From contig NZ_CP060530.1 of the NCBI RefSeq assembly GCF_016806735.1, forward strand, positions 690,001 through 722,000: a stretch of 32,000 nt of DNA, read 5' to 3'. Below are positions 1 to 32,000 of this stretch, piece by piece; position 1 is the stretch's first letter, and the number at the start of each line of letters is the position of its first letter. The translations under genes and the position numbers were made by a program. The notes under the pieces were generated by a model that worked only from the letters and a program-made list of their open reading frames with translations, searched no databases and was not told the origin of the DNA. This stretch comes from Candidatus Micrarchaeum sp. (GTDB taxonomy: Archaea; Micrarchaeota; Micrarchaeia; Micrarchaeales; Micrarchaeaceae).

Positions 1-501
1 GATGCACTTCTGCAATTCTTGAAAACAGAGCTTAACGGCAAAAGCGCGATGGTTTTTGCCCAATACAGGTCCACCATACGCAGCATTGTGAAAAGGCTGA
101 TTGACAACGGAGTCCGCGCGCAGGGTTTCGTGGGAAAAAAAGAGGGCATCAAGCAGTCCGAGCAGGAGGGCGTCATAAGCAGGTTCAGGAACGGGGAATT
201 CAATGTCCTTGTGGCTACTTCTGTTGGCGAGGAGGGATTGGACATACCTGCCGTTGACTATGTGGTTTTCTACGAGCCCATACCTAGCGAGATAAGAAAC
301 ATACAAAGGAGGGGCAGGACCGGAAGATTCAGGATAGGAAAGGTAGTCATACTCGTGGCTAAGGGGACGAAGGACGAAGCGTACCTCATGATATCGCGCG
401 TGAGGGAGAAGAGGATGTTCGATACAATTATAAAGCTGAAAGAGCAGATAGAAAGCGGTAAATACAGGCCAGGGAAAAAGTCAGGGCAGGTGAAGCTTTA
501 G
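1..501 (+). CDS. Superfamily-2 helicase, C-terminal RecA-like domain (Hef/FANCM-like); 5' end is outside the window
   Basis: The frame is open from nt 1 (DALLQF precedes the track ORF at 19). Helicase motifs IV-VI are visible: VFAQYR, VLVATSVGEEGLDIP, QRRGRTGR. The ORF stops about 60 aa after motif VI, so no ERCC4 nuclease domain is fused here. Confidence 0.8.
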   Translation, partial: DALLQFLKTELNGKSAMVFAQYRSTIRSIVKRLIDNGVRAQGFVGKKEGIKQSEQEGVISRFRNGEFNVLVATSVGEEGLDIPAVDYVVFYEPIPSEIRNIQRRGRTGRFRIGKVVILVAKGTKDEAYLMISRVREKRMFDTIIKLKEQIESGKYRPGKKSGQVKL

Positions 502-502
502 A

Positions 503-1801
503 ATGTTGAATTATGACATAGTTTTCATATTCGTTGCTGGAGTCGCATTCCTAGGGTTTATACTGAACGCGCTTTTCGACAAAATCAACATAACGAGCGT
601 ACTGCCGTTGATGCTCATAGGCCTGCTCATAGGCCCAGTGTTCCACTTTGTGAATACGGGGGCTGGCAGCACGATAGCGGATTTGACCCCTTACGTTACA
701 GCGCTCGCGGTATCTTTCATACTTTTTGATGTTGGTATAAACATAAGGATAAGCAAGCTGAAGACAGTATTCAAAAAGGCAACCAGCTTCACTTTCGAGC
801 TTGCTACTGCTACAGGTATCGTAGTAGGAATAGTCACGTTTCTTGCATTCCATTATACATTAGGGTGGACAATCGCCGAATCGTTCATATTCAGCTTCGC
901 GCTTTCGGGACCAAGCAGCATAATAGTCCCTACTCTAGTCAAGGTAATAAAGGTAGGTGATGACCTCAAGACAACCCTTGTTTACGAGAGCGTAGCTTCG
1001 GACACACTTGAGCTGATAATACCTATATTGCTTTTAGACATAATAGCAAGCGCAGGGATAACCGGAATTGCCATAGTCGGATTGGTACTGAGCGCAGTCG
1101 TAGGTTCGATAATATTCGGCCTTGTTTCTGCGGTCTTTTGGCTTTTCATACTTAACAGATTCAAAGCTTACAGTGAAAGCTATTCATGGATGCTAACGAT
1201 AGCCATGGTCATAGCGACGTATGGGATATCCGAGCTCATAGGATTCAACGGCGCAATAACCATATTCGTATTCGGAATACTTTTCAGCAACATAGGCTCG
1301 GTAAAGCCAAGCACAGATCCGGTGCATGAGCCGAATTTCGTGGAAAAATTCCTTGCAGTGCCGTACAGCATAGACCACATAAAGGATTACCAGAAGGAGA
1401 TTGTTTTCTTCACGAGCACCTTCTTTTTCGTCTATATAGGGATGCTCTTCACATTCAGCGGCGTATACATTGACTCGTTGGTGTTTGCAGTCATGATAAC
1501 GTTCGTGATAATGCTGGTCAGGTTTATGGGTTCAGGATTGCTTAAGAAATTCCTTTCGAACGACCAGAAGGAAGCGGTAAAACAAAGAAATTTCATATCC
1601 TACAATGTGGCGAGGGGACTTTCCCCGGCAATAGTAGCCACGCTGCCGCTGACATACGGAGTAGTCATACCTGGTTTCCTGGATTCGATATTCTTGGTCA
1701 TACTCATAACCAACATCGCCTCGACTGCAGGCATATTCATGGCTTACAGGCACAAGCCAGTCGAAGTAATGAAAGCAGGCCAGGCTCCAAGCCCGGTTTG
1801 A
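503..1801 (+). CDS. Cation:proton antiporter (Na+/H+ exchanger family) integral membrane protein
   Basis: A 432-aa protein that is hydrophobic almost throughout, with roughly 11-12 predicted TM segments. Its layout is typical of CPA-type exchangers. The ATG lies 1 nt after the upstream stop. The function is inferred from architecture only. Confidence 0.6.
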   Translation: MLNYDIVFIFVAGVAFLGFILNALFDKINITSVLPLMLIGLLIGPVFHFVNTGAGSTIADLTPYVTALAVSFILFDVGINIRISKLKTVFKKATSFTFELATATGIVVGIVTFLAFHYTLGWTIAESFIFSFALSGPSSIIVPTLVKVIKVGDDLKTTLVYESVASDTLELIIPILLLDIIASAGITGIAIVGLVLSAVVGSIIFGLVSAVFWLFILNRFKAYSESYSWMLTIAMVIATYGISELIGFNGAITIFVFGILFSNIGSVKPSTDPVHEPNFVEKFLAVPYSIDHIKDYQKEIVFFTSTFFFVYIGMLFTFSGVYIDSLVFAVMITFVIMLVRFMGSGLLKKFLSNDQKEAVKQRNFISYNVARGLSPAIVATLPLTYGVVIPGFLDSIFLVILITNIASTAGIFMAYRHKPVEVMKAGQAPSPV

Positions 1802-1860
1802 TGCGTAGCGATCCCGGAAAGTATTATATACCGAATCTGAGAATACATACCGGTGTATCG

Positions 1861-2259
1861 GTGCACAGGTATATAAAGGGGGCAAGGAGCGAACGCGAGC
1901 TTATAAACACGCTTTATGAAAAGGAATACTCTGTTATGAGGAGCGCCGGGAGCGGCGTAAATTCCCTGAGCCCGGACATAATAGCGTTTAAATCGGGAAA
2001 GGGCTTCGCATTCGAATGCAAGGCTTGGAACAAGGACAGGCTGGCAATAGAGCCGGACAAGTTCGAAGTATTGAAGAAATGGGAAAGCAACACGGGCATG
2101 GATACGATGATAGCATGGCGCATGAACGGCAAGGGCTGGTTTTTCATAAAGCTGGACGAGATGAAAAAGACCCCAAAGAGCTATTCCGTGACAAAGAAGT
2201 CTGCCCTGGAAATAAACAGGCGCATAGGCTTCATGCCAGGGCTTGATGACATGCAGTAA
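1861..2259 (+). CDS. hjc: Holliday junction resolvase Hjc
   Basis: Contains KGARSERELINTLYEKEYSVMRSAGSG...PDIIAFKSGKGFAFECKAW, the archaeal Hjc nuclease core (E...D...ExK). The track ORF starts at 1798. I prefer the in-frame GTG at 1861 because a GGTG lies 6 nt upstream, a TATA-like gtattatatac lies about 30 nt upstream, and it gives a typical 132-aa size. The start is uncertain. Confidence 0.8.
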   Translation: MHRYIKGARSERELINTLYEKEYSVMRSAGSGVNSLSPDIIAFKSGKGFAFECKAWNKDRLAIEPDKFEVLKKWESNTGMDTMIAWRMNGKGWFFIKLDEMKKTPKSYSVTKKSALEINRRIGFMPGLDDMQ

Positions 2260-2499
2260 AGACTTATATATCTATCATTGCTTAATGTTAAAACTGTAAA
2301 CATATAACACTACGAACTGGGTAATCGTACTGCTATAGGTGTTGAAATGTGGCATCATATTACAAGTGATTCTTATAATTCTGCCGTCTATATAAATAGC
2401 GGCGGCAGTATTTCACTGGCTTTAGCCGAAACCGGGTTAGAGCGTGCCGCGTACTACCACCAATAGCCTTGCGAATCCTAATTTAGTAGGGTGGTAAAT

Positions 2500-3918
2500 A
2501 TGGCAAAGACGTACATAGATATAGTAAAATACATGATAGAAGCCAGATTTGAAATATCCGGCTCGGTTGAAAAACCAGATATAATAGGTGCAATATTCGG
2601 CCAGACCGAAGGCCTTCTTGGACCTGATCTGGACCTTAGGGAATTGCAGAAAAACGGCAAGATAGGCCGCATAGAGATCGAAAGCGGATCCACCAACAAC
2701 AAGACGTACGGAAAGCTGATGCTGCCAAGCTCTTTAGGCAAGGTAGAAACGTGCATACTTGCAGCTGCGATAGAATCCGTTGACAGGGTCGGGCCATTCG
2801 AGACAAACTTCAAGATAGACAAGATAGACGACACCAGGAACGAGAAGCGCAACAAGGTTATAAACAGGGCAAAGGAGCTCGTCAAATCGCTGCTCACCAA
2901 CGTCATACCGGACAGCAAGGAGATAAGCGAGATGGTAGAGGCCGACGTAAAGTCAAGCACAGTAACACATTACGGCACGGACAACCTTCCGGCTGGGCCA
3001 GACATAGCGAAAAGCGACAGCGTAATAATAGTAGAAGGAAGGGCCGACGTGGTCAACCTGCTGAAAAGCGACATAACGAACTGCATTGCGGTTGGCGGGG
3101 CAACGGGCACCATACCAAAAACGATAACCGATCTTTGCGCACAGAAGGAGGTCACCCTTTTCGTTGACGGAGACAGGGGAGGGGACATAATATTCAAGGG
3201 AATATCGAATGTTGCAGACGTAGATTACGTAGCAAAGGCCCCAGACGGCAAGGAAGTGGAAGAGCTCACGCGAAAGGAGATAATAAAGGCGCTTAGGTCA
3301 AGGATACCATTCGAGCAGACTTCAGTGGGGAGGCAGCATGCGAAGGATGAGCAGCAGAACCAGCAGCACAGCAATGGAAACGGCCAAAGGCCACAACAGA
3401 GGCAGCAGCCGCAGAGGAACCAGGACAGCTATAAGGGCGAAGAAAGGCAGCAGAGGCGTAGCTACGAACCACGTGACGCACAGCAGGAAAGAAAGATATT
3501 GAGCCCAAGCGAGATAGCAACAAACCTCTCGGAAAGGCACCAGAACAGCACAAGAGAAGAAGGCGTAGTGGAAGAGGTCGAAGAAAGCAAGGATAGCATA
3601 GGAAGCATAGAATTCGACAACCATGCGAATGCCCCGGAGCCCTCTAAAAAATACATAGACGCGCTTGCGGAACTTAAGAATACACTCCGTGGCAGGCTAT
3701 ACGATGCGGATGGAAAGATGGTCAACGAGATACCGATAAGGGACCTGATACAGACAGTCCAGAGCACCGACGGCACGAATGCGATAGTATTCGACGGGAT
3801 AATAACACAGAGGCTCATAGAGCTGGCTTATGGGAAAGGAGTCAAGGAGATATATGGAATAAGGTCAAGCCAGATAACCAAGAAATATGGGGACCTGCTG
3901 CTTTACACCAAGGAGTGA
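2500..3918 (+). CDS. dnaG: Archaeal DnaG-type primase (TOPRIM) with an internal Q/R-rich low-complexity insert
   Basis: The N-terminus KTYIDIVKYMIEARFEISGSVEKPDIIGAIFGQTEGLLG is the conserved archaeal DnaG N-domain. TOPRIM motifs IIVEGRADVVNL and LFVDGDRGGD are present. ATG 2500 is preceded by GGGTGG with a 5-nt spacer. The track start at 2491 is an in-frame GTG. Confidence 0.85.
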   Translation: MAKTYIDIVKYMIEARFEISGSVEKPDIIGAIFGQTEGLLGPDLDLRELQKNGKIGRIEIESGSTNNKTYGKLMLPSSLGKVETCILAAAIESVDRVGPFETNFKIDKIDDTRNEKRNKVINRAKELVKSLLTNVIPDSKEISEMVEADVKSSTVTHYGTDNLPAGPDIAKSDSVIIVEGRADVVNLLKSDITNCIAVGGATGTIPKTITDLCAQKEVTLFVDGDRGGDIIFKGISNVADVDYVAKAPDGKEVEELTRKEIIKALRSRIPFEQTSVGRQHAKDEQQNQQHSNGNGQRPQQRQQPQRNQDSYKGEERQQRRSYEPRDAQQERKILSPSEIATNLSERHQNSTREEGVVEEVEESKDSIGSIEFDNHANAPEPSKKYIDALAELKNTLRGRLYDADGKMVNEIPIRDLIQTVQSTDGTNAIVFDGIITQRLIELAYGKGVKEIYGIRSSQITKKYGDLLLYTKE

Positions 3919-3925
3919 AAATACT

Positions 3926-3950
3926 CCTTTCTTTTTTCCTTTTTTGTCTT
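3926..3950 (+). terminator. Oligo-T tract downstream of dnaG (archaeal-type terminator)
   Basis: ccTTTcTTTTTTccTTTTTTgtcTT lies immediately after the dnaG stop. Archaeal termination is known to use T-runs. Confidence 0.45.
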
Positions 3951-4001
3951 TGAGATCAGCGTAGCGCAGGTAAGGCAAATCTAGTTAAGCTATAAATATT
4001 T

Positions 4002-4025
4002 AACTATTTTAAATTTAAAATAGTT
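4002..4025. promoter_or_regulatory. Perfect 24-nt palindrome (putative PadR operator) between the TATA box and the PadR gene start
   Basis: aactattttaaatttaaaatagtt equals its own reverse complement. It directly follows a TATA-like ctataaatattt (3990-4001) and lies about 50 nt upstream of the PadR ATG. Confidence 0.55.
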
Positions 4026-4077
4026 TAGATTTAAACCATTTTTAAACTGGCAGTTTTTGCAAAAATTGAGTGAAGGC

Positions 4078-4434
4078 ATGGACAAAAAGGAGTTCAGCAC
4101 CAAGTACATGAGCAAGGAAATGCGCAGGATGATATTCAAGCTCATGCTACTGAGCGAGATAAAGGAGAAGAAAAGATATCCCTACGAGCTGATAGAGCTA
4201 ATGGCAACTCAGAAGGCCGCGTTCATAGGATCCAAGAAGGACGAGATAAAGAACGACATTTACAATATAATAAGGGGCCTTGAAAAATCGGGCTACGTGA
4301 AGATTGTCTCGAGCAACGGTAGAAAGCAGGACAAAAAATACTACAAAATTACCCCCCAGGGGAGGGCGGCTCTTCTTAAGTCAAAGAAGCTGATGCTGAG
4401 CTACATGAAGGAGCTCGTGAGGCTTGTAAAGTAG
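4078..4434 (+). CDS. PadR-family winged-helix transcriptional regulator
   Basis: A small (118 aa from ATG 4078) protein with KKRYPYELIELM...IYNIIRGLEKSGYVKIV...KKYYKITPQGRAAL, the typical PadR wHTH signature. The track start at 4057 is a TTG. Confidence 0.7.
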   Translation: MDKKEFSTKYMSKEMRRMIFKLMLLSEIKEKKRYPYELIELMATQKAAFIGSKKDEIKNDIYNIIRGLEKSGYVKIVSSNGRKQDKKYYKITPQGRAALLKSKKLMLSYMKELVRLVK

Positions 4435-4442
4435 GTGTATTG

Positions 4443-5435
4443 ATGGCGGGAGAAGTCATAGAGATAAAGAACCTTGTCAAGAGGTTTGGGGATTTCACTG
4501 CAGTAAACGGCATAAGCCTCGGCATAAAGGAAAATGAGATATTTGGAATCCTTGGCCCAAACGGCGCAGGTAAGACTACCACGATAAACATGCTGCTAGG
4601 GCTCATAATTCCGACAGAAGGCACGATAATCGTAGACGGATACAACATAAGAAAGAACCCGGAGATTATAAAGGAGAAGATGGGCTTGATGACCCAGGAA
4701 ACGGTGGTCGACGGAGACTTGACAGCCCAGCAGAACCTTGAGATATTTGCAGAGCTTTATGGAATGAAAGGGAAGGACAAGGAAGAAGCCATAAATTACG
4801 CGCTTGAAGAGGCAGACCTGGTAAATTTCAGGAATGCAAAGGCCGGATCTTTCTCTGGAGGAATGCAGAGGAGGCTTAACCTGGTAAAATCCATGCTGCA
4901 TAGCCCCAAGATACTTGTTTTGGACGAGCCGACAACAGGTCTTGACGTGCAGAACAGGGTAAGCATGTGGGACAGGATAAGGAAGCTCAACAAGAGCGGC
5001 GTCACGATAATACTTACTACCCAGTATTTGGAAGAGGCCGACTCGCTGTGCAATAGGATTGCAATAATAGACCACGGACAGCTCAAGGCGATAGGAACAC
5101 CCGGAGAGCTCAAAAAGATGGTTAGCGAGGGCAACATAATAGACATATCATTAAGGTTTGAAGACATAGAAAAGGCGCAGAAGGCGTTAAAGCAGAAGTT
5201 GAAGATGGATTGCAAAGTAGTGGCGGATAGGATAAGCATAAATGCAGGGAAGGAGGACGTCAAAACTCTGAGCTCCATAATATCTGTTCTTGAAAAAGAG
5301 AAGATACCTATAATTGCTGCCTCGATGCACCTGCCAACGTTGGATGACGTGTTCATAAGCCTAACTGGAGGAACGATAAGAGACGAGCTTGGAGAGCAGA
5401 AATCAAACGCATCCAAGATAATGTGGAGGAGATGA
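4443..5435 (+). CDS. ABC transporter ATP-binding protein (ABC-2/DrrA-like exporter type)
   Basis: Walker A GPNGAGKTT, signature FSGGMQRR, Walker B ILVLDEPTTGLD and H-loop TTQYLEEA. An AGGTG lies just upstream of ATG 4443. Confidence 0.9.
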   Translation: MAGEVIEIKNLVKRFGDFTAVNGISLGIKENEIFGILGPNGAGKTTTINMLLGLIIPTEGTIIVDGYNIRKNPEIIKEKMGLMTQETVVDGDLTAQQNLEIFAELYGMKGKDKEEAINYALEEADLVNFRNAKAGSFSGGMQRRLNLVKSMLHSPKILVLDEPTTGLDVQNRVSMWDRIRKLNKSGVTIILTTQYLEEADSLCNRIAIIDHGQLKAIGTPGELKKMVSEGNIIDISLRFEDIEKAQKALKQKLKMDCKVVADRISINAGKEDVKTLSSIISVLEKEKIPIIAASMHLPTLDDVFISLTGGTIRDELGEQKSNASKIMWRR

Positions 5436-5437
5436 AA

Positions 5438-6592
5438 ATGTCGAACATAGTCATTTCTACCCTGCAGAAAGCTTACATACTGTACAAAAGGGACATGCTC
5501 ATATTCAAGAGCAACATAAGGGCGAACATAGTCAGGACAATCCTCTTCCCGCTAATAATACTGATATTCTTCAGCAACATAGGGGCGGTTGCCCACAACG
5601 TGCCCGTAGGAGTTGTGAATACCGCGAACAACGCCAATTCTTACAAATTTGTTCAGGCACTCTATGCAACTTCTTCGGACGGCCTGTTCAAGGTTGTTAG
5701 CATACCTTCGATAAGCCAGGGAATGTCGGAAGTTGACTCCGGACAGGTTTCGCTTCTATTGATAATAAACCCAACTGTAGGCTCCAAATCCTCAAGCACA
5801 GGAATACTGGCTTACTACAGCAGCCCAGATGCCTCCACGGTAGAAGGCATATTGCCCACCATAAGCAGCGTCGCTTCGGAATTCTATTCAGGCATAGGAT
5901 CCAGGGGCATAGTGCCGCTAAACGCACAACCGCAGGCCCCCGACACCGAGTTTGCACCGACGCTAACTTCAGGGCTTTCAACAAACTACGAGGACTTTTT
6001 GGTTGGAGGCGTAATAGCGCTTGTTGCAGTATTCGGCACCCTTTTCGGAGGAGGCTTCACGCTCATAACGGACAAGCAGCTAGGAAACCTCAAGGCGCTT
6101 TTAATAACGCCTTTGAACAGGTCCTCGGTGATGCTTGGAAAAACCATTTACACCCTAACGTTATCAGTAATAAGCACGCTGCTCGTCATAGTCATATCCC
6201 TGTTCTTCGGGACCACGATACTGATGGGATTTGTAGGCGTAGTATGGATATTCATACTCGTCCTAATGCTCACGCTCGGATTTACCGGCATATCGCTGAT
6301 AATGGCTTCCAGGGTCAAGAAGCCAGAAATTTATGCGATATTCACCCAGACAATAGCGCTTCCGCTATGGTTCCTCAGCGGCGCGTTCTTCCCGGCAGCG
6401 TCAATGCCAACTTGGATGAGGGTAATATCCACAGTGAATCCAATGACGTATGCGGTTGACGGCATAAGAGATGTAATGATAACCGGCTCGTATCCGCTCA
6501 GCACGGCTCTGCCACAGATAGGCATACTGGCGCTGTTCGCGGTCATAATGCTAGGTTTGGCGATTAAACTGTTCAAGGTGCAAATAGCATGA
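5438..6592 (+). CDS. ABC-2 type transporter permease
   Basis: One N-terminal TM, a large extracytoplasmic loop, then about 5 C-terminal TMs, which is the classic ABC-2 permease layout. GGAGGAG lies 6 nt upstream of ATG 5438, which starts 3 nt after the ATPase stop. Alternative starts are at 5423 and 5432. Confidence 0.8.
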   Translation: MSNIVISTLQKAYILYKRDMLIFKSNIRANIVRTILFPLIILIFFSNIGAVAHNVPVGVVNTANNANSYKFVQALYATSSDGLFKVVSIPSISQGMSEVDSGQVSLLLIINPTVGSKSSSTGILAYYSSPDASTVEGILPTISSVASEFYSGIGSRGIVPLNAQPQAPDTEFAPTLTSGLSTNYEDFLVGGVIALVAVFGTLFGGGFTLITDKQLGNLKALLITPLNRSSVMLGKTIYTLTLSVISTLLVIVISLFFGTTILMGFVGVVWIFILVLMLTLGFTGISLIMASRVKKPEIYAIFTQTIALPLWFLSGAFFPAASMPTWMRVISTVNPMTYAVDGIRDVMITGSYPLSTALPQIGILALFAVIMLGLAIKLFKVQIA

Positions 6593-8247
6593 GAGGTAAA
6601 AAGATGTATTTGAGTTCGAAGGCTGGAGTCGCGGCAATTGTTTTGCTGCTTGCAATGTTCTACGTTGGTATGGCTTCGGCACAGGTTTCTGGGCAGTCCG
6701 GCAGCATATCAAGCACGCCGCTGTCGCTGACCAACCTGTACGTTTCGCCTACGCCGGTAGTGGCTGGAGACACTGTGAACGTTACGTTCCAGCTATTCAA
6801 TTCGTATTCACAGCCGCTGCAGGATGTAAATATACAGCTCGTATCGCAGGACCAGATAATAAATGTTTCCCCGGCGTACAGCTCCATAGAGAGCAGCATC
6901 GGCACTGGACTCGTAGGAGCCATAGGGTTCGACGAATTCAGCTACACGCTGCACATACCTTCAACGCTCCAGCAGGGAGATTACCCGATATACATAATAG
7001 CCACATATAGGACTTCGGTAACATCAGCAACAGGGCAGAGCGTAAGCACGCCCATGGAATCAGAAATACCGATATACCTGTATGTATACGGAAAGCCTGC
7101 TGTCAAGGCCACCGCTGTGCCTACAACACAGATAAGCCCTGGAGAGCCGTTCAGCCTTGGCATAAGCGTTCTAGATACCGGCACAGGCCCGATGACAAAC
7201 GCAACGCTGACGCTCAGGAACTCGAGCAGCTTCAGCATAATAGGCACACCTACGTTCAATCTGGGCGCGCTCAACGAAGATTCGGCAGTACAGGTGAGCG
7301 AACCAATGATTGCATCGCAGAACATAACACAGGGTACGCATTACCTCAATGGAACAGTGACATATGAAAACGGCCTTGGCAAAATGCTCACTTCAAACGT
7401 GTCGATGCCAGTGAGCGTAGTCATAAACTCACCAAAGATAATCGTAAGCCTGGCAGGATCAGAGCCTTCTTCATTATATGCAGGAGCGAACCAAAGCGTT
7501 GAGCTCCTCGTACAGAATATAGGCACTGGAACTGCAAGAAATATAAGTGCAGAGTTCACGAACGGGCCATCCATAAGCGTGAGCAGCAGCGTCAACAGAT
7601 TTTTCATAAACAGCCTTCCAGGAGGAGGCTCGGCTACAGAACAGATATATGTCAACACCTACGGACAGAATATAACGAACACTTCGATAGGAGCCCATTT
7701 GAGCTATGAGAACGCAAACTACAACAAAACGTATACATCGAACCAGCAGCTCAAGCTGAACGTCGAAGGCTCGGCGCTATACAGCGTGGTCGGAAGCAAG
7801 GCAAGCCTGAGCATCGGCTCTACATATGTCCCGGTAACTTTCCAGATAAAGAATACGGGCAACGAGCCTGCAAATTCGGTGCTTCTGACAATGGAGAGCG
7901 TATATCCGGTAAGCATGGTCTCGTCTACGTACTACATAAACGGCATAGCCCCGAACCAAACAGTTAACGCTACGTTCTACGTGAGCGTAGACAGCTCGGG
8001 ACAGGCAGGAGACTACCCGATAACGCTTTACGAGCAGTGGAAACAGCCCAATAGCCCACAGAGCCTAGAATTCTCAGGCTCAACGCAGTACTTCGTGGCC
8101 GTTGGCACAACCACCAGCAACGCTTACGGGTACGTTGAAGATGCAATAGGCATCATAGTCTTGCTTCTGATAATAGCATTCATAGTGCGCAGGGCAAGGA
8201 AAAACAGAAGCAAAAGCAAGGATGAAAAGCCGAAGAGAAAGGCATAA
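6589..8247 (+). CDS. Secreted, C-terminally anchored surface (S-layer/CARDB-like) glycoprotein
   Basis: Signal peptide KAGVAAIVLLLAMFYVGMASAQ. The long Ser/Thr/Asn-rich beta-type body carries many N-x-S/T sequons (NVT, NVS, NAT, NSS, NIT, NGT, NQS, NIS, NTS, NKT, NQT). It ends in a C-terminal TM (IGIIVLLLIIAFIV) and a basic tail (RRARKNRSKSK). The ATG overlaps the permease stop (ATGA). Confidence 0.7.
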   Translation: MRGKKMYLSSKAGVAAIVLLLAMFYVGMASAQVSGQSGSISSTPLSLTNLYVSPTPVVAGDTVNVTFQLFNSYSQPLQDVNIQLVSQDQIINVSPAYSSIESSIGTGLVGAIGFDEFSYTLHIPSTLQQGDYPIYIIATYRTSVTSATGQSVSTPMESEIPIYLYVYGKPAVKATAVPTTQISPGEPFSLGISVLDTGTGPMTNATLTLRNSSSFSIIGTPTFNLGALNEDSAVQVSEPMIASQNITQGTHYLNGTVTYENGLGKMLTSNVSMPVSVVINSPKIIVSLAGSEPSSLYAGANQSVELLVQNIGTGTARNISAEFTNGPSISVSSSVNRFFINSLPGGGSATEQIYVNTYGQNITNTSIGAHLSYENANYNKTYTSNQQLKLNVEGSALYSVVGSKASLSIGSTYVPVTFQIKNTGNEPANSVLLTMESVYPVSMVSSTYYINGIAPNQTVNATFYVSVDSSGQAGDYPITLYEQWKQPNSPQSLEFSGSTQYFVAVGTTTSNAYGYVEDAIGIIVLLLIIAFIVRRARKNRSKSKDEKPKRKA

Positions 8248-8306
8248 ATTTATAACCGGATTATAAATATCGGGTTAGCCCCGGTATTTAATCCACGGTG
8301 AGAATT

Positions 8307-9203
8307 ATGGCTACGGGAAACATATTGGTAGACAAGATTATGAAGAAATACGGGGTTCCCGATTGGGTAAAGCCCTACGTTTACGCGTACATAAGGAGCA
8401 ATCCGTTGAACGCGGTCAGGCGTGGCATAAGCTTCATAGACGTCAAGAGAAAGAGGGGCAGGATAACCGGCAACGTCATAGAGCTGCCCAACTCCGTGCA
8501 GTTCGAAGTTTCCGATGTAACAAGGATAGTCAGCCTTTTTTATGCAGGCGAGGAAGAAAGCTCAAGGATAGCAGAATCCTGGTCTAAGGACTTGCACGAC
8601 TACGATTCCAAGAGATATGCAGAGCATTTCGCTGCCTTGAGCGAAATAGAGCAAAAGCACCTCAGGGCCATAAAGAACATGCTCGAAGGGCTTGGGAAAA
8701 AATCCGGAAGCGAAACGGCCGAAGTCAGGGCCCTGTTTGAGAAGCTTGGCTCCATAACCGACTGGAAGGAAAGGATAATATCGTACGACCTTGTCCTAAA
8801 GTCGTCTTACGGGAGCATATTTGGAAACATATTTTACAAGGTTTTCTATCCTGTCATGCCGGAATACATGCGCTCTTTCGGAAAGGCCTTCTCGTCCGAG
8901 GATACGGAGGCAGGCTGGGGCTATGAAGAGGCGAAGAGGATAATCAGGGACAAAGAGATAGATGCGCATAGGCTAGTGCAGCTTTTCAACGATCTGCTGC
9001 CGCTCGTTGGCAGCGTAGTCAACGCAAATATGGATATAGCTGAAAAAGCTGGAATAAACAAGGAAGTCAGCCTTCTTAGGGATATAGCCATAGCTTATCC
9101 TGTTTACATTTCCAAGGAATGCGGAGCAGATATAGATGCGGAGAAGGAAACGGCTGCAATACTTGAAACGCTCAAAAGAAGAAACAAGCCAGCAAAGGAA
9201 TAA
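8307..9203 (+). CDS. Hypothetical helical protein (weak ferritin-like ExxH hint only)
   Basis: A long ORF with core-like codon usage. GGTG lies 7 nt upstream of ATG 8307. The only motif-like element is EIEQKH. No function can be supported. Confidence 0.6.
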   Translation: MATGNILVDKIMKKYGVPDWVKPYVYAYIRSNPLNAVRRGISFIDVKRKRGRITGNVIELPNSVQFEVSDVTRIVSLFYAGEEESSRIAESWSKDLHDYDSKRYAEHFAALSEIEQKHLRAIKNMLEGLGKKSGSETAEVRALFEKLGSITDWKERIISYDLVLKSSYGSIFGNIFYKVFYPVMPEYMRSFGKAFSSEDTEAGWGYEEAKRIIRDKEIDAHRLVQLFNDLLPLVGSVVNANMDIAEKAGINKEVSLLRDIAIAYPVYISKECGADIDAEKETAAILETLKRRNKPAKE

Positions 9204-9284
9204 ATACGTTAACCGAGAAATAGTACCAATGGCCTTGTAGGGTACGCGAGTCCCTGCAGCATTATGCGCAACAAAGTGATATAC

Positions 9285-9584
9285 ATGGCAGACAACGAAA
9301 GAATTAACGACGCAGGAAGAGAAAATGTTGTATACATAGGCAAGAAACCGACGATGAACTATGTGCTGGCTGTTGTCACGCAGTTCAACAGCGGAATGCC
9401 TGAGGTCACTATAAAGGCAAGGGGCAACGCAATATCCAGGGCTGTGGACGTCAAGGAAATAGTACAGAACAAGTTCCTGCCTGGCCTTAAGGAGAAGAGC
9501 ATAAAGACTTCATCCGAAGAGATAAGCAACGAGGATGGAACGAAATCGAAAGTGAGCGCCATACAGATAGTGCTGATGAAGTAA
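9285..9584 (+). CDS. albA: DNA/RNA-binding protein Alba
   Basis: [43 protein letters not shown] is the canonical Alba fold signature. The track start is 9264. ATG 9285 gives the typical size of about 99 aa. Confidence 0.85.
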
Positions 9585-9590
9585 AAACCC

Positions 9591-9617
9591 TATTTTTTAT
9601 TTTTTATTCTTTTCTCT
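9591..9617 (+). terminator. Oligo-T tracts downstream of alba
   Basis: taTTTTTTaTTTTTTaTTcTTTTcTc lies directly after the alba stop. Confidence 0.45.
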
Positions 9618-9721
9618 GCGCAGTGGCGCCTTTTAGAAAACTATAAATCCCTTATAATACAAATAGTCGTGGTTCGGGCCCGCATATGGGCTCGTTTCTG
9701 ATTGCTTGATGTGTGATTTTC

Positions 9722-11011
9722 ATGATAAGGACCGCTTATGTCAATGAGATAACCCCTGAGATGGACGGCAAGGAGGTTACCGTAGCCGGATGGGTTCACG
9801 AAGTCAGGGAGCTTGGCAAGGTAACGTTTCTGCTCTTGAGAGACATGAGCGGGATAGTCCAGATAGTTGCCAAGAAAGGCGTTACTGACGAATCGGTAAT
9901 CGGTGCGTTGTCGCTGCCCAAAGAGAGCGTCATAAGCGTCAGAGGAACCGTGAAAGCCAACAAAGAGGCAAGAGCCGGATATGAGATAGTTCCTATAGAG
10001 GTCAAGAACCTCAATCCGCTTTCGGCCAACGTACCGTTCGAGGTTACCGGAAAGGTCCCCGTAGATCTGGATGTAAGGCTGAATTACAGGTACATAGACC
10101 TTAGGCGCATACAAAGCACCGCCATATTCAGGATAGAATCGACCATATTGAATTCTTTCAGGGAAAGCCTGCAGCAGAAGGGCTTCAACGAGATAAGAAC
10201 ATCTTCTATAGTGGCAGAGGCCACAGAAGGTGGCTCTGAGCTCTTCGAAATAAAATATTTCGACGAGAAGGCATTTTTGGCTCAGTCGCCGCAGCTTTAC
10301 AAGCAGCTTGCGGTAATAGGTGGGCTGGACAAGGTATTTATGGTAATGCCTGTTTATAGGGCAGAAAAATCCAATGACACTTATCACATAAACGAGATAA
10401 CGCAGATGGACATTGAGATGGGCTTCGCAGACCATAATGATGCAATGCAGCTTCTTGAGGAAACCCTCAAGCGCATAATCGGCGATGTCAAGAGGAGCAA
10501 CGTGCGCGAGCTTGAGGAGCTCGGCGTGAAGCTAGATGTCCCTTCCGTAAAGCGCGTTTCTTATGAGGAAGCTGTAGAAAGCCTGAAAGCCCACGGCGAG
10601 AGCATAAAGCCAGGGGATGATTTTTCAAGAGAGAATGAGGTTAAGCTGGGCGAGATATTCGGAGATGCAGTTATGGTATACGAATATCCAACAGCAGTAA
10701 GGGCGTTCTATTCTATGCCCAAAGAGGGCGATTCTGACGTGTGCAACAGCTTCGACATGATATATAAAGGGCTCGAGATAAGCAGCGGCGCCCAGAGGAT
10801 ACACATGCCAGAGATGCTCATAGAGGCCATAAAAAGGAAAGGGCTGGATCCCAAGAACTTCGAATTCTATGTCAACGCGTTCAGGTGCGGTGCGCCGCCA
10901 CATGCCGGATGGAGCATAGGCTTAGAAAGGCTGGCAATGAAAATGATGAACCTCCAAAACATAAGGGAATGCACGCTCTTCCCAAGGGACAGAAAAAGGA
11001 TAAGGCCTTGA
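9722..11011 (+). CDS. aspS: Aspartyl-tRNA synthetase (archaeal type, class IIb)
   Basis: An N-terminal OB anticodon-binding domain (VTVAGWVHEVRELGKVTFLLLRD), class II motif 2 (PVYRAEKS) and motif 3 (GAPPHAGWSIGLERL). ATG 9722 is used; the track GTG is at 9713. Confidence 0.9.
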   Translation: MIRTAYVNEITPEMDGKEVTVAGWVHEVRELGKVTFLLLRDMSGIVQIVAKKGVTDESVIGALSLPKESVISVRGTVKANKEARAGYEIVPIEVKNLNPLSANVPFEVTGKVPVDLDVRLNYRYIDLRRIQSTAIFRIESTILNSFRESLQQKGFNEIRTSSIVAEATEGGSELFEIKYFDEKAFLAQSPQLYKQLAVIGGLDKVFMVMPVYRAEKSNDTYHINEITQMDIEMGFADHNDAMQLLEETLKRIIGDVKRSNVRELEELGVKLDVPSVKRVSYEEAVESLKAHGESIKPGDDFSRENEVKLGEIFGDAVMVYEYPTAVRAFYSMPKEGDSDVCNSFDMIYKGLEISSGAQRIHMPEMLIEAIKRKGLDPKNFEFYVNAFRCGAPPHAGWSIGLERLAMKMMNLQNIRECTLFPRDRKRIRP

Positions 11012-11012
11012 A

Positions 11013-11306
11013 TCAGGTGCGGTATTTTATCTCGTCGCTCATCATGTCTGGGCTCCACATCGGGTCCCAAACCAATTCCAGCTCTACCTTGCCTATATTC
11101 GGGATTGATTCCAGGCGAAGCTGCGCATCAGCCAGTATCAGCGATGTCACAGGGCACATCGCACTGGTCATTGTAAGTGTTATTTTTACGTCTCCGGGCT
11201 CCGCTACATTTATCCCGTATATTAAGCCAAGGTTAACTATATCGGCGTCAAGTTCCGGATCCTTGCATTGCGACAATGCTTCCACTACGTCCTTTTTTGT
11301 TATCAT
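11013..11306 (-). CDS. DUF59/MIP18-family Fe-S cluster assembly protein (SufT/PaaD-like)
   Basis: DPELDADIVNLGLIYGI...TLTMTSAMCPV is the conserved DUF59 core with its Cys. The start is placed at the internal ATG (MITKKDVVEAL). It is convergent with aspS with a 1-nt gap. Confidence 0.75.
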   Translation of the reverse strand: MITKKDVVEALSQCKDPELDADIVNLGLIYGINVAEPGDVKITLTMTSAMCPVTSLILADAQLRLESIPNIGKVELELVWDPMWSPDMMSDEIKYRT

Positions 11307-11397
11307 TTTAACAGAATAAATCTCGCCGAGCCAATATTTAATCTTTTCCGAATAATCTTTAACCAAGCATACAAAAGTGCAGAACATTTAGCAGAGA

Positions 11398-12378
11398 TTA
11401 TTGGTCTCCGAATACCTTTTCTGCAGCTGCAAAGACCGTATTCGTGTACTCTTCGATTGCCTTGCCCAACTCTTTCTGCACAACCTTGAGGGTAAAACCT
11501 GATGCCATTTCGTGTCCGTTGCCCCCAAGTGCTGAAGAGAGAAGAGAAGAATTTATGCCATTGTCGCTCCTAACGTGCGCCGACCAATCTTTTGTTGTAA
11601 CGAATATCTGTATGTTGGCTCCGGTGAGCTGCTTTATCTTAGAGCATGCCATGTTGCTCTGCAGGTTATCCGCAAATGCTATCCCTATGCTGTACCTGCC
11701 AATCCTGATTGTTTTTACGGTATCATTGAGCATTTTTAGGTTCTCTTCCTCAGATTTTTTGTATTCCGCGTAAATCTGGTCTATTATGCCTCCGCTTATC
11801 AATCCTGTTGACACCTGCTCTGTCAATGAGTTCCTTAGCTCGTTTGAATGCCTGTCGTCCCTGTCAAGAAAGGCAATGCATTGGGATATCTTGACCAGAT
11901 TATCATCCAGCTCTTTGTCCTCAGGCCTCAAGTTGAAATCAGTAAGATGGGCCAAGGATGAAAGCTTTCTGCATACTTCATCGCCAGTGCAGAACTTCCC
12001 ATATATGAGCTCTGACGCACACTTATTCTTGTCCTCGCCATAAATCAATATTTTCGCGATGGGCTTCATTTTCAGCGCTGCGGATTCGGGCCATGGATGA
12101 TGATCTATCCAGATTATCTCGTTGCCGTGCGATTTGACTTTGTCGAATTCCGCACATAGTTCTTCATATCCATCCGCTGACATGGAAACATCCGCAATGT
12201 ATATGTCTGTGTTTTTGACCGGGGCAAGCTTAGAAACAGTAGAAAGCATTTCGGCCTTGCCCGGATTTGTGAAAAGCAGCATTTCCACAGAACCCCTTAG
12301 AAACCTGGACAGCTCGGCTGCGCTTGCAATGCCGTCGAAGTCCCTCCTATGACTTATTATGACGGATTTTTGAACCAT
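11398..12378 (-). CDS. DHH/DHHA1-family phosphoesterase (NrnA/RecJ-like)
   Basis: Motifs HRRDFDGIASA, ADVS, WIDHHPW (DHH) and C-terminal GGNGHEMASGF (DHHA1 GGGH). GGTG lies 7 nt upstream of ATG 12378. Confidence 0.8.
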   Translation of the reverse strand: MVQKSVIISHRRDFDGIASAAELSRFLRGSVEMLLFTNPGKAEMLSTVSKLAPVKNTDIYIADVSMSADGYEELCAEFDKVKSHGNEIIWIDHHPWPESAALKMKPIAKILIYGEDKNKCASELIYGKFCTGDEVCRKLSSLAHLTDFNLRPEDKELDDNLVKISQCIAFLDRDDRHSNELRNSLTEQVSTGLISGGIIDQIYAEYKKSEEENLKMLNDTVKTIRIGRYSIGIAFADNLQSNMACSKIKQLTGANIQIFVTTKDWSAHVRSDNGINSSLLSSALGGNGHEMASGFTLKVVQKELGKAIEEYTNTVFAAAEKVFGDQ

Positions 12379-12446
12379 GAAATTCACCGTAAATCTTTCT
12401 GATTGCACTGTCTTTAGTATTAAGCAATTTTGATAAGATGCGATGG

Positions 12447-13058
12447 CTACTTGCGCATCAGCCTGGAAGGGTCGAAATTCTCGTTATACAACTTTGCCAG
12501 TTCGCATGTCGTGCTAAGCATGTTTTCAGGTATGCCGAGTTTTTCCAGGTCCCCATACGGATTTGTTCCGGAGCCCAAATTCGCCAATATTATTTGATAT
12601 ATTGCAGTCACGAAAGCATCTTCGTATTCCTTATAAATCTTTTCCCCTTTCAGTCCTTCTTCTACGATTGTTGCAGCTAGATCCCCTATTACGTAGCTAA
12701 TTGGCCTGCCATATTCTATTGCCGAAGAAATCGACAAGCCTGTGACCAGCAGAAGCGCCTTTGCGCTGAGCCCATTCTCATCAGTCGAGAGCACCTTAAG
12801 CACATCCAAATCGCTCCTTGGGACAGAAGAATAAAATTTCAGTATCTCGGAAAATTTTTCAACGTCGGATCCGGATCCCAATTTGTATAGGTCAAGAAGT
12901 ATGGCTGGTGGTGCATTGAAATATTCTATAATTTTCAGCGACAAATCGGAATCTTTGGTATTTGCTATTTTTGCGCACAGCTCGAAAGCATCGTAGTTTC
13001 CCTTAGAAAGCCCCTTTATGCTTTCCATGCTCCCAATATTTTTATTGTGAATTTCCAT
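12447..13058 (-). CDS. Hypothetical soluble helical protein
   Basis: A 203-aa ORF with core-like composition. A TATA-like aataaatatatc lies about 28 nt upstream of the ATG (leaderless-type promoter). No recognisable motif. Confidence 0.6.
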   Translation of the reverse strand: MEIHNKNIGSMESIKGLSKGNYDAFELCAKIANTKDSDLSLKIIEYFNAPPAILLDLYKLGSGSDVEKFSEILKFYSSVPRSDLDVLKVLSTDENGLSAKALLLVTGLSISSAIEYGRPISYVIGDLAATIVEEGLKGEKIYKEYEDAFVTAIYQIILANLGSGTNPYGDLEKLGIPENMLSTTCELAKLYNENFDPSRLMRK

Positions 13059-13157
13059 AATAACAAAGGCTTTGAATCGCTTGATATATTTATTGCTTTT
13101 GATTTTTCGCTGCTGCGAACGGTTTTTAAAGCATATATAAACAATATTATTGTTTAT

Positions 13158-13709
13158 ATGCCAACCACAAGAGTGAAAAGAGCCTCAGGCAGCAATGGCA
13201 AAGGCAAGTCGAAGGACAGCGTGAGAAGCCTCATAAGCTCGGAGCTCTCGTATCTTAAGAAAGTACAGATACTGCTGCTCGGAGACAGCAAAATTATCGC
13301 TAAGCTCGCCAGGTATTTTTACAGCAACGACAGCAAGGCCAGGCTTACTATACTGTCTTTTGGAAGGAAAGAGCTACTGGAAGCAGTTGATGCCACATCG
13401 AGATTCGGAGGCATAAGATATGCATATTCCAAAGACATTTACACAGGCCTGCCAGAGGGCGAATTTGGGCTCATAGTATGCCATGGAACTTTCGATAGGA
13501 TAGGAAATAACAAGTCGATATCAATATTGAAGGAGCTTTACAGGATTTTGAAGCCAAACGGGATAGTTATAATCATAGGCGACAGCATAGACTACTTGTA
13601 CAAGCATTACAATAAGAGCAATTTCTCAAGCTGCGATATGGTAGAAGGAAAAGGGCTCAGGTACCTTAAGCTGGTTAAGGTAAATGACATAAGCCTCCTA
13701 CCCCAATAG
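13158..13709 (+). CDS. Probable class I SAM-dependent methyltransferase
   Basis: VQILLLGDS (motif I-like), LIVCHGTFDRI and LYRILKPNGIVIIIGDS (post-II/III motifs typical of Methyltransf_11-like proteins). ATG 13158 sits about 25 nt after the TATA gcatatataaac. The track GTG at 13047 would overlap the divergent gene. Confidence 0.6.
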   Translation: MPTTRVKRASGSNGKGKSKDSVRSLISSELSYLKKVQILLLGDSKIIAKLARYFYSNDSKARLTILSFGRKELLEAVDATSRFGGIRYAYSKDIYTGLPEGEFGLIVCHGTFDRIGNNKSISILKELYRILKPNGIVIIIGDSIDYLYKHYNKSNFSSCDMVEGKGLRYLKLVKVNDISLLPQ

Positions 13710-13833
13710 CTCTTTTTCAGATGCTTTTGCATTTGCTAAGAAATAGCAGCTGCACTTTACTTTCCTAACGTCTTTAAACGAACCCCTGGGAAAGCTTAAA
13801 TATGCCCCACCTTCTTATCATAGACCGATTTAA

Positions 13834-14343
13834 ATGGAAGATGGAAATGAAGTGGACGTTGCCTTCGTCATGATTGTTACCGGCGATGGGGTAGTATACC
13901 TTAAAAGAAATGAAGATGATGATATAGAACCCGGAAAGTGGTGCCTGCCTTCCGGGCATGTCGAAAGTGGAGAAACGTGCAAAAGCGCAGCCGTTAGGGA
14001 GCTCTATGAGGAAACAGGGATAAAAGCAGGGCCCGAAGAACTGGAATACCTGACCACATTTCCCTACCTGCTGGACGGAACTAGATTCAGGGTGTGGTTG
14101 TATTTTGTAGAAAAAGACACGCTTGGCTCCGAAGATGTGAAAATTTTTGCCGAGGAGCACTCCGAAAAGAAATGCGTAGGCATGGATGCGCTTGCTGCCA
14201 TGCGCAACCTGAGAGTAGATAATTGGGATAAGTTTACCGCGATAGACAGGCACATAATAGCCAACTATGTGCCTGAAGTGTCCAGCAGGATGAAGAATAA
14301 GGAGAACGCAAACGAAATGCGCAATCTTTCCAAAGCATTCTGA
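13834..14343 (+). CDS. Nudix hydrolase
   Basis: Nudix box GHVESGETCKSAAVRELYEETGI (Gx5Ex7REUxEExGU). Confidence 0.8.
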   Translation: MEDGNEVDVAFVMIVTGDGVVYLKRNEDDDIEPGKWCLPSGHVESGETCKSAAVRELYEETGIKAGPEELEYLTTFPYLLDGTRFRVWLYFVEKDTLGSEDVKIFAEEHSEKKCVGMDALAAMRNLRVDNWDKFTAIDRHIIANYVPEVSSRMKNKENANEMRNLSKAF

Positions 14344-14462
14344 TAGTGAATTTACGGATTTGGAAATATCTGAATTTCGGGCCTTTTAGATTTTTCCCTA
14401 AAATGTCAGGTTTTATTTGACGTCGTAAAACCTAACAAAAACCTAATCCTCTCAAAATCTTA

Positions 14463-14488
14463 ATTAATATAGCTTTACAGATATTAAT
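14463..14488. promoter_or_regulatory. Inverted repeat attaatat-N10-atattaat in the promoter of the ArsR-like gene
   Basis: 8-bp arms at 14463-14470 and 14481-14488. The element overlaps AT-rich TATA-like sequence and ends 10 nt before ATG 14499. Confidence 0.4.
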
Positions 14489-14498
14489 CGGTGTAAGA

Positions 14499-15218
14499 AT
14501 GTCAAAGACTTTTGGAACAAAGAACAAAATCGTCAAGCTGTTGAAAGAAAAGCCAATGACGGTTACAGAAATAAGCGCCTTGCTCGGGCTTTCTAAGGCG
14601 ACAGTAAGCCAGCACATGTCCGAATTGGAAAACATGTCAATGGTAGAACAGGTAGACAACCCGCATTACAAGAAAGTGAAGTTTTACAAGCTTTCTGATG
14701 CTAAGGCCAACGTAGTGGAGCAGAGAAGCGCTGGATTCAGGAAGATGATAATACCATCTGTACTTGCAATCCTTTTGGTTGGAATAATACTAAGCGCAGC
14801 TGTACTGCAGAAGCCGTCCAACACGACGCGCATAGGACCCGCAATAACCAACAACAATTCAAGCGCAAGAACGCTGGGAGTCGGATATGCGTGCCCTATG
14901 ATAAGAGCCTTCACAAATGGAACGCATGCGAACGAATCCATGCTTAGCGGCATAGTGTCAGATATAGCATTAGGGTCTCCTTGCAGCCTTGCGTATGTTA
15001 ACGGAAACAAGGTGGGCAACCTGAACTATACGTCATCGAACGGCACAGTGCAAGTACCGGAACTGGGATACAAATATACAATAAACCAGACCGCCATAGC
15101 AAACCTGAAGAATGAAGTAGACAATGGCGATTGCTATGACACAGGAGCGTTGGCTTTCTTCGGTATAAATTACTCGAAGCCAGCTGGAGTTACATGCAAG
15201 GCTAACATATACTCCTGA
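14499..15218 (+). CDS. ArsR-family HTH regulator fused to a TM helix and an extracytoplasmic domain
   Basis: An N-terminal wHTH (IVKLLKEKPMTVTEISALLGLSKATVSQHMSELENMSMVEQV) is followed by one TM (MIIPSVLAILLVGIILSAAVL). A 130-aa Cys-containing, N-x-S/T-rich domain follows. Confidence 0.7.
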   Translation: MSKTFGTKNKIVKLLKEKPMTVTEISALLGLSKATVSQHMSELENMSMVEQVDNPHYKKVKFYKLSDAKANVVEQRSAGFRKMIIPSVLAILLVGIILSAAVLQKPSNTTRIGPAITNNNSSARTLGVGYACPMIRAFTNGTHANESMLSGIVSDIALGSPCSLAYVNGNKVGNLNYTSSNGTVQVPELGYKYTINQTAIANLKNEVDNGDCYDTGALAFFGINYSKPAGVTCKANIYS

Positions 15219-15266
15219 ATGGATTTGGAAAGATAAGGCAGCAGGGTTCTGGCTGCGCGTTTGCAG

Positions 15267-16472
15267 TCAGAACATGCTGTGCTTCCCGGATATTATCTCA
15301 TGCGTGAGATAACCTATGTTTTCGAGGCTCTGCTCGGCTATGTCGTTTACTTTTTTCCTTATGTTGTCCAGTTCCTCGCGCTTTTCAGTGCTTATCTTCA
15401 CGTCCAAGTGCTTCGGATCGTCTATCTTCCTGCCTATCTGCGAGACTATGGAAACGTTGCATTCCTTAACCTGAGGGTATAGCGTCACTATGTCATTCGC
15501 TATCTCCTTTGCAAGAACGTTGTATATCTTCCCTATGTGGTTTACAGGGTTTTTGCCCGCTGCAGCTTCCAGGCTCATGCGCCTGAACGGGGTTATTAGC
15601 CCGTTTACCCTGTTGCCTCTGCCTACGGATCCATCGTCGCCTGCCTCGCAGCTAAGCCCAGATTTTGTAATGTATACTTTCCCTGATTTGCTGTCCCCGT
15701 TGTTTATTGTAACTTCGACGTCGTTTCCTATCAATTTCTTTGCAAACGATATTATGTCGTTCCTTACCTTCTCCTTTTTATCCTGATAATCCTCTGCGCT
15801 CTGTATTTTTGATGAAACGAATGCTATGGCTACAGTAAGGCTTATGTCGTCCATGTCCCTTATCCCCATTACTTTGACATCCTCGCCGACTTCCGGATGG
15901 ATTTTCTTATATTCCTGGGAGTTTAGCATCCTCTCAGTTTCCAAAACCAGTTTTTCTGTCTTTGTGAATGGTGCGAAGCCTATACCGAAAGAAGTATCGT
16001 TTGCCAGCGGCACGTCGGTGTTTCGGTCGAATATTTCACTCAGATCCGCGGAGCCCTTGAGTATCTTCGACTGGAACAATACCTCTTTTTCTACGTCAAG
16101 AAAGCGGGTATGCGCACGCAGATAGTCCTTTGCGGCTTTTATTGCTATGCCGTCAACGTCTATGCTTATGTCCTGGTACGAGCGCGCCGCTCTCCCGGCA
16201 AGTATCACTTCTATTGGTTTCGTTATTGATCCGTTGCCGAAGCTCACGTCAGAAGATCCGCCTATTATCAGACCCTTGTCAACGTTGTGGTGTAGTATTT
16301 TGCCCGTTGAATCGATGTATGCATTTGAAAGGCCTGTGCTTACGCTTTCCATTATGCCGTCGATAAGGCTATCCGGATGGCCTAACCCTTTGCGCTCTAC
16401 GTATTCCACAGGCTGCTCAGCCACTACTGTTGAAAATCCCTCCGCTACTCTTATGTTTTTGCTAGAACTCAT
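15267..16472 (-). CDS. metK: S-adenosylmethionine synthetase, archaeal type
   Basis: VERKGLGHPDSLIDGI..ILHHNVDK...ILAGRA closely follows the archaeal MAT family signature. The protein is 401 aa. Confidence 0.9.
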   Translation of the reverse strand: MSSSKNIRVAEGFSTVVAEQPVEYVERKGLGHPDSLIDGIMESVSTGLSNAYIDSTGKILHHNVDKGLIIGGSSDVSFGNGSITKPIEVILAGRAARSYQDISIDVDGIAIKAAKDYLRAHTRFLDVEKEVLFQSKILKGSADLSEIFDRNTDVPLANDTSFGIGFAPFTKTEKLVLETERMLNSQEYKKIHPEVGEDVKVMGIRDMDDISLTVAIAFVSSKIQSAEDYQDKKEKVRNDIISFAKKLIGNDVEVTINNGDSKSGKVYITKSGLSCEAGDDGSVGRGNRVNGLITPFRRMSLEAAAGKNPVNHIGKIYNVLAKEIANDIVTLYPQVKECNVSIVSQIGRKIDDPKHLDVKISTEKREELDNIRKKVNDIAEQSLENIGYLTHEIISGKHSMF

Positions 16473-16540
16473 AATATCACTTTGCCAATCAAAACGACTT
16501 GTTTTTTGAATAAGCTGTCTCCGCCCATTTCTTTAAATAG

Positions 16541-16578
16541 GGTGCAAAATTTCTTTTACGTGGATAAAAATTTGCACC
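16541..16578 (-). terminator. Hairpin between the infB stop and the metK promoter (possible infB terminator or operator)
   Basis: ggtgcaaaattt...aaaatttgcacc forms 8 bp plus 3 bp with one mismatch and a 13-nt loop. On the minus strand it lies about 85 nt after the infB stop and directly upstream of the metK TATA (ctatttaaag). Confidence 0.35.
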
Positions 16579-16661
16579 AGCACTTTTGGCTTTTCCCTCT
16601 TATTTGATTAATTTTTTATATATGTTAATATATAAAATATTCATTTAAGAATAAGTTCTTT

Positions 16662-18434
16662 CTATCTCTTTTTCTTTTGCAGGTCAAGGGTTTTTGAAAG
16701 CAGGGCCTTGTCATCCTCGCTTAACGATGAAGCAAGTTCCGAGCTTAGCATTTTCACGTCGAATTCGTTTAGCCTTGCATAGAGCTTCTGTCCCTCCTTT
16801 ACCTGCCTTCCGAATGTAGGCTCGTCCATGGAAACGGCAACGCTTTCTCCCTTCTTTGCAGATTCCAATGGTGTTCCGTCGTTCTGCACGCCTTTCAGCT
16901 TGCCGACGAATTCGCCCTCCTCGTTTACCATCTGTATCCCAGGTTTTATCGCACCATAAATTACCTCAACCCCGAATATTGCCGGATGCGAAACCCTGAA
17001 ACAGCTATTCGGAAGCACTTCTACCTCTGCCGGCATTGTTATGCGCTTCAGTATTTCTGCAGCGCGATTGCGCCTTATGGAATCGACGTACTCCTTGTAG
17101 TCGTCCACGAGCTTGTAGATTATGTTGCCCCCTATGTGCTTGACGTTGCTGGCAGACAGGGCGGCTTCCGCATCGGCTTCGACAGGGACTCCGAAGCTCA
17201 GCACTACTGAGTATACAGGATCCACTGCGTTCATGGCGAAGGCGTCCATAACGTCCCTCTTGGTTACTTCGCCTATGCCTTTCTTGCTTATTTTTGCACC
17301 CTGGGAGGCCAAGAGCTTTGATAGTGCCTCAAGGCTGCCTATGGAATCCGCTTTAAGCACTATTCCAACACCATCAGTCTTGAATACGTCGGTGAGCTCT
17401 GAGCCTATCTCCTTCTCGAAATTCGAGTCATTGACTTCTATTATTGGAGTACCTGGCATAGCGTCCTCAAGCCCTATCGCGCTTATCTTTATTCCGGAGG
17501 CCGCACTGACAGAATCGACGTTATAGAATTTGCTTGCGGATTCAACGAGCTCGTGCAGAGGCTTTGGCTTCAGCAATGCCTTTATTTTTGTGGTAGCTAT
17601 CGAGCCGTCAAGCTTTGCGAAAGCGACCATGTCGTTTACGTGCAGCGACCCGTCATAAAGTATGACGTCGACTGTTGTGCCCATCCCCTTGAGCTCCTTC
17701 TTCTCTATGACGCTTCCGCGCCCAGGGCCTGATGATTCTATGTTTAGCTTCATTTCCAGGAACTTCTGCGAAAGGCCCACGGCGAGCATCAGCAGTTCGG
17801 CAAGGCCTTCGCCGCTCTTGGCGCTTATTGGCACTATCGCGAGCTCCTTCTGGAAGCTCTCGACCTTGTTGTACAGCTCTCCGCTGAAGCCGTATGAGCT
17901 TAGCGAGCCTATGAGCTCGTATATTTTCACCTCAAGCAGGTCCAGGACGTTGCGGTCCTGCTTTTTCATGGCTGCAGCTATGCTGCTAAGGCCTGTGGGC
18001 CTCCAGCCGGTTATAAGGTCGACCTTGTTCGCTGCCACTATGAAAGGAGTCTTGTATTCCTTTAATATGTTTATAGCTTCTACCGTTTGCGGCTGGAACC
18101 CCTGCGTTATGTCAACGACAAGTATCGCGAGATCCGCAACGCTGCTGCCGCGCCTTCTGAGGTTCGTAAAAGCTTCGTGGCCCGGGGTGTCTATGAAAAG
18201 AAGCCCGGGTATTTTGATTTCTGAAGCACCGAAGGACACGCCGTTGCATATCTTGTTTATTACGTCCAACGGGACTTCGCTTGCGCCTATGTGCTGCGTT
18301 ATGCCTCCGGCTTCCCTAGCAGTTATTGAGCTGTTGCGAATCTTGTCCAGTAGGGTTGTCTTTCCGTGGTCGACGTGACCCATCACACATATTATAGGCT
18401 GCCTTATCGTGAAAATGCACCTCTTCCAAATCAA
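16662..18434 (-). CDS. infB: Translation initiation factor aIF5B (IF2-like GTPase)
   Basis: IRQPIICVMGHVDHGKTTLLDKIR (G1), DTPGHEAF (G3), NKVD (G4) and a full-length four-domain size (590 aa). The only in-frame start that keeps the strand preceding G1 is TTG at 18434. Confidence 0.9.
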   Translation of the reverse strand: MIWKRCIFTIRQPIICVMGHVDHGKTTLLDKIRNSSITAREAGGITQHIGASEVPLDVINKICNGVSFGASEIKIPGLLFIDTPGHEAFTNLRRRGSSVADLAILVVDITQGFQPQTVEAINILKEYKTPFIVAANKVDLITGWRPTGLSSIAAAMKKQDRNVLDLLEVKIYELIGSLSSYGFSGELYNKVESFQKELAIVPISAKSGEGLAELLMLAVGLSQKFLEMKLNIESSGPGRGSVIEKKELKGMGTTVDVILYDGSLHVNDMVAFAKLDGSIATTKIKALLKPKPLHELVESASKFYNVDSVSAASGIKISAIGLEDAMPGTPIIEVNDSNFEKEIGSELTDVFKTDGVGIVLKADSIGSLEALSKLLASQGAKISKKGIGEVTKRDVMDAFAMNAVDPVYSVVLSFGVPVEADAEAALSASNVKHIGGNIIYKLVDDYKEYVDSIRRNRAAEILKRITMPAEVEVLPNSCFRVSHPAIFGVEVIYGAIKPGIQMVNEEGEFVGKLKGVQNDGTPLESAKKGESVAVSMDEPTFGRQVKEGQKLYARLNEFDVKMLSSELASSLSEDDKALLSKTLDLQKKKR

Positions 18435-18529
18435 GTTGCCTCTTTATAATAAAAATTTCTGCAATAGAAAACAAACTCAGCTGCAGTTACGTATTGTTGT
18501 AATAATTATTTAGCGTTTGGCATTTGCAG

Positions 18530-18850
18530 CTATCTTTCATCCCCGTTTCCGTGTATTGTGCCGTCCCTCATGCGTTTTTCTAGCTTGGCTATGTTTGAGG
18601 TTGCGACTTCGTCAAGGCTTATTCCGGCCTCCTTTGCAACCATAGCAACATACCACATTATATCGCCCAGTTCCAGCTTGATGCCCTCCTTATCCGGTTC
18701 TGCGTTGTCCCTTGCTATCTTTTTGACCTTGTTAAGCAGCTCGCCGACCTCTCCAGAGAGGCCTATGCATGCATAAAATATCCCGCCATTCAATACCTTA
18801 GGATATACTGCGCTCGTGGCACTTTTTTCCTGGTATCCATTCATCTCCAT
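18530..18850 (-). CDS. MazG-like all-alpha nucleotide pyrophosphohydrolase
   Basis: GLSGEVGELLNKVKK (ExxE) and ELGDIMWYV (ExxD) are the MazG metal-binding pairs. The start is taken at MEMNGYQ, with TATA ttttatattttt about 30 nt upstream. Confidence 0.75.
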   Translation of the reverse strand: MEMNGYQEKSATSAVYPKVLNGGIFYACIGLSGEVGELLNKVKKIARDNAEPDKEGIKLELGDIMWYVAMVAKEAGISLDEVATSNIAKLEKRMRDGTIHGNGDER

Positions 18851-18937
18851 GATTACACCGCGTATAAATGGAAGAAAAATATAAAAGCAGTTTCGTGCGC
18901 ACAACTAGGCAACCAATATAGATTTTTCTTTCGTTAA

Positions 18938-19501
18938 TTGATTGTTTCGGGTGTGTCTTTGGCAAGGAAAAAATCTTCAGGGAACATCTCCAGAAAAAGG
19001 GAAAGCCCTAGAAAATCGGCTTACGGCTTTTATATCATGTCTGCCATTGCGGTAGTATTGCTTCTTGCTTTTATATTTGAGCTTTCATACTCGTCAAGCC
19101 TGAACCTGATGATAAGAACGTCTTCAATTGCAAACCCGCCCATACGCTTCTTCGTTGGGACTCAGCCAGTAAACATTAGCGGAATCGTAAAAGTTCCTTC
19201 GAACCAGACATTCTGCCCTGAGAACAGCACCATAATCAACGAGAGCAATGAATTATTTTCATACGGCTATTATGCGGAATTGAACAGCAATGGAGAGTTC
19301 ACGTACTCGTTCGCACAGAACTCCAGCAACGCATACGCATTCGCCACGGTAGAAAAGCCGTTTTCGCTTGTTTCGTATTCCAGTGTTACGGTAAACTCGA
19401 GCGTATGCGCAGGATACCCGAATGCGAAACATTTGCTTGTATTGAAAATAGCTGCTCCGCACAAGTACATAGGGCCGATTTATATAAACCTGTACCGCTA
19501 G
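18938..19501 (+). CDS. Hypothetical signal-anchored/secreted protein
   Basis: A basic N-region is followed by a hydrophobic helix (MSAIAVVLLLAFIFELS) and an N-x-S/T-rich body. The start is uncertain: TTG 18938, GTG 18953 or ATG 19037. Confidence 0.5.
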   Translation: MIVSGVSLARKKSSGNISRKRESPRKSAYGFYIMSAIAVVLLLAFIFELSYSSSLNLMIRTSSIANPPIRFFVGTQPVNISGIVKVPSNQTFCPENSTIINESNELFSYGYYAELNSNGEFTYSFAQNSSNAYAFATVEKPFSLVSYSSVTVNSSVCAGYPNAKHLLVLKIAAPHKYIGPIYINLYR

Positions 19502-19559
19502 CTAAACGCATCAGTTTATTATATTTTATTAGCCAATCCCTGATAATTTAGGTGTGATT

Positions 19560-20009
19560 ATGCCAAAAGAAAGGACCTTAGTTCTGATAAAGCCTGACGG
19601 CGTGATGAAAAGGATAATCGGAGAGATATTTTCCAGATTCGAAAAGAAGGGGCTCAGAATCGCCGCAGTGAAAATGCTGAGCGTGAGCATTGAGACCGCT
19701 GAAAGGCACTATTCAGTGCACAAGGGCAAGCCTTTCTATGGAGATCTTATAGATTACATAACCTCTGGACCGGTGATTGCAATGGTTCTTGAGGGAAACG
19801 GAGCCATAGCAGTAGTCAGGAAGATGATTGGCTCGACAGACGGCTCGAAGGCAGAGCCTGGAACGATAAGGGGAGATTTTGCAATGAGCGTCAATTTCAA
19901 TACCGTTCATGCAAGCGATTCTGTTGAATCCGCCAACTACGAGATACCAATATTCTTTACAGAAAAGGAGATACTGGATTACGAAATGCCTGACAAGGAT
20001 TTCGTATGA
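19560..20009 (+). CDS. ndk: Nucleoside diphosphate kinase
   Basis: ERTLVLIKPDGV...GPVIAMVLEG...RGDFA...N.VHASDS contains the active-site His motif. AGGTG lies upstream of ATG 19560. Confidence 0.9.
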   Translation: MPKERTLVLIKPDGVMKRIIGEIFSRFEKKGLRIAAVKMLSVSIETAERHYSVHKGKPFYGDLIDYITSGPVIAMVLEGNGAIAVVRKMIGSTDGSKAEPGTIRGDFAMSVNFNTVHASDSVESANYEIPIFFTEKEILDYEMPDKDFV

Positions 20010-20013
20010 AAGC

Positions 20014-21234
20014 TTATTCCGATATGCCGTAGCCGGTCAGCTTCCATCTTTGCGAAACGTTCCTCATTATGGCTATCTTGGAGCCTTTCTCAGCGCATAC
20101 GGGATGTTTTAAATCCAACTTTATGGTATCGCGCTTTGCGCTTTTGACATATCCTACTACCGTAAGGGTGCCTATGCTCAATATCATGGGCTCGTTCTCG
20201 GACACGCCATGCTCCTGCAGGTCCGATCTCTTCAATGAATGGTATTTGAGCGTGATAGTTGTGAGCACCTCGGGCAGCTTGCCGGGCTTGCCCAGCAGGT
20301 TTCCGACCAGACCGTCGGCCTTTGTGAAGTAGGGGTCTATTTCTGTCGAAAGCCCTATAAGCCCTCCAGGGTATGCTTCCTCCAGCTGGATTTCGCCATT
20401 GCTTATGCCTGAAACCTTGGTCTTGACGGGCTTGTAGGTTTCCTTCTTTGACTTGCCGATTATCCTTATGCCAGGCCTTATTTCGACTTCGTCTCCGAGC
20501 TTTATCTTGCCGCGTATTATCGTGCCGCCTACGACTCCGCCCTTAAGGCTGCCTGGCTTTGCGCCTGGCCTGTTGACGTCAAAGGATCTCGCTATGTACA
20601 TTATCGGATCGGCATTGGAGTCATGCTCCGGCTTTGGCAGCTCCGTTATTTTCTCCAGAAGCACGTCTATGTTTATGCCTTTGCTGGCGACAACCGGTAT
20701 TATGGGCGCATCTTCTATTACGCTGCCCTTCAGGAATTCCTTTATCTGGTTGTAGTGCTTCGCTGCGGCTTCCTTGCCCACTATGTCGACTTTGCTCTGT
20801 ATGACTATTGCGTGCTTTATGCCGAGAAGGTTTATTACCATTAAGTGCTCCTTTGTCTGCTGCATGGGGCACGGTTCATTGGCAGCTATCACGAAAAGTA
20901 TTGCGTTTATTATGTTCGCCCCAGCTATGGCAGTGGCCATGAGTGTTTCGTGGCCCGGAGCGTCCAGTATCGATATCCTCATCAGCGGCTCGGGGTTGCC
21001 TTCGCAGCCCTGGCATTTGTCTCCCACAGTATAAGCTTCAGGGCCGGTGCAGCCATTGCACTTCTTGATTATGGTATCGGCATAGCCCAGCTTTATTGTC
21101 ATGTTCCTCTTTATGCTCTCGCTGTGCCTGTCGGTCCACATCCCAGTCAGGGCACCTACTATTGTGGTCTTGCCGTGGTCGACGTGACCCAAAGTACCTA
21201 TGTTCAGAACGCTCTGCTTTATCCCATTATCCAA
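20014..21234 (-). CDS. eif2g: Translation initiation factor aIF2 gamma subunit
   Basis: NIGTLGHVDHGKTT (G1), DAPGHE (G3), SKVD (G4) and the zinc-knuckle cysteines CNGC...CQGC typical of aIF2-gamma. A TTG start at 21234 is required because the first in-frame ATG lies after the P-loop. Confidence 0.9.
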   Translation of the reverse strand: MDNGIKQSVLNIGTLGHVDHGKTTIVGALTGMWTDRHSESIKRNMTIKLGYADTIIKKCNGCTGPEAYTVGDKCQGCEGNPEPLMRISILDAPGHETLMATAIAGANIINAILFVIAANEPCPMQQTKEHLMVINLLGIKHAIVIQSKVDIVGKEAAAKHYNQIKEFLKGSVIEDAPIIPVVASKGINIDVLLEKITELPKPEHDSNADPIMYIARSFDVNRPGAKPGSLKGGVVGGTIIRGKIKLGDEVEIRPGIRIIGKSKKETYKPVKTKVSGISNGEIQLEEAYPGGLIGLSTEIDPYFTKADGLVGNLLGKPGKLPEVLTTITLKYHSLKRSDLQEHGVSENEPMILSIGTLTVVGYVKSAKRDTIKLDLKHPVCAEKGSKIAIMRNVSQRWKLTGYGISE

Positions 21235-21262
21235 AAAACCACTTTAAGTTAAGATGAGAAGC

Positions 21263-21667
21263 TCATTGTTTCTGCTCCTGCTCTTTGGCCTCGCCCTTTT
21301 CTTTCTTGGGGAAGACCTCTTCTATCGGCTTGTCGCCGTATTTTACTATTACAGCGTTGAGCTGCTCGATGTTCTCGCTTATCGTGCTCCCGGCTACGGT
21401 CTTGCGCCTGTATTCTCCCTTGTCCTTGCCGGCATCGGCTATCTTTTTCATGACGCTTCTCTTCGCTGTTCCCTGTATGCTGTTGTCCATCGGGAAGCCG
21501 CTCTTGTCCGAGCCTCCGGTTATCTTTAGCGTGTAGCCGCTGAGGCCGACGACTGCGCCGTCGATCTCGTCGCCTATGCGCTTGTTTATAACCATTGCAA
21601 CCATGTCCGAGCTCAGCTCTGACTGCGCCGTACGTCCGCTTTTCGGGTCTGAATAAACGATTTTCAT
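21263..21667 (-). CDS. rps6e: 30S ribosomal protein S6e
   Basis: MKIVYSDPKSGRTAQ...LKITGGSDKSGFPM is the S6e signature. It has a lysine/glutamate-rich tail. The start is the internal ATG, with TATA ctataatac about 30 nt upstream. The rps6e-eif2g adjacency is common in archaea. Confidence 0.85.
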   Translation of the reverse strand: MKIVYSDPKSGRTAQSELSSDMVAMVINKRIGDEIDGAVVGLSGYTLKITGGSDKSGFPMDNSIQGTAKRSVMKKIADAGKDKGEYRRKTVAGSTISENIEQLNAVIVKYGDKPIEEVFPKKEKGEAKEQEQKQ

Positions 21668-21777
21668 ATCTCTCACTTTTACATAGACTATAGTATTATA
21701 GCATTGCGCTTCGGGACAATCGGGCATGCTGGCCCGTGAGCCGTCGCGCATTACTATTGGCGTTTAATCTTTTATTA

Positions 21778-23934
21778 CTATCTGTACATGTTCTCGGGCT
21801 CATCCTTGAAGCGCTTTATGCGCTCTGACAGCTCTTTAGGTATTGCAGGCCTTATTTCCTCGAGCGCCTTTTCGAAGTCCTCCTTGATTACCTCGTTCCT
21901 GTTGGCCCTTATCGCGTTCATGCCGGCTTCCCTTGTGAGGTTTTCTATTTCTGCACCAGTATAGCCCTCAGTTGCCTTGGCAAGCTGCTCGATGCTCACG
22001 TCCTTGGCTATCGGCATCCTCTTCATGTGGACTTTGAATATTTCCAGCCTTGCCGCCTCGTTTGGCATAGGTATTTCTATGATTTTGTCGAACCTTCCCG
22101 GCCTCAGGAGCGCAGGGTCTATTATGTCGGGCCTGTTTGTTGCCGCTATCACTATTACGTTCTTAAGCCCTCCCAGGCCGTCCATTTCCGTCAGCAAAGT
22201 ATCGACTACCCTTTCCGTTACCATCGAATCGCTTGAATCGCCGCTGCGCGTGTAGGCTATGGAGTCTATCTCGTCTATGAATATTATGCACGGCGCAGCC
22301 ATCTTGGCCTTCCTGAAGAGCTCCCTTACTGCCTTCTCGCTCTCTCCGACATACTTGCTGAGCAGCTCCGGACCTTTTATGGATATGAAGTTCGATTCTC
22401 GCTCCGTAGCCACGGCCTTGGCAAGCATGGTCTTTCCGACACCAGGTGCGCCTACCAGCAGCACGCCCTTTACGGGCCTTATGCCCATCTTGGTAAACGC
22501 TTCAGGCTTCTTGATTGGGAGTTCTACTGCTTCCTTGAGCTGAGCCTTTACCTCTTCAAGGTCTCCAACGTCGTTCCAGTGCACGTTTGGCCTCTCAACG
22601 AAAACCTCCCTCAGCGCGCTCGGCTGTATGCCGTTGAATGCCTCCATGAAGTCCTCCTTTGTGACCTCAAGGCTAACCAGCAGCTCATTTGGCACCGACC
22701 TCTTGTCCAATATCTTCGGAAGTATCCTCCTAAGCGTAGCCATTGCAGCTTCCCTGGCAAGAGATGTTATGTCTGCTCCTGTGAAACCGTGAGTCATGTC
22801 TGCAAGATCGTCAACGCTGACGTCCTTTGCCACTGGCATGTTCCTGGTGTGTATCTGAAGTATCTCCTTCCTTGAATTCCTGTCAGGCACGCCGATTTCT
22901 ATCTCCCTGTCAAACCTTCCCGGCCTTCTTAGCGCAGGGTCTATGGCGTTCTGCCTGTTTGTTGCCCCTATGACTATGACCTGGCCCCTTGAGCTCATGC
23001 CGTCCATTAGGGTTAGCAGCTGCGATACCATGCGCCTCTCGACCTCGTTTGTGGCCTCTTCCCTCTTGGGCGCTATGGCGTCTATCTCGTCCATGAATAT
23101 TATAGTTGGGGCCTTTTCCTTTGCCTCGTCGAATATGCTCCTTAGCCTCTCTTCGCTCTCTCCTACGAACTTGCTCACCAGCTCAGGGCCTGATATGTCT
23201 ATGAAGTTGGCATCGCTCTCGTTTGCCACTGCCTTTGCAAGAAGCGTCTTTCCGGTTCCAGGTGGCCCGTACAAAAGAACGCCCTTTGGAGGTTCTATCC
23301 CGAGCCTCTCGAAGAGCTCAGGATACCTTATCGGCAGCTCTACCATCTCCCTTATCTTCTGGATTTCGTTCTTCAAGCCTCCTATGTCTTCGTAGTGCAC
23401 ATCGCCTATGCGGACCATTGATTCCGACACCGGCTCGTTCTTTACCGTTACCTCAGTGCTTTGCGTTACCTTGACGACACCGTGCGGAGTTACCTGCGCC
23501 ACAACGAAGTTGAACACGTAGCCGAACATCGGCACCGGAACAACGTCGCCCTTAACTAGAGGCTTGTTCTCGAGCTTGTTCTTCGCGTATTCTGAAAAAT
23601 CAGGCGATATTGGAGTCCTCTGGTTCTGCGGCGGGGCAAGGATAACTCTCTCTGCATCGTTGACTTCTGCCTTTGTTACGAATATCTTGTCGCCTATGCC
23701 AACGCCAAGGTTCTGCCTTATGTAACCGTCAATACGTATGAAGTCCAGACCCTCGTCCTGCTGGTGGGCCTGCCAGACTATAGCTGCGGTTGACCTGCGC
23801 TTGCCCTTTATTTCTATTATGTCACCGGATATGACGTTGAGCATCTTTCTAGCTTTGGAGTCTATGCGCGCAATGCCCCTTCCGTCATCAGTTACGAGTG
23901 CTCCGGCGACCGTCAATTCTATACCATTAACCAA
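21778..23934 (-). CDS. cdc48: Cdc48/VAT-type double AAA+ ATPase
   Basis: An N-domain ([10 protein letters not shown]...[10 protein letters not shown]) and two AAA modules with Walker A GPPGTGKT and GAPGVGKT and Walker B IIFMDEID and IIFIDEID. The C-terminus ...ENMYR fits the HbYX proteasome-docking motif. A TTG start at 23934 is required to keep the N-domain. Confidence 0.92.
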
Positions 23935-24006
23935 AAAACCACCTTGTTTTGAACGTCAAGCATTAAACAAACTATATTTTTAAGCCAAAAGTATAAAAGG
24001 CATTTA

Positions 24007-24035
24007 CAAAAGAGCATCTTTTGCATGCTCTTTTG
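24007..24035. promoter_or_regulatory. 11-bp perfect stem / 7-nt loop hairpin in the cdc48-tuf intergenic region
   Basis: caaaagagcat-cttttgc-atgctcttttg. It lies just upstream of the cdc48 TATA elements and downstream of the acidic mini-ORF on the minus strand. Confidence 0.3.
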
Positions 24036-24166
24036 CATGAAATACGGTGCTTTGAAGTATTCTTATGTTGAAAAAAGACCATCAAAATATGAGATAAATA
24101 TAATTAGGGGTATAAACAAAAAATAAAAACCATTAATTCGGAAGACCGTTAAACGCTGTTGCCGAT

Positions 24167-24262
24167 TTAGTAATCGTCGCCTTCTTCGTCTTCGTCGTCG
24201 TCCATGTCGTCGTCGTCTTCGTCGTCTTCGTCGTCTTCGTCTACGTCTTCATCCTTTGCCAT
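24167..24262 (-). CDS. Candidate 31-aa hyper-acidic micro-protein (MAKDEDVDEDDEDDEDDDDMDDDEDEEGDDY)
   Basis: Hand translation of the minus strand gives ATG 24262 to TAA 24167. GGTGATC (an excellent anti-16S match) lies 3 nt upstream of the ATG. TATA-like cttataat and ttttatatc lie about 25-40 nt upstream. It is below the ORF-track size cutoff. Confidence 0.45.
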   Translation of the reverse strand: MAKDEDVDEDDEDDEDDDDMDDDEDEEGDDY

Positions 24263-24533
24263 TCGATCACCGAAAAGCTAGCATTATAAGGTATGCACAA
24301 AGATATAAAAGCTTTTGCGAATTGTACTGCCGATGGCCTGCCATACGCTGACAAACGGCAGAAACGGCGAGGTGGAGATTATAAAGATTTATATATTTAT
24401 CTCTAGTTAAATTAATCTGGTTCGGCAATTAATGGCCGGATTCGCATAAAGCTTAGTATGCTCATTCAAGCCGAACTGAAAGGACAAGCCCTGCTTGTAT
24501 ATAATATTAAGATAGAATTAATTGGTGAAATAA

Positions 24534-25811
24534 ATGTCAGACAAACCCCACATGAACCTGATCTTCATCGGGCACGTAGACCACGGCAAGTCAACAACCG
24601 TAGGAAGGTTGCTTTACGAGACGCACGTCATAACGGACAGGGATATACAGAGATACAAGGAGTTAACGCAGCAGATGAACAGGCCGACGTTCGAATTCGC
24701 ATTCGTCATGGACCAGCTCAAGGAGGAGCGTGAAAGAGGTATAACCATAGACATAATGCACAGGGATTTCCAGACGCCTAAATACTACTTCACGATAATA
24801 GACGCCCCTGGTCACAGGGACTTCGTAAAGAACATGATTACAGGAGCAAGCCAGGCAGACGCAGCAGTTCTCGTAGTGAGCGCAGTGGATGGAGTCCAGG
24901 CTCAGACAAGGGAGCACGCGATACTGGCGAACGTTCTTGGAATAGCACAGATGATAGTTGGAGTCAACAAGATGGACGCAGCCAACTATGACCAGAAGAA
25001 GTTTGAAGAGGCAAAGGCAAACGTACAGCAGCTGCTAAAGTCTCTAGGCTACAGGAACGTGGACGCGATAAACTTCGTTCCTTATTCCGCACTTGCAGGA
25101 GACAACGTAGCCGCAAAGTCGGACAAGATGCCGTGGTACAACGGGCCTACCCTTTTGGGATCCTTGGACCTGCTGACAGTTCCGGCAAAGCCCACGGACA
25201 AGCCATTGAGGCTTCCGATACAGGACGTTTACAGCATTTCAGGATTCGGAACCGTTCCGGTAGGAAGGGTAGAAACTGGAGTGATGAAGCCTGGAGACCA
25301 GGTAATCATAATGCCGAGCGGCGCAAAGGCCGAAGTTAAGAGCATAGAAATGCACCACCAGCAGCTGCAAAAGGCAGAGCCAGGAGACAACGTAGGATTC
25401 AACATCAAGGGCGTTGACAGGAAAGATGTCAAGCGCGGAGACGTTGTGGGGCCGACAAGCAACCCGCCAATGGTAGTGAGCGAGTTTAAGGCGCAGATAA
25501 TAATACTGCACCACCAGAACGTAATAGCCAAGGGCTACACGCCTGTATTCCACATACACACGGCGCAGATTGCATGCACCATAACGGACATCTTGGAAAA
25601 GAAGGATCCGAAGACCGGCCAGGTATTGGAGCAGAACCCAGAAACAATAAAGACTGGTGACATCGCCATAGTCAAGATAAAGCCGACGAAGCCAATATGC
25701 GCTGAGAAGTACAGCGATTTCCCGCAGCTAGGAAGGTTCGCAATAAGGGACATGGGAGAAACCGTAGGCGCAGGAGTCATATTGGATGTGACACCGGCAC
25801 AGGGCAAATGA
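24534..25811 (+). CDS. tuf: Translation elongation factor EF-1 alpha
   Basis: [30 protein letters not shown] and the C-terminal beta-barrel domains. 425 aa. GGTGA lies 5 nt upstream of the ATG. Confidence 0.95.
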
Positions 25812-25824
25812 TTAGTGGTGCCGA

Positions 25825-26133
25825 ATGAGTGGAGTCGCAGTAATAAAACTTGCAAGCATCTCAAAGAGCGATGCCGACGGAGTCATGAAGCAGATAAAGG
25901 ACATTGCCCAGTCAATAGGGGTCAAAGTCAAAGGCCCGATACCTCTCCCGACCAAAAGGATAAAGCATGCGGTCAGGAAGGCGCCCGGAGCCGACGGAAG
26001 CCACACCTATGAAAAGTGGGAGCTGCGAATCCACAAAAGGCTGATACAGATATACGCCAACGACCAGGCCTTGAGGCAGGTCATGCGCATACCAGTGCCT
26101 GACACAGTCCAGATAGAAATAAGCCTCACCTGA
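25825..26133 (+). CDS. rps10: 30S ribosomal protein S10 (uS10)
   Basis: KGPIPLPTKR...HKRLIQI is the uS10 signature. The tuf-rps10 linkage is conserved in archaea. Confidence 0.9.
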   Translation: MSGVAVIKLASISKSDADGVMKQIKDIAQSIGVKVKGPIPLPTKRIKHAVRKAPGADGSHTYEKWELRIHKRLIQIYANDQALRQVMRIPVPDTVQIEISLT

Positions 26134-26140
26134 CGGGGCT

Positions 26141-26170
26141 TCTCCTTTTTATTTTTTATTATTCTTGTTG
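26141..26170 (+). terminator. Oligo-T tracts after rps10 (shared convergent terminator zone with rsgA)
   Basis: tctccTTTTTaTTTTTTaTTaTTcTTgTT lies immediately after the rps10 stop. Confidence 0.45.
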
Positions 26171-26238
26171 AGTTTTTAGCATAATAGCGTTAGCTTGCTT
26201 GGCTCAATTTCGTTCTTCTTTAGATTTATTGATGCGAC

Positions 26239-27300
26239 TCATTCTTTCGTAAGAAGGCGTATGTAGCTGTCGTACCTGTCCCTGCGGATCAGCCCTTCTT
26301 CAACCGCTTTTTTCACTGCACATCCTGGCTCATGCGAATGCGTGCAGTCCCTGAATTTGCAGTTTTGGGAAAACTCGGCAAATTCAGGATAATAAAGCCG
26401 AAGAGAATCTTTGTCTATTCCCCACATGCCGAGCGAGCGTATCCCGGGAGTGTCGATGAGCATTGTGGATTCTCCAAGAAGGTGCAATGAGGTAGTCGAA
26501 GTGGTATGAGTGCCTTTTCCTGATTTCCTGCCCACTTCGTCAGTCAGCAGCACTTCGTCGCCCAAAAGGCTGTTTATAAGTGACGATTTTCCAACCCCAC
26601 TGCTGCCTATCATGACGCATATTTTCCCTTTTATATAAGGAAGAAGCCTGTCAACGCCGTCCTTTGTTGCGTTTGAAACCTTAACCACTGGAAGATCGGC
26701 GCTTTCATACATGGATAAGTCAGGAGCCTTGGCCAAATCTGTTTTGGTAATGCAAAGCAATGGGCTTACATTTCCATACTGGCTTATTACGAGATACCTG
26801 TCCACCAGATTCGGATTGAACGGCGGCTGCACGGTCGAAGCTACTATCACCGCAATGTCTATATTTGCAGCAATAATGTGCTCTTCTGCACGAAGCACGG
26901 ACTTTTTCGATGTGTCCATGCGCAGCCTCGCAAGCTTTGAACGCCTGACGGTTATGCCTTTTATTATTGGGTTCTTGCCTTCAAGCGCAAAGATAACATT
27001 GTCCCCTATTGCTAGCTGGTCCAGAAGGTCCAGCTGGTAATCCGTTTCCGCTTTTCCCAATATGAAATGTTTATCGTGCAGGAGAGTGAATTTCGGAGGA
27101 TTAAGCTCGGCAAGTATGCCTATGCTGCCCAGTTTCTGGGCCTCGTTATTTTCGTAGACTTCTAGGTCGGCCCGGCTGCCAGTGCTTCCAATGCGGCTGT
27201 ATTCTGAGTCGTCGCCGGTGCTGTTGGCCTGCCTGAGAGATTTGATGCGCATTGCCCTGCGCGTCTTCCAATGCTCGGCATGACTGCCCTTGTTCTTCAT
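26239..27300 (-). CDS. rsgA: Ribosome small-subunit-dependent GTPase A (RsgA/YjeQ), circularly permuted GTPase
   Basis: The G-motif order is permuted: G4 ITKTD, then G1 GSSGVGKSS, then G3 DTPG. The C-terminal zinc knuckle is CKFRDCTHSHEPGC. An N-terminal OB region carries an extension of about 70 aa. Confidence 0.85.
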   Translation of the reverse strand: MKNKGSHAEHWKTRRAMRIKSLRQANSTGDDSEYSRIGSTGSRADLEVYENNEAQKLGSIGILAELNPPKFTLLHDKHFILGKAETDYQLDLLDQLAIGDNVIFALEGKNPIIKGITVRRSKLARLRMDTSKKSVLRAEEHIIAANIDIAVIVASTVQPPFNPNLVDRYLVISQYGNVSPLLCITKTDLAKAPDLSMYESADLPVVKVSNATKDGVDRLLPYIKGKICVMIGSSGVGKSSLINSLLGDEVLLTDEVGRKSGKGTHTTSTTSLHLLGESTMLIDTPGIRSLGMWGIDKDSLRLYYPEFAEFSQNCKFRDCTHSHEPGCAVKKAVEEGLIRRDRYDSYIRLLTKE

Positions 27301-27478
27301 GATATAAGTTTGGCACGTATAGATTTAAAGTAGCCACAGTGTTGTTTGTAGGTATAAATATTAATATGATATTTGAGCTATGGAAATCTGTTGATATATG
27401 TATTGCTTAGTTCAAGTACTGCATATTTAATAAATTTGCCAGTATTCATTTATTTGAAGCAAATGTTTTGGTGCAATA

Positions 27479-28459
27479 ATGCAAAATGACATTGATGCAA
27501 AAATTCTCCAGTGGAAAAGAGACCTTATTGAACATATAGTATATCTTGTGTGCTCAAAACAAAAAATCCCAACACCATATATAAACTTTGATGGATGTAG
27601 AGACGAAAGACCTAACCAGCTTGCACATTATCATCCCGATCAGCACATGATATGCGTATCTGAAAGGCAACTCCGCGTACAAAGTCTAGAAGGATTAAAA
27701 AGGACTGCAGTACACGAAGTAACACATGCATTAGGTTTTTATCAGCATGACGCCAATTTCGAGAATATGAATAGGGAGATAAACATAGAATTGGCTATGT
27801 ACAATCCAAGCAGTGTGATAAGCGGATTGGATAGAACTAAAACAGCAAATAAACCAACGCATACACGCAAAATAAGGACTGGGATCAGTGTATGCTCTGC
27901 TAATGGGTGCAACAAAAAGGCAATAAATATCTGCAGATATTGCATGAAGCGCTATTGCCAAATACATTCTGAGGCGCTGATGGTTTCTACTCTGGAGCAA
28001 ATAAATATGCTTAATCAATACGATGGAAAAAAACGCATAAAACTCGAAAAAGACTGGAATAAAGAGGGTGGCCATCCATGCATGCAATACACTGCAGAAT
28101 GGAATAACTGGTATGACGAAAGTAAAAAGATGACGTATGACGCTTTTGGCGCATTTCTGGGAGACGATAAGAGGATAACAGGCATAGCAAAAGAGCCTCC
28201 TTCTTTGTTTGTATACCCTATAGAGAATAGCACAAAAAATAAACTAAAAGAAAGCTATTCTCCTCTTACACAAAAGGATTTGGAAGATTCGAGAGATAAG
28301 CTTGGAATTGATATTGATTATACACAACCAGTAAAACCGGTTAAGAATGATGAGAGCAACAATGATGCAAAAGATAAGGAAATTGAAAAACCGGACAATA
28401 AAAAGAAAAAGAGCTTAGTAAATAAATTAAGAAAAGTTTTTGGAGTTAGAGATACATAG
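27479..28459 (+). CDS. Zincin metallopeptidase (HExxH...H, SprT/WLM/DUF45-like) fused to an AN1-like Cys/His zinc-finger cluster and a charged tail
   Basis: AVHEVTHALGFYQHD at aa 79-90 gives HExxH plus a third His. CSANGCNKKAINICRYCMKRYCQIH at aa 139-163 has the spacing C-x4-C-x7-C-x2-C-x4-C-x2-H. A later HPC lies at aa 199-201. The tail is K/D/E-rich. Confidence 0.65.
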   Translation: MQNDIDAKILQWKRDLIEHIVYLVCSKQKIPTPYINFDGCRDERPNQLAHYHPDQHMICVSERQLRVQSLEGLKRTAVHEVTHALGFYQHDANFENMNREINIELAMYNPSSVISGLDRTKTANKPTHTRKIRTGISVCSANGCNKKAINICRYCMKRYCQIHSEALMVSTLEQINMLNQYDGKKRIKLEKDWNKEGGHPCMQYTAEWNNWYDESKKMTYDAFGAFLGDDKRITGIAKEPPSLFVYPIENSTKNKLKESYSPLTQKDLEDSRDKLGIDIDYTQPVKPVKNDESNNDAKDKEIEKPDNKKKKSLVNKLRKVFGVRDT

Positions 28460-28526
28460 GTCAGGCACTATTTTATATGTAAGTTGTTTTATATTTGGTT
28501 TTGGGATCTTTTATCTGTGAAATTAC

Positions 28527-28907
28527 ATGAAACTTATCTACGCAAAATTATGGCTTAAGAAATACATTAAGTATAACCATGATAATTTAGACGAAAACGA
28601 TCTAAATAAAGCAATAATTAACCTTTCTCACAGGGTATTCAGATCACATGGGTTAAAGGACCACAACACTAGGCAAAAAATAAGGCAGATCTTAGTAAAT
28701 TATAGTAAAATTGAATTAGCCAAATATAACGTTTCTTTCGAAAAACCCCTCAAAGCACACTATATAAACCATGGCAAATATCCAAGAGTACGTGCACGTT
28801 GGGCAATGAGAGTTGTCAAGCGTATTTTACTATTTTTAGCAAAAATTGCTTATATTATAATAGTGGTAATTATTATTTTGTACATTATTTTTTATGTTCT
28901 CCAATAG
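28527..28907 (+). CDS. Hypothetical small basic protein with a C-terminal (tail-anchor) TM helix
   Basis: 126 aa. A lysine/arginine-rich soluble part is followed by ILLFLAKIAYIIIVVIIILYIIFYVL at the extreme C-terminus. Confidence 0.5.
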   Translation: MKLIYAKLWLKKYIKYNHDNLDENDLNKAIINLSHRVFRSHGLKDHNTRQKIRQILVNYSKIELAKYNVSFEKPLKAHYINHGKYPRVRARWAMRVVKRILLFLAKIAYIIIVVIIILYIIFYVLQ

Positions 28908-28943
28908 TTTCATTTTTAACATTTACCCAATTCTAAAGTCACA

Positions 28944-29077
28944 AGACCGCAAGAGGTTAGGCATAAATAAGTCAACTCTGTAGTATATGCAGAAGCACAT
29001 AAGAGAAGGCAAGAGAATCAAGGTTTATGGCAAAGTTATGGTAAAATTAAATAGTGTTGTTTATGGGTTTATTTGAT
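28944..29077 (+). repeat. 134-bp direct repeat, copy 1
   Basis: Aligned by eye to 31181-31314 at a constant offset of 2237 nt. There are only 3 mismatches (28953, 28955, 29039). Its 3' end contains the ATG and the first five codons (MGLFD) of the downstream ORF. Confidence 0.9.
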
Positions 29078-29866
29078 TTCCTTTTATGGCATCCTAAGGA
29101 AGAACGCTTATATAAAAGCTGGAATCATAGAAAATGGACTTGGGCAGGTCAGAAAATAGAACAAACAATATCAATAAACGAGGCAGTTGTTCGTATTTAC
29201 TGTGATCCTAATGATATTTCAGATGTGTATAAATGTACATTTAAAATATCTAAAGGAATATGCAGAATTAGAATAAGAAATTTTATTGATCAATTTAATA
29301 AGTTGCATAAAGAATATTGGTTAACTACTCCAGTAAATAATATCAAATTTAAGAAAGAAACAATTAGAAAAGCAATGCAGGGGCAAACATATGGTGGTAA
29401 GTATACTTATCCGGTAACTACTTACTTGTATACATTGAGAATTTTAGATAAAAATAAACTGAAAAATGAGAATATACAATCCCAAATTATTAGGAGACGA
29501 GGTACAGCAATAGTAGATACCCCAAAAGGGATACTTATTGCATCTCATCATAAAACTTGGCTTCTGCCAGGTGGAGGTGCAAATAGAGGAGAAAGTAGGG
29601 AAAAGGCAGCTATACGGGAACTAAGAGAGGAAACAGGATTACGAGCAACAAATTGTAAATATCTATTTGAATACAATGAACCAGATGATGGCAGAAGGAT
29701 TAGGAATCTGCATAAAGTATTTTTGATTGAAGCAGAAGGTAAACCCAGGCCAAATCATCATGATGTTCACCACTTAGCATTCTGGAAACCAGATTCAGAT
29801 ATCATTTTGAGTCCAACCACAAGAACAATTGTTGATAGATATCTAAATGAGTTTAAAATGCACTGA
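29063..29866 (+). CDS. Nudix hydrolase with an N-terminal domain of about 140 aa and unknown function
   Basis: The Nudix box GGGANRGESREKAAIRELREETGL is encoded at 29570-29641. The N-terminal half has no motif I recognise. I prefer ATG 29063 (MGLFDF...) over the track GTG 29054 because the same ATG context recurs in repeat copy 2. Confidence 0.75.
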   Translation: MGLFDFLLWHPKEERLYKSWNHRKWTWAGQKIEQTISINEAVVRIYCDPNDISDVYKCTFKISKGICRIRIRNFIDQFNKLHKEYWLTTPVNNIKFKKETIRKAMQGQTYGGKYTYPVTTYLYTLRILDKNKLKNENIQSQIIRRRGTAIVDTPKGILIASHHKTWLLPGGGANRGESREKAAIRELREETGLRATNCKYLFEYNEPDDGRRIRNLHKVFLIEAEGKPRPNHHDVHHLAFWKPDSDIILSPTTRTIVDRYLNEFKMH

Positions 29867-29886
29867 GCATATAAATGAGCTACAAT

Positions 29887-30693
29887 TTAGCCATTATATA
29901 CTGCATAGTGGTGTTGAATAGAATACCCAATCGGTGAGGCACAGTTACTTTGTAACAACTGATTGTTCATGTAATTTATTATACTTTTAGCATCTGGTGA
30001 ATTAAGCACAATACTTTGCCTTGGTGTTTGTGATAGGTTAACTATATTATTTACCCAACATGTAGTGTTACGGGCAGTTGCATTAACGTAATAAAATCCA
30101 CTCACATTATATTGCGCAGAGAAGCAAGTTTGTCCAAAATAACAATTTGTATAGTCTGTAATAGTTATCTGATCTGTCCAGTTTGCAGTCTGAAAGACAA
30201 CCTTCGAGTTATATGTTATCGATGGATAATACAAGAAGATGTAGGCAAGAATTAGTGGTACAACTATAAATGCAATCACATAGCCAATCATTTGTTTTTT
30301 CCTAGATGCAGAGATTATTTCGCCACTGCTCATTATTATGCCCCCAGCCAAAGCGACCAAAGGACCTATAAAAATATTAGACAACGTAGCAGCAGATGCA
30401 TATAGCCACATTACTGAACCAATACTAACTACAATACCTCGCCTTATAATTAACCCAATTGGGATTGCAAATAGAGTTAATAAGATTGCCAATTGAGGTA
30501 GTGAAGTAACGGTTAGTCCTTGGCCTGCTAATACACCAAATGCACCAAAACCAAATATCGAAAATATTACATCATAATAAAATGTTGCTAGACTTGTTGG
30601 TGAACCAGCAAAAATCATCCACTCTACAAATAAAGAGATAAATACGATTATTGCACCAAAGAAAATTATTCCTTGGGCACCCCTTATATGCAT
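29887..30693 (-). CDS. Hypothetical polytopic membrane protein with a Cys/Asn-rich extracytoplasmic C-terminal domain
   Basis: About 5-6 hydrophobic helices in the first 160 aa are followed by a domain with N-x-S/T sequons and 5 Cys. A TATA-like agtataaaac lies about 35 nt upstream of the ATG. Confidence 0.65.
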   Translation of the reverse strand: MHIRGAQGIIFFGAIIVFISLFVEWMIFAGSPTSLATFYYDVIFSIFGFGAFGVLAGQGLTVTSLPQLAILLTLFAIPIGLIIRRGIVVSIGSVMWLYASAATLSNIFIGPLVALAGGIIMSSGEIISASRKKQMIGYVIAFIVVPLILAYIFLYYPSITYNSKVVFQTANWTDQITITDYTNCYFGQTCFSAQYNVSGFYYVNATARNTTCWVNNIVNLSQTPRQSIVLNSPDAKSIINYMNNQLLQSNCASPIGYSIQHHYAVYNG

Positions 30694-31180
30694 GTTAGAA
30701 CCTTCTAAAATTCATAATTGCTATGTTTTATACTTATGATGTGACTCGGGATAATTTTTCATTTTTCTGCCTACTTTTGTTTTTCGCTGTATATAGTACT
30801 TGATTTTGCTTTATTTATCTTTGTAATATAATAATTTCAGCAGGAAACTTTTTACATTTTTTGAATTGCTAAAACTATTTTAGAATTATGCTTTAAAGAA
30901 ACATGAAATTTTCCGATGGCAGATTTTTGCTTCGACGCCAAAAATAGTGGTGCAAAATCTCTTCACTAGATATAACTCCTAAACAGAATAGGGAGTAAGC
31001 TAATCGCCTGTAAAATGGACGTTGTGGAATGTATATCACTTGCTATATTTCGGTATACAATTCTGTGTGCTTATTGTGCTGATTATTATATACTTATCAA
31101 GCTTAAATTTAACATGCCAGAACTCTGAATAAATTTGGATACACAGATATTAGCAATAAGATGCTTAGATTAACGCAATG

Positions 31181-31314
31181 AGACCGCAAAAAGTTAGGCA
31201 TAAATAAGTCAACTCTGTAGTATATGCAGAAGCACATAAGAGAAGGCAAGAGAATCAAGGTTTATGGCAAAGTTAGGGTAAAATTAAATAGTGTTGTTTA
31301 TGGGTTTATTTGAT
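31181..31314 (+). repeat. 134-bp direct repeat, copy 2
   Basis: 131/134 identical to 28944-29077. Its 3' end contains the ATG (31300) and the MGLFD codons of the C2H2 ORF. Confidence 0.9.
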
Positions 31315-32000
31315 AGATTTAAAGAAGCAAATAACTTTATTAGCAAGCTTTCAAATGACTTGTTTAAATGCAACATTTGTGGCATGCTCAGCAAGAATCA
31401 ACAGTCTATGCAAAATCACGTTGCTGGATTCCACAGCGAATACGTATTCTATAAACGTAAATATGGAAAAATTCCAGATATAGCAACAACCACTTGGATT
31501 AATATTTATTATAGAATATTGTATATGCCGCCTTTAAATTGGTCTGATAAACAGATAGAACTGGCTGCGAGCACGAATAAAGGCTTTATTATGAATGTTA
31601 CAAGAAGCATTCGACGGGTAGTTATTGATGGAAAAACAATTGGATATGTTAATCCTGTTTTAGGTGTAAATCCTCTTTTTAACTCACCCCCTCTTTATGG
31701 CCGACGTGCGTATATTCTTTTAGATCCGATTAACGGTAATACTTTTCCAGTTTCTAGAGAAGTTTTTGAAAGTATCAGTAAAGGAACGGCTTTAGAATAT
31801 CCCTTCCGTAGAGTTCACACAGTTAAGAGTACACCATTAAATGGGAATCAGAAACTAGTTGAGTTTTTAATTAGATTTAGAGAAGGAGGCTGGAACGGCC
31901 TGAGACTAGAGGATAAGAAAATACGTACTAAAGAGATACTTCCAACAGAAAGAATAACCTACGGTTATTCACCTTTAGATTTTATTCCAGATGCAAATAT
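31300..32000 (+). CDS. C2H2 zinc-finger protein, 3' end outside the window (not in the ORF track; hand-translated)
   Basis: Open from ATG 31300 to the window end (233 codons, no stop). The N-terminus is MGLFDRFKEANNF... The classical C2H2 finger CNICGMLSKNQQSMQNHVAGFH (C-x2-C-x12-H-x4-H) is encoded at 31369-31434. Confidence 0.65.
   Translation, partial: MGLFDRFKEANNFISKLSNDLFKCNICGMLSKNQQSMQNHVAGFHSEYVFYKRKYGKIPDIATTTWINIYYRILYMPPLNWSDKQIELAASTNKGFIMNVTRSIRRVVIDGKTIGYVNPVLGVNPLFNSPPLYGRRAYILLDPINGNTFPVSREVFESISKGTALEYPFRRVHTVKSTPLNGNQKLVEFLIRFREGGWNGLRLEDKKIRTKEILPTERITYGYSPLDFIPDAN

Follow-up and report, generated by a model that had tools for sequence, protein, structure and literature searches.

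A low-G+C island beside tRNA-Pro(TGG) in a Micrarchaeota archaeon as probable debris of repeated casposon insertion

We analyzed a 32,000-nt stretch of a Candidatus Micrarchaeum sp. genome (contig NZ_CP060530.1, positions 690,001 to 722,000; hereafter the window) and found that the AT-rich island at its right-hand end is very probably the debris of casposons that inserted repeatedly at the 3' end of tRNA-Pro(TGG). Casposons are self-synthesizing transposons that integrate via a Cas1-family casposase, and an intact copy persists in some strains of this acid-mine-type archaeon. In our literature search, no publication described a casposon from Micrarchaeota. The window itself contains no cas1, no polB and no terminal inverted repeat (TIR); the case for casposons rests on longer contigs of the same organism (DPANN Micrarchaeota) from other assemblies, which match the window at 99.98% identity or more.

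The left border lies at the rsgA start codon, where a first-pass annotation had placed a drop in G+C; the change from 0.47 to 0.34 falls exactly there. The single-line counts given in that annotation were reproduced exactly (0.467 at 26461, 0.500 at 25261, 0.317 at 27301 and 0.217 at 29281), and the long intergenic spacers it described are real, with 606 nt between 30694 and 31299 as an example. Measured in 500-nt windows, mean G+C is 0.471 in the core (1-27000; sd 0.035, minimum 0.396) and 0.336 in the island (27301-31800; sd 0.028, maximum 0.388), with no overlap between the two distributions (Mann-Whitney p = 2e-6). GC3 is 0.54-0.63 in EF1A, S10, rsgA and CDC48, compared to 0.22-0.33 in the island ORFs. 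The continuation of the island had been missed: on the L001, L003 and L004 contigs it extends for another 2.07 kb beyond the window and stops at the 3' end of tRNA-Pro(TGG), giving a total of 6.77 kb (window-equivalent 27301-34069) at 0.34 G+C between flanks of 0.47 (left) and 0.46 (right). It had been recommended to look past nt 32000 for a tRNA or an att site, and the tRNA-Pro gene found there proved decisive. The tetranucleotide profile of the island correlates with that of the intact casposon (r = 0.93) far more closely than with the core chromosome (r = 0.49), and its low G+C is the composition of the casposon pool. These data support the earlier view of the segment as compositionally foreign accessory DNA of mobile-element origin; a casposon was not among the element types considered at that stage.

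Table 1. Features of the island and its borders, in window coordinates unless another locus is given.
Feature	Coordinates	Strand	Evidence or assignment
rsgA, host gene, left island border	26239..27300	-	Pfam RsgA_GTPase 1.8e-47; G+C 0.49
AT-rich island, in-window part	27301..32000	.	G+C and tetranucleotide signature
P2, minimal zincin (HEVTH), Cys-rich AN1-like finger and disordered Lys-rich tail	27479..28459	+	retained cargo gene
P3, small basic protein with C-terminal transmembrane tail	28527..28907	+	probable casposon cargo gene
Casposase (cas1) 3' end, pseudogenised, copy 1	28933..29077	+	holds 134-nt repeat 28944-29077
P4, N-terminal domain fused to Nudix hydrolase	29063..29866	+	cargo gene; Pfam NUDIX 5.8e-15 at aa 154-244
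P5, polytopic membrane protein with Cys/Asn-rich C-terminal domain	29887..30693	-	cargo gene
Relic of older element end: degenerate TIR tip, target-site sequence TAAACAGAAT and ~8 nt of tRNA-Pro 3' end	30966..30997	+	local alignment
Casposase 3' end, pseudogenised, copy 2	31146..31314	+	holds 134-nt repeat 31181-31314
P6, N-terminal C2H2 finger, first 233 codons of a 342-aa protein	31300..32000 (ends at window-equivalent 32328)	+	signature cargo gene
tRNA-Pro(TGG), right border	L001 6552-6624 (window-equivalent 34070-34142)	-	Rfam tRNA 2e-7

An intact 9.45-kb casposon lies between tRNA-Pro and the island in some strains (L002 and L037). Reading away from the tRNA gene, these strains carry a 14-bp target-site duplication (CCCATTCTGTTTAT), a 72-nt TIR, polB (878 aa), four small genes, a 315-aa gene, cas1 (389 aa), cargo and an inverted TIR with one mismatch, after which the same 14 bp recur and are followed by the island's own TIR. 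The site is empty in L001, L003 and L004, and L005 and L006 carry a casposon variant with different cargo; the strains compared at this site are 99.98-100% identical over shared DNA. The island terminus is a TIR of about 60 nt, located 10 nt from tRNA-Pro and sharing about 80% identity with the TIR of the intact casposon, and the conserved motif GGGGGTTATATATAGAAGCCCCAAATGTT... starts 10 nt past the tRNA 3' end. The best PDB match to Cas1 of the intact element was the Methanosarcina mazei casposase 6OPM, over its full length (E 7e-79), whereas the best CRISPR Cas1 reached 2.5e-28. The family-B polymerase of the casposon retains ExoI and motifs A, B and C.

Fragments of casposon genes remain within the island. 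A 134-nt direct repeat, which the first-pass annotation had missed, is 98% identical between its two copies, each contained in a pseudogenised cas1 3' end. In tblastn searches, copy 1 matched casposase residues 349-387 at 74-77% identity (28933-29049, E 2e-12 to 3e-12) and copy 2 matched residues 341-387 at 62% identity (31146-31286, E 6e-11 to 1e-11); at the DNA level, copy 1 and the 3' end of intact cas1 share 85% identity. Copy 1 translates as QDRKRLGINKSTL*YMQKHIREGK..., with TAG replacing a Trp codon, and copy 2 shares both the TAG and the frameshifted tail. The stop codon of copy 1 overlaps the ATG of P4, and that of copy 2 the ATG of P6. The feature previously described as an excisionase-type HTH is probably this pseudogenised C-terminal tail of the casposase gene. 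Beyond the window, a polB 3' fragment is found at window-equivalent 32405-32542 (85% over 46 aa). The rest of the window gave no casposon match below E 1e-3; the sole remaining match, of 27 aa, had E 0.003. Counting against the casposon reading, P6 and the cas1 and polB stubs share one orientation, whereas cas1 and polB of the intact element are divergent, so that a simple internal deletion would not yield this layout. The relic junction aligned to the real junction of TIR, target duplication and tRNA with a score of 42, which none of 300 block-shuffles reached (maximum 29). This relic contains a few more tRNA-like nucleotides than the 14-bp duplication predicts, which also counts against the casposon reading.

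The five ORFs reported previously (P2 to P6) are all present, and their gene descriptions hold up. P2 gave weak Pfam matches (SprT-like 0.03, zf-AN1 0.005), and in its AF2 model, with pLDDT 70-86 over residues 1-105, the top Foldseek matches were the minigluzincins selecase and jannalysin (prob 1.0, E 5e-3). P3 shares 70% identity over 86 aa with the product of a 120-aa gene located between cas1 and tRNA-Pro in a locus that carries both polB and cas1 (L038). A full-length P4 homologue, 52% identical, lies beside P6 and tRNA-Pro in L014. P5 had no family match in Pfam, PHROGs or PADLOC profile searches, and a 94%-identical copy is part of a P2-P3-P4-P5 block in another lineage (L041). P6 has 16 homologue clusters in the database, all on acid-mine-type Micrarchaeota-like contigs; 14 homologues all retain the finger residues Cys24, Cys27, His40 and His45, and the predicted structure of P6 (pLDDT 67) yielded no Foldseek match. 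In six of the seven distinct contexts examined, L020 being the exception, P6 is found in an AT-rich patch that has a tRNA gene (tRNA-Pro, tRNA-Ile, tRNA-Gln or another) no more than a few kb away. A cas1 3' remnant precedes P6 in L010, L014, L017 and L018; none was detected before P6 in L012, and L020 gave just a short match at the gene start. The cargo ORFs tested (P2, P4, P6 and P7) are under purifying selection, with dN/dS values of 0.13-0.40 (0.13 for P2 against the sister species, 0.25 for P4 and 0.2-0.4 for P6). Functional hints in the surviving ORFs are confined to the Nudix and zincin-like domains.

Based on these features, we propose that casposons insert beside the tRNA gene at a target made up of the last few nt of tRNA-Pro(TGG) and about 10 nt downstream, duplicating 14-15 bp. 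Because the duplication regenerates the target, the next insertion would fall between the tRNA and the previous copy. Older copies would be displaced away from the tRNA, and deletions would strip them of cas1, polB and their termini. The leftovers would be the cas1 and polB pseudogene stubs, one intact TIR, one relic junction and cargo ORFs kept by purifying selection, namely P2 (zincin-finger), P3, P4 (Nudix), P5 and P6 (C2H2), with P7, P8 and P9 beyond the window. The order of the insertion events is one that we infer. P2 and P3 may also have arrived as casposon cargo: a left-hand TIR or target duplication was looked for at the rsgA border (27301-27478) and none was found, so their assignment to casposons comes from composition, the P3 homologue and the cas1 stubs that adjoin P2 in relatives.

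We also considered that the island could be a native, vertically inherited and lineage-specific locus that is AT-rich because it evolves fast and is weakly expressed, the casposon pieces being incidental. The lack of a left terminus favors this improbable alternative, and so does gene order. The first-pass annotation had held that synteny across distant relatives would indicate a core locus, and such synteny was found in part. P2 adjoins rsgA in the sister species, and its dS there (1.18) is close to that of rsgA (1.10), indicating that the P2 part is old and now vertically inherited. P4 and P6 adjoin tRNA-Pro, peptidase M13 and RFC in the more distant L014, where their protein identities (52% and 46%) resemble that of peptidase M13 (52%; RFC, 71%). 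The island is nevertheless not a core locus, and repeated use of one insertion target together with old, retained cargo accounts for the partial synteny. A native locus also fits poorly with the casposon-like tetranucleotide signature, with the position of the P3 homologue in L038, and with parts of P4 that share 86% DNA identity with L014, compared to 68-73% for flanking core genes. Moreover, P6 occurs at unrelated chromosomal sites, mostly near a tRNA gene, and its dS against L017 and L018 is 0.26-0.37, whereas RFC is saturated against L018 (dS ~3), so the P6 block has recently moved from one lineage to another.

The first-pass annotation had also raised an uncharacterised conflict or defence module, in which the protease, Nudix, membrane and DNA-binding finger proteins would act jointly whatever their origin. 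Purifying selection on four of the genes is compatible with such a module, as is the P2-P3-P4-P5 block of L041, which is kept together next to a different left neighbor. However, gene identity to that lineage is uneven, from 69% (P2) to 94% (P5), which indicates that the block is a historical mosaic and did not co-evolve as a unit; P6 has unrelated neighbors in L012, L017 and L020, P5 is missing in L014, and cas1 pseudogene stubs lie between the genes. Casposons do carry nucleases and other defence-like cargo (PMC6563490), and in PADLOC the P4 Nudix domain hit the candidate family PDC-S07 (1e-8), but that search gave no system protein match beyond this generic domain. Together, these results make a joint module very unlikely and suggest that the cargo genes are not parts of a single working system. 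A remnant of a provirus, likewise raised there, or of a tyrosine-integrase element that entered tRNA-Pro by att recombination, with the casposon as a later neighbor, can hardly be credited: the island adjoins a tRNA 3' end, the extra tRNA-like bases of the relic resemble a possible att core, and the P6 homologue of L017 has a 96-aa Phage_integrase fragment and tRNA-Gln as neighbors, but the island ORFs include no integrase, capsid, portal or terminase (Pfam, PHROGs), IMG/VR holds no relative of P2, P6 or P8, and the island has a casposon-type TIR at its terminus and cas1 and polB stubs within.

Taking the island as casposon debris, we compared it and the intact element with known casposons. 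The intact element resembles the Family 1 casposons of Thaumarchaeota (NitSJ-C1, NitAR1-C1, NitNF5-C1/C2), and the same four-gene layout is found on a Nitrosopumilus contig (58% for cas1, 44% for polB and 40-45% for two small genes upstream of polB). Its polB is of the ~900-aa type and has no Pfam match, and its gene set fits the published definition of the family (PMC4046053, PMC6563490). Tandem casposon arrays are known, NitNF5-C1/C2 being a tandem insertion at one target (PMC6563490). Unlike Family 1 elements, the casposons described here have a DPANN host and target the tRNA-Pro 3' end rather than ef-2 or another protein-coding gene, and the island, having lost cas1 and polB, is not an autonomous casposon. 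Targets of euryarchaeal casposons include the final 4-7 nt of tRNA genes (PMC4046053), and the family 2 element AciBoo-C1 of Aciduliprofundum boonei inserts at the 3' end of tRNA-Pro, duplicating 15 bp (PMC5137440). AciBoo-C1 is thus like the element here in being inserted just 3' of tRNA-Pro with a 14-15-bp duplication that touches the tRNA end (PMC5137440, PMC4046053), and its casposase has a similar C-terminal HTH-like tail. It differs in its RNA-primed-type PolB, HNH nuclease and 36-37-bp TIRs, in contrast to the 72-nt TIRs and family-1-type genes here. Methanosarcina casposon arrays are cited in PMC6563490, and the Methanosarcina mazei casposons likewise show presence/absence polymorphism between near-identical strains and re-use of a tRNA-adjacent site. 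They supply the closest solved casposase structure, but belong to a different family, host and tRNA target. We know of no description, for these elements, of decay to a cargo-only island with conserved cas1 stubs.

Non-autonomous derivatives such as MITE-like elements and mini-casposons offer a further parallel. [quoted passage not shown] At tRNA-Pro in L024, a 3.4-kb element has both TIRs and a target duplication but neither cas1 nor polB. The right-hand unit of the window differs in having a single recognisable TIR, and the L024 element has a similar layout of cas1 stub, cargo, P7-like gene, one more gene and TIR.

The AT-rich block that begins at window position 27301 has the sharp edge that the first-pass annotation described. 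In 500-nt windows, G+C averaged 0.471 across positions 1-27000 (sd 0.035, minimum 0.396) and 0.336 across 27301-31800 (maximum 0.388), two non-overlapping sets of values, and GC3 was 0.54-0.63 in EF1A, S10, rsgA and CDC48 compared with 0.22-0.33 in the island ORFs. We reproduced the annotation's four single-line G+C counts exactly and found its five ORFs (P2-P6) as described. Over 6.7-12.1 kb of shared DNA, six contigs from near-identical strains (L001-L006) match the window at 99.98-100% identity, and three of these (L001, L003 and L004) show low G+C running on to window-equivalent 34069, a position extrapolated past nt 32000. The island is thus 6.77 kb long with a G+C of 0.341. To its right, G+C is back to 0.46 and the genes encode peptidase M13, the RFC small subunit and a DUF2070 protein. 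The right border is an intact tRNA-Pro(TGG) gene, called by ARAGORN and Rfam, with its 3' end toward the island; Rfam reported nothing besides this tRNA. A tRNA scan of the window found none, because the gene sits past nt 32000. The 32-kb window itself includes neither the tRNA nor the terminal inverted repeat (TIR) and intact casposon described below; all three come from further assemblies of this organism, a DPANN micrarchaeon of the acid-mine (ARMAN) type whose genome is about 1 Mb.

The island's own right TIR is intact; it is a conserved 55-70-nt motif, GGGGGTTATATATAGAAGCCCCAAATGTTGCCTTCTTCCAACATAGCTTTAGCA, that starts 10 nt past tRNA-Pro. The contig L002 is 100% identical to the window and parts from L001 precisely at the tRNA end, where its terminal section (L037) carries an element of 9.45 kb. 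This element is bounded by a pair of 72-nt TIRs with one mismatch (positions 111-182 and 9485-9556) and has the 14-bp target-site duplication CCCATTCTGTTTAT on both sides; the same CCCATTCTGTTTAT stands between the island TIR and the tRNA. The Cas1 protein of L037 matches Pfam Cas_Cas1 (8e-56), and among PDB entries the M. mazei casposase 6OPM scores best (E 7e-79 over residues 3-385), compared with 2.5e-28 for the best CRISPR Cas1. We rejected a CRISPR-Cas context for this protein: it matches a casposase best, polB lies beside it, the element has TIRs and a target duplication, and gene calling revealed no further cas genes up to about 10 kb away. The 878-aa PolB gave no Pfam or PDB sequence matches. 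Its identity rests on its ExoI (FDTET), A (DFTSMYPTQ), B (KIIANATSYG) and C (YCDTDS) motifs and on similarity to two other proteins: it shares 46% identity with a 918-aa protein that weakly matches DNA_pol_B and comes from a polB and cas1 locus (L038), and 44% with the polymerase of a Nitrosopumilus contig (L045). The L045 element has the same layout as L037, with 58% identity in cas1, 44% in polB and 40-45% in two small genes.

With a casposase, its own PolB, TIRs, a target duplication and a tRNA-end target, the L037 element has the features that define casposons, transposons that integrate by a Cas1-family casposase, and we class it as one. Its gene set appears to match that published for family 1 casposons (PMC4046053, PMC6563490). 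Despite this family-1-type gene content, its target is tRNA-Pro, the one known from family 2. In A. boonei and other Euryarchaeota, casposons insert at tRNA 3' ends and duplicate 14-15 bp, the last tRNA nucleotides included, and the A. boonei target is tRNA-Pro (PMC5137440, PMC4046053).

Near-identical strains carry three alleles of this tRNA-Pro site. The site is empty in L001, L003 and L004 (L001 6552-6700), occupied in L037 by the casposon with RGP and GT1 cargo, and occupied in L005 and L006 by a variant casposon (L005 1-6310). The cas1 gene of the variant is 97% identical to that of L037, and its cargo is different: an amino-acid kinase, a Laminin_G_3 protein and a methyltransferase fragment. 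The tRNA-Pro(TGG) gene is undamaged beside the element, and likewise in L014, L018, L024, L030 and L038. The TIR holds two hairpins, GGGG...CCCC and ATGTTG...CAACAT (L001 6635-6700; L010 11840-11893; both L037 TIRs), and pairing in the second is kept in other copies by a compensatory change to ATGTTA...TAACAT. The motif also includes a TATA-like TTATATATA.

We searched the island and the whole window for casposon debris by tblastn with casposon proteins. Matches in the island correspond to stubs, or pseudogenised 3' ends, of cas1 and polB (see the table); in the rest of the window, the sole match below E 1e-2 covered 27 aa (E 0.003). The two cas1 matches coincide with a 134-nt direct repeat, 98% identical between copies, that the first-pass annotation did not mention. 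One repeat copy takes in the region upstream of P4 and the other that upstream of P6, each together with the gene's initial five codons (MGLFD), and the cas1-stub stop codon overlaps the ATG of each gene. Both stubs (about 45 codons) translate as ...DRK(R/K)LGINKSTL*YMQKHIREGKRIKVYGKV..., with an in-frame TAG in place of the TGG (Trp) present in intact casposases and in stubs from other genomes. A one-base frameshift in the tail is also common to the two copies. Both are therefore pseudogenes, and their duplication or homogenisation came after they had been inactivated. Pyrrolysine insertion or other recoding of the TAG was rejected, given the TGG (Trp) in intact relatives and the frameshift in both window copies.

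The island also retains a relic of an earlier element end, which reads CTAGATATAACTCC--TAAACAGAATAGGGAGTA where the live junction reads CTATATATAACCCCCATAAACAGAATGGGGAGTA. The two align with a score of 42, compared with a maximum of 29 in 300 block-shuffles. The relic comprises a degenerate TIR tip (30966-30979), the diverged target sequence TAAACAGAAT (30983-30992) and about 8 nt of tRNA sequence. At the left end of the island, the rsgA border, a search of 27301-27478 revealed no TIR, cas1 stub or target duplication, and a left TIR was absent elsewhere too; a 19-nt match at 27338-27356 was not significant (p about 0.1). In tetranucleotide composition the island correlates with the intact casposon at 0.93 and with the chromosome at 0.49, compared with 0.90 between the chromosome and the right flank.

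Features of the island, the intact casposon and related loci. Coordinates are window positions unless a contig is named; we, window-equivalent, extrapolated past nt 32000.
Feature	Coordinates	Strand	Description
P2	27479-28459	+	HEVTH motif; weak SprT-like and zf-AN1 matches (Pfam SprT-like below threshold)
P3	28527-28907	+	C-terminal transmembrane tail
cas1 stub, copy 1	28933-29049	+	casposase residues 349-387 (74-77%, E 2e-12 to 3e-12)
134-nt repeat, copy 1	28944-29077		
P4	29063-29866	+	bona fide Nudix domain (Pfam NUDIX 5.8e-15)
P5	29887-30693	-	membrane protein
Relic of element end	30966-30997		
cas1 stub, copy 2	31146-31286	+	casposase residues 341-387 (62%, E about 1e-11)
134-nt repeat, copy 2	31181-31314		
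P6	31300 to we 32328	+	C2H2 finger; leaves the window at its right end
P7, 69 aa	we 32345-32554		
polB stub (P7)	we 32405-32542		PolB residues 830-875 (46 codons; 85%, E 1.5e-10)
P8, 276 aa	we 32557-33387		
P9, 94 aa	we 33383-33667		
Uncalled ORF, 91 codons	we 33678-33953; L001 6741-7016		Cys-rich; between P9 and TIR
tRNA-Pro(TGG)	we 34070-34142; L001 6552-6624	-	right border
Intact casposon, tRNA side	L037 1-9612		in order: tRNA-Pro, 14-bp CCCATTCTGTTTAT, 72-nt TIR, polB (878 aa, minus strand)
Intact casposon, middle			in order: four small genes (93, 97, 111, 220 aa), 315-aa gene, Cas1 (389 aa)
Intact casposon, far side			in order: cargo (RGP, GT1 glycosyltransferase, 59-aa ORF), inverted TIR, CCCATTCTGTTTAT, the island's own TIR
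cas1 3' stubs elsewhere	L018 2603-2747; L017 9880-10015; L014 8922-9004 and 9886-10015; L041 2168-2316; L024 3281-3403		

We favour reading the island as a stack of casposon remnants, at least two and probably three. The unit nearest the tRNA would consist of a cas1 stub, P6, the polB stub (P7), P8, P9, the TIR, the target duplication and tRNA-Pro. The middle unit would comprise a cas1 stub, P4, P5 on the opposite strand and the relic junction, and P2-P3 beside rsgA would be the oldest unit, with no recognisable terminus. Tandem casposons have already been published (PMC6563490). A simple insertion followed by deletion does not account for the co-directional cas1 and polB stubs or for the extra tRNA-like bases in the relic. 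We judge the island to be casposon-derived and not itself a casposon, because it lacks both parts of the machinery: it encodes no intact casposase or family-B polymerase, only the two cas1 stubs and the one polB stub. We think that the cargo genes are independent and were retained after the transposon machinery decayed, and we found no evidence for one joint system.

Because P4-P6 synteny recurs in the relative L014, we considered simple vertical inheritance of the island. In L014, whose RFC is 71% identical, P4 and P6 adjoin tRNA-Pro, peptidase M13 and RFC, and the P4/P6 block is again AT-rich (G+C 0.27-0.37 compared with about 0.5 in the flanks). P2 adjoins rsgA in the sister species (L007, L040), with a dS of 1.18 compared with 1.10 for rsgA, and is an old gene that is now vertically inherited. 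The Nudix-coding DNA is 86% identical to that of L014, compared with 68-73% for flanking core genes, and P6 has a dS of 0.26-0.37 relative to L017 and L018, whereas the dS of RFC relative to L018 is saturated. In the L041 lineage, identities are 69% for P2, 88% for P3 and 94% for P5, and the left neighbour of the block is peptidase M20, not rsgA. The gene histories are mosaic, and because of these dS and DNA-identity mosaics we rejected vertical inheritance as the whole story. Nei-Gojobori dN/dS values of 0.13 for P2, 0.25 for P4, 0.20-0.40 for P6 and 0.25 for P7 point to purifying selection on these four genes. Homologues of P6 form only 16 clusters among 5.8 billion proteins, and in six of the seven distinct contexts examined (the exception is L020) they lie in an AT-rich patch no more than a few kb from a tRNA gene, namely tRNA-Pro, tRNA-Ile, tRNA-Gln or one odd intron-like tRNA.

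Other origins fit the casposon-derived island less well. A tyrosine-integrase element was rejected, as Pfam and PHROGs revealed no integrase and the sole repeated tRNA sequence is the relic of about 8 nt. The first-pass annotation had suggested a provirus remnant, which was not borne out: Pfam and PHROGs revealed no integrase or virion gene, PHROGs gave generic Nudix matches only, and IMG/VR scans with P2, P6 and P8 found no relatives. The TIR pattern had a single IMG/VR match, on L036 (a contig also numbered L022), which lies inside a coding repeat and is a chance hit. The annotation's other suggestion, an uncharacterised conflict or defence module, was not supported either: PADLOC matched only the Nudix domain (single-gene candidate family PDC-S07, 1e-8), a P7 match at 0.015 being weak and not credible.

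Structural comparison gave some indication of cargo functions. Residues 1-105 of P2 were modelled with pLDDT 70-86, and the remainder consists of a Cys-rich finger plus a Lys-rich tail that is disordered. According to the model, the N-terminal part resembles the minigluzincins selecase and jannalysin (Foldseek prob 1.0, but E only 5e-3 and TM 0.54), and H79, E80, H83 and H90 are invariant. In P6, Cys24, Cys27, His40 and His45 are invariant; its model (pLDDT 67) had no Foldseek match in the PDB at E below 0.05. P3, P5, P8 and P9 had no family matches in Pfam, PHROGs or PADLOC. P3 is 70% identical to a 120-aa gene between cas1 and tRNA-Pro in L038, and an identical P5 protein is encoded by at least 23 public contigs. 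P9 (L001 7027-7311) contains GNSMFPT, reminiscent of an S24/S26 peptidase motif.

Related loci carry shorter arrangements of the same parts. The TIR motif follows tRNA-Pro in L018, L024, L030 and L032 and tRNA-Ile in L010, and is more diverged in L014 and L038. Beside the tRNA in L018 and L010 we found a cas1 stub, cargo, a P7-like gene, one more gene and the TIR, in that order. In L024, a similar layout forms a 3.4-kb element at tRNA-Pro (3153-6546) that has a TIR at either end and is flanked by an 11-13-bp duplication, ATTTCTAAAAC(GG), but lacks cas1 and polB; its genes encode a 604-aa secreted repeat protein, a P7-like protein of 75 aa and a 276-aa protein. These layouts suggest natural non-autonomous derivatives, with the L024 element a candidate natural mini-casposon. 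L010 7269-11926 and L018 1-4659 are the same block, 99.2% identical, with genes for HTH_34, a 182-aa protein, a PemK toxin, P6, P7 and a 166-aa protein. The block adjoins tRNA-Ile and FKBP in one contig and tRNA-Pro and RFC in the other. Either the transfer was very recent or the assembly is chimeric, as may occur in metagenome contigs. The low-G+C stretch of L010 (0.31-0.38) takes in IleRS and arginase as well. In L017 (8564-11029), small ORFs and a Phage_integrase fragment of 96 aa separate tRNA-Gln(CTG) from a P6 homologue (85% identity) on its downstream side; this locus is AT-rich only at the P6 part (0.32 compared with 0.5-0.58 in the flanks).

The cas1 3' stubs of other genomes keep the Trp codon, and most have an open HTH-like frame of about 45 codons that gene callers sometimes report as a 54-73-aa gene. 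The DNA of this segment is 82-90% identical in L010, L014, L017, L018, L041 and L042 and 81-90% identical across the stub loci in the table, whereas the adjacent P6 protein of L014 is only 46% identical, which suggests that the segment is under selection. Depending on the genome, it stands before P3, P4, P6 or unrelated cargo. A further reading, which we consider unlikely, is that this segment of about 130 nt would be more than a scar, namely a conserved junction for cargo capture and exchange in Micrarchaeota casposons. The islands would then be cassette arrays, each cassette being a cas1 tail plus a cargo ORF, with the ORF's ATG overlapping the stop codon of cas1, and the short derivatives, made up of a cas1 tail, cargo, a polB-tail HTH and a TIR, would represent mini-casposons that occur in nature and are mobilised in trans. 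It is hinted at by the conserved segment, the open frame, the varied cargo, the TIR-bounded layout of L024 and the P6 block of L010 and L018.

Casposons are rare and have been proposed as ancestors of the CRISPR adaptation machinery, and evidence for their recent mobility comes mainly from comparisons of Methanosarcina strains. A literature search found no paper on casposons in Micrarchaeota, which is not proof of absence; the host phylum thus appears new. So do the union of family-1-type gene content with a tRNA-Pro target, the three alleles of a single site in near-identical strains, and the decay series with conserved cas1 stubs preceding cargo genes. This DPANN tRNA-Pro site, with three alleles beside a fossil record of earlier insertions, offers a natural system for target choice, cargo turnover and the decay of casposons into host-retained genes. 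It also explains a block of "orphan" genes and counsels caution in calling such AT-rich islands defence systems.

The gene to the left of the island encodes RsgA (YjeQ), a ribosome-assembly GTPase that is typical of bacteria. The window copy (26239-27300) adjoins EF1A and S10, and a scan of genome contigs with the protein returned three loci only, the closest from 'Candidatus Micrarchaeota archaeon' (87%) and the next from 'Candidatus Mancarchaeum sp.' (58%). The best match in the scan from outside the Micrarchaeota was an uncultured bacterium (L009, 37% identity), and the gene may be an old bacterial acquisition. In the sister species L007, about 4.6 kb (2397-6977) separate rsgA from S10-EF1A, whereas both gene sets are adjacent in the window; proteins encoded in this stretch include one of 198 aa, a methyltransferase-like one and one of 218 aa.

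Follow-up and report, generated by a model that had tools for sequence, protein, structure and literature searches.

Why should two unrelated genes in one archaeal genome begin with the same 5' region and the same five codons? This question is raised by a locus of Candidatus Micrarchaeum sp. (contig NZ_CP060530.1, positions 690,001 to 722,000), and this whole stretch of 32,000 nt is what we call the window. A preliminary description had reported two 134-bp direct repeats (copies A and B, Table 1), 131/134 identical at an offset of 2237 nt, and a repeat search with MAFFT alignment confirms them. Their edges are sharp. Repeated 16-mers are found in the window in this repeat and at three unrelated spots and nowhere else, and the sole other long repeat is a low-complexity acidic-codon run. 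Each copy ends 15 nt inside an ORF that starts with MGLFD (ATG GGT TTA TTT GAT, at 29063 and 31300), after which the two genes diverge completely, again as first described. The copies can be told apart at their sites 10, 12 and 96, which are G, G and T in copy A and A, A and G in copy B. Between them are a Nudix gene, a minus-strand gene for a 268-aa membrane protein and 487 nt without an ORF. Since both copies are present in 15/15 inspected loci that carry the 2237-bp unit, the two-copy arrangement is genuine and not an assembly artefact. In the closed genome of Ca. Micrarchaeum harzensis A_DKE (989,838 bp, PacBio and Illumina; PMC8975820), the 126-aa protein and the Nudix fusion that flank copy A are adjacent accessions; the comparison there was by protein accessions and not by DNA, and copy B is presumably present as well.

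Identity of the repeats

Judged from sequence, the 134-bp repeats are the dead 3' ends of casposase (Cas1) genes from decayed casposons. A casposon is a transposon with a Cas1-type integrase, the casposase, and its own family-B DNA polymerase. Each repeat comprises the last ~40 codons of cas1, which are predicted to code for an HTH, followed by an 8-nt spacer and by 15 nt from the start of the first cargo gene. A scan with degenerate codons for HIREGKRIKVYGK gave matches in 13 Micrarchaeota/Marsarchaeota genomes, the window's own species not being among them, and the ORFs around these matches read ...LTPEDRKRLGINKSTLWYMQKHIKEGKRIKVYGKV..., which is the Cas1 C-terminus (the fragment at locus L012 matches Pfam Cas_Cas1 at E=6e-19). 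In L002 and L005, an intact Cas1 gene next to the island shows the same type of ending. In tblastn (E=4e-12), relic A is matched by Cas1 aa 349-387 (74% identity) and relic B by aa 341-387, and blastn identity to cas1 is 78-88% (relic A, nt 1081-1201, 87.6% to the L036 gene; relic B, nt 1005-1201). Viral contigs scanned for the cas1 end gave nothing, and a scan of metagenomes returned one contig.

Both relics carry inactivating lesions. Relic A is cut off at its 5' end against the flank of the 126-aa gene, has an in-frame TAG (28981-28983) in place of a conserved Trp codon and a 1-nt deletion within 29035-29047, and ends at the natural stop TAG at 29052-29054. Relic B has frameshifting indels and stop codons at 31179-31181 (TGA), 31218-31220 (TAG) and 31289-31291 (the natural stop), and the 1-nt deletion recurs in it, within 31272-31284, so that the TGG-to-TAG change and the deletion are common to both. 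Its 5' part includes ~100 nt of more-decayed sequence that is common to the stub at locus L046. The flanks had been described as dissimilar on both sides; A and B are indeed unlike each other on either side, but the upstream flank of copy B is more cas1. Likewise, the stretch of about 490 bp called non-coding does lack an ORF, but it contains ~180 nt of cas1 pseudogene and a fossil transposon junction. A candidate reading of copy A as part of a full-length 60-aa HTH gene (MFSN...), a paralogue of the 69-aa gene described below, was rejected: the frame is that of the Cas1 C-terminus, and the upstream 17 codons of the MFSN... frame are not cas1-like, which counts against such a gene.

The unit had also been taken for a promoter/leader/start module. 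As a dedicated module it does not survive, since it is the tail of a casposase gene that terminates naturally 8 nt ahead of the cargo ATG. A structured RNA or riboswitch leader in the repeat was likewise discarded, with 0 Rfam matches at E<=1 and an MFE of -19.9 against -19.87 for shuffles (z = -0.01). There is an A/T-rich TATA-like box at 29042-29053, 10-21 nt 5' of the ATG, and the last ~45 nt of the stub, including this box, are more conserved among diverged stubs than the remainder. The stub may play a role in expression of the cargo. We suggest that MGLFD is common to both genes because cas1 and the first cargo gene of this casposon lineage meet at a conserved junction, with the cargo gene beginning 8 nt past the cas1 stop. 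Starts of the MGLFD, MRILD and MGIFD type are found on homologous or analogous cargo genes elsewhere. PspA/Vipp1 and other unrelated proteins have similar N-termini, and recurrence of MGLFD-like starts therefore proves little by itself. A universal MGxFD start of casposon cargo is ruled out, since the first cargo gene has it in 0/7 intact casposons, and MG[FL]FDRF also begins a protein encoded in the L034 polB arm, remote from any cas1 junction.

Casposons and the island at tRNA-Pro

The features described for casposons are a C-terminal HTH on Cas1 and PolB, targeting of tRNA-Pro and 14-bp TSDs, and tandem arrays with inactivated copies and solo TIRs have been described too (PMC4046053, PMC4779613, PMC6563490). 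An intact element of about 9.4 kb is found at locus L024. It lies at tRNA-Pro, has the 14-bp TSD CCCATTCTGTTTAT at both ends and near-perfect TIRs of ~70 bp, and encodes an 878-aa putative PolB, Cas1 and cargo. Matching TIRs occur in L005, in L025 and at the tRNA-proximal end of the island. The Cas1 proteins of intact neighbours match Pfam Cas_Cas1 at E=8e-56 and TIGR00287 at E=3e-53 (L024), and the nearest named homologues are those of Nitrosopumilus/Nitrososphaera, at 55-59% identity. The target site is empty in L001, L003, L004 and L008 and occupied exactly at the 3' end of tRNA-Pro in L002/L024 and L005-7, and occupied and empty strains are >= 99.98% identical over the shared flank. These comparisons indicate that casposons are present in Ca. 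Micrarchaeum and have been recently mobile.

The 878-aa protein can be read in translation as a family-B polymerase, with motifs ExoI FDTET, ExoII NLPFD, ExoIII YNINDV, A FTSMYPTQ, B KIIANATSYG, C YCDTDS and KRY; its homologue in L034 has a weak PF00136 match. Of polB the island keeps only a 69-aa ORF resembling the 3' end, beyond the window. The C-terminal ~45 aa of Cas1, beyond the Pfam Cas1 domain (the profile match stops at aa 286 of 389), are homologous to the C-terminus of PolB and to the 69-aa ORF (score 62-64 against 25+-4.7 for shuffles, 0/10000; tblastn E=1.6e-4). Thus, Cas1 has a predicted C-terminal HTH, and PolB a similar one at its C-terminus. The Micrarchaeum elements resemble family 2 casposons (AciBoo-C1 of Aciduliprofundum boonei, NitNCS1-C1 of Ca. 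Nitrosotalea okcheonensis, and those of Methanosarcina) in both of these HTHs (PMC4046053), in their TIRs, 14-bp TSD and insertion at the tRNA-Pro 3' end (PMC4046053, PMC6563490, PMC4779613), in occurring in both orientations and in carrying element-specific cargo, including HNH nucleases and methyltransferases. They differ from family 2 in three ways. The host is a DPANN archaeon (Micrarchaeota), there are 3-4 small genes directly 5' of polB, which is a family 1 trait (PMC6563490), and the PolB, as searched with the L024 protein, has no sequence match in Pfam, NCBIfam, PHROGs or the PDB. We found no papers describing casposons in Micrarchaeota. Casposon remnants in a tandem array are a known type of element, apparently undescribed in this phylum.

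We propose that the low-GC island, from ~27300 onward, is a casposon graveyard, i.e., a stack of decayed cargo arms at tRNA-Pro in which the repeats are casposase stubs and homologous exchange takes place between these stubs. We consider this explanation highly probable. The 3' end of tRNA-Pro is the casposon insertion site, and at least two stacked arms remain in the window, each running from a dead cas1 3' stub through cargo genes to a TIR and a TSD. Arm E1 consists of stub A, the Nudix fusion, the membrane protein and a fossil TIR'/TSD'; arm E2 consists of stub B, the C2H2 protein, the polB-like HTH ORF, three further genes, the TIR, the TSD and tRNA-Pro. The 5' edge of the repeat is then the truncation point of stub A, and its 3' edge the end of cargo-gene homology. 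The 98% identity, two common inactivating lesions included, would have been kept or made by gene conversion or crossover between the stubs, and the same homology would also account for alleles with and without exactly these 2237 bp. The window itself holds relics only and no active casposon.

Table 1. Features of the island, in window coordinates or, beyond the window, their equivalents; assignments to arms follow the proposed reading.
Feature	Position	Strand	Description
Distal island edge	27301..27478	.	GC falls from about 0.47 to about 0.33 (composition profiles), directly after host RsgA-type GTPase gene
326-aa gene	27479..28459	+	HExxH; weak SprT-like and zinc-finger matches
126-aa gene	28527..28907	+	70%-identical homologue in an intact casposon (L034 9278-9640), there the second cargo gene behind cas1
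cas1 relic A	28933..29054	+	Last ~121 nt of casposase gene, Cas1 aa 349-387, predicted C-terminal HTH
Repeat copy A	28944..29077	+	cas1 relic A, 8-nt spacer TGTTGTTT, first 15 nt (MGLFD) of Nudix fusion gene
Nudix fusion gene, 267 aa	29063..29866	+	Putative first cargo gene of arm E1; Pfam NUDIX E=5.6e-15
268-aa membrane protein gene	29887..30693	-	Putative second cargo gene of arm E1
Fossil junction of arm E1	30930..30998	-	30998 to 30966 reads CTTACTCCCTATTCTGTTTA-GGAGTTATATCTAG
cas1 relic B	31000..31291	+	cas1 3' end over 197 nt or more (blastn: 31098-31289 = cas1 nt 1005-1201)
Repeat copy B	31181..31314	+	cas1 relic B (3' part), spacer, initial 15 nt of C2H2 gene
C2H2-type gene, 342 aa	31300..32000	+	Putative first cargo gene of arm E2; runs off window, stop at window-equivalent 32328
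TIR of arm E2	34004-34059		Beyond window
tRNA-Pro	34070-34142	-	Beyond window

The cargo 3' of cas1 is different in each element examined, and homologues of both first cargo genes are found behind cas1 stubs elsewhere. Another Micrarchaeota MAG (L023) has a homologue of the Nudix fusion behind a cas1 stub, which is full-length, begins with MRILDLLFGWRPKK and is 44% identical (E=7e-70), and other genes take the place of the 268-aa membrane protein in L043, L045 and L046. The C2H2 match of the 342-aa protein is weak. Past the window, its gene is followed by the 69-aa ORF, then by genes of 276, 94 and 91 aa, the TIR, the TSD and tRNA-Pro. The 326-aa gene is probably cargo of an older, third arm.

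The junction between the copies reads, on the minus strand, as a fragment of the tRNA-Pro 3' end, a TSD/spacer and the start of a degenerate TIR that continues to about 30930. Its local alignment score is 42 against 16.6+-2.1 for shuffles (0/1000, z about 12), and a MAFFT alignment with the real tRNA, TSD and TIR supports it. The degenerate TIR' is at about 30930-30978, and the part derived from tRNA and TSD, with a diverged TSD copy CCCTATTCTGTTTA, is confined to 30979-30998. The fossil retains 6-7 nt of the tRNA acceptor end past the 14-bp TSD, which simple tandem transposition does not predict. This extra tRNA sequence, together with direct repeats around a 2.2-kb segment near a tRNA gene, would be in keeping with attL/attR sites of an integrase-type element, or with a simple local duplication, in either case unrelated to casposons. 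We regard such an origin as scarcely credible. The repeat derives from cas1 and not from the tRNA, copy B extends upstream as a cas1 pseudogene, a TIR fossil lies within the unit, and 134 bp far exceeds any transposase TSD. No integrase or recombinase domain, of the tyrosine or serine type or any other, was found in the island proteins (Pfam, PHROGs), and att repeats of the SSV or tyrosine-integrase type were discarded on the same two grounds, the missing integrase and the origin of the repeats. For the casposon graveyard, the fossil at 30966-30998 is all that was recovered when the island and its RsgA edge were searched for a second TIR, and no TIR or TSD was recognisable at that edge. Since a distal TIR was found for neither arm, the history of the island is reconstructed from one end only.

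Probable exchange between the stubs

Recombination between the repeats had been predicted to put the C2H2 gene in the place of the Nudix gene, and alleles of this form exist. In L030 and L033, which are assemblies independent of each other, the 126-aa gene, one repeat and the C2H2 gene follow each other and 2237 bp are missing. L030 is a JGI short-read contig with an A-type repeat, for which collapse of a de Bruijn loop is conceivable, and L033, a composite Sanger shotgun contig of low coverage from Richmond Mine, has a B-type repeat. The identity between stubs A and B is 98%, whereas A has only 85% with the stub of the closest Nudix allele (L044/L045, 93% identical), so the stubs appear to exchange sequence. 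Diagnostic site 96 is swapped between the copies in L001 and L003. The view that L044 is the unconverted ancestor of copy A had to be softened, the whole of its stub and Nudix gene being a diverged allele (7% in the Nudix gene, 15% in the stub); thus, the case for exchange is made by the incongruence of stub and cargo. These observations support a role of the stubs as likely substrates for homologous recombination.

One dead cas1 stub with common frameshifts precedes the C2H2 gene here and a Nudix gene in L044, L045 and L046. Given that stubs with different cargo have lesions in common upstream of the repeat, two separate insertions of active casposons would be a poorer fit than a unit that was dead already when it was duplicated or recombined. 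The arms may have arisen by tandem insertion followed by deletions, or by integration of an excised arm through homologous recombination. A further possibility is that such units are non-autonomous casposon derivatives, in which a tRNA-end-like sequence, a ~300-nt dead cas1 stub, cargo and a TIR are copied or mobilised together, in trans or by a one-ended process. Stub B and the L046 stub have the same 5' end (GCTAATCGCCTG...) and the same frameshifts, and both adjoin 9-10 nt resembling the tRNA-Pro end despite differing cargo and context; moreover, nine independent relics retain only the last 65-300 nt of cas1, although this census is biased by a search pattern that sits in the last 100 nt of the gene. 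We nevertheless hold non-autonomous derivatives to be very improbable, since each unit has only one TIR and lacks anything TIR-like at the stub end, a pair of TSDs is not definable for a unit, and the common 5' end may stem from one old deletion followed by replacement of the cargo.

The preliminary description had gone further and proposed dedicated cassette exchange, with the 134-bp unit as a fixed promoter/leader/start module behind which genes are swapped as 2-kb circular cassettes. Such a scheme would be rather integron-like. Part of the proposal stands: a conserved dead stub does precede unrelated genes across strains and loci, and the one-copy alleles have the C2H2 gene at the Nudix position. 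The conservation of the A/T-rich box and its surroundings fits the proposal too, and entry of an excised circle (stub, Nudix gene, membrane protein gene, TIR' and TSD') into a truncated stub would leave A truncated and B extended upstream. However, there is neither a recombinase gene nor an attC/attI-like or otherwise defined site, and the only recognisable sequence is cas1 coding sequence. The cargo breakpoints vary: in L002/L005 the breakpoint precedes the cas1 stop by 31 nt, and in L043 and L044 it coincides with the end of the Nudix gene. The MGxFD start is missing from the intact casposons and turns up on a polB arm, as noted above, and the repeat gives no structured RNA or leader signal. 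A circle or tandem junction, in which the left flank of B meets the right flank of A across one repeat (TTAACGCAATG-[repeat]-TTCCTTTTATGG), was not seen among the loci inspected; the B-like left flank in L044 belongs to a 15%-diverged paralogous stub and to no circle. Contigs of ~2.3-2.6 kb with the Nudix gene were considered as circle or loop contigs and turned out to be plain linear variants. We therefore judge dedicated cassette exchange unlikely. General homologous recombination can account for every exchange observed.

Relation to known systems and significance

The arrangement had been called unusual for archaea, which is not the case, as casposons that lie in tandem at a single target and have partly decayed are on record (PMC4779613, PMC6563490). 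Such arrays have been likened in the literature to Tn7-style build-up of islands at one attachment site. As in the tandem arrays and solo-TIR remnants of Methanosarcina and Nitrosopumilus (Krupovic et al. 2016, 2019), the target in our island is re-used, neighbours share a TSD, older copies are inactivated and remnants stay. Unlike there, what survives is a cargo arm led by a short stub of the casposase gene, rather than a solo TIR or a full-length dead copy. In addition, the stubs of the island are direct repeats that would homogenise and mediate gain and loss of arms, and stubs with common lesions lead different cargo. This mode of decay, in which stub-led cargo arms survive, homogenise and mediate presence/absence polymorphism, has been little stressed in the casposon literature consulted.

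With integron cassettes the island has in common variable or promoterless genes behind a fixed upstream module, and circular intermediates are predicted for it; it differs in having no IntI-type recombinase, no attI/attC and no fixed breakpoints. Phage mosaicism offers another parallel. In the modular theory of Susskind and Botstein, and at junctions of the lambdoid and HK97 type, non-homologous modules are swapped through homologous recombination in short conserved stretches at the gene boundaries beside them. Variable cargo in the island likewise lies between a conserved cas1 3' end and a conserved TIR. By contrast, one flank in the island is the end of a (dead) integrase gene in a chromosomal transposon array, and exchange takes the form of an indel polymorphism in a cellular population, so the resemblance may be taken as an analogy. 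More speculatively, the cas1 3' end, live or dead, and the TIR could be portable homology arms by which cargo arms are swapped, gained and lost among casposons and graveyards population-wide, with the stub giving expression signals and a start codon, and the tRNA-Pro graveyard could be a recombination-driven cassette store. We put this forward tentatively, as a possible but rather doubtful extension. If true, a genome-reduced DPANN symbiont would possess a store of accessory genes for Nudix/MazG nucleotide hydrolases, nucleases, methylases and zinc-finger proteins.

What looked like two genes with one start is now legible as transposon history. Ca. Micrarchaeum is a cultivated DPANN symbiont of ~1 Mb with a closed genome and public RNA-seq, so that its tractable co-culture lends itself to studying how casposons insert, decay and turn over their cargo. 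Natural acid-mine populations, which have been sampled since about 2005, are also open to the study of casposon turnover. There are consequences for annotation as well. The 29-aa ORF called in each repeat is to be read as a relic of a cas1 end, the 69-aa 'HTH protein' as a relic or duplicate of a polB end, and the 487-nt 'intergenic' stretch as a pseudogene with a fossil transposon end.

Origin of the 134-nt repeat

Two direct repeats of 134 nt, here copies A and B, are 131/134 identical at an offset of 2237 nt, and both extend 15 nt into an ORF with the start ATG GGT TTA TTT GAT (MGLFD). The repeat and these ORF starts, which were first pointed out in a preliminary description, are confirmed by flank alignment and a repeat search of the window. 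The aligned flanks of the two copies have no similarity on either side, and the window contains no other long repeat. The 2237-bp unit between the copies carries a Nudix fusion gene and a membrane protein gene, and its remainder is a gap of 487 nt without an ORF.

It is clear that the repeats originate as the ends of dead casposase genes in a casposon graveyard. One reading frame of the repeat gives DRKRLGINKSTL-stop-YMQKHIREGKRIKVYGKV..., and its motif occurs in 13 Micrarchaeota/Marsarchaeota genomes in a codon-degenerate scan of one genome per species, where the representative of the window's species was one without the island. In the scanned genomes this motif is the Cas1 C-terminus, with the conserved sequence ...LTPEDRKRLGINKSTLWYMQKHIKEGKRIKVYGKV..., and a related locus (L012) encodes a 190-aa Cas1 fragment (Pfam Cas_Cas1, E=6e-19). 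An intact Cas1 of 388-389 aa with the same C-terminal end adjoins the island in some strains of the window's population. In tblastn, Cas1 aa 349-387 align to copy A and aa 341-387 to copy B (E=4e-12); in blastn, cas1 nt 1081-1201 align to A and nt 1005-1201 to B. Compared with intact genes, both copies have TGG changed to TAG at a conserved Trp codon. They also have in common a 1-nt deletion (ATGGGTAAAAT to ATGGTAAAAT) slightly 5' of the natural stop TAG, which is followed by the 8-nt spacer TGTTGTTT and the cargo ATG. The sequence upstream of copy B is cas1-like for ~180 nt with frameshifts (GCTTAGATTAACGCAATG vs GCTTAGCCTAACGCCAGA), and that upstream of copy A is unrelated to cas1. Thus, the 5' edge of the repeat is the truncation point of relic A. 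All nine relics examined retain just the last 65-300 nt of cas1, a result toward which the search pattern is biased. A 29-aa ORF called in each repeat by gene callers (MQKHIREGKRIKVYGKV[M/R]VKLNSVVYGFI) is rejected as a gene, being a frameshifted cas1 pseudogene tail. Considered as a structured RNA, the repeat has no Rfam match and a fold z-score of -0.01.

The repeat lies inside a low-GC island. GC falls from ~47% to ~33% at ~27300, directly past the gene of a host RsgA-type GTPase, a family known mainly from bacteria. This ribosome-biogenesis GTPase gene is in DNA of host GC. Past the window, the island contains a 69-aa ORF and then genes of 276, 94 and 91 aa, before it terminates at a tRNA-Pro(UGG) gene oriented with its 3' end toward the island. 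The exact proteins are also found in Ca. Micrarchaeum sp. strain AZ1, in ARMAN MAGs and in a 989,838-bp contig, which is the chromosome of Ca. M. harzensis A_DKE, closed with PacBio+Illumina data (PMC8975820). The fetched contigs with genes for the cassette proteins all share at least 99.6% identity with the window, and each fetched locus with the unit has two repeat copies.

Coordinates of the features (window positions unless a locus of a related genome, L001 etc., is named)
Feature	Position	Strand	Remark
Copy A	28944-29077		
Copy B	31181-31314		
TGG to TAG, A / B	28981-83 / 31218-20		
Natural cas1 stop, A / B	29052-54 / 31289-91		
29-aa ORF, A / B	29001-29090 / 31238-31327 (L001 9381-9470 -)		rejected as gene
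RsgA-type GTPase	26239-27300	-	Pfam E=1.8e-47
Nudix fusion	29063-29866		267 aa; Pfam NUDIX E=5.6e-15
Membrane protein	29887-30693	-	268 aa; inside unit
C2H2-type protein	31300 onward, past window end		342 aa; C2H2 match weak
polB 3'-end copy	window-equivalent 32345-32554 (L001 8140-8349 -)		
polB 3'-end copy	L025 8882-8966		
polB 3'-end copy	L023 6437-6568		reverse-complement locus coordinates
Casposon L024	1-9560 (= L002)		intact
Casposon L005	1-6310		intact
Empty site	L001 6552-6634		
L024 polymerase	218-2854	-	878 aa; all family-B Exo and Pol motifs
Further L024 genes			four small genes, 315-aa gene, Cas1 (TIGR00287 E=3e-53), cargo genes
Post-Nudix gene	L043 1901-2344		
Post-Nudix gene	L045 962-1657		
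Post-Nudix gene	L046 1257-2252		
Gene after 69-aa ORF	L001 7308-8018		236 aa
Gene after 69-aa ORF	L002 7307-8137		276 aa
Codon run	24165-24266	-	TCGTCG/TCTTCG repeats

Intact casposons and stacked cargo arms

Strains at least 99.98% identical differ in the occupancy of the tRNA-Pro site, with L001, L003, L004 and L008 empty and L002 and L005-7 occupied, which indicates recent casposon mobility. In L024, which is the same contig as L002, the tRNA-Pro gene and ...CCCATTCTGTTTAT are followed by a ~70-bp TIR, ~9.4 kb of genes, an inverted TIR and again CCCATTCTGTTTAT, a TSD of 14 bp. Searches of Pfam, NCBIfam, PHROGs and PDB sequences gave no match for the L024 polymerase, and its motifs point to a very divergent PolB. 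The C-terminal extension of Cas1 is homologous to the PolB C-terminus. A pair of C-terminal HTH regions in Cas1 and PolB is a hallmark of family 2 casposons (Krupovic et al. 2014, PMC4046053), and the Micrarchaeum ends are likewise homologous. The Micrarchaeum elements also target tRNA-Pro, as do AciBoo-C1 and NitNCS1-C1 (PMC4046053, PMC6563490). Seven intact relatives have a common core and wholly different cargo after cas1. The cas1 genes of L002 and L005 are 97% identical, and their homology breaks off 31 nt ahead of the stop codon; of the elements L024 (= L002) and L005, one carries RGP and a glycosyltransferase and the other a methylase fragment, LamG and an amino-acid kinase. The empty and occupied sites and these differences are evidence of recent mobility and cargo swapping in Ca. 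Micrarchaeum.

The island is a stack of casposon cargo arms. It ends next to the tRNA in a TIR that has 83% identity to that of intact elements, and the 69-aa ORF matches the PolB C-terminus at 85% identity. Since L025 and L023 have an equivalent polB-3'-like copy just inside the cas1-side TIR, the 69-aa ORF is part of the same arm. Inside the 487-nt gap, the minus strand at 30966-30998 reads CTTACTCCCTATTCTGTTTA-GGAGTTATATCTAG, and the live tRNA end/spacer/TIR junction reads CCTACTCCCCATTCTGTTTATGGGGGTTATATATAG. The two have 32 identical positions and a local alignment score of 42, as against 16.6±2.1 for shuffles, none of which (0/1000) scored as high. From the TIR at the tRNA end, the 69-aa ORF and this junction, the order in window orientation is therefore genes 326 and 126; then cas1 stub A, Nudix, membrane protein and TIR'/TSD'; then cas1 stub B, C2H2, HTH69, 276, 94, 91, TIR, TSD and tRNA-Pro. 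Because the cargo of another intact casposon, L034, includes a 70% identical homologue of the 126-aa gene, genes 326 and 126 probably represent an older, third arm. Casposons are known to re-use a single target in tandem and to leave inactivated copies and remnants (PMC4779613, PMC6563490).

The fossil junction retains 6-7 nt of the tRNA acceptor end past the TSD. Sequence like the tRNA-Pro acceptor end (CTTACTCCC / CGGCTCCCC) abuts the same dead-stub 5' end at window 30993-30998 and at ~130-150 of L046, two separate loci in two genomes. A casposon TSD of 14 bp would account for less tRNA sequence than this.

The HTH-coding copy of the polB 3' end (82-86% DNA identity) is inverted on the cas1/cargo arm and sometimes holds an intact 69-aa ORF. 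It either amounts to an extended TIR or encodes a stand-alone HTH protein.

Cargo behind the stubs

In other genomes, both cargo families stand directly 3' of cas1 stubs. The Nudix fusion has a full-length homologue in L023 (44% identity, E=7e-70) that starts MRILDLLFGWRPKK, vs MGLFDFLLWHPKE in the window, and the C2H2 protein has homologues in L020 and L022 (E ~1e-30). Cargo starts MGIFDKKYECKICSYK... in L021 and MGIFDKLIGK... in L016, and in L044, L045 and L046 the Nudix-linked stubs, which are diverged, end ...AATAGTGTTGTTCATGGGTTTATTTGAT|TTCC. As similar starts stand behind other stubs, the MGLFD start is part of a conserved junction of this casposon lineage, and the arms stop being homologous after codon 5. 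A universal MGxFD module is rejected, since the start is used by 0/7 intact elements and a protein on a polB arm also begins MGFFDRF. These results, with the repeats being dead casposase gene ends, also argue against the cassette exchange behind a fixed promoter and leader that had been proposed.

In related strains and species (L043, L045 and L046), the Nudix fusion is followed not by the membrane protein but by three different genes, one per locus. The L045 arm again ends at a TIR-like sequence beside tRNA-Pro, and the L046 locus is beside DNA polymerase D genes.

Exchange between stubs and variation among strains

Copies A and B differ at diagnostic sites (G,G,T and A,A,G, respectively). 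Copy A of L001 reads G,G,G and copy B of L003 reads A,A,T, each swap being one of just two differences in 12 kb. Stub A of the window is 98% identical to stub B and 85% to the L044/L045 stub, which is linked to a Nudix gene with 93% identity to the window's. Since A is closer to B than to the stub of the related Nudix allele, stub grouping contradicts linkage. Over the membrane-to-C2H2 part, L044 reaches 99-99.9% identity. Frameshifting indels upstream of the repeat are common to the C2H2-linked stub (B) and the Nudix-linked stubs of L046 and L044. One and the same dead stub is followed by different cargo.

Recombination between the repeats had also been predicted, and the expected recombinant is present in two loci. 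L030 (JGI 3300030335, a 78.7-kb contig) has the A-left flank, a single repeat (G,G,T) and the B-right flank and is otherwise identical to an L001-type strain with the unit missing, though a short-read assembler can bypass the loop between 134-bp repeats. L033 (ACXJ01009115.1), a small composite contig, has the same join with a wholly B-type repeat; it comes from Sanger-era shotgun sequencing of Richmond Mine biofilms with ~3-kb inserts (PMC2745766). No B-left/A-right (circle) junction was seen among the loci examined. The one-copy vs two-copy polymorphism may reflect either a crossover that removed the unit or the integration of an excised arm that added it. The arrangement falls within an already known type of element and appears to be new in Micrarchaeota. 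An interesting possibility is that cargo turnover could use the stubs as homology arms and as expression signals.

Strains differ in the called length of the gene downstream of the 69-aa ORF, a polymorphism by an indel or a frameshift in the start region. A run of GAC/GAA-type codons situated between CDC48 and EF-1alpha is probably the coding sequence for an acidic tail on a small protein.
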